Origin: an uncultured Gammaproteobacteria bacterium | Lineage (GTDB): Bacteria > Pseudomonadota > Gammaproteobacteria > JAAEPA01 | Assembly (NCBI GenBank): GCA_963731655.1 | Contig: CAVSWL010000005.1 | Span: 282,926 to 346,925, forward strand | Direction: 5' to 3' | Length of the DNA: 64,000 bases | Shown here: in pieces, positions 1 to 64,000 of the stretch | How the letters are laid out: each line of letters begins with the position of its first letter | How positions within the stretch are numbered: position 1 is the stretch's first letter | Program-made: the position numbers and the translations under genes | Notes under the pieces: generated by a model | Seen by the model: the letters and a program-made list of their open reading frames with translations, nothing else | Told to the model about the DNA's origin: nothing | Database searches by the model: none

Positions 1-385
1 AGGGCGCCGGCGGTTTCCCGCCGAATGCCGGGCCGAGCGGGTTGCAATTCTTGATGGTGACCCGGCCCTGCAGAAGGTTGCCGCGGGAATTTTCGCTGAA
101 TATACAGCTGTTGGTGGCAGGGTCATAGTTCTCGATCCACAGCTCATTACCTTTCCAGGTGGTGGCGATGTGGTACTGACCCGCCGGCATGTTGATGCTC
201 ATGACGCCGCCCCAGCGCTTCACGAAGAGCTGCTGCAGATTGAAATAATAGAGGGCCCAGCCAACCAGCAGCACTATGGCCGCGACAGCCAGAGCGCTTT
301 TCAGATTGTCCAGTTTTACCCCGATGATAATCACCGCGGCGATGGCCAACCCGAAAACAAACGCCCAGTACAAATAGGTGATCAT
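1..385 (-). CDS. hypothetical membrane-anchored protein; 5' part in window, C-terminus lies beyond the window start
   Basis: ATG at 385-383 with a GAGGAG Shine-Dalgarno 7 nt upstream. N-terminal TM helix (MITYLYWAFVFGLAIAAVIIIGV...) then a soluble domain. The frame stays open to position 1, so it is absent from the complete-ORF track. Confidence 0.5.
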   Translation of the reverse strand, partial: MITYLYWAFVFGLAIAAVIIIGVKLDNLKSALAVAAIVLLVGWALYYFNLQQLFVKRWGGVMSINMPAGQYHIATTWKGNELWIENYDPATNSCIFSENSRGNLLQGRVTIKNCNPLGPAFGGKPPAP

Positions 386-684
386 AGCGGCACTCCTCGT
401 CTGTCTTGTGGGTATGACGACCTCTGCGGGGACTGCGCATCAGGCGCAGCAATACCGCCGAACGCCTCTGCAACAGGCAACTTTCGCTGGTATTGAAAGT
501 ACGCCCGGTCCGCACGCAGGTCGTCTTCGTAGCCGGTGTCGATCTCCACGCCCCAGCGGGCGATGGCCCTAAGCTTCGGCATTAGGAAAAATACTATCCG
601 GACGTCGGGACTTGCGGTCTGCTGAGTGCCCCTTTCCCACGGTTGGACTTCGGCTTTCCCGGCCCGGGCTGTCTCGTGGACAAA

Positions 685-789
685 TCTCTACGCCTGCTCG
701 CTAGCCTTGTTACTTTTCGCCCATCCCGCACTGCTCAGACCGCCAAGAGCGACTACGATGAAGGCGGTGTAGAGTATTGATCGTTTCAT
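685..789 (-). CDS. small (34 aa) signal-peptide-like ORF MKRSILYTAFIVVALGGLSSAGWAKSNKASEQA
   Basis: ATG preceded by AAGGTGA at 5 nt spacing; hydrophobic N-terminus; too short for the ORF track. Confidence 0.3.
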
Positions 790-831
790 AAGATCACCTT
801 TCTTTGCTTAACCGGCCATCATATACGAAGG

Positions 832-1385
832 ATGCGGAGGATCCTGAGGACAACTCCGTGCAGGTCCCACAACATGTCTCTGGGACCTGCACGCGCCTAC
901 CCCCAAATGCGCTATCGCCATGAAACAGCGGCGAACTATAGGGGTTCCTATTTATGGCCATACGCAAAATTCGTTCCACCTGTAAGCCTTACCGAGCCGG
1001 TGGTTAGAGCCGCGCGGCCTTATCTGGGGTAGCCGAGCGCCGCCCCGAGGATGCTGACCGGCGTAACGGCATCCTCCCACGGCCTGGACGTCGGTATCAA
1101 CAAAGACGGCTTTGGCGGTTCGCGGATCTCACCCATGCGCCCGCGTCGGTAGGAATCGGTAGGCAGTTGTCTCTCTCAGCACCAGAGACATTTCTCAGGC
1201 ATCCATTCATGAATTTGGAACTCGTGAAGCCCAGGCTGTTGGGTCATAGGGGTACTATACCCGGGCTGAATTCCATCTCCGTCCGCCTAAACCGCGTCAT
1301 CAAGAAATACGACCTGAACATGATCTACGTCGCGAGTGCAGGTCACGGCGGCCTAGGGATGGTAGCCAATACCTATCACGTGTAA
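832..1385 (+). pseudogene. phosphoketolase (Xfp) N-terminal remnant, frameshifted and truncated
   Basis: ORF 1167-1385 reads [17 protein letters not shown]...[29 protein letters not shown], matching the conserved Xfp N-terminal region (HWGTTPGLNF...GPGHGG). The upstream frame 832-1032 has a degraded ...AANY...YL segment. A stop at 1383 occurs where homology should continue. Confidence 0.5.
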
Positions 1386-1413
1386 AAATTACACTATCGT
1401 GTAAAAACTACAT
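1379..1413. repeat. paired box GTGTAAAAATTACAC-N3-GTGTAAAAACTACAT (family B, site a)
   Basis: Two 6-bp inverted-repeat boxes GTGTAA-N3-TTACAC in tandem. The same arrangement recurs at 25005, 34267, 51801 and 55219. Confidence 0.5.
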
Positions 1414-1432
1414 CAGAAGCATACGATACGGT

Positions 1433-2603
1433 GCTAGGGCCTTGATATACCAAGCCACGGCATAAATCATGATTTTTTTAAGGGTTGGAATCGAATAGGT
1501 TTTTCCATTCTTCAATCACCTGGAGGAGCTGGAAAAGTTCGATGATTCAGTTGGAGTTTACCGAGACCGAGATCGACGCGTTGAATTATGAGCGCTACCA
1601 CCACCCGCATCCGCGGGTACGACGGAAAATGGAAGCGGTGTGGTTGAAAAGCCAAGGATTGCCGCACCGAGAAATTAGCCGACTGACGGGGATAGGTTCG
1701 GCGACACTGACGAGCTATCTTCGGAGCTACGATCAAGGGGGACTGGACGCGCTCAAAGCGGTTGGTTTTTATCGACCGGTGAGTGAGTTGGAAGCGTATC
1801 GAGAGACGCTGGAGGCGTATTTCCGTGCGCACCCGCCCGCCACAATCAAAGAGGCGATGGCGGAGATTGAACACTTAACGGGGGTCCGCCGCAGTGAGGA
1901 GCGGGTGCGGGTGTTTCTCAAAGCGTTGGGGATGGCCTATCGCAAAGTGGGGATGGTGCCCGCGAAAGCCGATGTTGAGGCTCAACAGGCCTTTAAACTC
2001 AACGAATTAGAACCGCGCCTTGAGCAAGCTAAAGCCGGTCAACGGGCGGTCTTCTTTGTGGATGCCGCCCACTTTGTTCTGGCCCCGTTCCTGGGCTTGG
2101 TGTGGTGTTTTGCCCGCGTGTTTATCCGCGCACCGGCCGGGCGACAGCGGTTCAATGTGCTGGGTGCCTTGAATGCGATCACTCACGAGTGGGTAGCGGT
2201 AACCAATGACACCTACATTAACGCCCACAGTGTCTGTCAGTTATTGCGAGAGCTGGCCGCTTTGCAGTTGGAGGCGCCCATAACCCTGGTGCTGGATAAC
2301 GCGCGCTACCAGAAGTGTCAGCTGGTCTGGGCTTTGGCGAAGGCGCTGGGCATCGAATTGCTCTACCTGCCAGCCTATTCACCTAACTTGAATTTGATCG
2401 AACGGCTGTGGAAATTCGTGAAGAAAAAGTGCCTCTACTCCATTTACTACGCGAATTTCAAAGACTTCAAACAAGCCATTTCTAAGTGCTTGGCGCAAAC
2501 CCACACCACCTATAAAACGGAACTTGATTCCCTACTTGCGCTACGATTTCAGACCTTCAGAAAATCTCAGGTTATAGCGTTGTGAAGTATAACAGGCACT
2601 AGT
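1433..2603. mobile_element. IS630-family insertion sequence (~1.17 kb)
   Basis: Imperfect terminal inverted repeats gCTAGgGCCTtgaTATAC (left) and GTATAacaGGCAcTAG (right), both ending in CTAG, the IS630 target with TA duplication. Contains a single DDE transposase gene. Confidence 0.65.
1542..2585 (+). CDS. IS630/Tc1-mariner family DDE transposase
   Basis: N-terminal HTH region plus DDE_3 domain with the signature ...AYSPNLNLIERLWKFVKK. 347 aa from the first ATG (the track ORF starts at an upstream TTG). Confidence 0.85.
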   Translation: MIQLEFTETEIDALNYERYHHPHPRVRRKMEAVWLKSQGLPHREISRLTGIGSATLTSYLRSYDQGGLDALKAVGFYRPVSELEAYRETLEAYFRAHPPATIKEAMAEIEHLTGVRRSEERVRVFLKALGMAYRKVGMVPAKADVEAQQAFKLNELEPRLEQAKAGQRAVFFVDAAHFVLAPFLGLVWCFARVFIRAPAGRQRFNVLGALNAITHEWVAVTNDTYINAHSVCQLLRELAALQLEAPITLVLDNARYQKCQLVWALAKALGIELLYLPAYSPNLNLIERLWKFVKKKCLYSIYYANFKDFKQAISKCLAQTHTTYKTELDSLLALRFQTFRKSQVIAL

Positions 2604-2946
2604 GAATCTCGATGTAAACGGGCTCCCCATCGATTTCCTTCGTTTTGCAACGGAGATCAATCGTACACCGTTTGCAAAGTGGGCCTTGATCGCATTGCTG
2701 TCGAATGCCTGCAGCCGGCAAGTTCCCTGCCGGTTAGAAACAGTGAGTGTCAAACTACGGATAGCGCCGATAGTTATTCGGCCGGTATGAATTTCCGGTA
2801 CTGTATGCGGCTTGAAGAAGACAATTTCCTGAAAATAGGTGCTTATGATAAATAAAACCGGCAAGAAAGATGTTCCTGTGCTAGTGGATGAGCTGGGACA
2901 GACGTCTGCGGAGGAGTTGGGTATTCGCCTGGAGTAGAACACACCG

Positions 2947-3099
2947 TTCCCCCTGTTCCGATTGCTGGTGTTTTCATTGCTTGCCAGTGCCCGTATCAGC
3001 CTTGAAAAAGCTCTGACTCCGGCGCGTTGGCCGAAAGAGGCTGGAACACGGCCGAAAAAATGGCCGCAGCTAGTTAGCGGGAGCGTACCGACATATTGA
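2947..3099 (+). pseudogene. HhH-GPD (endonuclease III-like) glycosylase N-terminal fragment
   Basis: Frame reads FPLFRLLVFSLLASARISLEKALTPARWPKEAG, resembling the Nth N-terminus (FELLIAxLLSAQxTDxxVNKAT). No start codon and no continuation. Confidence 0.3.
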
Positions 3100-3420
3100 A
3101 CCGCTCCGACTACGCTCGTTAAGTTGAAAGCACATTGCGCATGTTGGGCGATACGCCCGAGTATCTGCTGGATTATTACCGTGGTGAAAGGTGCGCAAGC
3201 CAACATCGCCCCAGCGCTGCCCCGCACGGGATAGCAACAGACTTATCCCGCCGAGAATTGCCGTGCCCTGTAGGACGAGCAGTAGCGGCAGAGGCTCGTG
3301 TCCTTCAGTCAATTGCGCGAGCAACGCGACCGCGACGCCGTTTACCGCAACGAGCACCAGCAATAGCAGGATCGCCAGCCAGGCACGCCGCCGGTCCAAC
3401 TCACTCACCGCCTTGCACAC
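3070..3420 (-). CDS. hypothetical small membrane protein
   Basis: ORF with two long hydrophobic segments (WLAILLLLVLVAVNGVAVALLAQL...LLLVLQGTAILGGISLLL). The opposite-strand frames are R/P/A-rich and look like antisense artefacts. Confidence 0.3.
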   Translation of the reverse strand: MCKAVSELDRRRAWLAILLLLVLVAVNGVAVALLAQLTEGHEPLPLLLVLQGTAILGGISLLLSRAGQRWGDVGLRTFHHGNNPADTRAYRPTCAMCFQLNERSRSGSICRYAPAN

Positions 3421-3644
3421 ACCGGGATGTGCAAGCGCCCGCAGCGCCGTTTACGGTCTCGCCAATCTTGGCGGTCAGCCTGTTGCACGCTCCACACGTC
3501 AATTGCAACAGCCGTCCCCTATCGGGTTACATCGAGTCCATAGCTTCGCCGCTGCAATTCGTCACCGGTTTTCATGATCGGATACGTCACCCCCGGCAAT
3601 GAGTATCCGGTTACCACGCCCACAGGGTGGTTTCGATTCCGTGC

Positions 3645-4031
3645 TCATGAAGGCCCGCTATGAGTCGATGAACCGGGTTCCTGGATCCAGGCGCGTGCCG
3701 CATCGAGTTGCTGTTCCTTAAAAAATTCTACTTCGGCACCGGTGAATGGCCGTGAAACAGTTGCCATCCATTTTATGGATTCATCTTTACCCACTACCGC
3801 AAGGCGGCCCACGTCATTGAAGTGCTTGACGTCGAACTTAAGGTCTTCCCACAGGGCCGCCGGAGTCCAGCCGTGGAAGTTCTTGATTCGAACCAGCAGG
3901 TTCACTTTTCCTTGGCGTTCGATACTCTGCTCGGCGAGGGGGATGAACTCACGGTAATCGTCCGAGTTCAGTTTATCCAATATGTCGAGTTCCAGTGCTG
4001 ACGGACCCAATATTTCAATTGCTATGGTCAT
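3645..4031 (-). CDS. SpoIIAA-like / STAS-type protein (paralog of 17031-17405)
   Basis: 128 aa with GGGGAG RBS before the ATG. About 30% identity to the second copy at 17031-17405, conserved FxGWxxxAL and KLAVVxD segments. Confidence 0.7.
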   Translation of the reverse strand: MTIAIEILGPSALELDILDKLNSDDYREFIPLAEQSIERQGKVNLLVRIKNFHGWTPAALWEDLKFDVKHFNDVGRLAVVGKDESIKWMATVSRPFTGAEVEFFKEQQLDAARAWIQEPGSSTHSGPS

Positions 4032-4242
4032 GATTGCTCCCCTTTCGGTATCGGGGACAGCTTAGCCACCCGATTATTCAGAAGTTATAGACGGTGCGTC
4101 AAGAAGCGTACCACCGGTTCAATCTTTCAACACGGCGACGGCACCTTCTTTGCGAATTAATGGAATGTCGATTTCGTACGCACGAAGGCGCCTATGATGC
4201 CGGCTCACATTTAAGTTTATATGCCCTCATGAGTGCCTGGGG

Positions 4243-4260
4243 CATTGAGAAATATCAATG
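4243..4260. promoter_or_regulatory. palindrome CATTGAGAAATATCAATG (family A site)
   Basis: 18-bp inverted repeat with core TTGA-N6-TCAA, 212 bp upstream of the STAS gene start. Confidence 0.45.
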
Positions 4261-4512
4261 ATTTTAGTTTGCTGTTTCGTCATATTTGGATTTACCCAAT
4301 TGTTGCATAACTTCGTGGTCCTGGGCGTCAGTTACCGAAAACTTTCTGCGGACTTGTAGGATGGGCTGAGCTTAGCGAAGCGCATCTGTCGCGATCGATG
4401 CGGTTCGTGTTACTCACCACATTCTAATGGTAATTTTCCCATGTAGCTTAACCTCACTGGGAGTGAACTTAAGCCACACGCCGTTTTGTAGCGAAAATAC
4501 CGCATTTAATAG

Positions 4513-4791
4513 ACCCAAAACGATTCAGAGCAGATACTTTATGCAACTGGCAGGTTTACTGACAGCGAAGGCTCTGAAGCGTACAACCAACGACTGTCCG
4601 AACGGCGTGCGAATGCGGTCCGCGAGGCATTGCTACAGCGGGGAATCAATGCGGATCGGATTCGGTTGCGAGGCTATGGTGAAGCCTATCCCGTCGCCAC
4701 CAACGACACGCCAGCCGGTCGAGCGCAAAACCGTCGAGTTGAAATCATCGTTTCTGATCGTGATGGAGAGATACCGCAACGTGCTTCCTGA
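4513..4791 (+). pseudogene. OmpA-family C-terminal (peptidoglycan-binding) domain fragment
   Basis: Frame reads ...TGRFTDSEGSEAYNQRLSERRANAVREALLQRGINADRIRLRGYGEAYPVATNDTPAGRAQNRRVEIIVSD. It opens just after a TAG, has no start codon, and no N-terminal barrel. Confidence 0.55.
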
Positions 4792-5324
4792 ACATCTCCC
4801 CTTATATTAATAACAAGTCATAACAAGTCATGATTTGTTTACGCGATCTAGCTAACGCCTCGAAGTCATTTGAAACTCCCTCCGATGGCATTGTACGGTA
4901 TAAAAAAATCGGCTCGAAATGGTTAACTCGCGTGAATACTGCGCTTTAGTCCGGACTTGTACGCTACGCTTCCTTAAGTTTTCCACAAGTCCGGCCTTAC
5001 TCACAGTAGAGCGTTTAAAACTTTTAACCCGCTTCTCTCGCCCTTTTCCTGATTCTCACTTTGTCTTCCAGCCCGATGGAGCGAGTCGAGCCGTTCCAAA
5101 TCGCCTAAGATTCGAAGCTTCTTTCTTCGTCAAGAACACCGCTTGCTTTATACGTAAGATGAAGATTCGCAAGACTACCGGTGAATTCGCGGTCGTGCCG
5201 AATTCATTCTCGTTGAAAATTCCAGTTAACATTGCGACGAATCGAAACCACCGTCGTGTGGCTGGGTATGAATCGATTGGCTACAGATCCATGAAACGAT
5301 AAAAAGCCAAACACAAGGGCCGCG

Positions 5325-8027
5325 TCAGCTTCGATTGTTCGGCGTCGCTTGGTCCTGCAGCGCACGCAGGTGAGTTTGTATGGCTTCCGTGATTCGTGTT
5401 GCCGCATCCTCTCCTTGTCCCTGCTCGGCGAGCCGGCGAGAATCGATCGCCGTACCGAAACGCACTCTGAGGCGGCACAGGCGTGGAAAGAGACGCCCGG
5501 GGGGCATCGCCTCGTGACTGCCGTGGATGGATACTGCGACCACCGGCGCGGGAAAACGATCCAGAAGCCTACCGATGCCCGGGCGAAACGGCTGCAGCTC
5601 GCCACTCTCAGAGCGTTGGCCCTCGGGGAACCAGATCAGTCCGCGGTTTTGCTTGAGGACCGAAGCGGTCAGCGCTAGGCTGCTGCGCACGCCAGCCTGT
5701 GGATCGATCGGCAGTACCTGTGCCGCTCGGCTGACGAAGCGACTCAGTGGGTTGCTGAATGCCACCCCTGTCCATCCGCCCCAGTACAAGCTATGCAGCC
5801 GCGCCAAGGACAGCGCTGCCGCTACCGCGAAGGGGTCCAGATAACTGGCATGGTTGCAGGCAATCACTACCGGCCCCTGCATGGGCATCCGGTCGCGGTC
5901 TTGCACCTGCAAGCGGAACAGTCCCCGTAAGGCCAACCAGTTAATAGCATACAGGGTGTTGGCGACGGCCCGCAGAAGCGGGCCGCGGGCTTGCAGCCAG
6001 TGGCGGTGAGCGGCATCGAGAGCGTCCTCGGGATCATCAAGCGGGTCGGTGATCAGTTTGTCCTGTGCCGCGGAACTCACCAACTCGCGCAGTAGATCAC
6101 GCACGGTCTCGATGCCGCCGATGGCTTCCTCGTCGAGTTCCATGCCGGTACGCCGACCCAATTCCATGGTCAGATTAAGCCATGCCAGGGAATCCACGCC
6201 CAGTTCGCTCTGCAGGCGAGTGTCGGGCGTGAGTCCCCGTTTCGGATAGCGCTGTGCCAGCCAATCCCAGGTGTGGCGGGCTGCGGCGTGTTCCATCAAA
6301 CTGCGGTCTTCGGCGGACATCTCTTCGATGTCCAGCGGTGCAAGCTGTTGCGGTTCGCCGCCCTCGGCGCGGGCGCGCTCGTAACGCTCCTCAAGCTCAT
6401 GCCGCTTGATTTTGCCGAGTCGAGTGCGCGGCAGTGGGTTGCGCGTCGGCGTGGCATCGACGAGCCGCTGATAGGAAGGCAACTTGCGGGCGATCTCGCC
6501 AATCGTGCCTCGAATGCGCCGTTGAGAATCCTCGGAAACACCGCCGGTAGGCACCACAAGCGCCACTAGTTGCCCGTTATGCTGCAAAATGCCGATCTCC
6601 GCAATGGCTTCGTGGCCCGCATAGCGCGCTTCCAGATCGTCAGGCTGAATGTTTTCGCCCCCATCGGTCACGATCAGCGTCGATACCCGGCCGGTAATAT
6701 GCAGATAACCGTCATCGTCCAGCAAGCCGAGATCACCGGTGCGAAACCAGCCGTCGTGCGTAAACGTTTCCTCGGTCTTTCGTGGTTGATTTCGGTAGCC
6801 GGCGAATACATTCGGCCCACGGGCCTGGATTTCGCCTTCGTTGCTGCGCGATTCCTGCGCCGGCGGCGCGGCTTGCCGGTCGATGCGCAGTTCCACGCCA
6901 GGGGGCGGCCGACCCGCGCTACCCAGTCGCGTTCCGCCGGGTGAGTCGAGCGTCAGCAATGGCGCGGTCTCGGTCAGGCCGTAGCCCACCGCCACCTGCC
7001 AGCCCAGTGCTTCGAGGTTCAAGGCCAGCTGCTTGTCCAGCGCGGACCCGCCGCAGGCGAGCATTCGCAATTGCCTGCCTGTCTTGCGGTGCAGCGGATA
7101 CAGCAAGACCTTACCGATATGCCAACCGGTGCGGCGGCGCACGGAGCGGCTCAGTCGAAACAGGCCCCGGAAGAAAGTACGCCCGAGGAAACCGGCATTT
7201 TCAGCTTGCACGGTGATGCCTTCGAACAGGGCTGCATAGAACCGTGGCACGCCGATGATGACGCTCGCCGAGCCGTCGCGAACCGCCCGCATCACCTGCG
7301 GACCGGTCAGGGCGTGAGGAAGGATCAGGGTCAGTCCCATCAGTATTGGCGCCAACATGCCGATCACGAACGGATAGACATGGTGCAGCGGCAGGGGCAA
7401 CAGGATACGGTCGCCCTCATGGACTACGCCGGCCGCGCCTAAAGTGTCCAGTTGAAATTCCAGGTTACGGTGCGTCAGCGGCACCCCTTTAGGCGGCCCG
7501 GTGGTGCCCGAGGTATAAAACAACGCCGCGGTGGCGTCGGCCCGGTTATCAGGCAGCGTTGCGGCACTATCGGTCAGCGCACGCCAGCCTGGCATGCTGT
7601 CAGCTGTACTATCCAGAAGCATGAGCTGGGCTTGCGGCGCGGCTGCGTGCACGCGCTCGCGCTGCGCGGCGTTGGTGAACACCCAGCGAGCATCGCTGTT
7701 GTGCAGTATCCGTTGCAGTGTATCGTCGGCAAGCTGGACGTCGAGAGGTGTGACGACGGCGCCGGAGCGCAGTACGGCGAGCGCGGCGATGATCCATTCC
7801 GGCCGGTCGGCGCCGATCAGAACCACGCTTTCTCCGGGCTGGGTTCGCTCCCTTATGCCACGTGCTAGTGCCTGCACCTGTTCGCCGACACTGTGATAGG
7901 GCCATTGTTGCGTTTCCTTCTCCGTGTATGCTTGAAACAGGGGTTGCTCCCCTCGCTGGTCGAGTCCATCGATCAATTTGTCGAGTCGGGAGCGTGAGGT
8001 TGTTGCACTGGTGTTCGTTCGGCCCAT
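5325..8027 (-). CDS. tri-domain acyl-CoA/AMP ligase - acyl carrier domain - 1-acylglycerol-3-phosphate acyltransferase (Aas-like lipid re-acylation enzyme)
   Basis: 900 aa. AMP-binding motif FYTSGTTGPPKGV, phosphopantetheine attachment motif LGVDSLAWLNL, and PlsC motifs CNHASYLDP (HX4D) and FPEGQRS. Confidence 0.85.
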   Translation of the reverse strand: MGRTNTSATTSRSRLDKLIDGLDQRGEQPLFQAYTEKETQQWPYHSVGEQVQALARGIRERTQPGESVVLIGADRPEWIIAALAVLRSGAVVTPLDVQLADDTLQRILHNSDARWVFTNAAQRERVHAAAPQAQLMLLDSTADSMPGWRALTDSAATLPDNRADATAALFYTSGTTGPPKGVPLTHRNLEFQLDTLGAAGVVHEGDRILLPLPLHHVYPFVIGMLAPILMGLTLILPHALTGPQVMRAVRDGSASVIIGVPRFYAALFEGITVQAENAGFLGRTFFRGLFRLSRSVRRRTGWHIGKVLLYPLHRKTGRQLRMLACGGSALDKQLALNLEALGWQVAVGYGLTETAPLLTLDSPGGTRLGSAGRPPPGVELRIDRQAAPPAQESRSNEGEIQARGPNVFAGYRNQPRKTEETFTHDGWFRTGDLGLLDDDGYLHITGRVSTLIVTDGGENIQPDDLEARYAGHEAIAEIGILQHNGQLVALVVPTGGVSEDSQRRIRGTIGEIARKLPSYQRLVDATPTRNPLPRTRLGKIKRHELEERYERARAEGGEPQQLAPLDIEEMSAEDRSLMEHAAARHTWDWLAQRYPKRGLTPDTRLQSELGVDSLAWLNLTMELGRRTGMELDEEAIGGIETVRDLLRELVSSAAQDKLITDPLDDPEDALDAAHRHWLQARGPLLRAVANTLYAINWLALRGLFRLQVQDRDRMPMQGPVVIACNHASYLDPFAVAAALSLARLHSLYWGGWTGVAFSNPLSRFVSRAAQVLPIDPQAGVRSSLALTASVLKQNRGLIWFPEGQRSESGELQPFRPGIGRLLDRFPAPVVAVSIHGSHEAMPPGRLFPRLCRLRVRFGTAIDSRRLAEQGQGEDAATRITEAIQTHLRALQDQATPNNRS

Positions 8028-8173
8028 GGAGTTTTGTTCCGCCGTGACGGGAGTGAGATCAGTACAGCTGTACCGCGCACGAAAAGTACCTTACGTTTCT
8101 ATCGACCATCTTGCCCGGAGAAGCCTGAAAAGGACATGATGCAGCCGACGCCGGGGCTCCGGTGCCGGTGTTG

Positions 8174-8380
8174 TCATCCCCCCATGTTCTGCGCTACGAA
8201 GTGCCGGTTAACCCGGTGCCAAAATGCCTCGATGTATTGAGCGTGGGCATTGCGGTCGTCGATAGAGTAGGCATGTTCCCATACCTCACAGCTTAGCAAC
8301 GGCCGCTTGTCATCGGCCATCGGGTTGTCCGGCTGGGCTTCGTGCCGAGTTTCCCATGCCGCTGTCGGACATTGTCGCAT
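8174..8380 (-). pseudogene. Fe/Mn superoxide dismutase C-terminal fragment
   Basis: ...AQPDNPMADDKRPLLSCEVWEHAYSIDDRNAHAQYIEAFWHRVNRHFVAQN aligns to the C-terminus of sodB at 14569-15153 (DVWEHAYYIDYRN...YIEAFWN). The N-terminal three-quarters are absent. Confidence 0.65.
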
Positions 8381-8454
8381 TTGTCCAATTACCCTCTATC
8401 GAGGCTAATATGCCTCTGATATAACTTCAAAATAACTTCCAATCGCGCGGGTAG

Positions 8455-8472
8455 CATTGAAATAAATCAATG
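8455..8472. promoter_or_regulatory. palindrome CATTGAAATAAATCAATG (family A site)
   Basis: 75 bp upstream of the sod fragment. Confidence 0.45.
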
Positions 8473-9041
8473 CACCAGTCATGGGAAAACGGTTAGCTGT
8501 ACACGTTTACCTATGATTGAGGTTTGAATGAATGAGTGAAGGGGTGGGATAGGACAACGGTGTAGGCCGCAAGACCTTACCGGATGCATCTGCAGTCTCT
8601 GGACGATGAAGAAGGCGAGTGAAATAGATTTAATTTGACGACCAATTGTGGACCGTGCGTTGTCTTGTCGTGCATACCGGCAGCTGCTTGCTGGGCAAGG
8701 AAGTGCTGATTTCCCCATAGCCGATGACGAAGGTAGACCTGGAGATTACACGCCATCAACTCAGCGGGGTCACCATGAACCGAACGGCGTGCTAGGAAGC
8801 CAGTAATCAGTCGCCTGTCGATTTCCATTGTTTGCGGTTTTTCACCGCATTTTCCCAGTGTTCAATGCATTCTAATCCGCAAAAGTAGAGGATGGAATCA
8901 GCGTTCTCGGGTGTCATGGCGGCGTCGCGGGAAATCTCCCTGCGGCGGATATGACATTTCAAGAGAATCTCCTAAAAACAGGTGCTTATCTATCCTCCAT
9001 TCACCAGCCGCTGATGGAAACAAGGAGCAAAACAAGGCGCA

Positions 9042-9799
9042 ATGAAAACTTCGTTGAAAGTAAACTTGACCCACCGCTGCATCTATTTCATCCGGCGTCT
9101 GACCCATAAAATCGGACCTTCGGAAATGGCTGTGCTCATATCTCTGGCGCTGATCATGGGTGGCGTTTGGCTGTTTGCCGAGATCGCCGATGAAGTCATA
9201 GCACAGGAAAAGATCGGTTTCGATCAGCGGATCCTTTCGATGCTGCGACCGCCTGGCCCACCGTGGCAGCCGGTCGGTCCCGCGTGGCTCGTGCAAATCG
9301 CCAGGGATATCACCGCGCTCGGCGGGCTTACCTTATTGACCTTGCTTAGCGCGCTGGTCTCCATTTATTTCGGGCTGAAACGAAGATTCAGTTTGATGAT
9401 ACTGACGCTTTCGACGCAGATCGGCGGGGTGGCGGCCAGCCATGCGCTCAAGATTTACTGCGGACGAGCCCGTCCGGATATCGAGCAACTCGTAACGGTG
9501 TCGACTTTAAGCTTTCCCAGCGGCCATGCCATGATGTCCGCCGTAGTTTATCTCACCTTGGGTGCCTTGCTGGCACGTGCTGAAGACAAAAACGATTCAA
9601 GATCTTCTTTTTAGGCACGGCACTGCTACTGACCTTGCTGGTGGGAATAAGCCGAGTCTATCTGGGAGTTCACTTCCCAACCGATGTGCTGGCCGGCTGG
9701 ATCGTGGGCGCCGTATGGGCCATGATTTGCCTGGGCGCTGCCACCCTCATCAGCCGGCGGTACGATTCGTCCCGTCGGGCTGTGGAATCCGACGCTTGA
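9042..9799 (+). pseudogene. PAP2-family phosphatase (undecaprenyl-diphosphatase/PgpB-like), frameshifted
   Basis: Frame 1 (9042-9614) has KxxxxxxRP and PSGH motifs and stops after ...ARAEDKNDSRSSF. A second frame from ~9590 continues with ...FFLGTALLLTLLVGISRVYLGVHFPTDVLAGW (the third PAP2 motif SRxxxxxHxxxD) to 9799. The shift maps to the A5 run at 9588-9592. Confidence 0.6.
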
Positions 9800-9931
9800 C
9801 CGCCGCCCTGACCAAACCGGTCGTGAGGAGTATCGGGTGCCGGTCTGTCTGTATAACCCTGCCGATCCCTGCAATTCTCAAATGGTGCATTCTATGGCGG
9901 ATGCTGCTCTAGGGGCGTTCTCGGTCCTCTA

Positions 9932-10189
9932 TTGCAAATGACCGCTATGCGAAATCTTCCTTCGGCAGGGTTGAATTTTATCCTGGTGTGCAAGCCCGAT
10001 TCCCACAAGACGTTATCGGAATGGGTGGGGGGACTGACAGTCACCGGTGATGTGCAAACGCTCGAGCTCAACCGTCGACAAGGCAAATACCACTCTATCG
10101 ATACCTACCGCTTCGTCAATCAGGTGCCTTTACGCGATCGCGAAGCGACCCTCGAGGTCAACGGAAGCGAGCTATTCACCATCCGCTAG
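9932..10189 (+). CDS. hypothetical ORF, possibly an N-terminal fragment of a DDE transposase
   Basis: 85-aa ORF at the edge of the low-GC island. MRNLPSAGLNFILV weakly resembles IS4/IS1380 transposase N-termini. Confidence 0.25.
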   Translation: MQMTAMRNLPSAGLNFILVCKPDSHKTLSEWVGGLTVTGDVQTLELNRRQGKYHSIDTYRFVNQVPLRDREATLEVNGSELFTIR

Positions 10190-10374
10190 GAAAACCACCA
10201 CCTCTTTCTCGTTCAGTTGGCTTATGCAAACTGATGCCGGTTATCATTCCACGGTAGCAACCGCACTTCCTGCCACGGACCGCAAAGGAAAAGGAAGCAG
10301 AAGGAGGCCCAAATTATGCCCGGCAATATGGGCAGGTATCGAGCTATTGATGCACCAGAAACCCACGTAGTTAA

Positions 10375-11325
10375 TTGTTAATTATGAAAATTTTTAAAAC
10401 TTACTGGCAAATCATCGAAGATACTTTCACAAAGTTCTCAAACGACGCCTTGTTGACTCGATCGGCGGCACTGTCCTACTACACTATTTTTTCACTGCCA
10501 CCCATGCTGCTTATCATCCTGCAGATTGCTACCCAGTTTTACGGTGAAGAAAGGATTAAGAAGGCCTTGTTCGGGGAAATTGGCGATCTCGTGGGTCGGG
10601 AAGGCGCTATGCAACTACTTGAGACGATCAACAAACTGGATATTTTCGAACCAGCATTGTGGGCTACTATCGTTGGCATCGGGGCGATGATTTTCACCTC
10701 GACTACGGTTTTTATCACCATGCAGGATTCCTTGAACACAATATTCGAGGTGAAATCAGCTATGAAAACCAAAGGCTTTGGCCTCCTGAAAATGTTGCGG
10801 GACAGGGTGGTGTCCTTTGCGCTTTTGGTCAGTATGGCCTTTATCCTGTTGGTGTCATTAACGATAGACACCATTATTTCGAGCTTGGGCAACTACATAG
10901 AACAACAAATTGGAGACATCTCCTGGATCATGATTATCTTAACTTCCATCATTGTCCCACTTGCCATCGTAACGCTGTTGTTTGCCCTGATTTTCAAATT
11001 TCTCCCAGATGCCAAGCTAGCCTGGAAAGACATCTGGTTTGGAGCGCTGGTCACTGCGCTTTTGTTTTCGCTAGACAAATACCTGATTGGTTTTTATATC
11101 GGCAAAAGCGAAAATGCCAACCTCTATGATGCGGCGGGGAGTATCCTGGTCATCATGATCTGGGCCTATTATGCTTCGGCCATTTTCCTTTTTGGAGGCA
11201 CGTTTACCTATGTTCGAGCAAAAAACCTGAATGGAGATGTACATCCTGAAGACTATGCTATGAGGGTCAAAAACGTAGAAGTGAAAATAGAAAAAGGAAT
11301 GGATGTAGAAGTTACTACTGGCTAA
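10375..11325 (+). CDS. YihY/BrkB (virulence factor BrkB) family inner-membrane protein
   Basis: 316 aa, six predicted TM segments and the family-typical layout. AT-rich codon usage unlike the flanking DNA. Confidence 0.8.
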   Translation: MLIMKIFKTYWQIIEDTFTKFSNDALLTRSAALSYYTIFSLPPMLLIILQIATQFYGEERIKKALFGEIGDLVGREGAMQLLETINKLDIFEPALWATIVGIGAMIFTSTTVFITMQDSLNTIFEVKSAMKTKGFGLLKMLRDRVVSFALLVSMAFILLVSLTIDTIISSLGNYIEQQIGDISWIMIILTSIIVPLAIVTLLFALIFKFLPDAKLAWKDIWFGALVTALLFSLDKYLIGFYIGKSENANLYDAAGSILVIMIWAYYASAIFLFGGTFTYVRAKNLNGDVHPEDYAMRVKNVEVKIEKGMDVEVTTG

Positions 11326-11829
11326 ATTTATAGAGAAACGTCATTAAATGTCATTGGTCAATGAAGTCATTGGGGTATCAGTCTTCAATGCGATTTTTAT
11401 AAAATTTATCGTTACGCACTGACCTGAAATTGAAATTGATATTTCCATATTAATTGTCGATTGATTTATTCAAGAACCATGATCGCTAGGCAATTGAATA
11501 AGAGGAGACAAATCTAATCTGGTATGCTTACTGTATTGTTAAACAATCGATTACACCTTGTTTCCTCCTGTCATGTATGTCTTGGCAGTGTTATTGCTCT
11601 CTCTTAGACAACCAATCTTCAATTGATCTATATTCTACTTACTCCATACGAGACCAAAAAGACTTGAAAAGATAAAACGCATTCTCACTATAGAAAATTA
11701 GCCAAGTCTCGTGCCAATGATTCTACTGCGCAGAATTTGCATTAATTGAGCCCAATAACATTGGGTAATGGACTAAAATTTGCTGCGTTCATATTGATTG
11801 TTAAAGCCATAGACTATTAGGATCCAATC

Positions 11830-12018
11830 ATGACTCAACTTAAAATACAGACTGTAACTTTAATGCTCTTAGGCCTAATAACTTTAAATGGTTGCGGGTT
11901 TATGGCTGGTGCGGCCGTTGGAGGAACAGCTGCGTATGAAGCTAAAGATAAAGGTTATGAAGTCCAATCACCGATTAAAAAAGAGGAAGCGGATGACAAC
12001 AAGAGTGATACACACTAA
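11830..12018 (+). CDS. small lipoprotein (62 aa)
   Basis: Signal peptide with a lipobox-like LITLNGC, then a Gly/Ala-rich mature region. Confidence 0.45.
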   Translation: MTQLKIQTVTLMLLGLITLNGCGFMAGAAVGGTAAYEAKDKGYEVQSPIKKEEADDNKSDTH

Positions 12019-12273
12019 CTGTCAAATAGCCTTAAAGAGCAACATTGAGGTTGTTTTCAGTTGGACTTAATTGGATTTCCATCGATAACAAGATTTGGTT
12101 AAGCTTTTTGATAAGTTATGACTTATTCCACTCTAAGAATACAACATAGAATCCATAGTAACACAAGCGCTTAGAGTATTTAATCGCTATGGGTCTAATT
12201 CCCCGCATCTTGCTGCGTGTCAAACGATGCGTTGCAAGGGAAATCTATGATTTTCGAGCAACTCATCTCAATA

Positions 12274-12306
12274 CCCCGCTGCAAGCAGCGGGGTAGTTTA
12301 TTCATC
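12274..12306 (+). terminator. Rho-independent terminator-like hairpin
   Basis: Perfect 9-bp stem CCCCGCTGC aa GCAGCGGGG followed by TAGTTTATTCATC. Confidence 0.4.
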
Positions 12307-12673
12307 TAGGAAGAAAGTAAGTCACATACATTGAAGCTAAATGAAAGAATAAGTTGATCTCACCCTGCTTTCACTACTTCATTTACAAAACGTAACTTTT
12401 CTACTACTTGAGAAGATAAAACAAATGGGTAGGTATCTCCTTGTCACATACTGCGATTGAGCTCATTAAACATCACGGATAAGCGCATCCATTCGGTTAC
12501 CTCATCGTCGAATTATCTGGTTTCTTACTCTGTTTTGATTTATCTAAAATCCAAAGCGCACCGCAATCTCGAACCGTTTCTAAAGTATCGTTCATATGAA
12601 GATAGTGCGCCCAGATTTCTGCCCAGTCTTCCCAAGGATGAGAACTAGCATAAGACGATATAAAACGTTCATT

Positions 12674-12909
12674 CTAGTTTGCAACAGGATCTTCGGTGTA
12701 GTACCGCTCCAGTGCATAGGCATAGTCACCACGTTTGTCCCCGAAATGCAAACGAAAAACGGAAAACGGAAAGTTTTTTTTCTATCGCGTATGAGTCGAT
12801 CCCAATAATAATGGCCTGATTCGTGACGCATGTGTCCAAGCAAAGTGCGATATTGTTCGTTCATACGTTCCCGCGTGCGCACGCGTTTTACGGGGTCCGC
12901 TTCAATCAC
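12674..12909 (-). pseudogene. small HExxH (zinc-metallopeptidase-like) protein, frameshifted at an A8/T8 tract
   Basis: Frame A: VIEADPVKRVRTRERMNEQYRTLLGHMRHESGHYYWDRLIRDRKK.... After the A8 run (plus-strand T8 at 12774-12781) the protein-like sequence continues in another frame: ...NFPFSVFRLHFGDKRGDYAYALERYYTEDPVAN*. A single-A insertion would restore one ~77-aa ORF. Confidence 0.4.
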
Positions 12910-13301
12910 ATTAAAAATACTGAACTCTAACTCGCAAGTACTTCTATACTATTGTAAATTTTATAAGTAATTGCAAATACTACAAACACAAGACTAACTT
13001 GCTTATTCGCTATACCTTTAGGTATGCGTAAAAATAGATGTTGCTCTATGAATCAGTTGCTGTTATCACGGTTTAATGTATTTATATTAACTAAGTGTTC
13101 TCAGATAGGATTGAGTCAATCGATAAGTTAAGAGTACTGTTTTAGTTGTTATAGCAAAGCTGGTTGATACACTACTACTCAACTTATCCAATACTGTCAA
13201 TTACATTATTTATACTTCATATGGCATCGTTTAGAACAAATTTACGCATCACAAAAATCGAATGTTTTCAGATCATTGCGATGCGCAATGTCGGAATTGT
13301 T

Positions 13302-13466
13302 CTATATGATTGGTCGTCGCCCAGTCACAAAGAATACGATTGCCAAAATTAAACCCACGATAAATAGGATCCAAGCAATATTAGTAGCCGTACCCGCGAT
13401 TCCAGATAAACCAAATACCGCTGCAATGATAGCAATGATTAAAAATATAACAGCCCAATTAAACAT
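13302..13466 (-). CDS. UPF0391/DUF1328 family small membrane protein
   Basis: [54 protein letters not shown] with a strong AAGGAGAGG SD 7 nt upstream; the track ORF starts 7 codons earlier. Confidence 0.75.
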
Positions 13467-13761
13467 AACACCTCTCCTTCGAATCACTTTGTCTAATAAT
13501 CATATGTACAAATGCACTTCGTATTCAATCGTAGCAGTGATTAATCATCGAAATCTACTTGATTGAATCATCGTTTATATTCAATCGTCGTGCCATTGTT
13601 TAAATAAGCCGGCTTATAATGCACTCAATATATCAAGGCAATAGTAAATAATACAGATAGGAAAACAAATATATCTTTTGATGATTTAGACTCTCACATA
13701 ATTATTTCTAATGAATATAAATTATTTTTTGCTCATGCTTAAATACTCTTTATTGTTTGTG

Positions 13762-14330
13762 TTAAAGTTTAAAGCAAATAACGTTGTAGATAGAAAGCAA
13801 ATAAAAAATAAAATAATGTGTCTTGAGTCCAACGCTACCACCTCTCGAAGGCTTCAAGGTTCTCGGGCTTGACCTGAATGCCGTCGCCGTGGGCCTGTAT
13901 GCACGGCGTGCTACTTTCCGGTCGACGAACCAATTCCACCGACCGGGTGTCAGCACCGGCGGAAAATCCCTATAGCGGTGGCTGGCGAAGTGGGGACGGC
14001 GGGCTAGAAATTCCAGCAGAATGGTCGTGCCCGAGCAGGCCAGACCAGCGATGTCGATAGGCTTGACGATAGGTATACTCGCGTCCATGCGCACCGGATT
14101 CACGTATTTCCACCCCATTTTCTTGTCCGGTATGACTTCCAGAATACGACCACCATCCGATTCGGTGATCAGCGTGTTGCCGGTTGGGCTGGCGTTGCCG
14201 CGCAGTTCGGGCCACGCCTGGCCGCGAAGCGACTTCGATTTCCCCGGTTATGTAGGCACTACGGAACGGAGAGTCGATACCACCGCGCTCATTCCCGACT
14301 TCTTCTCACACTACCCTCGCGTAAACGACT
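13762..14330 (-). pseudogene. arylsulfotransferase-like beta-propeller protein remnant (frameshifted, degraded)
   Basis: Two frames give ...EEVGNERGGIDSPFRSAYITGEIEV and ...GNASPTGNTLITESDGGRILEVIPDKKMGWKYVNPV.... The NGNTLI...DGGRI.EV motif suggests an ASST/PQQ-like propeller repeat. Stops and low-complexity tail. Confidence 0.3.
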
Positions 14331-14568
14331 GAAGCCTTCGACGTTGAAAGGGGCGAACTGACAGGTTAGCCGCGAATCCACTTCTTTGGTTCTCAAGGCG
14401 AGAATCTCGATCGTCGAGCTCGTGAACGGTGGTAGACTGCCCGTCCGCTGGAGGTAGTACCCAAGCAGATTTATGGAGGAACAATCACCATGTGGTAGAC
14501 CTTTAGGCTGAGAGTGACGAATTTGCGCGAGTCATGTCCTCGCATCCATAGATATCTGTCCGGCGGTG

Positions 14569-15153
14569 TTATTTACTCAGGTTTTGCGTTACGAAATTCC
14601 AATTAACGAGGTTCCAGAATGCCTCGATATACTTTGGCCGCACGTTGCGGTAATCGATGTAATAGGCGTGTTCCCAAACGTCGCATGTTAACAATGGTTG
14701 TTTCCCCTCGGTCATTGGGTTGTCCGCGTTGCTAGTGTTTACGATCTCTAGCGCCCCGGCGGAATCCTTTACCAGCCAAGTCCAACCGGAACCGAAGTTG
14801 GTGGCGGCCGACTTGGAGAAGTGGTCTTTAAATTCCGCGAAATTGCCAAACGAGGTTTCAATAGCCTGCGCCAGCTCTCCCGAGGGTTCGCCGCCACCTT
14901 CAGGCTCCATGCAGTACCAATAGAACGTGTGATTCCAGACTTGTGCGCCATTGTTAAAAATTCCGCCGGAGGCATTCCGGATGATTTCTTCGAGTGATGC
15001 CGTCTCGAATTCAGTGTTCGGGATCAGCTCATTCAATTTGTTTACGTAGGTGGCATGATGTTTTCCGTGGTGATAATCGAGTGTTTCGGCCGAGATATGG
15101 GGTTCAAGAGCGTTGTTGGGATAGGGAAGTTCGGGGAGTGTATGTTGTGTCAT
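14569..15153 (-). CDS. sodB: iron superoxide dismutase
   Basis: 194 aa from MTQHTLPELPY... with GAGGAGG SD. Fe-SOD signatures AQVWNHTFYW and DVWEHAYYIDY. Confidence 0.9.
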   Translation of the reverse strand: MTQHTLPELPYPNNALEPHISAETLDYHHGKHHATYVNKLNELIPNTEFETASLEEIIRNASGGIFNNGAQVWNHTFYWYCMEPEGGGEPSGELAQAIETSFGNFAEFKDHFSKSAATNFGSGWTWLVKDSAGALEIVNTSNADNPMTEGKQPLLTCDVWEHAYYIDYRNVRPKYIEAFWNLVNWNFVTQNLSK

Positions 15154-15385
15154 GGTGACCTCCTCAGGGGGGCATAGTGACAACCTTTGTTTGTCATGAA
15201 ACCGAAAACCGGGGTGCCGTGGGCGAACCTCACGGTATTAACATGCCTGTTGGAATGCTGATCGTTTTTTCATCCGCTTGGATACTCGGCTCATTTCGGC
15301 CGTTACTATGGAAGCAGCCAGCATTTCCTTGCCTAGCAACATGTGCTCAGCTTTCGCTATTTTTTTACAAGGTGTGGAGTGCTTT

Positions 15386-15403
15386 CATTGAAAAATTTCA
15401 ATG
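15386..15403. promoter_or_regulatory. palindrome CATTGAAAAATTTCAATG (family A site, near-perfect)
   Basis: 233 bp upstream of the sodB start. Confidence 0.5.
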
Positions 15404-15962
15404 AGACTCAGACACGCTTCCACCAACATTAAAAAAAGATTTTGCGAGGATTCGGAGCTCAGGGGGTAGTTGCCTGATTGGGCATGGCTTTGAGGCACGG
15501 CGAGTGCAAATGAAAGAGTGATTAATAGTGCTAACGTCAGGAAGCCGATCTCCAGGAGCCTGCCGGAACCGGAGGACGACGGCGATGCCGTGGCTCGGAT
15601 GTAGTTTTTCATGGCTTGCTTCTCTTTTTTGCGGTGTAAACACACAGATCAAGTTGGGTGCCACGGGCCTTAGCCACTGAAATAGATAACGGAGCGAATC
15701 CCATTATTATCGACAGCAGGTTGTTGCGTCTCGGCGACAGAGAATCAGAGTGTATCTACCAGAATCGGGATCTCGACCGGTCCCCACGTCCCTGGCGCCA
15801 CCTGGTAGAACATCTGCACTGCTGGCTGCTTTTGTCGTGAGAAAGAAGGCATTGAGTGATACTGTAGTCGAACCTCCACTCGGTTGGCGAGGTGGCTAAT
15901 CAGGGGGGGTAATATGGTGAGAATTTCCACTGGAAACCGATCGGGACAAGTGTACTTTGCTT

Positions 15963-16586
15963 TTATCCATAGTTTTCTCCGCCGGGGAGAGGTGTCAAGC
16001 CGAGAATACGCGAAAGTGCTAGCGGATAAGACTGGTTTTCAAAATCCTGGATCCGCAATGCTGTGCGCAGTTCCAGCACCGCCCTCGGATCCTCCGATTC
16101 GAGGGCGATGGATTCAATGGCTGCGCCGTTGATCAGCATGTGGTCGAGTTCGGCACGGCAGCCGGCCAACCTAAAGCGATAGCGGCGTTTGCGGACATTG
16201 GCGTGGTAGAGGGTGGACGTCGGGCGCGCAACAAAGCCTAGCAAATCGCTGCGCGACAGCCTGTCCGGTAGCTCCGCCACCAGCTGTTTTGTACTAGCGT
16301 TTGGCCAGAGTGCTTCATAGAAGATGCTGCGTGCAACCGGAAATGTCCATCGGCCGGCGGGCCGCCAACGTTCCAGGCCCTGATGCCGTTCCACGATACG
16401 CTTGAGTTCTAATTGATCGTGGCGAATCTTAACGTTGTGATCGCGGATGTTGGCCTGGTTGAGCAGATAGATCTCTTTGCTTTCATTAATCTCTTCGCAG
16501 GACGCCATGGCGCGTATGCGTTCTTCGGCCAATCTGAGGCTGTGCGAAAAGATCCGAAATTCGAATCGTGGCTTAATGTCAGTCAT
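15963..16586 (-). CDS. hypothetical protein, possibly a CYTH-like (triphosphate tunnel) domain
   Basis: PRFEFRIFSH...NVKIRHDQLELKRIV...RRYRFRLAGCRAELDHMLINGAAIESIALESED resembles the alternating E/K/R beta-strand pattern of CYTH domains. Start taken at the internal MTDIKP. Confidence 0.45.
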   Translation of the reverse strand: MTDIKPRFEFRIFSHSLRLAEERIRAMASCEEINESKEIYLLNQANIRDHNVKIRHDQLELKRIVERHQGLERWRPAGRWTFPVARSIFYEALWPNASTKQLVAELPDRLSRSDLLGFVARPTSTLYHANVRKRRYRFRLAGCRAELDHMLINGAAIESIALESEDPRAVLELRTALRIQDFENQSYPLALSRILGLTPLPGGENYG

Positions 16587-17030
16587 TAGGAGTACAGCAG
16601 AAGACATGCTTCGGTTCTATCTGCGTGCTGGCTAACAGCGCCATGGCGGAGCAGTGACGAAAGTCGTCTCCAGCGGGCATAAAAACGGAGCACCGTTTAG
16701 CGGGTTGGCGCTGGGAATGCGTCAATCCTCGGCGACCACCTGAGCCATGCTGTGGATGTGCCCATAAAACGGGTAACAAACGACCAACGTTTTTTCATTC
16801 CCGACCCCGATAAGTGTTCGGAAAGTCAACGCCGCTGTTGCAGTTTGGCCCGGGGGCAGCGCTGCGACGATTATGTTCGCGTAACGTCCGTTGGACATTA
16901 CGATTTCGCAATGCGGTCAGTATTACCGTGGAATACGTGAAGACTCAGCACTGGGTTCGTTTGCCAGTTGTTCTAGCACTTTGGCACCTGTCGGGGAAGG
17001 CACGAGACCACCCGCAACGGGTGTCGGCAG

Positions 17031-17405
17031 CTAGTTAGAATTCGATCCGGTGCGCAGCCAGTCCAGAGCCAAGTCACGGTCGTGGTACTCGAAGTGACGC
17101 ACCTTGGCGGCCATGAAATGGTCCGCGACTGCCGGCAGAATAGCGAGAAAGCTGTTGTCGGTCACGGCCGCAACCCGTTCGATTTTCAACTGGTAGTCGC
17201 GTACGAATCGGATATGCGATAGCATGCCGGAAAAATCCTCCCAGCCGAAGAATGACTCGGCATCGATCAACATTCCCTTCAGATTGCCATGTTCCTCAAT
17301 GTAAGTATCGGCCAGCAGGCGAATTCTCTCGAAGTCCACTTCCTGCAGCTTATCCACCGGAGCGACAATTAAGATGCCCTCGGGTAGCAGTTTTGCATCA
17401 ATCAT
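17031..17405 (-). CDS. SpoIIAA-like / STAS-type protein (paralog of 3645-4031)
   Basis: 124 aa, homologous to the 3645-4031 product. Confidence 0.7.
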   Translation of the reverse strand: MIDAKLLPEGILIVAPVDKLQEVDFERIRLLADTYIEEHGNLKGMLIDAESFFGWEDFSGMLSHIRFVRDYQLKIERVAAVTDNSFLAILPAVADHFMAAKVRHFEYHDRDLALDWLRTGSNSN

Positions 17406-17513
17406 ATAGCCTCACCGGTTGGAGTTATTACCTTAGAAAGCGCTGGAGTAGGACGCTTTCCACATCTGATATCGAAAATCGATTGCACGTTACGCCCTGA
17501 GAAAAGTGATTCG

Positions 17514-17531
17514 CATTGAAATTTCGCAATG
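17514..17531. promoter_or_regulatory. palindrome CATTGAAATTTCGCAATG (family A site)
   Basis: 109 bp upstream of the STAS paralog start. Confidence 0.45.
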
Positions 17532-17715
17532 AACGAGATCATGGCTTGATAAATTGCGAACGCGGATGAGTCCAGAGATACAGCGCGTAGTGCGATTACT
17601 TGAAGAGTCCTTCGAAAGCCGCCCTTCCTCTAACCGGCTACCACTATTCTTTTGCCGGCAAGTTCTCCCTCACGAGGATTTCGGATGGCGAAGCCGCGGT
17701 GAAGAGCGAAGTATC

Positions 17716-17733
17716 TATTGATCAATTTCAATG
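17716..17733. promoter_or_regulatory. palindrome TATTGATCAATTTCAATG (family A site)
   Basis: Divergent position between the STAS paralog and the ORF starting at 17817. Confidence 0.4.
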
Positions 17734-17816
17734 ATTGGCCGAGCAAAAGGCGGTTAGCTCCATGATCGGATGGCAACTGAGCAACCAATCAGTTGTAGAC
17801 GAAGAGGAAATGACGC

Positions 17817-18155
17817 GTGTCGAACATCATCCATTATCCGGTCAATGTCATCGGTAGAGAGGACCGGAAGAGTTTGGAAAACTTTGGTTGGCACGCTATC
17901 GTTCGTGGTCGCGTTACGCGCTGGCAATGGTGCCGAAACACCAATCACGATAGAGTGTTCGAAATCTACGGAAGTAGAAGGATAGAGGTGATGGTTGCTT
18001 GCGTCAGCCGTGGCCGTGAGCGTAATGAGTATTATGCGACCAACGTTCGGGGTGACCCGATAGTTTGGGGCACGCTTGATCACGTGCTCTCTGTGCTGGA
18101 AATGTACCTGTTGCGTTGGCAGGCGAAAGATCCCAATCCAGGATCCAGGCAGTGA
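17817..18155 (+). CDS. hypothetical protein (112 aa)
   Basis: GTG start with AGAGGAAA SD 9 nt upstream. Balanced composition; the overlapping minus-strand ORF looks less protein-like. Confidence 0.3.
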   Translation: MSNIIHYPVNVIGREDRKSLENFGWHAIVRGRVTRWQWCRNTNHDRVFEIYGSRRIEVMVACVSRGRERNEYYATNVRGDPIVWGTLDHVLSVLEMYLLRWQAKDPNPGSRQ

Positions 18156-18553
18156 TGGCATTAGTTAAGCGAAGCATCGGTTACAAAGGATGGCTCTACC
18201 CTTTTTGGGATAAGGCAAAAGCCTTGAGCTTAGGCAATGTCGCCGGAGAATCCGCAGCGGCTATTACGTTGTCATGAATACGCTGATGGGTTGATCGTCT
18301 TGTCCCAGGTCCAGCGCTGATCGATACGCTCAAGAGTCCCGTTACGACCGGGGCCTTTCCACCAGGTCCACGCTTGACAGGCCCACAATTGTTCCCGACC
18401 TCCCGCATTGACATGTGCTCGAAATTCATTGGGCTGTTCGCCGTCTGATCGGTTACTCCTTGACCTCGTGGGGTTACCACGGCACGGATCTTGGAAGATC
18501 ACAGTATGTTACAGTGATAACTCTCGGGAAGCACGCCATTAAAAGAAACCCGC

Positions 18554-18571
18554 CATTAAAAAATATCAATG
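18554..18571. promoter_or_regulatory. palindrome CATTAAAAAATATCAATG (family A site)
   Basis: 79 bp upstream of the likely start of the RND adaptor gene. Confidence 0.45.
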
Positions 18572-18649
18572 CGCCGGATTTGCAAAGCGGGTAAGAATAA
18601 TATTAAAGATTATTTCGGGTGGCGCGTTCCGGGCGGTGACGTAAGTCTT

Positions 18650-19774
18650 ATGGTCAAGCGATTCGCTATCACAATTCTCGGGTTGTTTTTCCTGATCGGC
18701 CTGCCGGCTGCCATCAAGATGAGGCAATTCAGCATCATGGGTTCCACCCCTACGAATACGCCACCCGAAACGGTTACTACCGAGGCGGTCCACAGCGAAT
18801 TCTGGCCACATACAGTTAAGGCGGTTGGGTCGCTCGTCGCGGTGCAGGGTGTCACGCTGGGCGCCGAGTTAAGTGGCAAGGTCGTTAAAATCAACTTCGA
18901 GTCGGGAGACCGTGTCAAAGCTGGTGATGTGCTCGTTCAGTTCGATACCGCTATGGAAAAGGCACAGTTGCGCTCGGCCGAAGCGGCTGTCGAGCTGGCA
19001 CGGCTCAATCTCGCTCGCACGCAGGATCTGCTCTCCACGCGGATGACTTCGAGGTCCGAGTTCGATACCGCCGAGGCCCAGTTCAAGCAGGCGGTAGCCG
19101 AAGCTGACGATATTCGCGCGGTCATCGAGAAGAAAACATTACGCGCGCCTTTTGCGGGCCGATTGGGTCTGCGTCTGATCAATGTCGGCCAAATCCTCGA
19201 CGCAGGCGACCCTATAGTGACCCTGCAAACACTCGATCCGATCTACGCCGACTTCTCGGTGCCACAGAAGCGTTTGTCCACCCTTACACTGGGTGCCATC
19301 GTCCGCGTTACCACCGACGCGGCGCCAGGCCGGATTTTTCAAGGGAGAATCAATGCCGTGAATCCGGAGATCGACCCGGTCACACGGGCTGTTCGCGTAC
19401 AGGCGACCGTTTCCAATGTCGACGAAAAGCTGCGGTCGGGTATGTTCGCCGACGTTGAGGTGGTGCTCCATGACCGGCAAGAGATACTGGCCATTCCGGC
19501 GACGGCAATACTCTATGCACCCTATGGCGATACGGTTTTCGTCATCGAGAAAAAGAAAAACGAGCAGAGCGGTCAAGTACAAAAAGTCCTGCGTCAGCAA
19601 ATTGTACGGCTAGGCCGCACTCGCGGCGACTACGTGGCCGTCAATTCCGGCCTCAAGGCGGGCGAAGCGGTAGTGAGCAGCGGCGTGTTCAAGCTCAGAC
19701 CGCATATGACGGTGGTGGTCGATAATACGCTTGCCCCCGACGCACAGCTTGCACCGCATCCCGAGAACAAGTGA
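18650..19774 (+). CDS. RND efflux membrane fusion (periplasmic adaptor) protein, HlyD family
   Basis: N-terminal TM/signal region, coiled-coil hairpin and beta-barrel segments typical of AcrA/MexA. Start set at MVKRFAITILGLFF; stop overlaps the pump gene. Confidence 0.85.
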   Translation: MVKRFAITILGLFFLIGLPAAIKMRQFSIMGSTPTNTPPETVTTEAVHSEFWPHTVKAVGSLVAVQGVTLGAELSGKVVKINFESGDRVKAGDVLVQFDTAMEKAQLRSAEAAVELARLNLARTQDLLSTRMTSRSEFDTAEAQFKQAVAEADDIRAVIEKKTLRAPFAGRLGLRLINVGQILDAGDPIVTLQTLDPIYADFSVPQKRLSTLTLGAIVRVTTDAAPGRIFQGRINAVNPEIDPVTRAVRVQATVSNVDEKLRSGMFADVEVVLHDRQEILAIPATAILYAPYGDTVFVIEKKKNEQSGQVQKVLRQQIVRLGRTRGDYVAVNSGLKAGEAVVSSGVFKLRPHMTVVVDNTLAPDAQLAPHPENK

Positions 19775-19830
19775 TCGGTGGGCATCGGACTGGACATACA
19801 GCGTTTCGAGCCACCTCGGCGACTTTAGCC

Positions 19831-22800
19831 ATGAACGTAATTACCGATCTTTTTATCCGCCGCCCCGTACTCGCGATTGTAGTCAATCTGCTTATCGTGA
19901 TCGCAGGCCTTCAAGCCTGGCGTTTGCTCAGTATCCGGCAATACCCCCGCAGCGAAAATGCCACGGTCAACATAACGACGGTCTACGTCGGCGCGAGTGC
20001 GGAGCTGGTGCGCGGCTTCATCACCACGCCCCTCGAGCAGGCCATCGCGTCGTCCGATGGCATCGACTACATCGAGTCGAAAAGCCTACAGGGATTCTCG
20101 GTGATCAACGCCCGTCTGAAGCTAAACTATGAACCGACCAAGGCGTTGGCTGATATTACGGCCAAAGTGGATCAGGTTCGCAACGATCTGCCGCCGGAGG
20201 CCGAGCTGCCATCGATCACGGTGCAATCCGCGGATTCACAGTTTGCGTCGGCGTATATCAGTTTTGCGTCCGACGTGCTTTCGCAGGCGGAAATCACCGA
20301 CTATCTCACACGCGTTGTACAACCGCGGCTGGCGTCGGTCGCCGGCGTGCAGCGCGCGGACATTCTCGGTGCGCGCACTTTCGCGATGCGCATTTGGCTC
20401 AAGCCTGACAAAATGGCGGCGTTGCATATCAGCCCGGCCCAGGTGCGCCAGGCGCTCGCCGATAACAATTTTCTTGCAGCGGTCGGAAGCACCAAGGGCT
20501 CGCTGGTTCAGGTCAGGCTGACCGCCAATACCGATCTCCACTCGATGAAGGATTTTAAGCATCTGGTTATTTACCAGCGTAACGATACCCTCGTGCGCCT
20601 CGGCGATATTGCAGACGTCGTTCTTGGCGCGGAGGACTATGACACTACGGTGCGTTATTCCGGTCAGACGGCGGTATTCATGGGCATATTTCCGCTACCG
20701 GATGCCAATACGATCGATACCATCCGACGGGTCACGGCAGAACTCGATGCGGTCAAGCGCGACCTGCCCGCGGGCCTCGAAGTGAGCGTCGGCTATGATG
20801 CATCGCAATACATCGCCAATGCGATCCGCGAGGTTACTAAGACCCTGGCCGACACATTGCTAATCGTCATTATCGTGATCTTTCTGTTTCTGGGCTCGAT
20901 GCGTTCCGCGCTGGTGCCGATGGCCGCGATCCCAGTTTCGCTCATCGGCGGCATCTTTCTCATGCAGGTATTCGGCTTTACACTCAACCTGCTCACGCTA
21001 CTCGCGATCGTGCTATCGGTCGGTCTGGTGGTCGACGACGCCATCGTGGTTGTCGAAAATATCGAACGTCATCTGCGCGAGGGGCTTAGCAAACGCGAAG
21101 CGGCGTTGATCGGCGCGCGCGAGTTGGTAGGGCCCGTCATCGCCATGACCATTACGTTGGTGGCGGTATATACGCCGATTGCGCTGCAGGGCGGCCTTAC
21201 CGGCGCACTGTTCCGTGAGTTCGCGCTTACGTTGGCCGGAACCGTGGCCATTTCGGGCCTGGTTGCGCTTACGCTGTCTCCGATGATGTCGGCCTACCTG
21301 CTGCGCAGCGCCGACATAGAGAAGGGCGGCTTTCCCCGCTGGATAAATCACCACTTTGACCGGCTACGTCTATCTTATGGCCATGCGGTCGGTGGCACGC
21401 TGAAATTGCGACCCTATATCTATGCGATCTGGATCTTGGTATCCCTGGCGGCGTTTCCGCTGTACAAACTATCGCCGAAAGAGCTTGCGCCCAGCGAAGA
21501 TCAGAGTGTGCTGTTCGGCCTGATCACCGCGCCGGCCAATGCTACCGCCGACCAGAAGGCCTATTTCGGCCGTGCCGCGGAGCGTGTCTTCCTCAGCACG
21601 CCCGAAGAAGAGCTCACGTTTCAGATCCTGTTCCCGCCTTCGACAGCCGCGATGTACGACACCGACGGATTTTCCGGAATGGTGGTCAAACCCTGGCACG
21701 ATCCCCGCCAGCGGACCGTGTTCGAGATCCTGCCTGAGGTGCAGGCCAAGCTCTCACGGATCCCCGGCTTCCAAATGTTTGTCACTACGCCGCCGGCGCT
21801 GCCTGGCGGCAGCAACTTTCCGGTGGAGTTCATTATCGCTTCGACCGCCGACGCCGAGCGACTGCTCGAGTTTGCTAAAAAGATACAGACGAAGGCGACG
21901 CAAAGCGGCATATTCTTTTTCCCGCCCCAGATTGATCTGAAATACGATCAGCCGCAAGCCGAGGTGGTAATCGATCGCGACACAGTGGGTATACTGGGTC
22001 TGGATCTGAACCAGGTTGGCAGCGATCTCGCCGCGGCTTTGGGTGGCGATTTTGTCAATCGTTTCAATATGTCTGGCCGCAGCTACAAGGTCATTCCGCA
22101 AATCGAGCGTACCGGACGTCTCAATCCGGAGCAGCTCACCAACCTCTACATCAACGGTCCGCAGGAGCAACTCATTCCGTTGAGCACCGTGGCGCATATC
22201 GAGACCAAAACGGTTCCGCGCTCGCTCAACCGCTTCCAGCAATTGAACTCCGTCAAACTCTCGGGCATGACCAATCGTACGCTGGATCAAGCGCTTAGGG
22301 TGTTGGAGGACGCGGCGCACGCGATTCTGCCGCCGGGTTACTCGATCGATTACACCGGCGAATCGCGCCAGCTCCGCCAGGAAGGCAACAAATTTCTGCC
22401 CGCGTTTGTGCTGGCCATCCTGATGATCTTTCTCGCGCTCGCGGTGCAATTCAATTCGTTTCGTGACCCCTGCATCATCCTGTTCGGATCGGTGCCGCTG
22501 GCGATGTTCGGTGCGTTGTTGTTCACCTTTCTGAAGATGCCCAACCCCAATATCCCTTTCTGGACAAACGGCTGGACCACGACGCTCAATATCTACGCAC
22601 AAGTCGGCCTCGTCACTCTAGTAGGCCTTATCTCAAAGAACGGCATTCTCATCGTCCAGTTCGCTAACAAGCTCCAGAAGCAGGGCAGGACCAAGGTCGA
22701 CGCGATCCACGAAGCCGCCATGACGCGCCTGCGGCCGATATTAATGACGACCGTAGCGACCGTAGCCGGCCATTTTCCGCTGACGCTGGTCACCGGTGCG

Positions 22801-22977
22801 GGCGCGGCGGCGCGTAACTCGATCGGCCTCGTGCTCGTGGGCGGGATGACCATCGGCACGCTGTTCACGCTGTTTGTGCTACCTTCAATCTATATCCTGC
22901 TTGCAAAGGATCACCACGTGGACAAACGCGTATCCAGGTCGAGCACAAAATTTTCGATGGCGCACGACCCCTCATAA
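19831..22977 (+). CDS. RND efflux transporter permease (AcrB/MexB family)
   Basis: 1048 aa, 12-TM hydrophobe/amphiphile efflux architecture. Begins MNVITDLFIRRPVLAIVVNLLIV... Confidence 0.9.
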   Translation: MNVITDLFIRRPVLAIVVNLLIVIAGLQAWRLLSIRQYPRSENATVNITTVYVGASAELVRGFITTPLEQAIASSDGIDYIESKSLQGFSVINARLKLNYEPTKALADITAKVDQVRNDLPPEAELPSITVQSADSQFASAYISFASDVLSQAEITDYLTRVVQPRLASVAGVQRADILGARTFAMRIWLKPDKMAALHISPAQVRQALADNNFLAAVGSTKGSLVQVRLTANTDLHSMKDFKHLVIYQRNDTLVRLGDIADVVLGAEDYDTTVRYSGQTAVFMGIFPLPDANTIDTIRRVTAELDAVKRDLPAGLEVSVGYDASQYIANAIREVTKTLADTLLIVIIVIFLFLGSMRSALVPMAAIPVSLIGGIFLMQVFGFTLNLLTLLAIVLSVGLVVDDAIVVVENIERHLREGLSKREAALIGARELVGPVIAMTITLVAVYTPIALQGGLTGALFREFALTLAGTVAISGLVALTLSPMMSAYLLRSADIEKGGFPRWINHHFDRLRLSYGHAVGGTLKLRPYIYAIWILVSLAAFPLYKLSPKELAPSEDQSVLFGLITAPANATADQKAYFGRAAERVFLSTPEEELTFQILFPPSTAAMYDTDGFSGMVVKPWHDPRQRTVFEILPEVQAKLSRIPGFQMFVTTPPALPGGSNFPVEFIIASTADAERLLEFAKKIQTKATQSGIFFFPPQIDLKYDQPQAEVVIDRDTVGILGLDLNQVGSDLAAALGGDFVNRFNMSGRSYKVIPQIERTGRLNPEQLTNLYINGPQEQLIPLSTVAHIETKTVPRSLNRFQQLNSVKLSGMTNRTLDQALRVLEDAAHAILPPGYSIDYTGESRQLRQEGNKFLPAFVLAILMIFLALAVQFNSFRDPCIILFGSVPLAMFGALLFTFLKMPNPNIPFWTNGWTTTLNIYAQVGLVTLVGLISKNGILIVQFANKLQKQGRTKVDAIHEAAMTRLRPILMTTVATVAGHFPLTLVTGAGAAARNSIGLVLVGGMTIGTLFTLFVLPSIYILLAKDHHVDKRVSRSSTKFSMAHDPS

Positions 22978-23217
22978 GCGACTTCTAACTATTTAGCATG
23001 AGTGCAGACCCCGAACTTAAAGGGGGATATTGGGCTCCAGCTACTCGATCACCATAATGCCTGGAGTAGGCTTTATTGAGCCGCATCCGCTAATGCAGGC
23101 CAAAAAAAATTGGGTAGCTCAAATGTTACGGACACGATGCCAACCTTGCCTCGCCCGACAAAGGTTGTCGCATTCGCGGTAGAGCTGCGTATTCAGTCGA
23201 TCGGTATGGCTTATGAT

Positions 23218-24411
23218 TCAGGGTCTAATGGAACGGTAGTCCAGGTGTTCGCCTCGCCGCGACAACACGATCTGCCACAGCTGTGTCTGTCCACTGCGGA
23301 AGCTGGCGGCGCAGGCGTGCAAATAATATTTCCACATACGGTAAAAGCTTTGGCTGTACCGAGCGCGCAAAGACGGCCAAGCGCGGTTGAAGTTATCCCA
23401 CCAGGCCATCAGCGTACGGTCGTAGTCGGCACCGAACTCGTGCCAGTCACGGATCACGAGGTCCGGTTCGATGGCTGCGGCAAGCTGTTTTGCCGACGGC
23501 AGCGCGCCGTTGGGGAAAATATACTTGTCGATCCAAGGATCAATTCCACCGCTGCTGGTGCTGTTGCCAATCGTATGTAACAGAAAAAGGCCATCGTCTT
23601 GCAGCAGCCGGCCTATGATATTGAAGAATACCTGGTAGTTTTTCTGACCCACGTGTTCGAACATGCCCACCGAGACAATTTTGTCGAAGCGGCCCTGCAG
23701 GTCGCGGTAGTCCATAAGTTCGAGAGTAACCGGCAGGCCGGCACAGCGTTCACGTCCCAATGCCACTTGCTGGCGTGACACAGTGATACCGAAGACTTCC
23801 ACCGCGTAGTGCTCGGCGGCATAGCGCGCCAAACCGCCCCAGCCGCAGCCTATATCGAGTAGGCGCTCACCGGGTTTGAGTTCCAGTTTGCGGCAGATCA
23901 TGTCCAGCTTGTCATATTGCGCCTGCTCGAGATTGTGTGCATGCGCCCAGTAGCCACAGCTATAGCTTAACGTGGGATCCAGCATAGCCTGGAATACATC
24001 GTTGCCGATATCATAGTGCTGCTCTCCAACTCTGAAAGCGCGACGCTTTGACTGGCGGTTCAACAACTGTATCGAGGCGTCCTTAATAGCTACGTTGAGT
24101 CGCAGGCGGAAGCGCCGCAGCGCGTAGAGCTTTTCGTCGATATTGGCGCGCAGCAAGATAGTGAACATCGTATCGAGCTGCTGGCAATCCCAGAGGCCAT
24201 CCATATATGCTTCACCGAAACCCAGGGAACCGCGTGTCACGATTCGTCGGTACGTATCTGCGTCGTGCACCTTAATATCTTCAGGATTGCTGCCATTGAA
24301 GCGCAACCCCGTCCCTTTCATCAGCTTAGTCAGCAGCCGAGGCGGTGATGCGCTGCGATGGTCATGGTGTCGGTCGCCGGTGTTTACATTTGAACCGATA
24401 GCATCAGACAT
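23218..24411 (-). CDS. cfa: cyclopropane-fatty-acyl-phospholipid synthase
   Basis: Collinear with E. coli Cfa. SAM-binding LDIGCGWGGLA, FEHVG and the C-terminal YYLxxCAxxF motif. Start at MSDAIGSN. Confidence 0.85.
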   Translation of the reverse strand: MSDAIGSNVNTGDRHHDHRSASPPRLLTKLMKGTGLRFNGSNPEDIKVHDADTYRRIVTRGSLGFGEAYMDGLWDCQQLDTMFTILLRANIDEKLYALRRFRLRLNVAIKDASIQLLNRQSKRRAFRVGEQHYDIGNDVFQAMLDPTLSYSCGYWAHAHNLEQAQYDKLDMICRKLELKPGERLLDIGCGWGGLARYAAEHYAVEVFGITVSRQQVALGRERCAGLPVTLELMDYRDLQGRFDKIVSVGMFEHVGQKNYQVFFNIIGRLLQDDGLFLLHTIGNSTSSGGIDPWIDKYIFPNGALPSAKQLAAAIEPDLVIRDWHEFGADYDRTLMAWWDNFNRAWPSLRARYSQSFYRMWKYYLHACAASFRSGQTQLWQIVLSRRGEHLDYRSIRP

Positions 24412-24515
24412 GGGTTGAATTCTCGTTGCCTGGTTAGGCTCAGCGCAAGTAATTGTGTGATGCTGGCCACTTGGGTAGTACATGCAATGTATTATCCAAA
24501 GCCTCTATCTCACCG

Positions 24516-24533
24516 CATTAAAAAATCTCAATG
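24516..24533. promoter_or_regulatory. palindrome CATTAAAAAATCTCAATG (family A site)
   Basis: 105 bp upstream of the cfa start. Confidence 0.45.
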
Positions 24534-25004
24534 TCTGGTGCCGTCTTTATTAAGCCTGCGACGCACAACATACCGTCCTAGCCGTGAAATCGGAATGCTT
24601 GGTGTGTGCTGGAAGCCCCATATGTAGACAGGCACTGTCGCCGGTTTGCGCTGCGAGTAGACAGGTAAATTCCAGGTAACGATCTCTAACGAGGATGTGA
24701 TGGCGGCTAAATTTTTCTGGAGTTCAATTGCCTAGCCGTTAATGTAAGTTTGGAATGCTTAAATGCCCTAAGGCAAAGTAGCAATTTGAGTTGAATGTAG
24801 ATTTTCGCTTTGTGCTTGGTCGGAGTGCGGTTAATCCGGTTTTGGATTCAGCTAGTCATATGCCGGTGTTCCATGGCCCACAGTTCCGGCCTCTTTACAG
24901 ATTAAACGCCAATATGGCGATTCCTTTACGTTCAAGTGTTATATTATCTGGCGGTTCTGAAATACCAGCGGGTACCTTCACTATGAGTAAGGATCACCTA
25001 CGTT

Positions 25005-25039
25005 TGTAACTCTTACACGCCCAAGTGTAAATCTTACAC
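25005..25039. repeat. paired box TGTAACTCTTACAC-N6-GTGTAAATCTTACAC (family B, site b)
   Basis: Same two-box structure as at 1379. Confidence 0.45.
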
Positions 25040-25751
25040 CTGATGCCTCGGATCTTTAAACGCTGTAAAGCCGATCCTATTCAATTGATATACGAGCCCT
25101 CCGGCTTATTGCGTGCTCGAATACATCGGGTGGTGCTAAGCAGGCGAGAAGATAGTGATAGAGGGCATCACGAAGATCCTCGGAAATCATTGGACGATCT
25201 GCCGATCTCATGTGGGATGTATTCGCCTCCCGTATTACTCAACCAGCTTTTTTAGGACCAAACGATTGAGCCGTTTAGCTATACTGAACTCGTTCTTCGA
25301 CGAAAACACGTTGGAAACTTTCTTGAGTTTAAGCTTCAGACTATCGAGCAGGATATAAGCCCGAGTGATTGCCCGATTGGCCAGAGCAATACCTCCGGCC
25401 ATATTCTCCCGTTATTGTTGGATGAGTAGTTCTACTCTATCGGCGAACATGAAGGCACACGTTGAGAACAATATCTTACCGCGATGAAGGGGTAGTTTGC
25501 GTTTTCGTGGTCAGCCGATTTATTGGTTTCGGGAAGCCGCAACTGTCGCTTATAGCGTTCCGATTGATTACTCTTCCCCCGATTCCACTGTTCGCTGACG
25601 ACATCTGCATCCGGCGTTCAACAGTGCGACTGCGTTCCTTAATTACGCTAATGGGAAGTTAAATTTGGTATAGGGCTTGCTTTATTGCTAGTTGTACCGA
25701 TTGCATTGGTGCAGTCGTATTGTTGAACTAGTTACCAGGAGAAACTAAATC

Positions 25752-26285
25752 ATGCGTAGCAAACACTTAGTAATCACCACGGCCGCCATCCTTGGTTTGT
25801 CCACGCCATTCATGGGGTGGACGGCTCAGACTCAGTCGGAGCCACAATCCTCGCCGGGCACCGAATCGGGTATGACACCTCAAGGGGGAATGCCGTCCCA
25901 AAACTCGACACCGTTAAATCCGGCCGAGAAACAATCGACGGCCCCTTCCGAAGGTAGTCAGACCAATACGGGGACTGAGTCGGGTCTCGGCCACGGCGCC
26001 GTCTACCCGAATCAATATGTTGATAAAGATGTAATCAATAAGAAAGGCGACAAAATTGGAGAGGTTCATAAACTGGTGATAAACAACCAGACCAAAGGTG
26101 TTGAGGCAGTCATCGGTGTAGGTGGGCTCTTGGGTGTTGGGGAGAAGAAGGTTGCGCTTCCCATTGAGGATTTACAACCGTCGAGTGACAAGGTTGTATT
26201 AAATACGATCCAAACAGAGGATGAGTTAAAACAAGCTACTCCATATAATAATACGGAATTCCGTGATTTTGAGCCTAAACAGTAG
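25752..26285 (+). CDS. secreted PRC-barrel domain protein
   Basis: AGGAGAAA SD. Signal peptide, a low-complexity S/T/G/Q-rich linker, and a C-terminal PRC-barrel-like segment (KGDKIGEVHKLVINNQTKGVEAVIGVGGLLGVGEKKVALPIEDL). Confidence 0.65.
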   Translation: MRSKHLVITTAAILGLSTPFMGWTAQTQSEPQSSPGTESGMTPQGGMPSQNSTPLNPAEKQSTAPSEGSQTNTGTESGLGHGAVYPNQYVDKDVINKKGDKIGEVHKLVINNQTKGVEAVIGVGGLLGVGEKKVALPIEDLQPSSDKVVLNTIQTEDELKQATPYNNTEFRDFEPKQ

Positions 26286-26602
26286 GACAGCAAAAATCAG
26301 GGAGACCAATAACTCAGTCGGATAGTTAATGGCGCCCTGGCGTTTCGGTTTATTCCGCGTCAGGGTATTTCGTCGTCGCATACAAATACAGTTTCATACC
26401 ATCACAACCGTGTTCGCGGAATGAACAGCTAGTCCAACTAACCGCCCATCGTTCGCGCTTATATTTCGCGCTCATATTTTTCTTTTCCCAAATTTTTTCT
26501 TTTTTTTTCGAGATAGAGCTAGTGTCTTGTTTCCAGGAGCCGGGGCATGCAAAAGTATAGGAAAACCTCGTTAAAGTTTGAGTGATAATGTGAACGTGTA
26601 AT

Positions 26603-26640
26603 GGTGACCGATCAAGCTGGGGTATAATATATCGGTCACC
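26603..26640. promoter_or_regulatory. perfect 10-bp inverted repeat GGTGACCGAT-N18-ATCGGTCACC enclosing a TATAAT hexamer
   Basis: 70 bp upstream of the PAS hybrid kinase gene; operator-like symmetry around a -10-like element. Confidence 0.3.
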
Positions 26641-26707
26641 GTTTCATCGATGTCCCCGCATCCGAGGGGCTTGAACGCTTGTAGGGTGCTGATACTGCGA
26701 GTTCAGG

Positions 26708-29700
26708 ATGTGCCGTATGATCATCGCCCTATGCCTATTTCTCACGGCTGTATTTCTGGCCACTGACCTGCTAGTTCCGCTTGGCAAGGCACTGATCGTC
26801 CTCTACATCCTGGTAGTTCTCTTGGCGGGGCAGACCGGAACGCCTAGGATCCCCATTGCCTTTGCCGCGCTCAGCACGCTTTTCATCGGCATCGGCTGGG
26901 TCGTGGCGCCGGTGATCCATACCAGCGACCCCGCCTTCGTCGCCACGAACCGTTTGTTGGCTCTTTTCGTGGTCTGGGTAATCGCCGTCACGATTGCATT
27001 TCGGCTACGGACGGAACAAGCGCGATCCGCGGCCGACGAATTCACTCAAGCCATTCTCGAATCCACGCCTATCGCCTCCGTCGTGGTGGATGGGGAGGGC
27101 AGGATCGTACGGATTAATCGGCAGACGGAAGAGCTTTTCGGCTATGAGCGTGACGAGCTTCTCAACCAACCCGTGGAAATGCTCGTTCCCAGTGTAAACC
27201 GCGAGCGGCATGCGCGGGATCGGCTGACGTATCTGTCGCGGCCGCGAGCGCGGCCCATGGGACACGGACGTGCTTTGCTCGGACGGCGTAAGGACGACAG
27301 CACATTCCCCGTCGAAGTCGCGTTGAATCCCGTGGAGACGTCACAGGGTGTTCTCGTACTGGCGGCGGTAGTGGACATCACCGAACGCGAGAACGCCCGA
27401 GCAGCGCTGCAACAAAGCGAAAGACGTTTTCGGTCCACGTTCGAAAACGCCGCGGTGGGTATCGCACACGTCGCCATCGATGGCCATTGGTTGCGCGTCA
27501 ATCAGCGGCTTTGCGAGATCGTCGGTTACCCAGCACACGAACTGCTCGAGAAAACCTTCCAGGACATCACCCATCCCGACGATCTCAAGCAGGACTTGAC
27601 CTATGTTGGCCGGCTGCTCGCCGGCGAGATCGATAAGTACAGCATGGAGAAGCGGTATATCCACAAAGACGGCTCGATCGTGTGGATCAATCTGACGGTA
27701 TCGCTGGTACGTGATGAACGCGGTGAACCCAAGTACTTCCTCCCGGTGATCGAGGAGATTTCGCAGAAAAAGCGTGCCGAGCAATTCATGGCAGAGAGTA
27801 AGCGACAGTTGGAACGACAAACCAACGAACTGGAAACTTTATACCAAACGGCGCCGGTTGGCTTAGTCGTTGTTGATCGAGATCATCGAATCCTCAAGAT
27901 TAACCAATGGCTTGCGAAAAGTAACGGAGGTCAGGTACAGAACTGTATTGGCCGAAACTGCCGAGACTGCCGTGAGTTGCTGCCCGATATCGCAGAGCAA
28001 TTCGAAGCATTGATTGAACAGGTCTTTAACACCGGTCAGCCTGTGTTCGATGCCGAGATTCGCAGTGATATCTCCGAGAGTGATGTCGCGAAACGATTTT
28101 TTCTAGTTAATTATTCACCGATACACGCACCCGACGGGAAGGTGGATGCGGTTCAATGTGTCCTGAGCGATATTACGGACCGAATGCGCGCAGAGCAAGC
28201 GAAACGTCGTCGGGAACGTCGTTTTAGGGTCATGGCCGATTCGATCCCCGAGATCATCTTTACCAATAGAGCGGATGGCGCTTGCGATTATCAGAATGCG
28301 CGCTTCTATGAACTCACCGGCATGGCCTCGGGAGAGGCGCAAGGGTGGGGATGGACGGGGGCCTTGCATCCCGAAGACGCGCAGCGGTGCCGGGAGCAGT
28401 GGACAGCATCGGTACGTTCCGGCGCGCCCTATGAATGCCGCTATCGATTGCGACTGGCAGATGGCGAGTATCGCTGGTTTATGGCGCGTTCGCGCCCACT
28501 CTTCAATCGGGAAGGCAGGCTCATCCAATGGTTCGGCGCAGCCACCGATATCCACGACCTGGTGTTGGCTGAGAAGGCGCTAAGCGAAGCCCGTGCGGCG
28601 GCCGAAGTGGCCAACCGCGCCAAGAGCGAGTTTCTCGCTAACATGAGCCATGAGATCCGCACGCCCATGACCGCCATCATGGGTTTTTTGGATGTGTTGT
28701 TGTCGCATACCCCAGAACCGGACGATCTGCAATCCCTGCCAATTATCAAACGTAACGCTGCGTATTTGCTGGAGTTGATCAACGATATTCTGGATCTGTC
28801 CAAGATAGAAGCACACAAGTTGGAGTTCCACAAGACGCGTTTTTCTCTCCAGGAATTGGTCTCAGACGTCCATGGATCGATGAGCGTGTGCGCACGAGAA
28901 AAAGGCTTGCCGTTGAGCATCGAGTATGATGGACCTATCCCAGAAACCCTCGAAGGCGACCGTACGCGGGTCCGGCAGATTCTCATGAATTTAATCACCA
29001 ATGCGATTAAATTCACCGACCGGGGACAGGTACGAGTCATCATCCGATTTTTGTCCGATGAGGTCAATCCGGGAATTCAGTTCCAAGTGACCGATACCGG
29101 CATCGGAATCAAACCGCACGAATTGCGGAGGCTGTTTCAACCGTTTACCCAAGGCGATGGTTCCACCAAACGACAGCAGGGTGGCACGGGGCTGGGTTTG
29201 ACCATCACCAATCGTCTGGTCGAGAGTCTCGGTGGGCAGATTGCTGTGGATAGTCAACCCGGTAAAGGCAGCACCTTTACGGTAACGCTTCCCACCGCAG
29301 CTGTTAAGGAGCTTACCCTGATTGAGGCGGATAACTCTGTATTGTACGCGAGTTCGCCGTTCGCGGATCTGCGCAACCTGCAGCACAACTGCCGGGTGCT
29401 GGTGGTCGATGATCGAAGCGATATTCGCCTGTTGATTCGGCATTTCTTAGAGGAGGCGGGTGCCGAGGTTGCGACGGCCGGGAATGGCCGCAAGGCCATT
29501 GAGGCAATTGATGAGGCGCACAAGCAAGGCCAACCATTCGATGTGATTGTCATGGACATGCAAATGCCGGTGATGGATGGTTATACCGCCACGGCCGAGT
29601 TGCGCGGGCGAGGTTTTAAACGTCCCATCATCGCCTTGACGGCAAGCGCCATGAAGGGGGAACGAGAAGCCTGTCTTGCGGTTGGATGTGACGCTTATCT

Positions 29701-30196
29701 TAGCAAACCCATAACCCAAAGCGATTTAGTGGCCGCGGTCGCCCGATACAGTAGCGACGAGGACTATCGGGCATCGATCGCTAAGCACGCCCCAGAGCAC
29801 GATGCACCAACTCAGCAGCGAAACGACACGTGTCGCAAAGGAAATCCGTCACGCATTCTCGTGGTGGATGATCATAAGGATGCGGCCAATGCCACCGGAA
29901 CGTTACTGGAGCTGCTCGGTTACCAGGTGCGTGTGGCGCTCGATGGTGAATCGGCGCTCAACTGCGCACGCACGTATAGACCCCATGTCGCACTCTTGGA
30001 TTTGGGCTTGCCGGATATGCACGGTCATGATCTGCTCAGAGCGCTCAAGGCGCAAGGCTTGACTGCGACCCACTTCATCGCCTTGTCGGGTCGTAGCGAA
30101 CCAGAAGATGAAACGCAGGCGTTTGCTGTAGGTTTTAACCATTATCTGGTAAAGCCGTTGGATCTGGAGCGATTGAAATTGCTGTTGGCTGACTGA
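26708..30196 (+). CDS. multi-PAS hybrid sensor histidine kinase with two C-terminal receiver domains
   Basis: N-terminal membrane region, several PAS/PAC repeats, HisKA box SHEIRTPM, HATPase_c (GLGLTITNRLVE), and two REC domains (VLVVDD...DMQMP; ILVVDD...DLGLPDM). Confidence 0.85.
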   Translation: MCRMIIALCLFLTAVFLATDLLVPLGKALIVLYILVVLLAGQTGTPRIPIAFAALSTLFIGIGWVVAPVIHTSDPAFVATNRLLALFVVWVIAVTIAFRLRTEQARSAADEFTQAILESTPIASVVVDGEGRIVRINRQTEELFGYERDELLNQPVEMLVPSVNRERHARDRLTYLSRPRARPMGHGRALLGRRKDDSTFPVEVALNPVETSQGVLVLAAVVDITERENARAALQQSERRFRSTFENAAVGIAHVAIDGHWLRVNQRLCEIVGYPAHELLEKTFQDITHPDDLKQDLTYVGRLLAGEIDKYSMEKRYIHKDGSIVWINLTVSLVRDERGEPKYFLPVIEEISQKKRAEQFMAESKRQLERQTNELETLYQTAPVGLVVVDRDHRILKINQWLAKSNGGQVQNCIGRNCRDCRELLPDIAEQFEALIEQVFNTGQPVFDAEIRSDISESDVAKRFFLVNYSPIHAPDGKVDAVQCVLSDITDRMRAEQAKRRRERRFRVMADSIPEIIFTNRADGACDYQNARFYELTGMASGEAQGWGWTGALHPEDAQRCREQWTASVRSGAPYECRYRLRLADGEYRWFMARSRPLFNREGRLIQWFGAATDIHDLVLAEKALSEARAAAEVANRAKSEFLANMSHEIRTPMTAIMGFLDVLLSHTPEPDDLQSLPIIKRNAAYLLELINDILDLSKIEAHKLEFHKTRFSLQELVSDVHGSMSVCAREKGLPLSIEYDGPIPETLEGDRTRVRQILMNLITNAIKFTDRGQVRVIIRFLSDEVNPGIQFQVTDTGIGIKPHELRRLFQPFTQGDGSTKRQQGGTGLGLTITNRLVESLGGQIAVDSQPGKGSTFTVTLPTAAVKELTLIEADNSVLYASSPFADLRNLQHNCRVLVVDDRSDIRLLIRHFLEEAGAEVATAGNGRKAIEAIDEAHKQGQPFDVIVMDMQMPVMDGYTATAELRGRGFKRPIIALTASAMKGEREACLAVGCDAYLSKPITQSDLVAAVARYSSDEDYRASIAKHAPEHDAPTQQRNDTCRKGNPSRILVVDDHKDAANATGTLLELLGYQVRVALDGESALNCARTYRPHVALLDLGLPDMHGHDLLRALKAQGLTATHFIALSGRSEPEDETQAFAVGFNHYLVKPLDLERLKLLLAD

Positions 30197-30802
30197 AATC
30201 TTGCTTTAACTTTTTTAATCAACAGCTTGCGCGATTACACACAATAACTTGGGACATAAGACAAGGAGTCTTTGGCGCAAAGGGAGGGATATAACACGAC
30301 CAGGTCTGAAATTGTCCTTGAGCCTCTTTAAGAAGTCCTAGGTAGCTATCCGCACTCGCTATAAAAGCCACATTTGCTACAGTAATAGCAGCCGCCAAGG
30401 TCTCGAAAAAGATTGGCTCCCAGTATTCGGGCTTCCGTTCGTGTCGGGCCAAAGCGTGGGCTACGCAGTGACGCACTGCGTTAGCATCGAGTTTCTCCGG
30501 GGTGGCGCACTTCTACCGCAGAATAGAGAGGCATATCGGTTGAGGATTCATTGGATTGATGCGCTCACAGTTACTTTGGAAATGGCCGGTTCCGATATTC
30601 CCGTTAGAGACGGCATATCGAACAAAAGTAGGGAAAACTACACAGATGCCATTGCGGGACGGAATATCACTGTTCATCTTATTTGCGCTCTACTGGAATG
30701 GGTGAAGCTTGTTTTAAGATCTTGCCAGCGGAATAATCCAGGATTTCAAGGAGGGTGCCCCGTTCGAAAGTCTGACCGCCGCGGTCGAGTCGCCAGCTGT
30801 CC

Positions 30803-31267
30803 TCATCGGTCAGACAGTGGTCTATTCGGGTCGCTGAGCACACTCAGGACGACAGCCCCAAACGCAAGCAGAGTCAAGACGGCGGCTGATGCATGGGCGT
30901 ATTCCCATTGGGTTCGGAGTGCTTCCCAATTCTCTGGCACGCGCGTCCAGTTTTCCGTCGCCTGATTCGCGGGAAAGGTCCAAATGAAGAAAATCACTAG
31001 CGTTGCTGCCATGAAAAGAAATGCCGCGGTGGCCCAACCAAACGCCGCGCGCCGCCCTCGCATTACGATCGCGAGACTGAGATTGGACATAATAGCGCCT
31101 ACCAGGACAATGCCGAAGAACGCCCAGCCGCGATAAATGTCCTGCACGGTGAAATAAGCCTCCTGTGGTAGATCGATTTTGTTTGGAAGTACAGCAAGGT
31201 GGGCGCCAGCGGGAACCAGCGCCAGGGCTGTCAAAACGAGCGCCAGGAATTGTATTGTGCGTATCAT
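30803..31267 (-). CDS. small integral membrane protein (DUF1772-like, 4 TM)
   Basis: Start set at MIRTIQFLALV with an AGGCAGG SD. Four hydrophobic helices of ~154 aa total. Confidence 0.45.
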   Translation of the reverse strand: MIRTIQFLALVLTALALVPAGAHLAVLPNKIDLPQEAYFTVQDIYRGWAFFGIVLVGAIMSNLSLAIVMRGRRAAFGWATAAFLFMAATLVIFFIWTFPANQATENWTRVPENWEALRTQWEYAHASAAVLTLLAFGAVVLSVLSDPNRPLSDR

Positions 31268-31386
31268 GCTACCTGCCTTGGGTAAGGGAGAACCAGGATT
31301 TAATGGCTGGGGTATGTTCATAACGGAGTCGCCGTAGGGTAATACGAAAGGCTGTTCAACACTCAATCACACGGCTGGCTGCATGT

Positions 31387-31404
31387 CATTGCGTTTTTTC
31401 AATG
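31387..31404. promoter_or_regulatory. palindrome CATTGCGTTTTTTCAATG (family A site)
   Basis: In the divergent intergenic region, ~115 bp from both the membrane-protein gene and ccp. Confidence 0.45.
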
Positions 31405-31516
31405 AATACGGTTTTTTCCTCAAAGATAATATCCGGCAAAACTGTTTTCATCTGCTTGCAGCACTCGCCACCGATGCTTTTTGAGCTGTTCACGCGCAAC
31501 CGAGGAGAACAATAAA

Positions 31517-32671
31517 ATGACCAGTCTGGATAGAGGCCGAGCCATTGCGCTCGGTATTTTAATCACGGTATTGGACGTTCCAGTGATAAACGGCGCGCCG
31601 CTTGGTCTGCCCCCGGTGCCAATTCCGCCCGGCAATCTCCAGTCGGCGGCCAAGATTGCGCTTGGCGACCGGTTGTTTCACGAGGCGCGCTTCAGTAGCG
31701 ATGGCAAGGTGAGTTGCTCGACCTGTCACGCCGAAGACAAAGCCTTCACCGACCACCAGCGGGTGTCTAAAGGTCATAATGGCTTGCTCGGTACCCGCAA
31801 TGCCCCTACCGTCATCAACGCTGCCTACATGGAAACCCTGTTCTGGGACGGTCGCGAGCCCGATCTGGAGGGGCAGTCCAAGCAGCCCCCAGTCAATCCG
31901 GTGGAAGGCGGTCTGCCGGATCACGAAGCGTTGCTGGCGATCATTCGCGGTGATCCTTCCTACGTGAAGGCTTTCAAGAAAGTATTTGGCGTCGATGCCG
32001 AGGAGATCACCATTGATCATTACGCGCAAGCTATTGCCAGTTTCGAACGCACCCAGATCGCCGGCGACTCGCCCTTCGACCGCTACCAGTTCGGTGGCGA
32101 CAAGTCGGCCATGAGTGAAGCGGCTATCCGTGGTCTGGAAGTGTTCACCGGCCAGGGCCGCTGTGTGTCCTGCCACATTATCGAGCAGACCCAAGCCCTT
32201 TTCACCGACAATCGCTTCCACAACATCGGCGTGGGCTTCAAGAATATTAAAGGTCGTGAGGCGGTAATCGCCGCGGAGTTTCTGAAAGCAAAGAACGCCG
32301 GAGCAGATGTCGACAAGACAGTACTCGCTGACCCAGATGCCTCGGAGCTGGGACGCTTCGCGGTCAATGAGGACATCAACAAGATTGGCGCCTTCAAGAC
32401 CGCCACACTACGCAACATCGAGCTGACCCCGCCGTACATGCACGATGGCAGCCAGAAAACCTTGGAAGACATGGTCGAATTTTATAATAACGGCGGTCGA
32501 GTCCACGAGAGTGATCCGTTTTCGCCCTTTCTAAGCGGCGGCATTCGGCCTTTAAATCTCTCAGAGCAGCAGAAGAAAAATTTGGTCGAATTCCTCAAAG
32601 CGCTGACCAGCCCCAGCGTCGCCAAGCATGTGCCTAAAGTCGAGGTCATCGAAGTAAAGGAGGCTCCATGA
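31517..32671 (+). CDS. ccp: di-haem cytochrome c peroxidase (CcpA/MauG family)
   Basis: Two CXXCH motifs (CSTCHAED, CVSCHIIE), signal peptide, GAGGAGAA SD. Confidence 0.85.
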   Translation: MTSLDRGRAIALGILITVLDVPVINGAPLGLPPVPIPPGNLQSAAKIALGDRLFHEARFSSDGKVSCSTCHAEDKAFTDHQRVSKGHNGLLGTRNAPTVINAAYMETLFWDGREPDLEGQSKQPPVNPVEGGLPDHEALLAIIRGDPSYVKAFKKVFGVDAEEITIDHYAQAIASFERTQIAGDSPFDRYQFGGDKSAMSEAAIRGLEVFTGQGRCVSCHIIEQTQALFTDNRFHNIGVGFKNIKGREAVIAAEFLKAKNAGADVDKTVLADPDASELGRFAVNEDINKIGAFKTATLRNIELTPPYMHDGSQKTLEDMVEFYNNGGRVHESDPFSPFLSGGIRPLNLSEQQKKNLVEFLKALTSPSVAKHVPKVEVIEVKEAP

Positions 32672-33741
32672 GCAATATGAACCGTAGAACGTTTCTTAAG
32701 ACCGGAGGCGCGGCGCTGGCCGCCAGCAGCCTACCATTAAGTCTGGTGGAAATCGCCTTCGGCAAGTCGGAACCTGAGAGCTTCACCTTTGCCTTTATCT
32801 CCGACTCCCACATCACCCATATCCAGGGCAAGGAATTTGTGCGCAATTGGGATCGCGGGTTGGTCCGTGCCGTGGCGGAGACCAATCTGCTCGATCCGCG
32901 TCCGGACTTCGTCTTCTACGGTGGCGATATAGCTCAGCTCGGCATTCCCGAGGAGATCGATCACGGGCTGGAACTGCTTAGCGCTCTACGCGGCGATGTG
33001 CATTACGTCATGGGGGAGCACGATTATTACTTCGATTTGGGCGAACACTGGCGCGAGCGGCTCGGTCCCGATCACTACAGTTTCGACCACAAGGGCGTAC
33101 ACTTCGTGGTGCTGAATAGCATTCTCACCTATGACGACTGGACCTTTGACAAGTGGGACACGCCGATGCGGCGCATGAAGGAGATGGCGCGTCTGGATAA
33201 CCCCCAGGGATCGCCGTTCATGGTCGGCGACAAGCAACGCGATTGGCTCCGCAAGGATCTCGCCACGGTCAGCAAGGACACGCCGATCGTGGTGATGTCG
33301 CATTCGCCGCTACAGAAGATCTACAAGGGATGGAACTTCTGGACCGAGGACGCGGGGCAGGTACAGGAACTGCTCAAACCTTTCAATAAGGCGACTGTTC
33401 TGTATGGCCACGTGCACCAGATTCAGTACAACCAGATCGGCAACATCAGCTTCAACTCCGCCATGGCCACCGCCTGGCCCTGGCCCTACCCGGCCAGTTT
33501 CACCCAGGAAGCCAGCTATCTGCCTAAGCTGACGGTGGAAATGAACCGCGCCGATCCGTTTTTCGAACGCGACGCCACCGGCTGGCAGTTCATCAATTTG
33601 CAAACCGGCGATGCGGATGTCCACTACGTTTTACCCGACAACCGCAATCGTATCGTTGCCTTCAATGAAAACAAAGGCTACCCGGTCGACACCTATTATC
33701 AGCCGCAGTCAGACCGCATCCCGCCGCAGCACCACTTCTGA
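32668..33741 (+). CDS. Tat-exported calcineurin-like metallophosphoesterase
   Basis: Twin-arginine motif NRRTFLK. MPE motifs DSH, GGD, GEHDYY, NSILT, GHVH. Start overlaps the ccp stop (ATGA), suggesting translational coupling. Confidence 0.8.
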   Translation: MSNMNRRTFLKTGGAALAASSLPLSLVEIAFGKSEPESFTFAFISDSHITHIQGKEFVRNWDRGLVRAVAETNLLDPRPDFVFYGGDIAQLGIPEEIDHGLELLSALRGDVHYVMGEHDYYFDLGEHWRERLGPDHYSFDHKGVHFVVLNSILTYDDWTFDKWDTPMRRMKEMARLDNPQGSPFMVGDKQRDWLRKDLATVSKDTPIVVMSHSPLQKIYKGWNFWTEDAGQVQELLKPFNKATVLYGHVHQIQYNQIGNISFNSAMATAWPWPYPASFTQEASYLPKLTVEMNRADPFFERDATGWQFINLQTGDADVHYVLPDNRNRIVAFNENKGYPVDTYYQPQSDRIPPQHHF

Positions 33742-34257
33742 ATCGAGGCAAAGGAAACTGACATGAACATGATCGATCATCTTACACAACACCTCTTTAT
33801 TATGGCAGCTTTGTTGATAGCGCTTGGTCAAGGGGCACGGGCCGACGAATTCACCGGGTCCGATCTAGAACGCTGGAAACAGGAATACATGACCATGGTG
33901 AAAAAAGGCGAGCAGCTGTTTCACGGGGGTCTCCCAAGCAAGAACACGGTGTCCTGCGACCAGTGTCATCCAGACGCTGCCAATACACACCCGGAGACTT
34001 ACCCAAAATTTCAGCAGCAGCTCGGGAAGGTGGCCGTACTAGGCGAGATGGTCAACTGGTGCATCGAAAACCCGCTGGAGTCCGACCCGCTGGCGCTAGA
34101 TGATCCACGCATGACCGCCCTACAGGCCTATATCACGGAACAGAGGCGTGAAGTGCCGCTGGTACCCGGCACGCACTAGTACGTAAGTGCCGACCCGATA
34201 GAGTTACACCCCGGCACTACATTTACTTAACCTGAAATCTAGCGATCCGTAATCACC
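32692..34257. repeat. segmental duplication, copy 1 (MPE + cytochrome c genes)
   Basis: ~97% identical to 40559-42113. Confidence 0.8.
33763..34179 (+). CDS. small periplasmic mono-haem c-type cytochrome
   Basis: Signal peptide and a single CDQCH haem-binding motif; 22 bp downstream of the MPE gene. Confidence 0.7.
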   Translation: MNMIDHLTQHLFIMAALLIALGQGARADEFTGSDLERWKQEYMTMVKKGEQLFHGGLPSKNTVSCDQCHPDAANTHPETYPKFQQQLGKVAVLGEMVNWCIENPLESDPLALDDPRMTALQAYITEQRREVPLVPGTH

Positions 34258-34266
34258 ATGATTACT

Positions 34267-34299
34267 TGTAAGAACTACAGGGAAGTGTAAATTTTTAAA
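34267..34299. repeat. paired box TGTAAGAACTACAG-N4-GTGTAAATTTTTAAA (family B, site c; second box degenerate)
   Basis: Same structure as at 1379. Confidence 0.35.
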
Positions 34300-34541
34300 T
34301 CGATGGGCTCCGCTAGAGGCAGACAATAAGCCACCATGCGGGCACTCGCCGCCGCTGTCAAATGTACGTGCGAAAAGATCCGAGGTCAGCTCCCGCTCAT
34401 GAAGTCTAGATTCCGGATGCGTGAGATCCTGCTGTTCCCAAAGCGGAGCATTGCGCTTGTTACCTCCGAAGATCTTCGTCCGACTGCTTTCTGCAACGAC
34501 AACCCTGTTATTGCCCTCAGGAAAATCTCACCCCGGCCTTA

Positions 34542-34859
34542 TTAGGTTTCGAGCTCAGATGCCATTATACCGGCAGCGTGCCAACCGGCCGCTAACGTAA
34601 CCACAAGAATTACTCGTTTAAACCGGCGAGTGGCTGCCGGTGGGTCGTAGGTGGCGATTCGTTTCGGCGGTATACTGAATAGCCCTGGATTCATCCCCGC
34701 CAGCGCCACCTGAGAGTGTCCCGCGCTGTAGCACTCGAGGTAGCCACGACGCAGGGCCCAGGCATAATCGAGAAGGTTGTAAACGTGTGTGACGGGTGGG
34801 GTAAAGCTCAGTTGCGGGACGTTTTTGTGTAGTTTTTGGGCTATCTCGACCAGCTTCAC
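34542..34859 (-). pseudogene. SMUG-family uracil-DNA glycosylase, N-terminal part only
   Basis: LSFTPPVTHVYNLLDYAWALRRGYLECYSAGHSQVALAGMNPG matches the SMUG1 N-terminal region (YNPLDYAW...GMNPGP). Homology ends right after GMNPG and the ORF stops at ~105 aa of an expected ~240. Confidence 0.5.
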
Positions 34860-35085
34860 GATCCGGTCTCTACGGACGCAACCCTAGGATACCGCTCATC
34901 GAACCCGGACTATTGAACATGGCCTCAGACTCGGGACGCAGGATTGGAATTCGAACCACTTTAACAATTTCACAATCATTGCCGGGAGGTTGTATCCCTT
35001 CGCCCTTTTGGCTGGCATCGATTAGCGGTTCAGGGGACACCTGACTGGGGGGCTCGTGCTTGTAAGGTAGTAGGGTAGGGGCATA

Positions 35086-35295
35086 CGTCACAAGTTAACC
35101 AAATTAGGAAAATGTCAAGTTCCCTGGTAAAGAAAATTTTACTTTAATAATCATTAAATTACATGTCTGCCCGATGTGTTGTGGTCAGAATGGCAAAAGC
35201 TATTCACTTTTAGGTTTTTTTAACATATTGTTTTAATTTAGATTTTATTTCTTGACAAATCCACTTTTTTCCTAACTTGTGACGAATGGGGTAGG
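35086..35295. mobile_element. MITE-like element: 15-bp terminal inverted repeats around a 180-bp AT-rich core, flanked by a 9-bp direct repeat
   Basis: Left IR CGTCACAAGTTAACC and right IR CCTAACTTGTGACG (14/15 complementary). GGGTAGGGG sits immediately outside both ends (TSD-like). No coding capacity. Confidence 0.4.
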
Positions 35296-35373
35296 GGTCT
35301 TAAAACAATCTGGAAACACATTACCTAATTTCAGAACCCCTGACCTCGCCGGAAGCGAAATGGGACCTTGTCG

Positions 35374-35814
35374 TCATTCTTCCGGGGGGCCGGTGAGGGT
35401 GTAGGTAAGACGCAAAGTTGTTCCGGGGTACACGAATTCGGCAGCATTCAGGTGATCCAAGAGGTGCTGGATCGCTCGGTTCGAACGCGGGTTGGCCAGT
35501 GTGTGCAACCGTACCTCTAACACCCCCGCGGCCGCATCCGGATAAATGTCCGCGTCCGATCGGAACAGATCGCGGAGCAAGGAACGCGCCTTGTCGGCGT
35601 GCGACATCTTTTCTCGCACAATCATCGCCAACGCCGTTTCCGCGCGGTACGCCACCAGCTTGACCGTGTCCGTCAGTCGTTTGCGGCTCGGAGCCAAACG
35701 CTGGAACTTCTCGCCTTCCGGCAATTCGTCCCATTCCCAATGTTTGGGCGTGGACGGCATCCGTTCTTTCAAGACGGTCAATTCGTGCTCCAACTGCTCG
35801 ATCTCTTCCTGCAT
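35374..35814 (-). CDS. hypothetical coiled-coil protein, possibly a mobile-element remnant
   Basis: 146 aa from the ATG. The frame is open upstream to ~36031 without a further ATG. Lies between a MITE-like element and an IS110 fragment. Confidence 0.35.
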   Translation of the reverse strand: MQEEIEQLEHELTVLKERMPSTPKHWEWDELPEGEKFQRLAPSRKRLTDTVKLVAYRAETALAMIVREKMSHADKARSLLRDLFRSDADIYPDAAAGVLEVRLHTLANPRSNRAIQHLLDHLNAAEFVYPGTTLRLTYTLTGPPEE

Positions 35815-36381
35815 TTTGCCTTTCTCGCGCTCCCATTTCGTGATGTCCGACTCTTCAGCTTGCGGGTGAAGGGTCAGGGCTGCAAAGCGAGCTTGACGGT
35901 GCGTCAGTTTGCTCTTGACCGAGCGAAATTGCCGGTCCAGTTCCCGCCTGGCCGGGTTGACTACCGGCCGCGTGGTCCCAGAAATCGCTTCCGTTCCGTA
36001 TTCACTAAGTGCATCCAGGGCTAACTGAGGATTTTAGGATCATTGATGGGAGCCCTCGATTCGGGTAAAAAGGGGGGGGCGTCTATATTTTCTATACTCA
36101 TGCTCGCGTTGAGGCTAGAGGTGCGGCCCCGTGTTAAAGTGTAGCGGCTCAAATATGTTCGGCGATGATCGATCCTATCGTGGTGATTAGACCCCGGCAA
36201 CAAAACGGATCTGGGGGGGGTTGGAGTTGCACCTCTGATAGTTTCCCACCCCTTGGTGGTGAACGCACGGTAAAGTAGTTCTTAAGGCGGAGTGTCAGGT
36301 AGCCCCAGCCGCCTGTCGATACGGGTTTAAAGTAGGGTAGGCACGTCCCCTTCTCGATAGGTCCTTTGAGGAGGTGTCATC

Positions 36382-36618
36382 ATGATAGAGCCGTTAGTTC
36401 GGTGCTGTGCGGGATTGGATGTACACAAAGCGGTGGTGGTCTGCACAGTACTTCAAGAACACCCAAAAGGAGAGTTGAGTAAGGAAACGTGCGAGTATGC
36501 CACGTTTATTGGCGAAGTAACCGTACTGGCCAGCTGGTTAGCGTCGCTAGGCGTTGAATTGGCGGTCATGGAGAGTACGGGTGTTACTCTCGTCCGCTCA
36601 CGTGACAGGATAAAATAG
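36382..36618 (+). pseudogene. IS110-family transposase N-terminal fragment
   Basis: ...CAGLDVHKAVVVCTVL...LASLGVELAVMESTGV matches the IS110/DEDD transposase N-terminus (GIDVxK...VAMEATG). Truncated at 78 aa. Confidence 0.6.
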
Positions 36619-38139
36619 ATGACTGCCAACTCAAACTCGAATCAAAACTCGGCCAAGGAGAAGGTCGCCGACCGTTGTACTAGCGGCGTCGAAGGCCTCG
36701 ACGATATCCTGGCCGGCGGCCTGCCGCGCAACTGTTTCTATCTGGTGCAAGGCGACCCCGGTTCGGGCAAGACCACCTTGGCCTTGCAATTTCTCCTTGA
36801 AGGAGTGCGGCGAGGCGAAAAGGTCTTCTACATCACGCTTTCGGAAACGAAAGCGGAACTGCTGATGGTCGCCCGATCGCACGGTTGGTCGCTGGATAAC
36901 ATTCCACTACTGGAGATGTCGGCTATCGAATCTCTTCTTCGCCCGGAAGCGCAGACCACCGTGTTTCATCCCTCGGAATTGGAACTGACTAAGGTAACGA
37001 AGCTATTACTCGACGAGACGCGCGCGGCCGAGCCCTCGCGAATTGTATTTGATTCACTCTCCGAGTTTCGCTTAATGGCGGAAGCGCAGTTGCGTTATCG
37101 GCGGCAATTATTGAATCTCAAGCAGGAGTTCGCCAAGCTGCAAAGCTCAGTGCTGCTCCTGGACGACAAGATGAGCGGCCAGGGGATCCAAGCAGATCCG
37201 CACGTGCTCAGCCTCTCACATGGAGTCATAGAGATGGAACAGCTCGCGCCTGACTACGGCACTTCGCGCCGGCGTTTGCGCGTGCTCAAAATGCGCGGCG
37301 TAAAGTTTCGCGAGGGCTATCACGATTACACAATCGTGACTGGTGGCCTGCGTATTTTCCCAAGGCTGATTGCGGCCGAACATCACAGGGCGTTTGTGCA
37401 TGACGCAGTATCCAGCGGGATAGATGAGTTGGATAAGTTGTTGGGCGGTGGATTAGACCGCGGAACGACTACACTAATGCTGGGCGCCGCAGGTACGGGC
37501 AAATCCACTTTGGCGATGCAATTCGCGGCGCAGATGGCCGCGCGAAACGAGCCCGGCATGATTTTCACCTTCGACGAAAGCCTCGGCATTATGCTCGGCC
37601 GGGCGAAGGCCCTGGGCTTCGATTTGGAAAAGCACTTGCGAAGCGGTGTCGTGACTGCGCATCAGGTTGACCCTGCTGAACTATCGCCCGGCGAGTTCGC
37701 GGTCCGAGTGCGGCAGGGCGTGGAAGCCGGGGCCAAGCTTGTCATCATCGATAGTCTCAATGGTTATCTCAATGCCATGCCGGGCGAGAAATATCTCAAT
37801 ATCCAGCTACATGAACTTTCGTCGTATCTGAACCAGCAAGGCGTCATCACTATTCTGATTCTGGCACAACACGGATTGATCTCTCTGGCCGTATCACCGG
37901 TCGATCTCAGCTATTTGACGGATACGGTGGTGTATCTCCGGTATTTTGAAGTAGCCGGAGAGGTAAAGCAGGCGCTCGCCGTAGTTAAGAAGCGCAGTGG
38001 TCGTCACGAAAAAACGATTCGTGAATTCAAGTTGGAATCCGATCGTGGGATTCGCGTTGGTGAGTCGTTGAAAGAATTTCATGGCGTTTTGACGGGCGCG
38101 CCAGTGTTCGAAGGCACCGATAAACGAATGATGAAATAA
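36619..38139 (+). CDS. KaiC-like double-domain RecA-superfamily ATPase
   Basis: Two tandem KaiC domains, each with Walker A (GDPGSGKTTLALQF; GAAGTGKSTLAMQF) and Walker B. AGGATAAAA SD. Confidence 0.85.
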   Translation: MTANSNSNQNSAKEKVADRCTSGVEGLDDILAGGLPRNCFYLVQGDPGSGKTTLALQFLLEGVRRGEKVFYITLSETKAELLMVARSHGWSLDNIPLLEMSAIESLLRPEAQTTVFHPSELELTKVTKLLLDETRAAEPSRIVFDSLSEFRLMAEAQLRYRRQLLNLKQEFAKLQSSVLLLDDKMSGQGIQADPHVLSLSHGVIEMEQLAPDYGTSRRRLRVLKMRGVKFREGYHDYTIVTGGLRIFPRLIAAEHHRAFVHDAVSSGIDELDKLLGGGLDRGTTTLMLGAAGTGKSTLAMQFAAQMAARNEPGMIFTFDESLGIMLGRAKALGFDLEKHLRSGVVTAHQVDPAELSPGEFAVRVRQGVEAGAKLVIIDSLNGYLNAMPGEKYLNIQLHELSSYLNQQGVITILILAQHGLISLAVSPVDLSYLTDTVVYLRYFEVAGEVKQALAVVKKRSGRHEKTIREFKLESDRGIRVGESLKEFHGVLTGAPVFEGTDKRMMK

Positions 38140-38143
38140 GACG

Positions 38144-39763
38144 ATGCCGCTGACCAAATCAGAGGAGCGGATCATCATCATGGCGCCGATAGGACAAGAC
38201 GCCAGAGCTATGGCCATGCTGCTAGAGCCCGAAGGTTTTCAGCCTGAGATTGTGAGTGGTCCCGCGCAATGTTGCGAAAAACTTTCTGATGCGGGCGCGG
38301 TATTGTTGACCGAGGAAGCGTTGGAACTGCCGCAAGTTGCCGACCTGATCGATACTCTCGAGGCGCAGCCGCCATGGTCTGAATTGCCGCTAATCGTGTT
38401 GACTAGTGGTGGAGAATCTCGGCTGGCTAAGTTGTTGGATTTGCTGGCCGAAGCAGCTGGAAGTGTTACCCTGCTCGAGCGCCCGATGAGCGCAGCCACT
38501 CTGCTGCGTTCGGTTCAAGTGGCCCTGCGTTCACGACGCCGCCAATATCAGGTGCGTGACTTGCTTGAGCGTCAACAGATCCTGCGCGGCGAAGCAGAAG
38601 AAGCTAACCGCATTAAAGATGAATTTCTCGCCACTGTCTCTCATGAGTTACGCACGCCGCTGAATGCAATTTTGGGATGGGCGACGCTGATCCGCCAAGC
38701 CAGAGCGGATGAGCATACCCTCGCTCGGGCGATTGAAACGATTGAACGCAATGCGAAAGCCCAAGCGCAACTGATCGAAGACCTGCTGGATGTTTCACGA
38801 ATGATCTCAGGCAACCTACGGCTCAACGTGGAACAAATCGACCTTGTATCGGTTATCAAAGCAGCCGTCGACGTCGTCCATCCGGCGGTGGAAGCCAAGG
38901 GTATTCAATTGGATTTGGATCTGGACTTCGTCGACCGCTTGGAAGCGGATGCCCATCGCCTGCAACAAGTTGTTTGGAATTTTCTGTCCAATGCAGTCAA
39001 GTTTACGGGCGCTGGCGGACGAGTTCAGATCAGGCTGGAACAAGTTGAGTCTCAAGCTCGAATCACAGTGAGCGATACTGGCGAAGGCATCGATCCCGAA
39101 TTCCTGCCGCACATCTTCGAACCGTTCCGGCAGGCTGACGGCACGAGCACGAAACGAAGTGGCGGACTGGGGTTGGGGCTCGCCATCGCGCGCCGTCTCG
39201 TCGAAATGCATGGCGGAACCATCTCCGCGAAAAGTGAAGGCGCAGGGCGCGGTTCGACTTTTACGCTCGGTATTCCCATGAGACCAGTTCACGAGACATT
39301 ACCGGCACTAGCGCGTACTTCCGAAGGTTCGCTGTTACACACCTCCAGTTCAGACACGGACCTGCCGAGTCTTACTGGCGTAAGGATTCTGGCGGTCGAC
39401 GATGAAAAAGACACGCGCGAGATGGTCAAAGAAGTGCTCGAGCAATTCGGCGCGAATGTTTTGTCTGCCGGGTCAGCCAGGGAAGCGTTCGCCGCACTTC
39501 ATGACTGGAACCCGGACGTCATTGTGTGTGACATCGGAATGCCGGGCGAAGACGGCTATTCCTTGATTCGGAAAGTCAGACAGTTGGAATCTCACCGGGA
39601 TAGAAACACACCTGCAATTGCACTGACGGGATTTGCACGCCCGGAAGATCGCAAATGCGCACTAGCCGCCGGCTATCAGATGTTCATACCGAAACCCGTC
39701 GAGGCGAATCAATTAGTCAGCACCATAGCCAAGCTGATTGGGACAGCTAATGGCCAACACTAA
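38144..39763 (+). CDS. hybrid histidine kinase: N-terminal pseudo-receiver, HisKA-HATPase core, C-terminal receiver
   Basis: N-terminal REC-like fold lacking the acidic pocket ([12 protein letters not shown] in place of DD; AVLLTEE in place of the phospho-Asp). H-box [14 protein letters not shown], HATPase_c ([16 protein letters not shown]), C-terminal REC (ILAVDDEKD...[11 protein letters not shown]). Starts 4 bp after the kaiC-like stop. Confidence 0.8.
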
Positions 39764-40032
39764 AGAGAGCGGCTCGATTGAAAAGTTGCGAAGATTGTCC
39801 AGTGCGGAGAGCCGGATAGCATGATCGTGACGGTCTTCATGATGAGTGAAAGATGAGGGACCTACGTGCGTTGACCAGTCTGACGTTACTTGCTTTGACG
39901 GCCAAAACATCGATAAATACTGCTTGGTCATGCATAGTACCCGAAACAAAAACACAACATCACTACTGATGACCGAAAGAGCGATACCGAGATGAGCGCG
40001 CCATAGCATAAATCTTTCTTATCACTGGATGC

Positions 40033-40400
40033 TTAGGTGAACAACCTATAACCCTCCAGATCGAGATAAATTCTCTGGAACAAATGCTGAATATTACCGA
40101 TCCCATAGCAACGACGTTGAAGCACCTTGTTCTTGTTGTTCAGCCCCTCGACAAAGCCACTGGTATGGCGGTTATGGAAATAAATTGGTGATGTCCTCCA
40201 TTCGCGCGTCCACTCGCTCGATTGCCCTGTTATTTTTAAGCCGCTAAGAAGTCGAGTCGACGACAACATTAAATTTACGATCCAGCATCCTGGCTATCGT
40301 TTTATTTTGAAATTTCTCTAGCGCGGTCAGCGGTGCGGGGATATTACGCTTCTTTTTCATGACGACGGTCACCGAGTGGGCGTATCCGATATATGGGGGA
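40033..40400 (-). pseudogene. ISL3-family transposase C-terminal remnant (frameshifted)
   Basis: ...HTSGFVEGLNNKNKVLQRRCYGIGNIQHLFQRIYLDLEG matches the ISL3 C-terminus (NGxVEGxNNKIKVLKRRAYG). The upstream segment is in another frame. Confidence 0.55.
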
Positions 40401-40612
40401 GGGCTATTTAGGAGTTTAAAAGGAATCCCGCAAATAACAAAATCTTACTTTCAAATCAGCTTAAAATGCTTATGTACTCCATGAATGCCTCGTTTTTATC
40501 TATTTTAAAGGATTTTTCTATCTATTAAATTTCTCTCCCTCACTTATCAGATGCGCCCTTTCTTAAGACCGGAGGCGCGGCGCTGGCCGCCAGCAGCCTA
40601 CCATTAAGTCTG

Positions 40613-41608
40613 GTGGAAATCGCCTTCGGTAAGTCGGAACCCGAGAGCTTCTCCTTTGCCTTTGTCTCAGACTCCCACATCACCCATATCCAAGGGAAGG
40701 AGTTCGTGCGCAATTGGGACCGCGGGCTGATTCGTGCCGTGGCGGAGACCAATCTGCTCGATCCGCGCCCGGACTTCATCTTCTACGGTGGCGATATAGC
40801 TCAGCTCGGCATTCCCGAGGAGATCGATCACGGGCTGGATCTGCTTAGCGCTCTACGCGGCGATGTGCATTACGTCATGGGGGAGCACGATTATTACTTC
40901 GATTTGGGCGAACACTGGCGCAAGCGGCTCGGTCCCGATCACTACAGTTTCGACCACAAGGGCGTACACTTCGTGGTGCTGAATAGCATTCTCACCTATG
41001 ACGACTGGACCTTTGACAAGTGGGACACGCCGATGCGGCGCATGAAGGAGATGGCGCGTCTGGATAACCCCCAGGGATCGCCGTTCATGGTCGGCGACAA
41101 GCAACGCGATTGGCTCCGCAAGGATCTCGCCACGGTCAGCAAGGACACGCCGATCGTGGTGATGTCGCATTCGCCGCTACAGAAGATCTACAAGGGATGG
41201 AACTTCTGGACCGAGGACGCGGGGCAGGTACAGGAACTGCTCAAACCTTTCAATAAGGCGACTGTTCTGTATGGCCACGTGCACCAGATTCAGTACAACC
41301 AGATCGGCAACATCAGCTTCAACTCCGCCATGGCCACCGCCTGGCCCTGGCCCTACCCGGCCAGTTTCACCCAGGAAGCCAGCTATCTGCCTAAGCTGAC
41401 GGTGGAAATGAACCGCGCCGATCCGTTTTTCGAACGCGACGCCACCGGCTGGCAGTTCATCAATTTGCAAACCGGCGATGCGGATGTCCACTACGTTTTA
41501 CCCGACAACCGCAATCGTATCGTTGCCTTCAATGAAAACAAAGGCTACCCGGTCGACACCTATTATCAGCCGCAGTCAGACCGCATCCCGCCGCAGCACC
41601 ACTTCTGA
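40613..41608 (+). CDS. metallophosphoesterase paralog, 5'-truncated (no start codon or complete Tat signal)
   Basis: ~97% identical to 32668-33741, but the copy begins within the signal peptide. The track ORF starts at an in-frame GTG. Confidence 0.55.
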   Translation: MEIAFGKSEPESFSFAFVSDSHITHIQGKEFVRNWDRGLIRAVAETNLLDPRPDFIFYGGDIAQLGIPEEIDHGLDLLSALRGDVHYVMGEHDYYFDLGEHWRKRLGPDHYSFDHKGVHFVVLNSILTYDDWTFDKWDTPMRRMKEMARLDNPQGSPFMVGDKQRDWLRKDLATVSKDTPIVVMSHSPLQKIYKGWNFWTEDAGQVQELLKPFNKATVLYGHVHQIQYNQIGNISFNSAMATAWPWPYPASFTQEASYLPKLTVEMNRADPFFERDATGWQFINLQTGDADVHYVLPDNRNRIVAFNENKGYPVDTYYQPQSDRIPPQHHF

Positions 41609-41629
41609 ATCGAGGCAAAGGAAACTGAC

Positions 41630-41986
41630 ATGAACATGATCGATCATCTTACACAACACCTCTTTATTATGGCAGCTTTGTTGATAGCGCTTGGTCAAGG
41701 GGCACGGGCCGACGAATTCACCGGGTCCGATCTAGAACGCTGGAAACAGGAATACATGACCGTGGTGAAAAAAGGTGAGCAGCTGTTTCACCGTGGTTTA
41801 GCAAGCAAGAACACGGTGTCCTGCGACCAGTGTCATCCAGACGCTGCCAATACACACCCGGAGACTTACCCAAAATTTCAGCAGCAGCTCGGGAAGGTGA
41901 CCGTACTAGGCGAGATGGTTAACTGGTGCATCGAGAACCCGCTGGAGTCCGACCCGCTGGCGCTAGATGAGATGATCCACGCCTGA
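41630..41986 (+). CDS. mono-haem cytochrome c paralog, C-terminus altered by a 5-bp tandem duplication
   Basis: Identical to 33763-34179 except for a GATGA duplication near the 3' end that changes the frame and truncates the last ~20 aa. Confidence 0.5.
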   Translation: MNMIDHLTQHLFIMAALLIALGQGARADEFTGSDLERWKQEYMTVVKKGEQLFHRGLASKNTVSCDQCHPDAANTHPETYPKFQQQLGKVTVLGEMVNWCIENPLESDPLALDEMIHA

Positions 41987-42102
41987 CCGCCCTACAGGCC
42001 TATATCACGGAGCAGAGGCGTAAGGTGCCGTTAGCACCGGGTACGCACTAGTACCCAAGTGCTGATCCGATGGAGTTTAATTTCGGCACGATATTTTCTT
42101 AA

Positions 42103-42297
42103 GCTCGAATCCCAGCGATCTCTTTTAGCGAGACGGATGCGTATGCCGACGGTTACCTGAGCAAGAAAGAGGTCAATGAGCATCCCGCTCTGATTGCACA
42201 TCGGGATCGCGGCGACCAGAATGGCGACAACCGGATCGACCTGACTGAATTCAGTGCCTTCAAAGCGAGCGGTTTCAGGACGTCGCCCACGCAATAA
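42103..42297 (+). pseudogene. EF-hand calcium-binding protein C-terminal fragment
   Basis: ...DAYADGYLSKKEVNEHPALIAHRDRGDQNGDNRIDLTEFSAFKAS contains a canonical EF-hand loop (DxNxDxxIxxxE). No start codon. Confidence 0.3.
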
Positions 42298-42907
42298 ATT
42301 GCTCTTGGCAATGTCCAACCGGGCGAGGGGTAGCCAGGGCAATGCGGTAGGGGGCACGAAAGTGGCAGCAGTGGATCTGGGTCTTACTAAGTTCTCGGTG
42401 GCGTTCCAGCGTTATTGGGATCGGCGGGGTAGTTCCGCCGGTCTTTTATCTCGGCGGTTGTTCGCTTGGCGCGATACGGCGCCGGTTCGCTTCCATCTTA
42501 GTAGTTCGCCTTCCACGCGTACTTTAAAACCAGCGTCCATTCTATAATCTATCTCCCATGCCGGTTTGTAGGGAGTTATGTTTCTAGCGATGAAGTACTG
42601 ACGATCAAAAATTACTACAAAATGGCACAGAAGCAGCAAGTTGATTTCTACCGCAACTTAAGTTGGATAGCTTCGGTGAATTGATTCCGGAAAAGTCTAG
42701 CGATTAGAAATCAATGCGGGGAAAAGCATCCCAAATAGGGACGGAACGCGAAGTGGCGGGCCGCAACCGTTCTTTTAGACAACTGTAGGCATATCTAACC
42801 TCTATAACGATTCATGAAAACGACAACATGAGTGGAGCAGCAAAGATAATTCGTGGTTGGTTCCTAAGAGTTGTTTTGCAACCTATTCATCAAAATATCG
42901 TCGCTAA

Positions 42908-43426
42908 TTGATGGACATATCCTTTCCTGATCTCAACTGGCAATTATATCTTTCTCACATTACCAGGCTCATCGTTGCGCTTGTTCTGGCGCTGCCCATT
43001 GGTTGGGATCGCGAACGAACAGCGCGCAGCGCGGGAATGCGCACATTCTCGCTTGTCTCGATTGCGAGTTGTGGTTATATGCTAGTAGGGCAGGCTGTGG
43101 CTGGAGACTCTCCTGAAGCGTTAGCCAGGGTTTTCTATGGATTGATGACCGGAATTGGTTTTATCGGTGGCGGTGCGATTTTAAAAGAAGAGGGTATAGT
43201 TAGAGGAACGGCGACTGCAGCTAGTATTTGGAATACCGGCGCAGTAGGTGCCGCAGTAGCCTTTAACCGTTATGAAATAGGCATAATGCTATCCTTGCTG
43301 AATTTTCTGATCATGTTAATCATGTCGCCAATCAAAGCCAAGCTTAGCAGCCGATCAAAGCCAAGTTTAGCAAATGACTCAAAAACAGCTCTCCACAAGG
43401 TGCATTCAGAAACAAGTAATCACTGA
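42908..43426 (+). CDS. MgtC/SapB family membrane protein
   Basis: MgtC-type N-terminal membrane domain with GIGFIGGGAIL. Confidence 0.8.
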   Translation: MMDISFPDLNWQLYLSHITRLIVALVLALPIGWDRERTARSAGMRTFSLVSIASCGYMLVGQAVAGDSPEALARVFYGLMTGIGFIGGGAILKEEGIVRGTATAASIWNTGAVGAAVAFNRYEIGIMLSLLNFLIMLIMSPIKAKLSSRSKPSLANDSKTALHKVHSETSNH

Positions 43427-43925
43427 GCTATTGGGTGGTTTACTCAGGGCTCTAGGCTGCACGGTTCGGAGTGGTTATTGGTGGTTTACACATGGTCATT
43501 GATCAATGTCATCGATTAATTGTTCTTCCACGAGTTTGATACTGTCTACTCGAGTTGGCATTTTGGATTTCGAGGAGAGTTCTGGAGGCCATAGCATCCA
43601 GGGTAGCTCACTGGTTCAGTTTATGGTTGCGAGGTTGGGGCGATACGTTATTACGCGGTGGTATTGCACTTGCTTGGTTATATATGCGCCCTATTTCTAG
43701 GGCAGAAGTGTAATCAACGCCGACCAGTCGCATGGATTTCAAACATTATTCAATACTTCATATTAACTTGGCCGATCATGTATTGAAGCAGGTGGCTGTG
43801 GCCGATGTAAAGGACTTCGATCGCTTCGTAACCCGGGAAACAGGTCAATGCTTCGTCGACTACCTGCTTGAACCAGAGCTAGATGCATTGTCGGTTGAGG
43901 TAGTGTACGAGAATGGCTGCAGCTC

Positions 43926-44324
43926 GTGCGGACTACAGTGAGGGTCTGGCGAAACGGCATTTCGGGAATTACGATGGAGATGAACAGTTTCGAAAGTCTC
44001 GGAGCGGATTCACGAGTTGTAGAAATACGTCCAGTGTCGGCGGACAACGAAGTGCAACGGCGCCACGCGGTACAGGCAGCTCCGACATCGGAAGCCGGGG
44101 CCGGCCCGCTGCTGCAATTGGTGGCAGCGGCGGCTTTATGCACGGCATACACGGTCAGCAACGAGCTGACACGCCGCGCCACGGACTCGCAGGCATCCAG
44201 AGCCGAAATCCGGCAGGTCTTGGCACAGATGACTTCTACCCTGGGATTTCTGGCCGTTGGCGCGTTGCCTTCGAAAAAGTTATTCGAAAGTGGCGAGTCA
44301 GAGCGTCGTAAGAGCGAAGCCTGA
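43926..44324 (+). CDS. hypothetical protein
   Basis: Protein-like ORF directly upstream of polX. The internal ATG at 43975 is an alternative start. No recognisable family. Confidence 0.25.
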   Translation: MRTTVRVWRNGISGITMEMNSFESLGADSRVVEIRPVSADNEVQRRHAVQAAPTSEAGAGPLLQLVAAAALCTAYTVSNELTRRATDSQASRAEIRQVLAQMTSTLGFLAVGALPSKKLFESGESERRKSEA

Positions 44325-44338
44325 GGCTGGGTGCCAAT

Positions 44339-45997
44339 ATGGTCATACATAACCGCCAGATCGCCAATCTATTTGCCAGACTAGCCGACCTGATGGAGTT
44401 GGATGGCGCCAATCCGTTTCGCGTCCGCTCCTACCGCCAGGCGGCACAGACCATCGCCGGCCTTTCCGATACCCTCGTCAAGCGGGTGCGAAACGGTGAA
44501 GATCTGACCGACCTGCCAAGTATCGGCAAAAGCATTGCGGAAAAGATCGCTACCATTGTGGAAACGGGGCGCTTGCCCCAGCTCGAGGAACTCGAAAAAC
44601 GGATGCCTGCGGAGCTCAGCGAGGTGATGAGGCTATCTGGCCTCGGATCCCAACGGGTAAAACTCTTGCACCAGGATCTGGGCGTCGATAGCCTGGCGGA
44701 TCTGGAGCGGGTGGTCGAGCGCCACGAGGTGCGCGAGCTTCCCGGCTTCGGCGCCAAGACCGAGCAGAGCATCGGCGAACGGCTGGCCCGCTGGGAAGGG
44801 GCTGAGCGACGCACGCCACTGCCGCAGGCGGAAGAAATCGCCCGGTCCCTGCTGGACTATCTCAAGGCTATCGACGGAATTAAGGATCTGACGATCGCAG
44901 GCAGTTATCGTCGCCGCAAGGACACCTTGGGCGACCTCGATATCCTGGTCACGGCCACGCAGGGCGCACCGGTAATGGAGCGATTCGTCGGCTACGACGA
45001 AGTGCGGGAGATTGTTACTCAAGGCCAAGCCCGTTCCACCGTGATCCTGAGCTCCGGCATGCAGGTGGATCTGCGGCGGGTGCCGCAGCTTAGCTACGGC
45101 GCGGCGCTGCATTATTTCACCGGTTCCAAGTCTCACAACATCGCGGTGCGCCGGATGGGTGTCAGGAAAGGTTTGAAGATCAACGAATACGGTGTGTTCC
45201 GAGGCGACAAGAGGGTCGGCGGACGCACCGAGGAGCAAGTCTACGAAAGCATCGACCTCCCTTATATCGAGCCGGAGCTACGCGAGAACCAAGGCGAGAT
45301 CGATGCTGCCGGTGAAGGCAAACTGCCGCATCTGGTTACGCTCGCGGACATACAAGGTGATTTGCATGCCCACACTCGGGCCAGCGATGGCTACGACAGC
45401 CTGGAGACCATGGCGGAAGGCGCCGCCAAATGTGGCTATGCTTATCTTGCCATCACCGACCATTCGCAGCATCTGACCGTGGCCCACGGCCTGGATGAAC
45501 GACGCCTTGCTGCGCAGATCAACGAAATCGATCGGCTAAATGACAAGCTGGATGGCCGCATTGAGCTGCTTAAGGCGATCGAATTGGACATCCTCGAGGA
45601 TGGCACCTTGGATCTTCCGGATACGATCCTGAAACAGCTCGACCTTCGGGTGTGCTCAGTCCATTACAAATTCGATCTACCGCGAAACAAGCAGACCGAG
45701 CGTATCCAGCGTGCCATGGAAAGCCCCTACTTCAATATCCTGGCTCATCCCACCGGACGCCTGATCGGGGAGCGTGAGGCTTATGAAGTGGATCTGGAAA
45801 AGCTCATCGAAGCAGCGGCCAAGCACGGCTGCTTTCTAGAGGTGAATGCGCAGCCAAAACGCCTGGATCTGGATCCTGCGGGGTGTCGGTTGGCCAAGGA
45901 GGCGGGCGTAAAGGTCGCCATCTCTACCGACGCGCCAGGCATGGCGCGTAGCGTTGACGGGCGCTGGCAACGGAAGGCGAAAGCCGGCGGGAAGTGA
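44339..45997 (+). CDS. polX: DNA polymerase X family protein (Pol-beta-like nucleotidyltransferase + PHP phosphoesterase)
   Basis: HhH motifs, GSYRRRKDTLGDLDILV NT-transferase motif, and a C-terminal PHP domain (DLHAHTRASDG...AITDHS). Confidence 0.85.
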   Translation: MVIHNRQIANLFARLADLMELDGANPFRVRSYRQAAQTIAGLSDTLVKRVRNGEDLTDLPSIGKSIAEKIATIVETGRLPQLEELEKRMPAELSEVMRLSGLGSQRVKLLHQDLGVDSLADLERVVERHEVRELPGFGAKTEQSIGERLARWEGAERRTPLPQAEEIARSLLDYLKAIDGIKDLTIAGSYRRRKDTLGDLDILVTATQGAPVMERFVGYDEVREIVTQGQARSTVILSSGMQVDLRRVPQLSYGAALHYFTGSKSHNIAVRRMGVRKGLKINEYGVFRGDKRVGGRTEEQVYESIDLPYIEPELRENQGEIDAAGEGKLPHLVTLADIQGDLHAHTRASDGYDSLETMAEGAAKCGYAYLAITDHSQHLTVAHGLDERRLAAQINEIDRLNDKLDGRIELLKAIELDILEDGTLDLPDTILKQLDLRVCSVHYKFDLPRNKQTERIQRAMESPYFNILAHPTGRLIGEREAYEVDLEKLIEAAAKHGCFLEVNAQPKRLDLDPAGCRLAKEAGVKVAISTDAPGMARSVDGRWQRKAKAGGK

Positions 45998-46472
45998 CTC
46001 GAGGGTGAAAGTCCTTGGAGACCTGATGACGGGAACTCTAGCCGAACAGCAAGGGTGTCCACGCGAGGTGGAATCTGAAGGAAGCTGAAGGCAAACGTCT
46101 GGCCCGAGGCACACGAACGCATGTGAGGCATCGTCTTGTGGGTGAGGAAGCGTCGGTGTGCGAAGCCGAAGTCATCCGGAACGAGGTGGTGTATATGCGG
46201 CGGGGATGGACGGAAAGTCACGCGTCTTACCTGGGAGATCTGTCCACTTGCCTTGTGCTAGAGCAACCGAGAGGTTGGTCGATGGGTGGGCAGAAGTGAG
46301 CAGACGGGATAGTAGGTGAGTGTCAGGCGAAGCTAGTGAGGCACTCCGAGACCGAAAGGTGGAGCAAACGGATAGGCCGAGCGTAACGACACTCACTGAA
46401 GGCCTGAACAAGTGAACCGGCCCGATGCCGGAACCTCGATGCGGAAGGAGACACCGTTATGACAACTGAGAT

Positions 46473-47013
46473 GTGCAACGACCCGGGAAGGAGGCGGCCG
46501 GCAGTCGCCATGAGCCCGGTGTTGGGGGTCAAGCGGCGACGGCGGCGACGGAAGCCATCGGACCACCGACCGAAGCGTTGATGGAGCAGATTCTAGACAG
46601 AGAAAACCTACGAAACGCGTTGCAGCGGGTACAGGCCAATAACGGGGCACCGGGCGTAGACGGGATGACCGTGGACGAGCTACCGGACCACCTACGGGAG
46701 CACTGGCCCGCGATCCGAGAGCAGCTACTGAATATGACCTACAGGCCATCGCCGGTGCGGGAAGTCTACGTGCCCAAACCCGGCGGTGGTCAGCGGATGC
46801 TCGGTATACCCACCGTACTGGACGGCTCATCACCCAAGCGGTTTTGCGGGTGATGAGTCCGATCTTCGAACCCGGTTTTTCAGAGCACAGCTATGGGTTT
46901 CGCCCTGGACGTAGCGCACACCAAGCGGTTGAGCAGGCGTGTGGCTATATAGCCGAGGGTTACCGATGGTTGGTCGATATTGACTTGGAAAAGTTTTTCG
47001 ACGATTCGTCATA
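46473..47013 (+). pseudogene. group II intron reverse transcriptase, N-terminal part (RT domains 0-4), frameshifted and interrupted
   Basis: ...TVDELPDHLREHWPAIREQLLNMTYRPSPVREVYVPKPGGGQRMLGIPTVLD, then a 1-nt frame change at ~46830, then RLITQAVLRVMSPIFEPGFSEHSYGFRPGRSAHQAVEQACGYIAEGYRWLVDIDLEKFFD. The gene then runs into the nested element. Confidence 0.7.
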
Positions 47014-47025
47014 ATGCCCCCTGGT

Positions 47026-49239
47026 TCATGAAGAGTGGTTAAACAAGTCGAGCTGATTATCTACTACATTGATTCTTAGTCCTTTTCTGCGGCCCAGATA
47101 AACGTGGACGGCTTTGAGTTCGCCATTCTTTACACGCTGCAACACCGTTTGGCGCGAGACCCCCAGGATTTTAGTCGCTTCCTGCATAGTCACGTAATTC
47201 TCCGGAGCCTGTTCGACAAAGCGATTGCGCAGTTCCTCGGTGATCCGGATTTGCCACGGTGCACCCGGCGTAACCTGCTCGCCGGCAACGAATCCGTCGT
47301 TCACCCATCGGTGCAGCGTCGAAGGTGCGAGGTCCAGGATCTTAGCCGCTTGTTTGATACTCACCAAATCACCTTCGGGTGACTCGATCGGTGGTTCGAA
47401 ACGGAGGATATTCCAATGTCGGCGTAAATTGCCGACGAGGTTGGCGGTGAAGCGCAATCCACGCGCCGTGGTTCGACCCTGTCTGTTCAGGATACCGGCG
47501 ATGACGGTGTCCGGATAGTGAGTGGCTAATCGGCGGAGCAGTTCGATGGTGTCTTCATCCGTGCGCACGGTGGCTGGTCGAGAACGTGGGAGGTTGACAT
47601 CGAGTTCGGTCAGCAGTCCACCGCGCCAGCGCAGGGTCAGATGCGCACGCTTTTCGTCGCGACATACCGTGATGATGACTTCCTCGAGCAGAGTACGCAG
47701 CAGTTCCTTTTGGTCGCGGCATGTTGTGGTGGGTGCACACCACACGCGTTTGAGATCGTTACCGAACGAAAGGATGGCACGCCGTTCATCGGCGCTCAGT
47801 GTTTTGGGTCGTTGGGTTTCTCGACGCTCAAGCTCGGCTTGGGCCTGTTCGAGGTGACGTAACCGTTGTTCCCATTCGGCCTCCAGGCCGCGTGCGACTA
47901 GCCTATTTTCGGGCTCTACAGATCGGTAGCGGCGTTCGGCCCGCTCGGCCTCATAGCGAGCGCGTTCGAGCGCCAAGCGCCATTGTGCCAAGGCGGCATC
48001 GTGGTTGGCTTCTATCTGCTCAGCGGCGATCAATGCGGCCTTCACACCGGCGGGCGAGAGTGCCTCAACAAAGGCCTCGGTGACAGCCTGATCGATTTGC
48101 ACACCGCCGACGTTGAGGCAATAGACGCCTCGACCCTCGACGATGTCTTTGCCTGCACAATGATAGCCTGGGGTGTGGTTTCTCCCGCGGTAATGGGTGC
48201 GCAGCCGGCGTCCGCAATGACCACAGGTTGCCAAACCTTGCAGCAAGGCCGCCCCTTCTCTCACCGCGCCGCCACCTTTGTGGGGTTGTGGGCGGGTATT
48301 ACTGGCAATACGGGTTTGATTGGCTTCATAGGTCGCCCAGTCGATATAACCTTCATGGTGTTCGTGGATGAGCACACCCCATTGCGACTGAGGGAGTTTG
48401 CGGACGCGTTTTCTCACCCGTCCGTGCTCATCGACATAGCGCTCATGTCGCGTTTTACCATAGACATAGGCTCCCGCATACACTGGGCTGCTCAGCACGC
48501 TGTGGATCGCATGATAGGTGGGTGCGACCCACTGGATGTCACGCAACTGGATCGACTGCAGAGGAAAGTCCAGACCCTCAGAACGGAACCATAACCAGAC
48601 CCGACGCACTGAGCCGAACTCTTCGAAGCGCTCAAAAACTGTGCGTATAGCGCCCGTGACCGCCTCATCGGGATGCAAGCGCACCTCACCGTCGGCTTCG
48701 CCCCAGACCAGGCCGACCGGCAGCCCTCGGCGCAGTTCCCCGCGCGTGGCTTTGTTGCGAATGCCGCCATCAAGACGGGCTCGCAGGATATGAAGCTCTG
48801 CTTCAGACATGGTCCCTTTCAACCCGAGCACGAGCCTGTCGTTGAACTGCGCCGGGTGATAGAGGCCATCGGCGTCACCAATCAGAGTATCGGTCATGGC
48901 ACACAGATCGAGCAACTGATACCAATGGGCGTTATTGCGTGCCAAGCGCGAGACCTCGAGGCCGAGAATGATCCCGACCCGTGCCAGCGCTACCTCAGCG
49001 GTCATGCGGGCGAAGCCGGTGCGCGCCGTGACGCTGGCACCGGACAGGCCCAGGTCTTCGTCAATGATCGTCACCTGCTCAGGTTGCCAACCGAGGGCGC
49101 AGGCCTTGTCGAGCAGCGCATATTGACGTTCGGTGGACTCGCGGTTGTATTCGACTTGGGTGGTGGTGGATTGGCGCACATAGACAAAGGCGGCGCGGTT
49201 TAAATGATTCGGCGTGACTTTGCTTGTTTCAGTCATCAT
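47026..49239 (-). CDS. large serine recombinase (resolvase catalytic domain, recombinase domain, zinc ribbon, coiled coil, C-terminal HTH)
   Basis: N-terminal AFVYVRQSTTTQ with catalytic Ser; zinc-ribbon cysteines CGHCGRRL...YHCAG; C-terminal MQEATKILGVSRQTVLQRV HTH. AGGAGAAAG SD before ATGATG. Confidence 0.85.
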   Translation of the reverse strand: MMTETSKVTPNHLNRAAFVYVRQSTTTQVEYNRESTERQYALLDKACALGWQPEQVTIIDEDLGLSGASVTARTGFARMTAEVALARVGIILGLEVSRLARNNAHWYQLLDLCAMTDTLIGDADGLYHPAQFNDRLVLGLKGTMSEAELHILRARLDGGIRNKATRGELRRGLPVGLVWGEADGEVRLHPDEAVTGAIRTVFERFEEFGSVRRVWLWFRSEGLDFPLQSIQLRDIQWVAPTYHAIHSVLSSPVYAGAYVYGKTRHERYVDEHGRVRKRVRKLPQSQWGVLIHEHHEGYIDWATYEANQTRIASNTRPQPHKGGGAVREGAALLQGLATCGHCGRRLRTHYRGRNHTPGYHCAGKDIVEGRGVYCLNVGGVQIDQAVTEAFVEALSPAGVKAALIAAEQIEANHDAALAQWRLALERARYEAERAERRYRSVEPENRLVARGLEAEWEQRLRHLEQAQAELERRETQRPKTLSADERRAILSFGNDLKRVWCAPTTTCRDQKELLRTLLEEVIITVCRDEKRAHLTLRWRGGLLTELDVNLPRSRPATVRTDEDTIELLRRLATHYPDTVIAGILNRQGRTTARGLRFTANLVGNLRRHWNILRFEPPIESPEGDLVSIKQAAKILDLAPSTLHRWVNDGFVAGEQVTPGAPWQIRITEELRNRFVEQAPENYVTMQEATKILGVSRQTVLQRVKNGELKAVHVYLGRRKGLRINVVDNQLDLFNHSS

Positions 49240-49453
49240 CTTTCTCCTGCCTTGGGGCTTGCGGCGTTGCCGTCTGTGCAATCAGACGAGCCAGCACGTC
49301 GACGACGGCCAGGCGTTGTTCGTCGTTCAGTTGTGTCCACACCGCTTCGTGGGGGCAGGGGATGTCCAAGAACATCAGATGTCTTTGTTGCACAGTGGCG
49401 CTCCTCTGAGTTGGTGATACGTTGTCGAAGAGCATTGACGAGAGAGCCGGCAT
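49229..49453 (-). CDS. small ORF (74 aa) whose stop overlaps the recombinase start
   Basis: Stop TGA overlaps the recombinase ATGATGA (gat gat gac tga / atg atg act). Acidic C-terminus. Could be an accessory or directionality-factor-like protein. Confidence 0.4.
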   Translation of the reverse strand: MPALSSMLFDNVSPTQRSATVQQRHLMFLDIPCPHEAVWTQLNDEQRLAVVDVLARLIAQTATPQAPRQEKDDD

Positions 49454-49711
49454 GGAGCAAGTCGGAGAGCGGGGCGAGGACTTGCTTAGGCGCCGTTCGC
49501 CTAGCCTCAGAAGGGGCGTCTTCAGCCGAGGGCCAGTCAGTCCAATCGGCCGGGATCAGTGATCGACTTTCATCTGGGAGGATCAGTAGTAGGTGGAGCT
49601 GACCTCCTCGGTGGGTTTGCCATAACGCTTGCAGCGTTTGGCCTTCTAACGGATGGCGTCTACGAGTGATAGTAACGGGTCGCGGAAAGTCTTTGAGATG
49701 GGTAGTGTGTC

Positions 49712-50560
49712 GTGTTTTCTTTCGACCGAGTCAACCACGACATGCTCGTGAGTCGGGTAGCGAGGAAAATCAAGGACAAGCGACTCCTGAAACTGATCCG
49801 ACGCTATCTGAGCGCAGGGATCATGAGCGGGGGGGTGGTCAGTGCTCGACAAACAGGGACCCCTCAGGGGTCACCGCTTTCACCGTTATTATCGAATATC
49901 CTATTGGATGACTTTGATAAAGAACTCGAACGCAGGGGCCACTGCTTCTGCCGCTACGCTGATGACGCCAATATCTACGTCAAAAGCCGGCGTGCGGGAG
50001 AACGGGTGATGGCGTCACTAACGCATTTCCTGGAAGGCCGATTGCGATTGAAGGTGAATCGAGCCAAAAGTGCCGTGGATCGGCCCTGGAACCGAGCGTT
50101 TCTGGGCTACACGGTGACGAACCACCGCTCGCCGCGATTGAAACCGGCACCGAAGTCGGTCAAAAGGGCGAAGGATCGGATACGTCAGATTACCCAGCAG
50201 GGGCGGGGTCGTAATATCCGCCAGGTCATCAAGGAGATCAATGAATTTACCCGAGGATGGGTAGGCTACTTTCGGCTTGCCAGCGTGAAAGCCGCGTTCG
50301 AGCAGTTGGATCAATGGCTACGTCGTCGACTGCGCAAAATCCTTTGGGAGCAGTGGCGTAAACCAAAGACTCGGCGTCGAAAGCTGATAGCGCTAGGGGT
50401 TGAGGCGACGCGGGCACGTAAAGCAGCGGCCACCGGTCTTGGGGCTTGGTGGAACGCAGGGGCTTCGCACATGCATGCGGCAGTGACCATTCGGCTACTG
50501 GCTCAGTGGGGACTTCTCGGTCTGCTAGATCAACTCCGCAGTTGGCAGCGGTCCACTTGA
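49712..50560 (+). CDS. group II intron reverse transcriptase, C-terminal part (RT domains 5-7 incl. YADD, plus maturase X domain)
   Basis: Resumes at FSFDRVNHDMLVSRVARKIKDKRLLKLIRRYLSAG, continues through the YADDANIY motif and the thumb/X domain. No En domain. Confidence 0.75.
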   Translation: MFSFDRVNHDMLVSRVARKIKDKRLLKLIRRYLSAGIMSGGVVSARQTGTPQGSPLSPLLSNILLDDFDKELERRGHCFCRYADDANIYVKSRRAGERVMASLTHFLEGRLRLKVNRAKSAVDRPWNRAFLGYTVTNHRSPRLKPAPKSVKRAKDRIRQITQQGRGRNIRQVIKEINEFTRGWVGYFRLASVKAAFEQLDQWLRRRLRKILWEQWRKPKTRRRKLIALGVEATRARKAAATGLGAWWNAGASHMHAAVTIRLLAQWGLLGLLDQLRSWQRST

Positions 50561-51084
50561 ACCGCCGTGTACGGTCCCGTACGCACGGTGGTGTGGGCGG
50601 ACGGGAGGAGTAATGCTCCCTCCGACCCGATTCTCACAGCACGGCGAACTTACAAAATATGCGACTTGGAGTCGATCAAGCACGCCGCGGTTGGCTGGAA
50701 GCGGGTGATGTGATCAACACCCGTCGTATTGCTGATCTACGCCGGTTGTTGCAACGCGACTGAGCGTACGTCAGCAGATTGGCTAGCGATCCGGGGACAG
50801 CATGCATAGCCGATTATCGCTGCCCATCAACCTTTTCTTGCGTTTCCCCGAGGCAATGGTTCGACCGGTTGACGGCCGGGGGGATGGGCTGGGTTTGAGC
50901 ATCACCAATCGCCTGCTTGGAAAGCTCGATAGGCAGCTGGTAGTGTATAATCAACTCGATATGGGCAACTCCTGCCCCTATTCTTCTGACCGAACCTTTA
51001 AAGGAACTCACTCCGATTGTTGCGATAGAAGGACATCGGTCGGGGATTCATTGGATCGATTGGCGAATGAATGTGATACGTCGA

Positions 51085-51772
51085 TCAAATAGTGAGGTGT
51101 TTCCGCGCCATATCCTTTTTAATAATTTTTAGTGAGAGGCCATACCGAAGTGTTTCGGGCACCTCGTTGATGGCAAGAATGTCGTTGCACTCCACGGCGT
51201 CATAGTCCTCTTTATGGGTGAAGCTCAGCGGAACAATGCCGAAGTTGACCATGTTCTGCCAATGGATGCGGGCGAAACTCTTAGCGAGGATCACGCGCAG
51301 CCCCAGCGAGCGCGGCGCAAGGGCAGCGTGTTCACGGCTCGATCCCTGCCCGTAGTTATCCCCGGCAACCACAAACAAGCCCGTATCGCGATAGGGCTTG
51401 GTGCGCTCGCAAAATGTCGCATCGATCGGTTCGAAGACGAACCTGGCGATTGCCTCAATGTTGCTGCGGTAAGGCAGCACGCGGGCCCCCGCGGGCATGA
51501 TCTCATCGGTGGAGATTGTTGTCTTCAAACTTGAGCAGTACCGGCCCCTTGATTCGATTCGGCAAGGGTTCAAGTACGGGCAGCGGCTTGATGTTGGGAC
51601 CTTTTTCGATGGGCACGTCATGGCCATCGGGCAACGGAGCTAACATGACCAGGGTGCCGGTCGCATCCTGCGTAAGGGTCCGGTCGATCTTGATCGAGAT
51701 CTCCGCGCCCGGTGTCAGATTGCCCTGCATCAGGTGCGAAGCGATCGATGTTTGTGCAACGTTCATAGCCAT
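51085..51772 (-). pseudogene. aconitase-family remnant: short N-terminal segment fused to the C-terminal swivel domain, with a 1-nt frameshift
   Basis: ORF 51503-51772 has ...IDRTLTQDATGTLVMLAPL (an N-terminal aconitase motif) followed by the linker ...IKGPVLLKFEDNNL. ORF 51085-51627 continues in another frame with STDEIMPAGARVLPYRSN...GDNYGQGSSREHAALAP...SFARIH. The core domains are missing. Confidence 0.5.
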
Positions 51773-51800
51773 GTTTATTTATCCATGAGGCCTTCGGGTT

Positions 51801-51834
51801 TGTAACAATTACAAAGCACTAGTAAACATTACAA
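51801..51834. repeat. paired box TGTAACAATTACAA-N7-GTAAACATTACAA (family B, site d)
   Basis: Same structure as at 1379. Confidence 0.4.
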
Positions 51835-51873
51835 TAGCTGGTGCGGGGTTACGCGCACCCTATCCATTGCCGA

Positions 51874-54849
51874 TCAAAAGGCCGATGCGTGAGCGGTGCC
51901 GCGGCCCTCCACGATTTCAAGCACGCGCTCTTCGATGGACTGACGATCGATTCCTTGACGGGCGAGCAGCTCGGCTCGTGATCCCGAGTGGAGGTGTCTC
52001 GTGATGGCTAACCGGTGTACCGGGGCGAGAGCGCTTACGGCACCGGCTACCGCTTCGCCGAGTCCACCTTCGGCAAGGTGGTCTTCGACCACCATCAATT
52101 GTCCCGTTTCATGCGCCGCTTGCGTTAAGGTTGCCGTATCCAGCGGCTTGATGGAGTAGGCATCGATCACACGGCAGGCAATGCCGTATTTAGCTAGCGC
52201 TTGATGAGCGGCTAGGGCTTCGTGAACCGTGATGCCTGCCGCGATGAGGGTGATGGTATCCTCTGCCGAGCTGCATAGCGTTTTGCTGCCGCCGACCGCA
52301 AAGCTCGCCTCCATCGGGTAGATGACTGGCGTTTTGGGTCGGGTCATGCGCAGGTAAACGATGCCGGGTGTCGTTGTGGCCAGTTCGGTGAGCCGCTCGG
52401 CGCTCACCGCATCGCAGGGGTAGAAGACCGTGCTGCCGACCACGGCGCGAAATAGGGCCAAATCCTCGAGACCCATCTGCGAAGGGCCGTCCTCGCCGAT
52501 GGAAACACCGGCGTGGCTGCCGCACAGTACCAGGTGCGGGGGTTGTGTGTGACCGGCCATACGCACGAAGTCGGCGGCTCGGGTGAGAAAGCAGGCAAAA
52601 CTGGTCGCAACGGGAACCTTGCCGTTAACGGCCAGTCCGAGCGCCGTTCCCACCATATTCTGCTCGGCGATGTAGCTCTGGAAGAAGCGTTCCGGAGCGG
52701 TTTCGGCGAATAGCTTCGCATAGGTGGAATTCTTAACGTCGCCATCCAACACGACGAGCTGAGGATTAACCGCGGCGAGCTTTCTTAAGGCGTTGCCGAA
52801 AGCCGCGCGCGTGGCGATCTCGTCGCCGAGGGCATATTCGTTTACGCTTATAGCGCGCGGGGTTGCGCTAGGGGGAGCCGTTGTCTGTCCTAGACGACGG
52901 GGTGTTATCTGCCGCTGCCGCGGTGCCTCCGCCTCGCCGAGTTCCTGCAAAGCGAGTTCGAGTTGGTCTTCGTCCAGCGCTTTGCCGTGCCAGCCTAGCT
53001 GGCCCTCGAGAAACGAAATGCCTTTGCCTTTATCAGTGCGCGCGATGATCGCTGTGGGGCCATCCTCCCGGGCGGTTTCCAAGGCGTCAAGAATCGCCGC
53101 CAGGTCGTGACCATCGATCTCACAGGCTTGCCAGCCGAAGCTTCTAAACCGCTGCGCCAGCACTTGGGTGTTGTGTCGATAGGGGGTATAGCCGGTCTGA
53201 CCGAGTCCATTGACGTCGACGATGGCAACCAGATTGGTGAGCGATTGCAGGGAGGCGAATTGGGCGGCTTCCCAAACGGAACCCTCCGAACATTCGCCAT
53301 CTCCCAACAGGCAATAGACGCGAGTATCCAAGCCATCGAGGCGGTTGGCCAGCGCCATGCCATTGGCCGCCGCCAGGCCCTGGCCCAGCGATCCGGTAGC
53401 CACCTTCACCCAGGGGTTGTCCGGCGTGGGATGGCCTTCCAGGGGACTGTCGATTTGTCGTAGCGACAGGGGATCTTCCGTGATTGCGCCGGCCTCCGCC
53501 AAGGCGGCCCACAGGATGGGGGCGGCGTGGCCTTTGGAAAGGATAAAACGATCGACATCGCGTGCGTCAGAGTCGCCGGGGTCCCAGCGCATTTCGTGGA
53601 AAAATAACGCCGCGACCAGCTCTGCGCAGGACAGGCAGGACGTTGGGTGGCCAGAGCCTGCGGCGCTGGTCATGCGCAGCACCAAGCGACGTAACCGCTT
53701 CGCCGTCTGTGCGAGCTCTGCAACCGACTTAGGATTGCGGTATCGTTGGCGGCGTGACTCGAGCGTATTCAGCAACGTGACGTAAGGATCGATGAATTTC
53801 TGAATGCCTTCGTTGAGGAGTTGTGCGGTGATGGACTCGAAGTCGATTCCCAGCACAGCTAACTGTTCCAAGACCCGCAGCGACGCATCGATTTCCGTTT
53901 CGAGGGTAGGTTCCACGACACCGTGATCGGCGAATGCGGCAATCGTCGTCTCGGGCATTGTGTTTACCGTGTGCGCACCGATGAGAGGTTCGACATACAT
54001 CACATCGCGGTAGCTGGGGTTCTTGGTGCTGGTGCTTGCCCACAACAAGCGTTGAACCCTGGCGCCCTGTTGAGCCAGAGCGCACCAGCGCTCGCTTTGA
54101 GTCAACCGTTTAAAGCGCTGATAGGCGAGCTTGGCGTTGGCGATGGCCGCCTTGCCAAGGAGTTGCTGCGCTGTGGACTTGCTTGCCGGTGTCATGCGGT
54201 GCATGAGCAGTTGATCGACCAACACATCGATGCGACTTAGGAAAAAACTCGCCACCGAGGCAACCTCAGTTAGACTGCGACCGGCTTTGACGCGTCGTTC
54301 GAGGGCGTTGAGATAGGCTTTGGCGACGGCGGAATAGCGGTCGATGGAGAACAATAAGGTAATGTTGATGGGAATCCCTTCGAAGAGCAGCTCTTCGATG
54401 GCGGCTAAGCCCGCGATTGTTCCCGGGATCTTGATAAATAGGTTAGGTCGATCCACCAGGCGGTGCAAACCCTTGGCTTCAGCGATGGAGGCCTGGGTGT
54501 CGTGGGCCAAATGTGGAGAAACCTCTAAGCTCACGTAGCCATCCACCCCCTCCGTCCGATCATAGACGGGCCGTAGCACATCGCAGGCCTCGCGCACGTC
54601 GGTGGTGACCAGGGCTTCGTAGACTGCCTGCGTGGCCCCATCGTTATTTTCCACAAGTTGCTGGATTTGCTCGTCATAGTCGCGGCTGCCGGCGATCGCT
54701 GTGTGAAAAATCGCCGGGTTGGAGGTGATTCCGCGTAATCCACGGTCGGACACCCATGCTTGGAGCTGACCCCGCTTCATCATCGCGCGCGTGAGATTGT
54801 CGAGCCAGTAACTCTGACCGTAACGTTGAAGCGTTAACAAGGGATTCAT
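51874..54849 (-). CDS. transaldolase-transketolase fusion protein
   Basis: 991 aa. N-terminal ~370 aa transaldolase (GITSNPAIFH, active-site FIKIPGT); C-terminal ~620 aa transketolase (GHPTSCLSCAEL..., TPP motif GDGECSEGSVWEAA, C-terminal domain). GGAGGAAA SD. Confidence 0.85.
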   Translation of the reverse strand: MNPLLTLQRYGQSYWLDNLTRAMMKRGQLQAWVSDRGLRGITSNPAIFHTAIAGSRDYDEQIQQLVENNDGATQAVYEALVTTDVREACDVLRPVYDRTEGVDGYVSLEVSPHLAHDTQASIAEAKGLHRLVDRPNLFIKIPGTIAGLAAIEELLFEGIPINITLLFSIDRYSAVAKAYLNALERRVKAGRSLTEVASVASFFLSRIDVLVDQLLMHRMTPASKSTAQQLLGKAAIANAKLAYQRFKRLTQSERWCALAQQGARVQRLLWASTSTKNPSYRDVMYVEPLIGAHTVNTMPETTIAAFADHGVVEPTLETEIDASLRVLEQLAVLGIDFESITAQLLNEGIQKFIDPYVTLLNTLESRRQRYRNPKSVAELAQTAKRLRRLVLRMTSAAGSGHPTSCLSCAELVAALFFHEMRWDPGDSDARDVDRFILSKGHAAPILWAALAEAGAITEDPLSLRQIDSPLEGHPTPDNPWVKVATGSLGQGLAAANGMALANRLDGLDTRVYCLLGDGECSEGSVWEAAQFASLQSLTNLVAIVDVNGLGQTGYTPYRHNTQVLAQRFRSFGWQACEIDGHDLAAILDALETAREDGPTAIIARTDKGKGISFLEGQLGWHGKALDEDQLELALQELGEAEAPRQRQITPRRLGQTTAPPSATPRAISVNEYALGDEIATRAAFGNALRKLAAVNPQLVVLDGDVKNSTYAKLFAETAPERFFQSYIAEQNMVGTALGLAVNGKVPVATSFACFLTRAADFVRMAGHTQPPHLVLCGSHAGVSIGEDGPSQMGLEDLALFRAVVGSTVFYPCDAVSAERLTELATTTPGIVYLRMTRPKTPVIYPMEASFAVGGSKTLCSSAEDTITLIAAGITVHEALAAHQALAKYGIACRVIDAYSIKPLDTATLTQAAHETGQLMVVEDHLAEGGLGEAVAGAVSALAPVHRLAITRHLHSGSRAELLARQGIDRQSIEERVLEIVEGRGTAHASAF

Positions 54850-55218
54850 AAATCATTTCCTCCGTGGGCTGCGCCTGGGTTGCTTGACATGCTTCTTAAG
54901 GAATGGCTGTCCCAGAATGGGCTTGGCACAAAGCGTGCGGTTCGACATTGGGCTTTTAGGCGGATTGCTGCTGCGACTGTCCTGAGAACGTACACTTCGA
55001 AATCGACCCCCGCCGCCGCTCGAAAGGCACGTTAATTCGCGGTTCTCAAGCACGTCTGTCCAGATAGGCTGCGCCACACACCTTCGCCGTTGGTTTCACT
55101 TGATCAAACAGTCTGCATGAATTACGCCTACTAGGGTTTAAAACCCATAGAACGTCCAATTTAGCCGCGAGGGTTGCCGATCTTCTGTCCCCATGGTCTG
55201 TAACCGCAACGGATGACA

Positions 55219-55251
55219 TGTAAAAACTACACCGGTGTGTAATTTTTACAA
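55219..55251. repeat. paired box TGTAAAAACTACAC-N4-GTGTAATTTTTACAA (family B, site e)
   Basis: Nearly identical boxes to site a. Confidence 0.5.
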
Positions 55252-55400
55252 TTTATTAGAAGCACGGTAAGCAATTCTTTTCTTTAGGTGTCCTCGTAAT
55301 TTCGACCCTTCTTTAATTTAACTTTTTGAATCTTGGAATCATGTTCTCTCGTCGTGTTCATGAAGGTATGCCCCTTGCAGGTCTCAAGACATTGCTGGAG

Positions 55401-56084
55401 ATGATGCGGATAACTGAAAAAATGATTCACATCGATCGCACCCACAGCGTGTTGTTGCTCATCGATATCCAGCCCGATTTCATGCCGGGCGGTGCCTTGC
55501 CGGTGGAAGAGGGTGACCGTATCGTCGAGCCGGTGCGTTTGCTGATGGCATCGGAACAATTCCATTATTACGCGGCGACCCAGGACTGGCACCCCTCGAA
55601 CCATGTTTCGTTCGCAAGCAACCACGCGGAGAGACAGCCGTTTGAGACGATTAACCTCTATGGGCATGAGCAGACCCTCTGGCCGGATCACTGTGTACAA
55701 GGCACAGAAGGCGCACAGCTGCACGAGGCTATTCTATGGGATAAAGCCGCAGTGATTATTCGCAAGGGTATGGAGCCGGACAACGATTCCTATAGTGGTT
55801 TTCGAAATAACTGGAATCCGTTAGGCGAACGGCGGCCCACCGGACTTGCGGGCTATTTGCGCGAGCGGAACATCGACACCGTATGCTGTTGCGGGTTGGC
55901 CCGTGATGTGTGCGTTAAATGGACAGCATTAGATGCAGCGCAGGCAGGTTTTCGCACCTGTGTGTTGTGGGATATGACGCGCCCCGTCTACCCGCAAACC
56001 GATAACGAGGTGTATAGGGTACTGAGCAAGCATGGAGTAGAGGTTATCGCATCTAGGGAATTGATAAACGGCCTTGGGGATTAA
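55401..56084 (+). CDS. pncA: nicotinamidase/pyrazinamidase (isochorismatase family)
   Basis: Collinear with E. coli PncA: LLLIDIQPDF, QDWHP.NH.SFAS, WPDHCVQGT. The start is ambiguous (ATG at 55401, 55404 or 55422); the track ORF starts at 55326. Confidence 0.75.
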   Translation: MMRITEKMIHIDRTHSVLLLIDIQPDFMPGGALPVEEGDRIVEPVRLLMASEQFHYYAATQDWHPSNHVSFASNHAERQPFETINLYGHEQTLWPDHCVQGTEGAQLHEAILWDKAAVIIRKGMEPDNDSYSGFRNNWNPLGERRPTGLAGYLRERNIDTVCCCGLARDVCVKWTALDAAQAGFRTCVLWDMTRPVYPQTDNEVYRVLSKHGVEVIASRELINGLGD

Positions 56085-56104
56085 CGGTCGCCAGGCTGCA
56101 GAGA

Positions 56105-56518
56105 ATGGACATGATGGAGACACAATCGATGTATTGGCCACTGGGATTATACGTCGGAGCGGTCCTCGTACTGATCGGCGGTGTGATGTTGGTCTCTTTC
56201 ATGCTTGGACAACGACACCGGGAACGGGCTACAGGCGAGCCCTTTGAATCGGGTGTGGTCTCGGTGGGTTATGGACGATTGCGTTATCCCGCGCATTTTT
56301 TTCTTGTTGCGGTGCTGTTCGTGATTTTTGATCTCGAAGCCGTTTTTGTTTTCGCCTGGGCCGTAGCAGTGCGCGAGACCGGATGGGCAGGTTATATCGA
56401 AATTCTGATTTTCATCGGCGTTCTGGTGGTAGCGCTAATCTATCTGTGGCGGGTGGGCGCCTTGGAGTGGGGTTCTCGCCGGGGTCGACATTTAGGCCGA
56501 CAAACCCGTGTAAGGTGA
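56105..56518 (+). CDS. nuoA: NADH-quinone oxidoreductase subunit A
   Basis: Three-TM small subunit with ...FESGV...FFLVAVLFVIFDLEAVF... Confidence 0.9.
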   Translation: MDMMETQSMYWPLGLYVGAVLVLIGGVMLVSFMLGQRHRERATGEPFESGVVSVGYGRLRYPAHFFLVAVLFVIFDLEAVFVFAWAVAVRETGWAGYIEILIFIGVLVVALIYLWRVGALEWGSRRGRHLGRQTRVR

Positions 56519-57160
56519 ATGACTATGCAATGGTGGTTGAGTAAGGCGCAGCGGGATCCAAAAGAATCCAACCAGTACACCACGACTGATGCCGTGCGTC
56601 GTAGTCTAATCCTTGCGCGGCTGCAAGACCTGGTTGCCTGGGGTCGCAAGCACTCAGTTTGGCCATTTAACTTTGGATTATCGTGTTGTTATGTGGAGAT
56701 GGCGACGGCTTTTACTCCCCCGCATGACATTGCGCGATTCGGTGCCGAAGTGATTCGCGCCACGCCTCGAGAAGCGGATTTGCTCATCATATCGGGTACG
56801 GTATTCATCAAGATGGCCCCGGTGATTCGCCGACTATACGAGCAAATGATGGAGCCGCGTTGGGTGATTTCGATGGGCTCCTGCGCCAACTCCGGTGGAA
56901 TGTACGACATTTACAGCGTGGTGCAGGGTGTAGACAAGTTCATGCCGGTCGATGTCTACGTGCCCGGGTGTCCACCGCGCCCCGAGGCGCTGCTTGAAGG
57001 ACTGATCTTGCTGCAAGATGCGATCGGCACCGAGCGACGCCCCCTGAGCTGGATGATTGGACCTCAAGGCGTTGTCAAGGGTCCGTTACCAAGTCAGCGC
57101 GAGCGCAAGCGAGAAATCCGCATCGACGCTACCACTCTACGGAGTCCTGATCATGTCTGA
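56519..57160 (+). CDS. nuoB: NADH-quinone oxidoreductase subunit B
   Basis: CCxxE...GxCxxxGG...CPP cluster N2 ligand motifs ([23 protein letters not shown]). Confidence 0.95.
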
Positions 57161-58922
57161 AGCGGCCATCGCCGAGCGCGTTGTGATATCCGCGGAAGAA
57201 ACGCTGAGACAGGTCTTCGGCGATGAAGTCTTCAAGCCGCAGCCGGTATGCGATGGTATTACCACACTCTGGTTGGTGCGCGAGCGTATAGAAGACGTCT
57301 TGAGCTATCTGAAGTCGGGGATCCCGCATCCCTATTCGATGCTTTACGACCTCAGCGCCATCGATGAGCGCGTACGTGCAAACCGCGCGGAACAACCCCA
57401 GAACGATTTCACCGTCTTTTATCAACTGCTCTCGTTCGAACGCAATGAAGATATCCGTCTCAAAGTCGCGTTGCGGGAGAGCGATCTTGTATTACCCTCT
57501 GTACGGCACATTTACCTCAACGCGGATTGGTACGAACGCGAGGTGTGGGATCTGTTCGGCATTCGCTTCACTGGGCACCCGCATCTCAAGCGGATACTGC
57601 TGCCACCGACTTGGGACGGACATCCGTTGCGCAAAGATCACCCGGCACGCGCCACAGAGATGGGCCTTTTTACTCTGCCCGAGGAAAAGCAAGTGCTTGA
57701 GCAGGAGGCGTTGCGCTTCCAACCGGAAGAATGGGGCATGCGGCGGCGCGATAACGGCACCGATTTCATGTTCCTCAACCTCGGGCCAAACCATCCCAGT
57801 GCGCATGGCGTATTCCGGGTCGTCCTACAGCTCGACGGTGAGGAGATTGTCGATGCGGTACCCGACATCGGCTACCACCACCGTGGAGCGGAAAAGATGG
57901 GCGAGCGGCAGTCCTGGCATACCTACATCCCTTACACGGACCGTGTCGACTATCTGGGCGGGGTGCTGAATAACCTGCCTTATGTGCTCGCCGTCGAGCA
58001 GTTGGCAAACATTGAAGCGCCCCCACGTGCCCAAGTCATTCGCGTGATGTTATGCGAGCTCTTCCGCGTCTGCAGCCACCTGCTATTTCTCGGGACCATG
58101 GCCCAGGATGTGGGGCAGCTGTCGCCGATTTTTTACATGTTCAGCGATCGCCAGCGGGCCTACGACATTATCGAGGCCATCTGCGGCTTCCGTATGCACC
58201 CGGGATGGTTTCGCATCGGCGGTGTGGCGCAGGATCTACCAAAAGGTTGGGACTCACTCGTTCGCGGATTTACCGATTACCTCTCGCCACGTCTCAAGGA
58301 ATATGAAGATATGGTGCTGAAGAACGGCCTATTCCGGCGTCGCACGCGCCGGGTCGGCGATTATACGACGGAGGAAGCTTTAGATTGGGGAATCACCGGT
58401 CCGGGCCTGCGCGCCTCGGGCTTCGAATGGGATTACCGTAAGATTCGACCCTACTCGGGCTATGAACAATTTGAATTCGATATTCCCACGGGGCACTACG
58501 GTGATTGCTTCGATCGGACCTGGGTGCGCCTGGAAGAGATGCGTCAGAGTCTGCGAATCGTCGAGCAATGCGTGAACCACATGCCGAGTGGCGATTACAA
58601 GGCACGTCATCCGCTTACCACGCCGCCGCTCAAAGAACGCACGCTGCAGGATATTGAAACGCTCATCACGCACTTTCTCAACGTGAGTTGGGGTCCGGTG
58701 ATTGCGCCGGGAGAGGCGTGCGCCAGGGTAGAAGCGGCCAGAGGGCTGAACAGTTATTACCTGATCTCGGATGGCGGCACCGTTTCCTATCGAACTCGAA
58801 TCCGCACGCCGTCCTTTGCCCATCTACAGATGATCCCACTGATCAGCCGGGGTTTCATGATAGCGGATCTGGTGGCGATTCTCGGCAGTATTGACTTCGT
58901 GATGGCGGATGTGGATCGGTGA
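57153..58922 (+). CDS. nuoC: NADH-quinone oxidoreductase fused subunit C/D
   Basis: 589 aa. N-terminal 30-kDa (NuoC) and C-terminal 49-kDa (NuoD) regions in one ORF. ATG overlaps the nuoB stop. Confidence 0.95.
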
Positions 58923-58949
58923 GATAGAGTAATTAATGGGATCACAATC

Positions 58950-59414
58950 ATGTTGACCGAAGCTGAAAAAAGCGAAATCGAGATACAACTGAGTCACTAT
59001 GAAAACGTCCGGGCCGGCTGCGTTGATGCCCTGAAAATCGCGCAGCGCCGGCGGGGCTGGATCTCGGATGAGACGCTGGTGGCCATAGCCCAGATGTTAG
59101 GGATATCACCCTCCGAGGTGGATGCCGTTGCCACCTTCTATAACCTGATTTTCCGGCAACCGGTGGGCCGGCATGTGATTTTGCTCTGCGACAGTGTGAG
59201 CTGCTGGATTCTGGGATACGAGCGGTTGCGTGCGCGACTCGAGGAACAGCTTGGCATCGGCTTCGGGGAGACCACCACCGACCGGCGTTTTACTTTGTTG
59301 CCTAGTGTGTGCTTAGGCGCCTGCGATCATGCGCCGGTATTGATGATCGACGAGACCTTACACGAGGATGTCAATCTCGATCGGCTTGATCGGATCTTGA
59401 TGCGCTATGAGTGA
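58950..59414 (+). CDS. nuoE: NADH-quinone oxidoreductase subunit E
   Basis: Thioredoxin-like [2Fe-2S] subunit with CDSVSC...CLGACDHAP. Confidence 0.9.
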   Translation: MLTEAEKSEIEIQLSHYENVRAGCVDALKIAQRRRGWISDETLVAIAQMLGISPSEVDAVATFYNLIFRQPVGRHVILLCDSVSCWILGYERLRARLEEQLGIGFGETTTDRRFTLLPSVCLGACDHAPVLMIDETLHEDVNLDRLDRILMRYE

Positions 59415-60696
59415 CCGACCACTAACCGGCCATATCCGGCCCGACGGCAGCCCACTTGGGATTAAAGCCTATGAACAGGAGGGAGGGTACCAAGCGCTGC
59501 GTCGCGCGCTCAAGGCGATGAGCGCCGAAGAGGTGATCGAGGAAGTGAGTGCTGCCAAGCTTCGTGGGCGCGGTGGCGCAGGTTTTCCTACCGGCAAGAA
59601 ATGGAGCTTTGTACCCCGGGGAAAAGACGCCCCACGGCGCAGATATCTCGTCGTTAATGCCGACGAGATGGAACCCGGGACTTTCAAAGACCGGCTGTTG
59701 ATGGAAGGCGACCCTCATCAGTTAATCGAAGGCATGATCATAAGCGCCTATGCCATTGGCGCCGAGGTGGCCTATATCTTTCTGCGCGGCGAGTACCTGA
59801 CTGCGGCGGCACGGTTGCGTCAGGCCATTGTTGAAGCCCATGCTGGACGCTGGTTGGGACGCGATATTCTAGGATCGGGTTTCAGTCTCGCGGTGCATTT
59901 ACATACCGGGGCGGGTCGCTACATTTGCGGCGAAGAGACCGCGCTGATTAGTGCGCTCGAAGGCGGGCGCGCAATTCCCCGCGCCAAACCGCCCTTTCCG
60001 CAGGTGAGCGGCTTGTGGGGCTGTCCCACCGTCGTCAACAATGTCGAGACGATCTGCAACGTGCCGCATATCATCAACCGCGGTGCCGCAGCCTACCGCG
60101 CGCTCAGCCACAGTGAGGACGGTGGAACTAAAATCTATGGAGCCAGCGGGCGGGTACGTCACCCCGGCGCGTGGGAGCTCCCCATGGGGACCCCGCTGAG
60201 GGAGATACTGGAAACACATGCCGCTGGCCTGTGGGACGGCTATACCTTTCGCGGTGTCCTGCCCGGAGGCGCATCGACGGATTTTCTTACCGATGAACAG
60301 CTCGATACCCCGATGGATTTCGATTCGGTCATGAAGGCGGGTAGCCGGCTGGGTACCGGAACGCTGATCGTGCTCGATGACCGGACGTGCCCCGTAGGCT
60401 TGTGCCGCAACCTGGAGCATTTCTTTGCCCAAGAGTCTTGCGGATGGTGCACGCCATGCCGCGAGGGTCTGCCCTGGATCGAACAGACCCTCACCGCCAT
60501 CGAGGAGGGACAAGGTCGAACGGAAGATCTCGACCGACTTGAGCAGCATACCCGGTTGCTGGGCATGGGGCACACCTTCTGCGCCCATGCGCCGGGTGCC
60601 ATGGAGCCGTTGCAGAGTGCGCTTAGGTTTTTTCGCGAAGACTTTGAACGGCACATTGATGAACGGCGTTGCCCGTACAGGTACCGAGATGGCTAA
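59407..60696 (+). CDS. nuoF: NADH-quinone oxidoreductase subunit F
   Basis: NADH/FMN-binding GRGGAGFPTGKKW and the 4Fe-4S motif ESCGWCTPCREG. Confidence 0.95.
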   Translation: MSDRPLTGHIRPDGSPLGIKAYEQEGGYQALRRALKAMSAEEVIEEVSAAKLRGRGGAGFPTGKKWSFVPRGKDAPRRRYLVVNADEMEPGTFKDRLLMEGDPHQLIEGMIISAYAIGAEVAYIFLRGEYLTAAARLRQAIVEAHAGRWLGRDILGSGFSLAVHLHTGAGRYICGEETALISALEGGRAIPRAKPPFPQVSGLWGCPTVVNNVETICNVPHIINRGAAAYRALSHSEDGGTKIYGASGRVRHPGAWELPMGTPLREILETHAAGLWDGYTFRGVLPGGASTDFLTDEQLDTPMDFDSVMKAGSRLGTGTLIVLDDRTCPVGLCRNLEHFFAQESCGWCTPCREGLPWIEQTLTAIEEGQGRTEDLDRLEQHTRLLGMGHTFCAHAPGAMEPLQSALRFFREDFERHIDERRCPYRYRDG

Positions 60697-63418
60697 GATC
60701 TTCGTGGAGAATCGGCCTTTTCCAGCAGATCCATCGCAAAATATGCTGCATGCGAGTCTTTCGCTGGGCTTTAATTTGCCGTATTTCTGCTGGCACCCGG
60801 CGCTCGGTTCGGTCGGCGCCTGTCGGCAATGCGCGGTGAAGCAGTTTAAGGATGAGGAGGATACCCGAGGGCGCATCGTTATGGCCTGCATGCTACCTGC
60901 GGTCGATGGTACGCGAATTTCGATAAATGATCCCGAGGCGCGGGAGTTTCGCAAGGCTGTTATCGAATGGCTTATGAACAATCATCCGCACGACTGCCCT
61001 GTCTGCGAGGAAGGCGGGGAATGCCATCTGCAAGATATGACGATAATGAGCGGGCATGTCTACCGCCGTCATCGTTTTCCGAAGCGAACCTTCCGCAATC
61101 AGGCGCTCGGTCCTTTTATTGGCCATGAGATGAACCGCTGTATTACCTGTTATCGGTGCATACGTTTGTATCAAGACTATGCCGGTGGGCAGGATCTGCA
61201 GGCGTTTGCGATTGGCAACCGGGTGTACTTCGGCCGGCATGAGGACGGAATACTGGAAAACGAGTTCAGTGGAAATCTGGTCGAAGTCTGTCCGACGGGC
61301 GTATTTACCGACAAGACCTTCGGCCATGCTTACACGCGCAAGTGGGACCTGCGTTGCGCGCCATCGATCTGCGTACATTGTGCCGTGGGTTGCAATACCA
61401 GTCCCGGTGAGCGATACGGTGAGCTACGGCGCATCATGAACCGTTACAACGGGGCGGTGAACGGGTATTTTCTCTGCGACCGCGGACGTTTTGGTTACGG
61501 CTTCGTCAACAGCGAGCGGCGCATCCGCAAGGTACTCAGCCGATCCTCGGAGAGTGGCGGCGTGTTTCGATCCCAAGAGGAGAGGCTGGCTATTGCCCAG
61601 CTAGCCGCGCGAGTGCAGGCGAAGCGTGCCATCGGCATCGGCTCAGCTCGGGCCTCGTTAGAAGCCAATTTTGCGCTGCGTTCGCTGGTCGGCAGCGAGC
61701 GTTTTTTCGCCGGGGTATCCCTTGCCGAGCACACTCTGGTGAAGCGGGCGCTTGAAATTTTACGGTCTGGTCCGGTAGCCGCCGCAACGCTCCCGGATAT
61801 GGAGCAGGCCGACGCGGTGCTCGTGCTCGGCGAGGATCTGACGAATACGGCTCCGCGGGTGGCCTTGGCGTTGCGCCAAACCCTGCGCCAACGCGCCCGG
61901 ACGATTGCGGCTCGGGAGGGTATCCCTGCCTGGCAAGACGCTTCCGTTCGGCAGGCGGCCGGGCCGGCCTCGTCTCCGATCTTCATCGCAAGTGTCGACA
62001 CCACGCCGCTTGATACGGCGGCCGGTGAAAGCTGGTACGCACCCCCCGATGATCTCGCACGGTTGGGGTTTGGTGTCGCGCACGCGTTGCTGGACCGGCT
62101 CCCGGCGGTCGAGATGCATTCCTCGGAAATGCGTGATTTCGCCGAACGCATGGCACGGGCTTTAGGTGCTGCCGAGCGGCCGCTGATTGTGAGCGGTACG
62201 GGATGTGGCAGCACCGCCGTGCTCGAGGCAGCGGCGGATCTGGCTTGGGCATTACATGCCCGGGGGCAACATCCGCGAGTGTATTTCGCACTGCGCGAGT
62301 GCAATAGCGCAGGGCTAGCCTTGATGAACGCGTCACCGATCGAAGACGCCTTTAAGCGCTTGAAGACGCAGGATATCGATACGCTAATCGTTCTGGAAAA
62401 CGACCTCTTCCGTCATGCGAGTCGGGGTGAGGTTGAGACCGCGCTTGCAGAAGCAGACAGCGTGGCGGTGATCGATCAGCTTCATCACGCCACGGCAGAG
62501 CGCGCCAAGTTGCTCTTTCCTGCCGCCACCTTCGCCGAGAGCGACGGGACGCTGGTCAGTGCGGAAGGACGGGCGCAACGCTACTTTCAGGTGTTCCCGC
62601 CCGAGACGCCAATCCGCGAAAGTTGGCGCTGGCTCGATGCCTTACGCCAGGCGGCCGACGTAGCCCCTTCGGGTTGGCCTACCCTGGATGCGGTGAACAT
62701 GGATTGCGCACGTGAATGGTCAATCTTTACGCCGATATCGCGGGCGGCCCCGGCGTCCGGCTATCGTATGCACGGGATGCGAATCGCGCGCAGCCCACAA
62801 CGTTATAGCGGGCGCACGGCGATGACGGCGAATCGGTCCGTGCATGAGCCCAAACCGCCGGAAGATCCAGATGCGCCGCTGTCTTTTTCCATGGAGGGGT
62901 ATCAAGGAGCTGGTATACCGCCGTCGCTGCTGCCCTTCGTCTGGACGCCAGCGTGGAACTCCAACGCGGCGGTGAACAAGTTTCAGGAAGAGATTGCCGG
63001 GCCGCTGCGCGGCGGCAATCCCGGCGTGCGGCTGATCGACCCGTCCAGCGCAGCCAGACCGCAGTTCTTCAGCACATACCCTGCCGTGTTCCAACCGCGT
63101 GCCGGCGAGTGGTTGCTATTGCCCTTGTATCACATCTTTGGCAGTGAAGCACTGAGCAGGCAGGCCGAACCCATCGCACAACGGTCTCCGAGGCCCTACC
63201 TGGCGCTTTGCCCGCAGGATGCCGAGGCACAGGACATCGTGGCAGGAGACGAGGTGCAAGTGGAATTGCAGGGGAACGTTTATCGGCTGGCGACATCGAT
63301 CCATCCGGCACTCGTCCCGGGAACGGCGGGCTTGCCGGTGGGTTTAATTGGGCTCGAAGACGTTATCCTGCCGGCCTGGGGGGTTGTGCGTGTCGCAAGC
63401 AGCGAGGAGCAAGCCTAA
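60689..63418 (+). CDS. nuoG: NADH-quinone oxidoreductase subunit G
   Basis: 909 aa from [11 protein letters not shown], overlapping the nuoF stop. 2Fe-2S and 4Fe-4S cysteine clusters ([17 protein letters not shown]; [16 protein letters not shown]). The track ORF has a spurious upstream extension. Confidence 0.95.
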
Positions 63419-64000
63419 TGAGCGAGACTTCCCTAGTCTGGCTGAACGTCGGGGGTATCTTGCTGGCGCTGCTGTTTGTCTCGGCCCTGCTGACCTGGGT
63501 CGAGCGACGCCTGCTCGGGTTGTGGCAGGATCGCTACGGACCAAACCGAGTCGGGCCATTCGGCTTTCTGCAGGCAGTAGCCGATGGGATCAAGCTGCTA
63601 ACCAAGGAAGATTGGGTGCCGCCATTCGCCGAGCGCGCGATCTTCGTAATCGCTCCGGCCATCGTGATGGCCGTCATGCTGATCGCCTTTGCCGTGGTCC
63701 CGATTGCGCCAGGCATCGGTGTGATCGACCTCAACATCGGTTTGCTGTTCTTTCTCGCCATGACCTCGCTCGCGGTCTACAGCGTCGCGCTCGGCGGATG
63801 GGCTTCCAACAGCAAGTACTCGTTGCTGGGCGGACTGCGCGCGGCCGCCCAAATGGTCAGCTACGAGGTCTTCATGGGGTTGTCCCTCATGGGCGTGGTG
63901 ATTCTTGCCGGCAGCTTCAATCTGCGCGAAATCGTGGAGGCGCAACGCGGCTTGTGGTTTTTCATCCCCCAGTTTCTCGGGCTAGTGATTTTTCTTATCG
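63418..64000 (+). CDS. nuoH: NADH-quinone oxidoreductase subunit H (5' part; continues beyond the window)
   Basis: ATG overlapping the nuo[65 protein letters not shown]... is the conserved NuoH N-terminus. Runs off the window end. Confidence 0.9.

What the first reader, a model, noticed from the sequence alone, without database searches (positions are those of the whole stretch)
47003..49719. A 2.7 kb element with only a large serine recombinase and a coupled 74-aa ORF, inserted in the intron RT and flanked by a 7-bp direct repeat
The insert encodes a 737-aa large serine recombinase (resolvase, recombinase, zinc-ribbon and coiled-coil domains plus a C-terminal HTH) and a small upstream ORF whose stop overlaps the recombinase start. 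TTTCGAC occurs at both junctions. Serine recombinases normally leave only a 2-bp crossover core rather than a target duplication, so the repeat may be part of a conserved att core or reflect a different insertion chemistry. Such small serine-recombinase-only elements differ from IS607-type elements (small serine recombinase plus TnpB). Nesting inside another mobile element suggests safe-haven targeting
Basis: partly seen in the sequence, partly recalled or inferred. Interest (0 to 1): 0.55.

Follow-up and report, generated by a model that had tools for sequence, protein, structure and literature searches.

The report
Recombinase mini-element that targets intron genes
A 2.7-kb selfish DNA element moved by a large serine recombinase sits inside the reverse-transcriptase gene of a group II intron; it belongs to a very widespread family, for which I found no description, whose members insert into conserved enzyme motifs of other mobile elements and appear to complete one of their own genes only when they excise as a circle.

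Summary
Removing window 46999-49722 (2,724 bp) rejoins the intron RT frame (…DLEKFFD|RVNHD…), and TTTCGAC flanks the insert.

The 7-bp repeat is not a target duplication. In about 30 independent insertions of relatives the shared core is only 2-3 bp. The common denominator is AA (TT of the second Phe codon of the RT motif K-F-F-D), as expected for a canonical serine-recombinase crossover.

The element is one member of a very large family (at least 8,000 recombinase clusters, 479 plasmids). Copies 99.5-100% identical lie in different introns. Two metagenome contigs carry the joined attP.

Relatives with 57% or more recombinase identity hit the same RT codon in RTs that are only 27-60% identical. 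Clades at about 40% identity hit RT motif G-I-P-T, the Walker A motif of IS21 IstB, or an IS4-type transposase motif.

Its Shine-Dalgarno sequence and ATG lie in the right end and its body in the left end. It is therefore complete only across attP, and integrated copies lack a start codon (27 of 29).

The small ORF is more likely 54 aa than 74. I found no published description.

The parts
46999..49722 (-). The mobile element (2,724 bp, counting one copy of the crossover dinucleotide). Gene order in recombinase sense: P' arm, DUF5372 body, small ORF, large serine recombinase, P arm.
   Evidence: Removal rejoins the RT frame. Copies 99.8-100% identical in other sequencing runs lose identity at these ends, within about 14 bp where the conserved RT flank also matches. 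Same-genome copies of relatives behave the same way.
46997..46998 (.). Crossover dinucleotide at the junction next to the RT N-terminal half. It reads TT on the + strand and AA in recombinase sense, and lies inside TTTCGAC 46996-47002.
   Evidence: It is the intersection of the attL/attR shared cores over about 30 distinct insertions. Coordinates.
49721..49722 (.). Crossover dinucleotide at the junction next to the RT C-terminal half, inside TTTCGAC 49720-49726.
46999..47019 (-). P arm of attP (GGGCATTATGACGAATCGTCG). It also carries the Shine-Dalgarno-like GGGGG (47017-47021) and the ATG (47010-47012) proposed as the start of the DUF5372 gene in the circular form.
   Evidence: Strongly conserved across the family. 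It matches the reverse complement of P' at 12 of 21 positions; shuffles average 5.7, P about 0.0009. The ATG is in frame with orfA in 27 of 29 reconstructed junctions and in both real attP contigs.
49700..49720 (-). P' arm of attP (AGAAAACACGACACACTACCC). It also encodes residues K-K-T-R-H-T-T of the DUF5372 protein leader.
49239..49721 (-). orfA body. The DUF5372 domain lies at about 49434-49661, followed by a conserved helix (…LSDLLHAGSLVNAL…) and a low-complexity tail. The stop TGA at 49236-49238 overlaps the recombinase ATG. No ATG, GTG or TTG lies upstream of the domain in the integrated state, and the flank has an in-frame TGA three codons before the junction.
   Evidence: Codon-periodic conservation. 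Pfam PF17342 scores 26.2 bits against a cut-off of 25. In the AF2 model, residues 11-62 form a four-strand beta domain at pLDDT 88-96. Start and stop analysis.
49229..49393 (-). Small conserved ORF of 54 aa (VQQRHLMFLDIPCPHEAVWTQL…LARLIAQT…DDD). It overlaps the orfA tail in another frame, and its stop lies a few nucleotides inside the recombinase gene. Candidate directionality or accessory factor.
   Evidence: 45 homologues, mean column identity 69%. Present and overlapping the recombinase start in every clade, including the 40%-identity clades. Over the same 150 nt, the small-ORF frame is conserved at 33% and the orfA frame at 23%.
47026..49239 (-). Large serine recombinase, 737 aa (736 aa from the second ATG). 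Domains: Resolvase 17-168 (nucleophile motif VYVRQSTTTQ), Recombinase 197-313, zinc ribbon 332-389, and two C-terminal excisionase-type HTH_17 domains (about 625-670 and 682-724). The stop lies 9 nt upstream of the GGGGG of the P arm.
46581..46998 (+). N-terminal half of the group II intron RT (target, B' side). It carries an additional 1-nt frameshift near 46820-46826 (…IPTVLD/RLITQAV…).
49723..50560 (+). C-terminal half of the intron RT/maturase (target, B side). It contains the rest of RVT_1 plus GIIM.
45932..50631 (+). Host group II intron (about 1.98 kb without the insert) interrupting a polX gene within the PHP motif ISTD(A/S)HSTANL. The 3' end is supported. The 5' end is only approximate.
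   Evidence: Rfam RF02001 at 46058-46225 and RF00029 at 50560-50631. Similarity to other introns ends at 50631. The joined exons align to Thermus PolX 3b0x.

Best explanation
Window 46999-49722 is an intact, recently active copy of a cargo-less integrative element. Its only mobility enzyme is a large serine recombinase (LSR).

Shown:
- The element is the unit that moves.
- It integrates in one orientation into the DNA that encodes the RT motif D-(L/I)-x-K-F-F-D-x-(V/I)-x-H of group II introns.
- attL and attR share only the dinucleotide AA/TT.
- attP is a 21-2-21 imperfect palindrome made of the two element ends.
- A joined attP exists in nature.

Inferred mechanism: LSR dimers bind attP on an excised circle and the degenerate attB in an RT gene. 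They make 2-bp staggered cuts at AA, rotate and religate. Excision reverses this with a directionality factor, for which the 54-aa ORF coupled to the LSR start is the best candidate.

Inferred regulatory switch: the third gene (a DUF5372 protein with a predicted SH3-like beta domain plus a helix) has its ribosome-binding site and ATG in the right end and its body in the left end. It can therefore be translated only from a transcript that crosses attP, that is, from the circle or a tandem copy. In most copies its stop overlaps the LSR ATG. Its frame also runs over the small ORF's start. Circularisation could therefore both raise LSR translation and lower small-ORF translation, which would favour re-integration.

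The target choice gives the element a multicopy, horizontally mobile site that the host can afford to lose. It destroys the intron's RT/maturase.
For: - RT rejoins on excision.
- LSR domains are present.
- 53 of 80 related loci have RT halves broken at residue 140/141, in RTs only 27-60% identical, and the RT is always antisense to the LSR.
- The shared core is 2-3 bp in about 30 distinct insertions, with AA the common element.
- There are 47 distinct B arms and 38 distinct B' arms, most of them encoding F-(D/G)-x-(I/V)-x-H and D-x-D-(I/L)-x-x-(F/Y) respectively.
- Same-genome copies at 99.5% identity or more lose identity exactly at the element ends and have different flanks.
- The window variant is 99.8-100% identical in at least 4 other RT contexts.
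- attP-spanning contigs L081 and L082 exist.
- P matches the reverse complement of P' at 12 of 21 positions, P about 0.0009.
- orfA hits DUF5372. 27 of 29 circle junctions give a 146-178-aa ORF from the P-arm ATG. 27 of 29 integrated copies have no start before an in-frame stop in the flank.
- The same architecture is found in three 40%-identity clades that have different crossover dinucleotides.
- Only 18 orfA proteins have been called among 5.8 billion, with heterogeneous N-termini, against at least 8,000 LSR clusters.
- AF2 models the DUF5372 domain confidently.
Against: - No experiment supports any step. Recombination, circles, directionality and translation of orfA are all inferred from sequence.
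- L081 and L082 could be tandem copies rather than circles. None of the element-sized contigs had terminal overlaps.
- The P-arm ATG and the P' arm are also recombinase-binding DNA, so their conservation does not by itself prove that they are coding.
- orfA's Pfam score is only just above threshold in the window, and one distant clade falls just below it (24.3 against 25).
- orfA's stop does not overlap the LSR start in every member (146-aa and 82-aa versions).
- No promoter could be identified.
- The small ORF shows no similarity to known directionality factors.
- Conservative recombination does not by itself explain 3-8 identical copies per genome. Part of the copy number comes from carriers such as introns and IS elements.
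Confidence: 0.75

Rival explanations
1. The 7-bp repeat is a target-site duplication made by a non-canonical (staggered-cut, repair-filled) insertion chemistry.
For: TTTCGAC is present at both junctions here and in every insertion of this exact variant.
Against: In about 30 insertions of relatives the identical stretch shrinks to AA, AAG or CAA while the geometry of the ends stays fixed. In this variant the bases of the right-end copy upstream of the crossover (GTCG) belong to the conserved P arm, so they are element sequence and not duplicated target. The real attP contigs carry a single core.
Confidence: 0.03
2. The recombinase module is a native or domesticated component of a class of group II introns, for example giving the intron DNA-level mobility or inversion, and is not an invader.
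For: Most family members at 57% identity or more are found inside introns. Whole intron-plus-element composites are repeated in one genome.
Against: The insert splits the RT at a catalytic-motif codon and inactivates it. Identical elements sit in unrelated introns and in non-intron genes (an SDR gene in L027, also L035) with identity ending at the element ends. Unfilled RT sites lie next to a filled one. Sister clades sit in IstB and IS4 transposase genes.
Confidence: 0.04
3. The element is real, but copy number and spread are driven mainly by hitch-hiking on its carriers (intron retrohoming supplied in trans, IS transposition, plasmids). LSR-mediated movement is rare, and the 'circle-only gene' is a by-product of recombinase-binding sequence.
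For: Six 100%-identical intron-plus-element composites occur in one MAG, some inside the same IS3-type element. 479 plasmids carry relatives, 288 of them conjugative. LSR recombination is conservative.
Against: Many genomes show identical elements in different introns, with identity stopping at the att arms. In-frame indels and the absence of stops in the orfA leader across four clades, together with the absence of any alternative start, are hard to explain by DNA-binding constraints alone.
Confidence: 0.15
4. The family is retained because it benefits hosts as a neutraliser of other mobile elements. It knocks out RT, DDE transposase and IstB catalytic motifs, which would make it a form of anti-mobile-element defence and not a pure parasite.
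For: Every mapped primary target is a catalytic or nucleotide-binding motif of a selfish element. Insertion inactivates the target.
Against: No PADLOC or defence evidence was sought or found. Conserved motifs are also simply the most conserved DNA available in multicopy, dispensable, horizontally mobile genes, so safe-haven targeting explains the same facts. In this window, killing the maturase may harm the host by blocking splicing out of polX.
Confidence: 0.08

Closest known systems
Phage and ICE large serine integrases (Bxb1, phiC31, A118/LI; the fdxN-element recombinase XisF is the best NCBIfam hit)
   Same: Resolvase, Recombinase and zinc-ribbon architecture. A 2-bp non-palindromic crossover with no target duplication. 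A quasi-palindromic attP of about 44 bp and a distinct attB. Orientation fixed by the central dinucleotide. A small accessory gene next to the integrase.
   Different: No cargo at all (2.7 kb). Multicopy, like an IS element. A degenerate attB that is a protein-motif-coding sequence in another mobile element. About 200 extra C-terminal residues with two excisionase-type HTH domains. attP lies inside a gene (DUF5372) that integration splits. The XisF model scores 60.7 bits against a cut-off of 375, so it is not an XisF orthologue.
Large serine transposases TnpX and TndX of Tn4451/Tn4453/Tn5397 (from my own knowledge, not checked here: a circular intermediate whose joint creates the tnpX promoter)
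   Same: An LSR is the only mobility enzyme. The element excises as a circle. Expression is rewired by circle formation.
   Different: Those elements carry resistance cargo, have low target specificity at GA dinucleotides, and their clade typically has DUF4368, which has no Pfam hit here. In the present family the circle appears to complete a coding sequence (ribosome-binding site and ATG joined to the body), not a promoter.
IS607 family (serine-recombinase insertion sequences)
   Same: A short element whose transposase is a serine recombinase. No DDE enzyme. An excisionase/MerR-type HTH is used.
   Different: IS607 TnpA is a small recombinase with the HTH at the N-terminus, minimal target specificity and often a TnpB partner. 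Here the order is catalytic domain first, the protein is 737 aa with LSR domains, targeting is highly site-specific and there is no TnpB.
Circle-specific expression in other elements (Pcirc of ICEclc, pjunc of IS911/IS2/IS30; from my own knowledge)
   Same: A function needed after excision is switched on only when the two ends are joined.
   Different: The known cases assemble or redirect a promoter. Here the start codon and Shine-Dalgarno sequence come from one end and the ORF from the other. The recombination site sits inside the reading frame.
Elements that integrate into other mobile elements (IMEs in ICE conjugation genes; helper-embedded PICIs in prophage late genes, PMC10111431; integrative elements 'disrupting IstB_IS21' listed without analysis in PMC7192596)
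   Same: Site-specific integration into a conserved gene of a carrier mobile element.
   Different: Those are multigene elements tied to one carrier type. This is a minimal three-ORF element, and its recombinase clades have retargeted between group II intron RT (two motifs), IS21 IstB and IS4 transposase.

Membership tests
Large serine recombinase (LSR) integrases | N-terminal resolvase catalytic domain with the serine nucleophile | tested here: met
   PF00239 E=4.6e-18, residues 17-168. Motif VYVRQSTTTQ at residues 19-28.
Large serine recombinase (LSR) integrases | Recombinase domain followed by the zinc-ribbon domain | tested here: met
   PF07508 E=1.1e-13 and PF13408 E=2.5e-07.
Large serine recombinase (LSR) integrases | Coiled-coil motif inserted in the zinc-ribbon domain | not tested
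   Residues of about 400-500 are rich in A, E, R and L and look helical by eye. No coiled-coil or structure prediction was run on the recombinase.
Large serine recombinase (LSR) integrases | Conservative exchange at a 2-bp central dinucleotide, with no target duplication | tested here: met
   attL and attR share only AA, AAG or CAA in about 30 insertions. This is a sequence inference, not a cleavage assay.
Large serine recombinase (LSR) integrases | Distinct attP and attB, each an imperfect inverted repeat around the core | tested here: met
   attP arms match at 12 of 21 positions (P about 0.0009) and are highly conserved. attB is different and degenerate.
Large serine recombinase (LSR) integrases | Directionality set by a separate recombination directionality factor | not testable with these tools
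   Two candidate partners exist, the 54-aa ORF and the DUF5372 protein. Neither resembles a known factor.
IS607 family | Small serine recombinase with an N-terminal HTH preceding the catalytic domain | tested here: not met
   The catalytic domain is N-terminal and the HTH_17 domains are C-terminal, in a 737-aa protein. NF033518 scores 19.6 bits against a cut-off of 110.
IS607 family | Little or no target specificity; frequent TnpB partner | tested here: not met
   The same RT codon is hit in 53 of 80 loci. No further ORF fits within the 2.7 kb.
TnpX/TndX-type large serine transposases | DUF4368-containing LSR with multi-target GA-dinucleotide insertion | tested here: not met
   No DUF4368 hit. 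The crossover is AA in a long, specific site.
Pfam DUF5372 (orfA) | Score at or above the Pfam gathering threshold over most of the model | tested here: met
   26.2 bits against 25, profile positions 4-75 of 78. Relatives score 52.8, 25.7 and 24.3 bits.
Group II intron (the carrier) | Ribozyme domains plus an RT/maturase ORF in domain IV | tested here: met
   RF02001 at 100.4 bits and RF00029 at 41.6 bits. RVT_1 and GIIM present. The 5' boundary lacks a canonical GUGYG at the exon junction and remains unresolved.
XisF (fdxN element excision recombinase) | NCBIfam equivalog cut-off | tested here: not met
   NF041201 scores 60.7 bits against a cut-off of 375.

The most novel reading that the evidence does not exclude
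A very large, unnamed superfamily of cargo-less large-serine-recombinase elements are obligate hyperparasites of other mobile elements. Each recombinase clade has evolved to recognise the DNA that encodes a catalytic or nucleotide-binding motif of a different selfish enzyme: group II intron RT (K-F-F-D or G-I-P-T), IS21 IstB Walker A, or the IS4 DDE transposase. All members share a switch in which a DUF5372 gene is physically split by integration and rebuilt across attP on excision, so that the element can sense its own topology and bias recombination towards re-integration. If so, DUF5372 and/or the 54-aa protein would be a new kind of directionality control for serine integrases, and the family would be a natural source of integrases with relaxed, motif-level attB recognition.
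Probability: 0.45. Interest if true: 0.85.

Novelty: new variant of a known kind. Interest (0 to 1): 0.75.

Why it matters
1. It names and explains a very common but unannotated repeat. At least 8,000 recombinase clusters, 353 hits in species-representative genomes and 479 plasmids (including the TOL plasmid pWW53) are currently labelled only 'recombinase family protein | hypothetical protein'.

2. It shows that serine integrases can be retargeted in nature between conserved protein-motif-coding sequences, and can tolerate highly degenerate attB sites. That is relevant to integrase engineering.

3. It is a clean case of mobile elements preying on other mobile elements. Insertion kills the intron maturase, a transposase or IstB. 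This may turn a phenotypically silent intron into a real gene disruption, here in polX.

4. The split-gene-across-attP arrangement is a directly testable mechanism by which a minimal element could distinguish the integrated state from the excised state. It also assigns a context to the orphan family DUF5372.

Tried and rejected
- Element-sized short contigs were checked for terminal overlaps that would show circles. None had any.
- An exact look-up of the 737-aa product found nothing, because databases use the second ATG. The 736-aa form is on record.
- The consensus scan for sigma-70 promoters and terminators gave nothing usable for the recombinase operon. I could not place a promoter.
- The small ORF has no Pfam or NCBIfam hit apart from a sub-threshold iHD-CE match. 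Its AF2 model has only moderate confidence (mean pLDDT 67) and is three helices, so I did not run a fold search on it.
- The Foldseek search of the DUF5372 model against the PDB found nothing significant (best E=0.04). The top hits are generic SH3-like barrels (KOW, Tudor, PsaE, PetP), so I drew no functional inference.
- Three called orfA proteins with short N-termini were checked as possible circle-derived genes. All turned out to start at fortuitous codons in the flank.
- The intron's 5' boundary could not be fixed. The exon join requires about 45932-45935, but the first GUGAC lies at 45994, and no relative aligned across that region.
- Nine literature searches covered LSR with group II intron, IS-like LSR, nested elements, IstB, pWW53, DUF5372, y4bA-D and serine integrase target genes. 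None found a description. Two papers came close but do not describe it.
- My recollection that DUF5372 corresponds to the y4bD/y4pK proteins of pNGR234a could not be verified.
- The source organism of the window was not identified.

Full report
**1. The observation**

Window 47003-49719 is a real insert. TTTCGAC occurs at 46996-47002 and 49720-49726. Deleting 2,724 bp rejoins a single RT reading frame, …GYRWLVDIDLEKFFD|RVNHDMLVSRVARK…. The halves hit Pfam RVT_1, and the C-terminal half also hits GIIM.

Rfam places group II intron domains D1-D4 at 46058-46225. A weaker match, below its gathering score, lies at 46258-46333. Domain V/VI is at 50560-50631. The intron interrupts a polX gene, and the joined exons align through the PHP motif to Thermus PolX. 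The RT has a second lesion, a 1-nt frameshift near 46820-46826.

The minus-strand ORF 47026-49239 is a large serine recombinase (LSR). It has Resolvase, Recombinase and zinc-ribbon domains and two C-terminal HTH_17 domains. The nucleophile motif is VYVRQSTTTQ.

**2. It is one member of a very large family**

A scan of one genome per species found 353 related stretches, and 80 loci were fetched. Many contigs are 2.7-2.9 kb long, which is the signature of a multicopy repeat in short-read assemblies.

The best 120 are all 711-741 aa and at least 73% identical, and they carry only generic names. In PLSDB 479 plasmids carry relatives, 288 of them conjugative, annotated 'recombinase family protein | hypothetical protein'. 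They include pWW53, where the copy also abuts an RT fragment.

**3. The target**

A tblastn search with the rejoined RT shows RT fragments flanking the LSR in 53 of 80 loci. In nearly all of these the break falls at RT residue 140/141. The RT is always antisense to the LSR, and the RTs are only 27-60% identical to this one.

Across all loci there are 47 distinct left arms, mostly encoding F-(D/G)-x-(I/V)-x-H. There are 38 distinct right arms, mostly encoding D-x-D-(I/L)-x-x-(F/Y). These represent dozens of independent insertions at one codon of the RT motif. A few copies are off target, for example in a short-chain dehydrogenase gene (L027) and in L035. Unfilled RT sites lie beside a filled one in L014.

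**4. The element is the unit that moves**

Within several long-read MAGs, copies are at least 99.5% identical. The identity stops exactly at the element ends and the flanks differ (L023/L027/L065, L032/L033/L059, L036/L041, L006/L055).

The window's own variant recurs at 99.8-100% identity in other sequencing runs, in at least four different RT contexts. It has therefore been active recently.

**5. Chemistry**

I aligned attL and attR in register for about 30 distinct insertions. The shared core is AA (sometimes AAG or CAA) everywhere except in the window's variant, where it is GTCGAAA. The intersection of all cores is AA in LSR sense. This is the TT of the second Phe codon, at window 46997-46998 and 49721-49722.

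The 7-bp repeat is therefore not a target duplication. The GTCG that precedes the crossover at the right end belongs to the conserved P arm, and in this sub-lineage it happens to equal the consensus attB core. That is why the 7-mer recurs at each of its insertions.

attP, reconstructed from the two ends, is a 21-2-21 imperfect palindrome. The arms match at 12 of 21 positions, whereas shuffles average 5.7 (P≈0.0009). attP is strongly conserved and attB is degenerate.

A pattern for P joined to P' found two metagenome contigs, L081 and L082. They run from the LSR 3' end through attP into the left end, the small ORF and the LSR 5' end. So the excised circle, or at least a head-to-tail junction, exists in nature. 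All of this fits canonical LSR recombination. The cleavage itself is inferred.

**6. A third gene, split by integration**

An alignment of the left ends shows codon-periodic conservation upstream of the small ORF. This frame (orfA, window 49239-49721) hits Pfam DUF5372 at 26.2 bits against a cut-off of 25. AF2 models its first ~60 residues as a confident four-strand β-domain (pLDDT 88-96). That domain is followed by a helix and a disordered tail. The fold search gave only non-significant SH3-like matches.

In integrated copies orfA has no ATG, GTG or TTG upstream of the domain. The same frame meets a stop in the flank within 1-53 codons in 27 of 29 cases.

The most conserved right-end motif, GGGGGCATTATGA, supplies a Shine-Dalgarno-like run and an ATG. 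When the ends are joined, this ATG is in frame with orfA. 27 of 29 reconstructed junctions give a 146-178-aa ORF, and both real attP contigs read the same way.

The arrangement is conserved in three clades whose LSRs are only about 40% identical and whose crossover dinucleotides differ (GG, GT, AA). The leader lengths differ by whole codons.

In agreement with this, only 18 orfA proteins have ever been called among 5.8 billion. Their N-termini are heterogeneous: flank-derived, internal Met or partial. I infer that the DUF5372 protein is made only from transcripts that cross attP.

In most members its stop overlaps the LSR ATG (ATGA), and its frame runs over the small ORF's ribosome-binding site. 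Circularisation could therefore raise LSR translation and lower small-ORF translation. This last step is a hypothesis.

**7. The small ORF**

The conserved unit is 54 aa (GTG at 49393, preceded by GAGGAG), not 74. An ORF of this kind, always ending a few nucleotides inside the LSR gene, is present in every clade. Over the overlap it is better conserved than the orfA frame, 33% against 23%. It has no family assignment and is predicted to be helical.

It can be expressed from the integrated copy, whereas orfA cannot. That makes it the better candidate for the excision (directionality) factor. This is unproven.

**8. Sister clades target other mobile elements**

LSRs about 40% identical to this one, with the same three-ORF layout, sit in three other kinds of site:
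- Group II RT at L-G-I-P-T|x-x-D-R (L066-L068; L073 sits at the same motif in the opposite orientation, with the complementary centre).
- IS21-type IstB at the Walker A motif. The rejoined protein hits IstB_IS21 at E=1.3e-41.
- IS4-type DDE transposases at R-W-x-(V/I)-E-x-F|F-K. The rejoined protein hits DDE_Tnp_1 at E=1.3e-14.

The family as a whole therefore specialises in conserved motif-coding DNA of other selfish elements.

**9. Carriers add copies**

In one MAG six 100%-identical intron-plus-element composites exist. Several lie inside the same IS3-type element, so the nesting is element within intron within IS. Part of the copy number therefore comes from hitch-hiking.

**10. Comparison and novelty**

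The enzyme meets the tested LSR criteria. It fails those of IS607, TnpX/TndX (DUF4368) and XisF.

Circle-dependent expression is a known principle. Examples are the Tn4451 joint promoter, Pcirc of ICEclc and pjunc of IS911, which I cite from my own knowledge. I know of no case in which the start codon and the ORF body sit on opposite ends with attP inside the reading frame.

Nine literature searches and two papers read found no description of this family, of DUF5372, or of LSR elements inside intron RTs. The nearest is a list entry noting integrative elements that disrupt IstB_IS21 (PMC7192596). Subscription-only literature could not be searched.

**Verdict**

The 'odd chemistry' reading is rejected, and the safe-haven reading is strongly extended. 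This is a new variant of a known kind, with a testable and unusual regulatory architecture.

Noticed in passing
window 45929-45935 and 50631-50640: The group II intron interrupts a polX gene inside the PHP motif (ISTD[A/S]HSTANL aligns to Thermus PolX). With the maturase destroyed by the insert and by a frameshift, splicing would need a maturase supplied in trans, so polX may be inactivated. The 5' exon junction has no GUGYG, and the first GUGAC lies 59 nt downstream at 45994. This is unexplained.
   Followed up: partly
window 46820-46826: There is a 1-nt frameshift in the RT N-terminal half (…GIPTVLD / RLITQAVLRVMSPIFEP…), independent of the insertion.
   Followed up: partly
window 51085-51772 (- strand): Two short adjacent ORFs look by eye like fragments of an aconitase-family gene, possibly a pseudogene. 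This was not tested with any tool.
   Followed up: no
L006, L038, L046 (about 4600-9916); L008: Triple nesting in a Gammaproteobacteria MAG. The recombinase element lies in a group II intron (5' GTGTG, preceded by CACCGACATCA). The intron lies in what reads by eye as an IS3-type transposase gene (…NHVWSTDI|). The whole composite is present at several loci at 100% identity.
   Followed up: partly
L024, L025, L026, L028, L056 (one MAG): The same element has identical left RT flanks but different right flanks (L024 against L025/L026), and the reverse (L024/L028/L056). This suggests recombination between copies, that is, rearrangements mediated by the repeats. In L024 the RT C-terminal half is further interrupted by about 2 kb.
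   Followed up: no
L027, L035, L059: Off-target insertions. One is in a short-chain dehydrogenase-like gene (…DTNVRGVF|LCLRHQL…), one in an unidentified gene and one in a degenerate RT-like sequence. All still have AA at the crossover.
   Followed up: partly
L070-L072, L074, L075, L079, L080; L076-L078; L066-L068, L073: Sister recombinase clades (about 40% identity) with the same three-ORF layout are inserted in IS21 IstB at Walker A, in IS4-type DDE transposase genes, and in RT at G-I-P-T. L073 is in the opposite orientation with the complementary central dinucleotide.
   Followed up: yes
L083 (plasmid pWW53, NC_008275.1 76006-78369): The TOL plasmid pWW53 (and pDK1) carries a frameshifted copy next to xylS. 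It is annotated as two 'recombinase family protein' CDSs plus a hypothetical protein, and its left flank is an RT fragment (FDEIDHEW…).
   Followed up: partly
window 47012-47026: The recombinase stop codon lies only about 14 nt upstream of the proposed orfA ATG. On a transcript running round the circle, ribosomes finishing the recombinase could re-initiate on orfA, whose stop in turn overlaps the recombinase start. This would be a possible translational loop and is pure inference.
   Followed up: no
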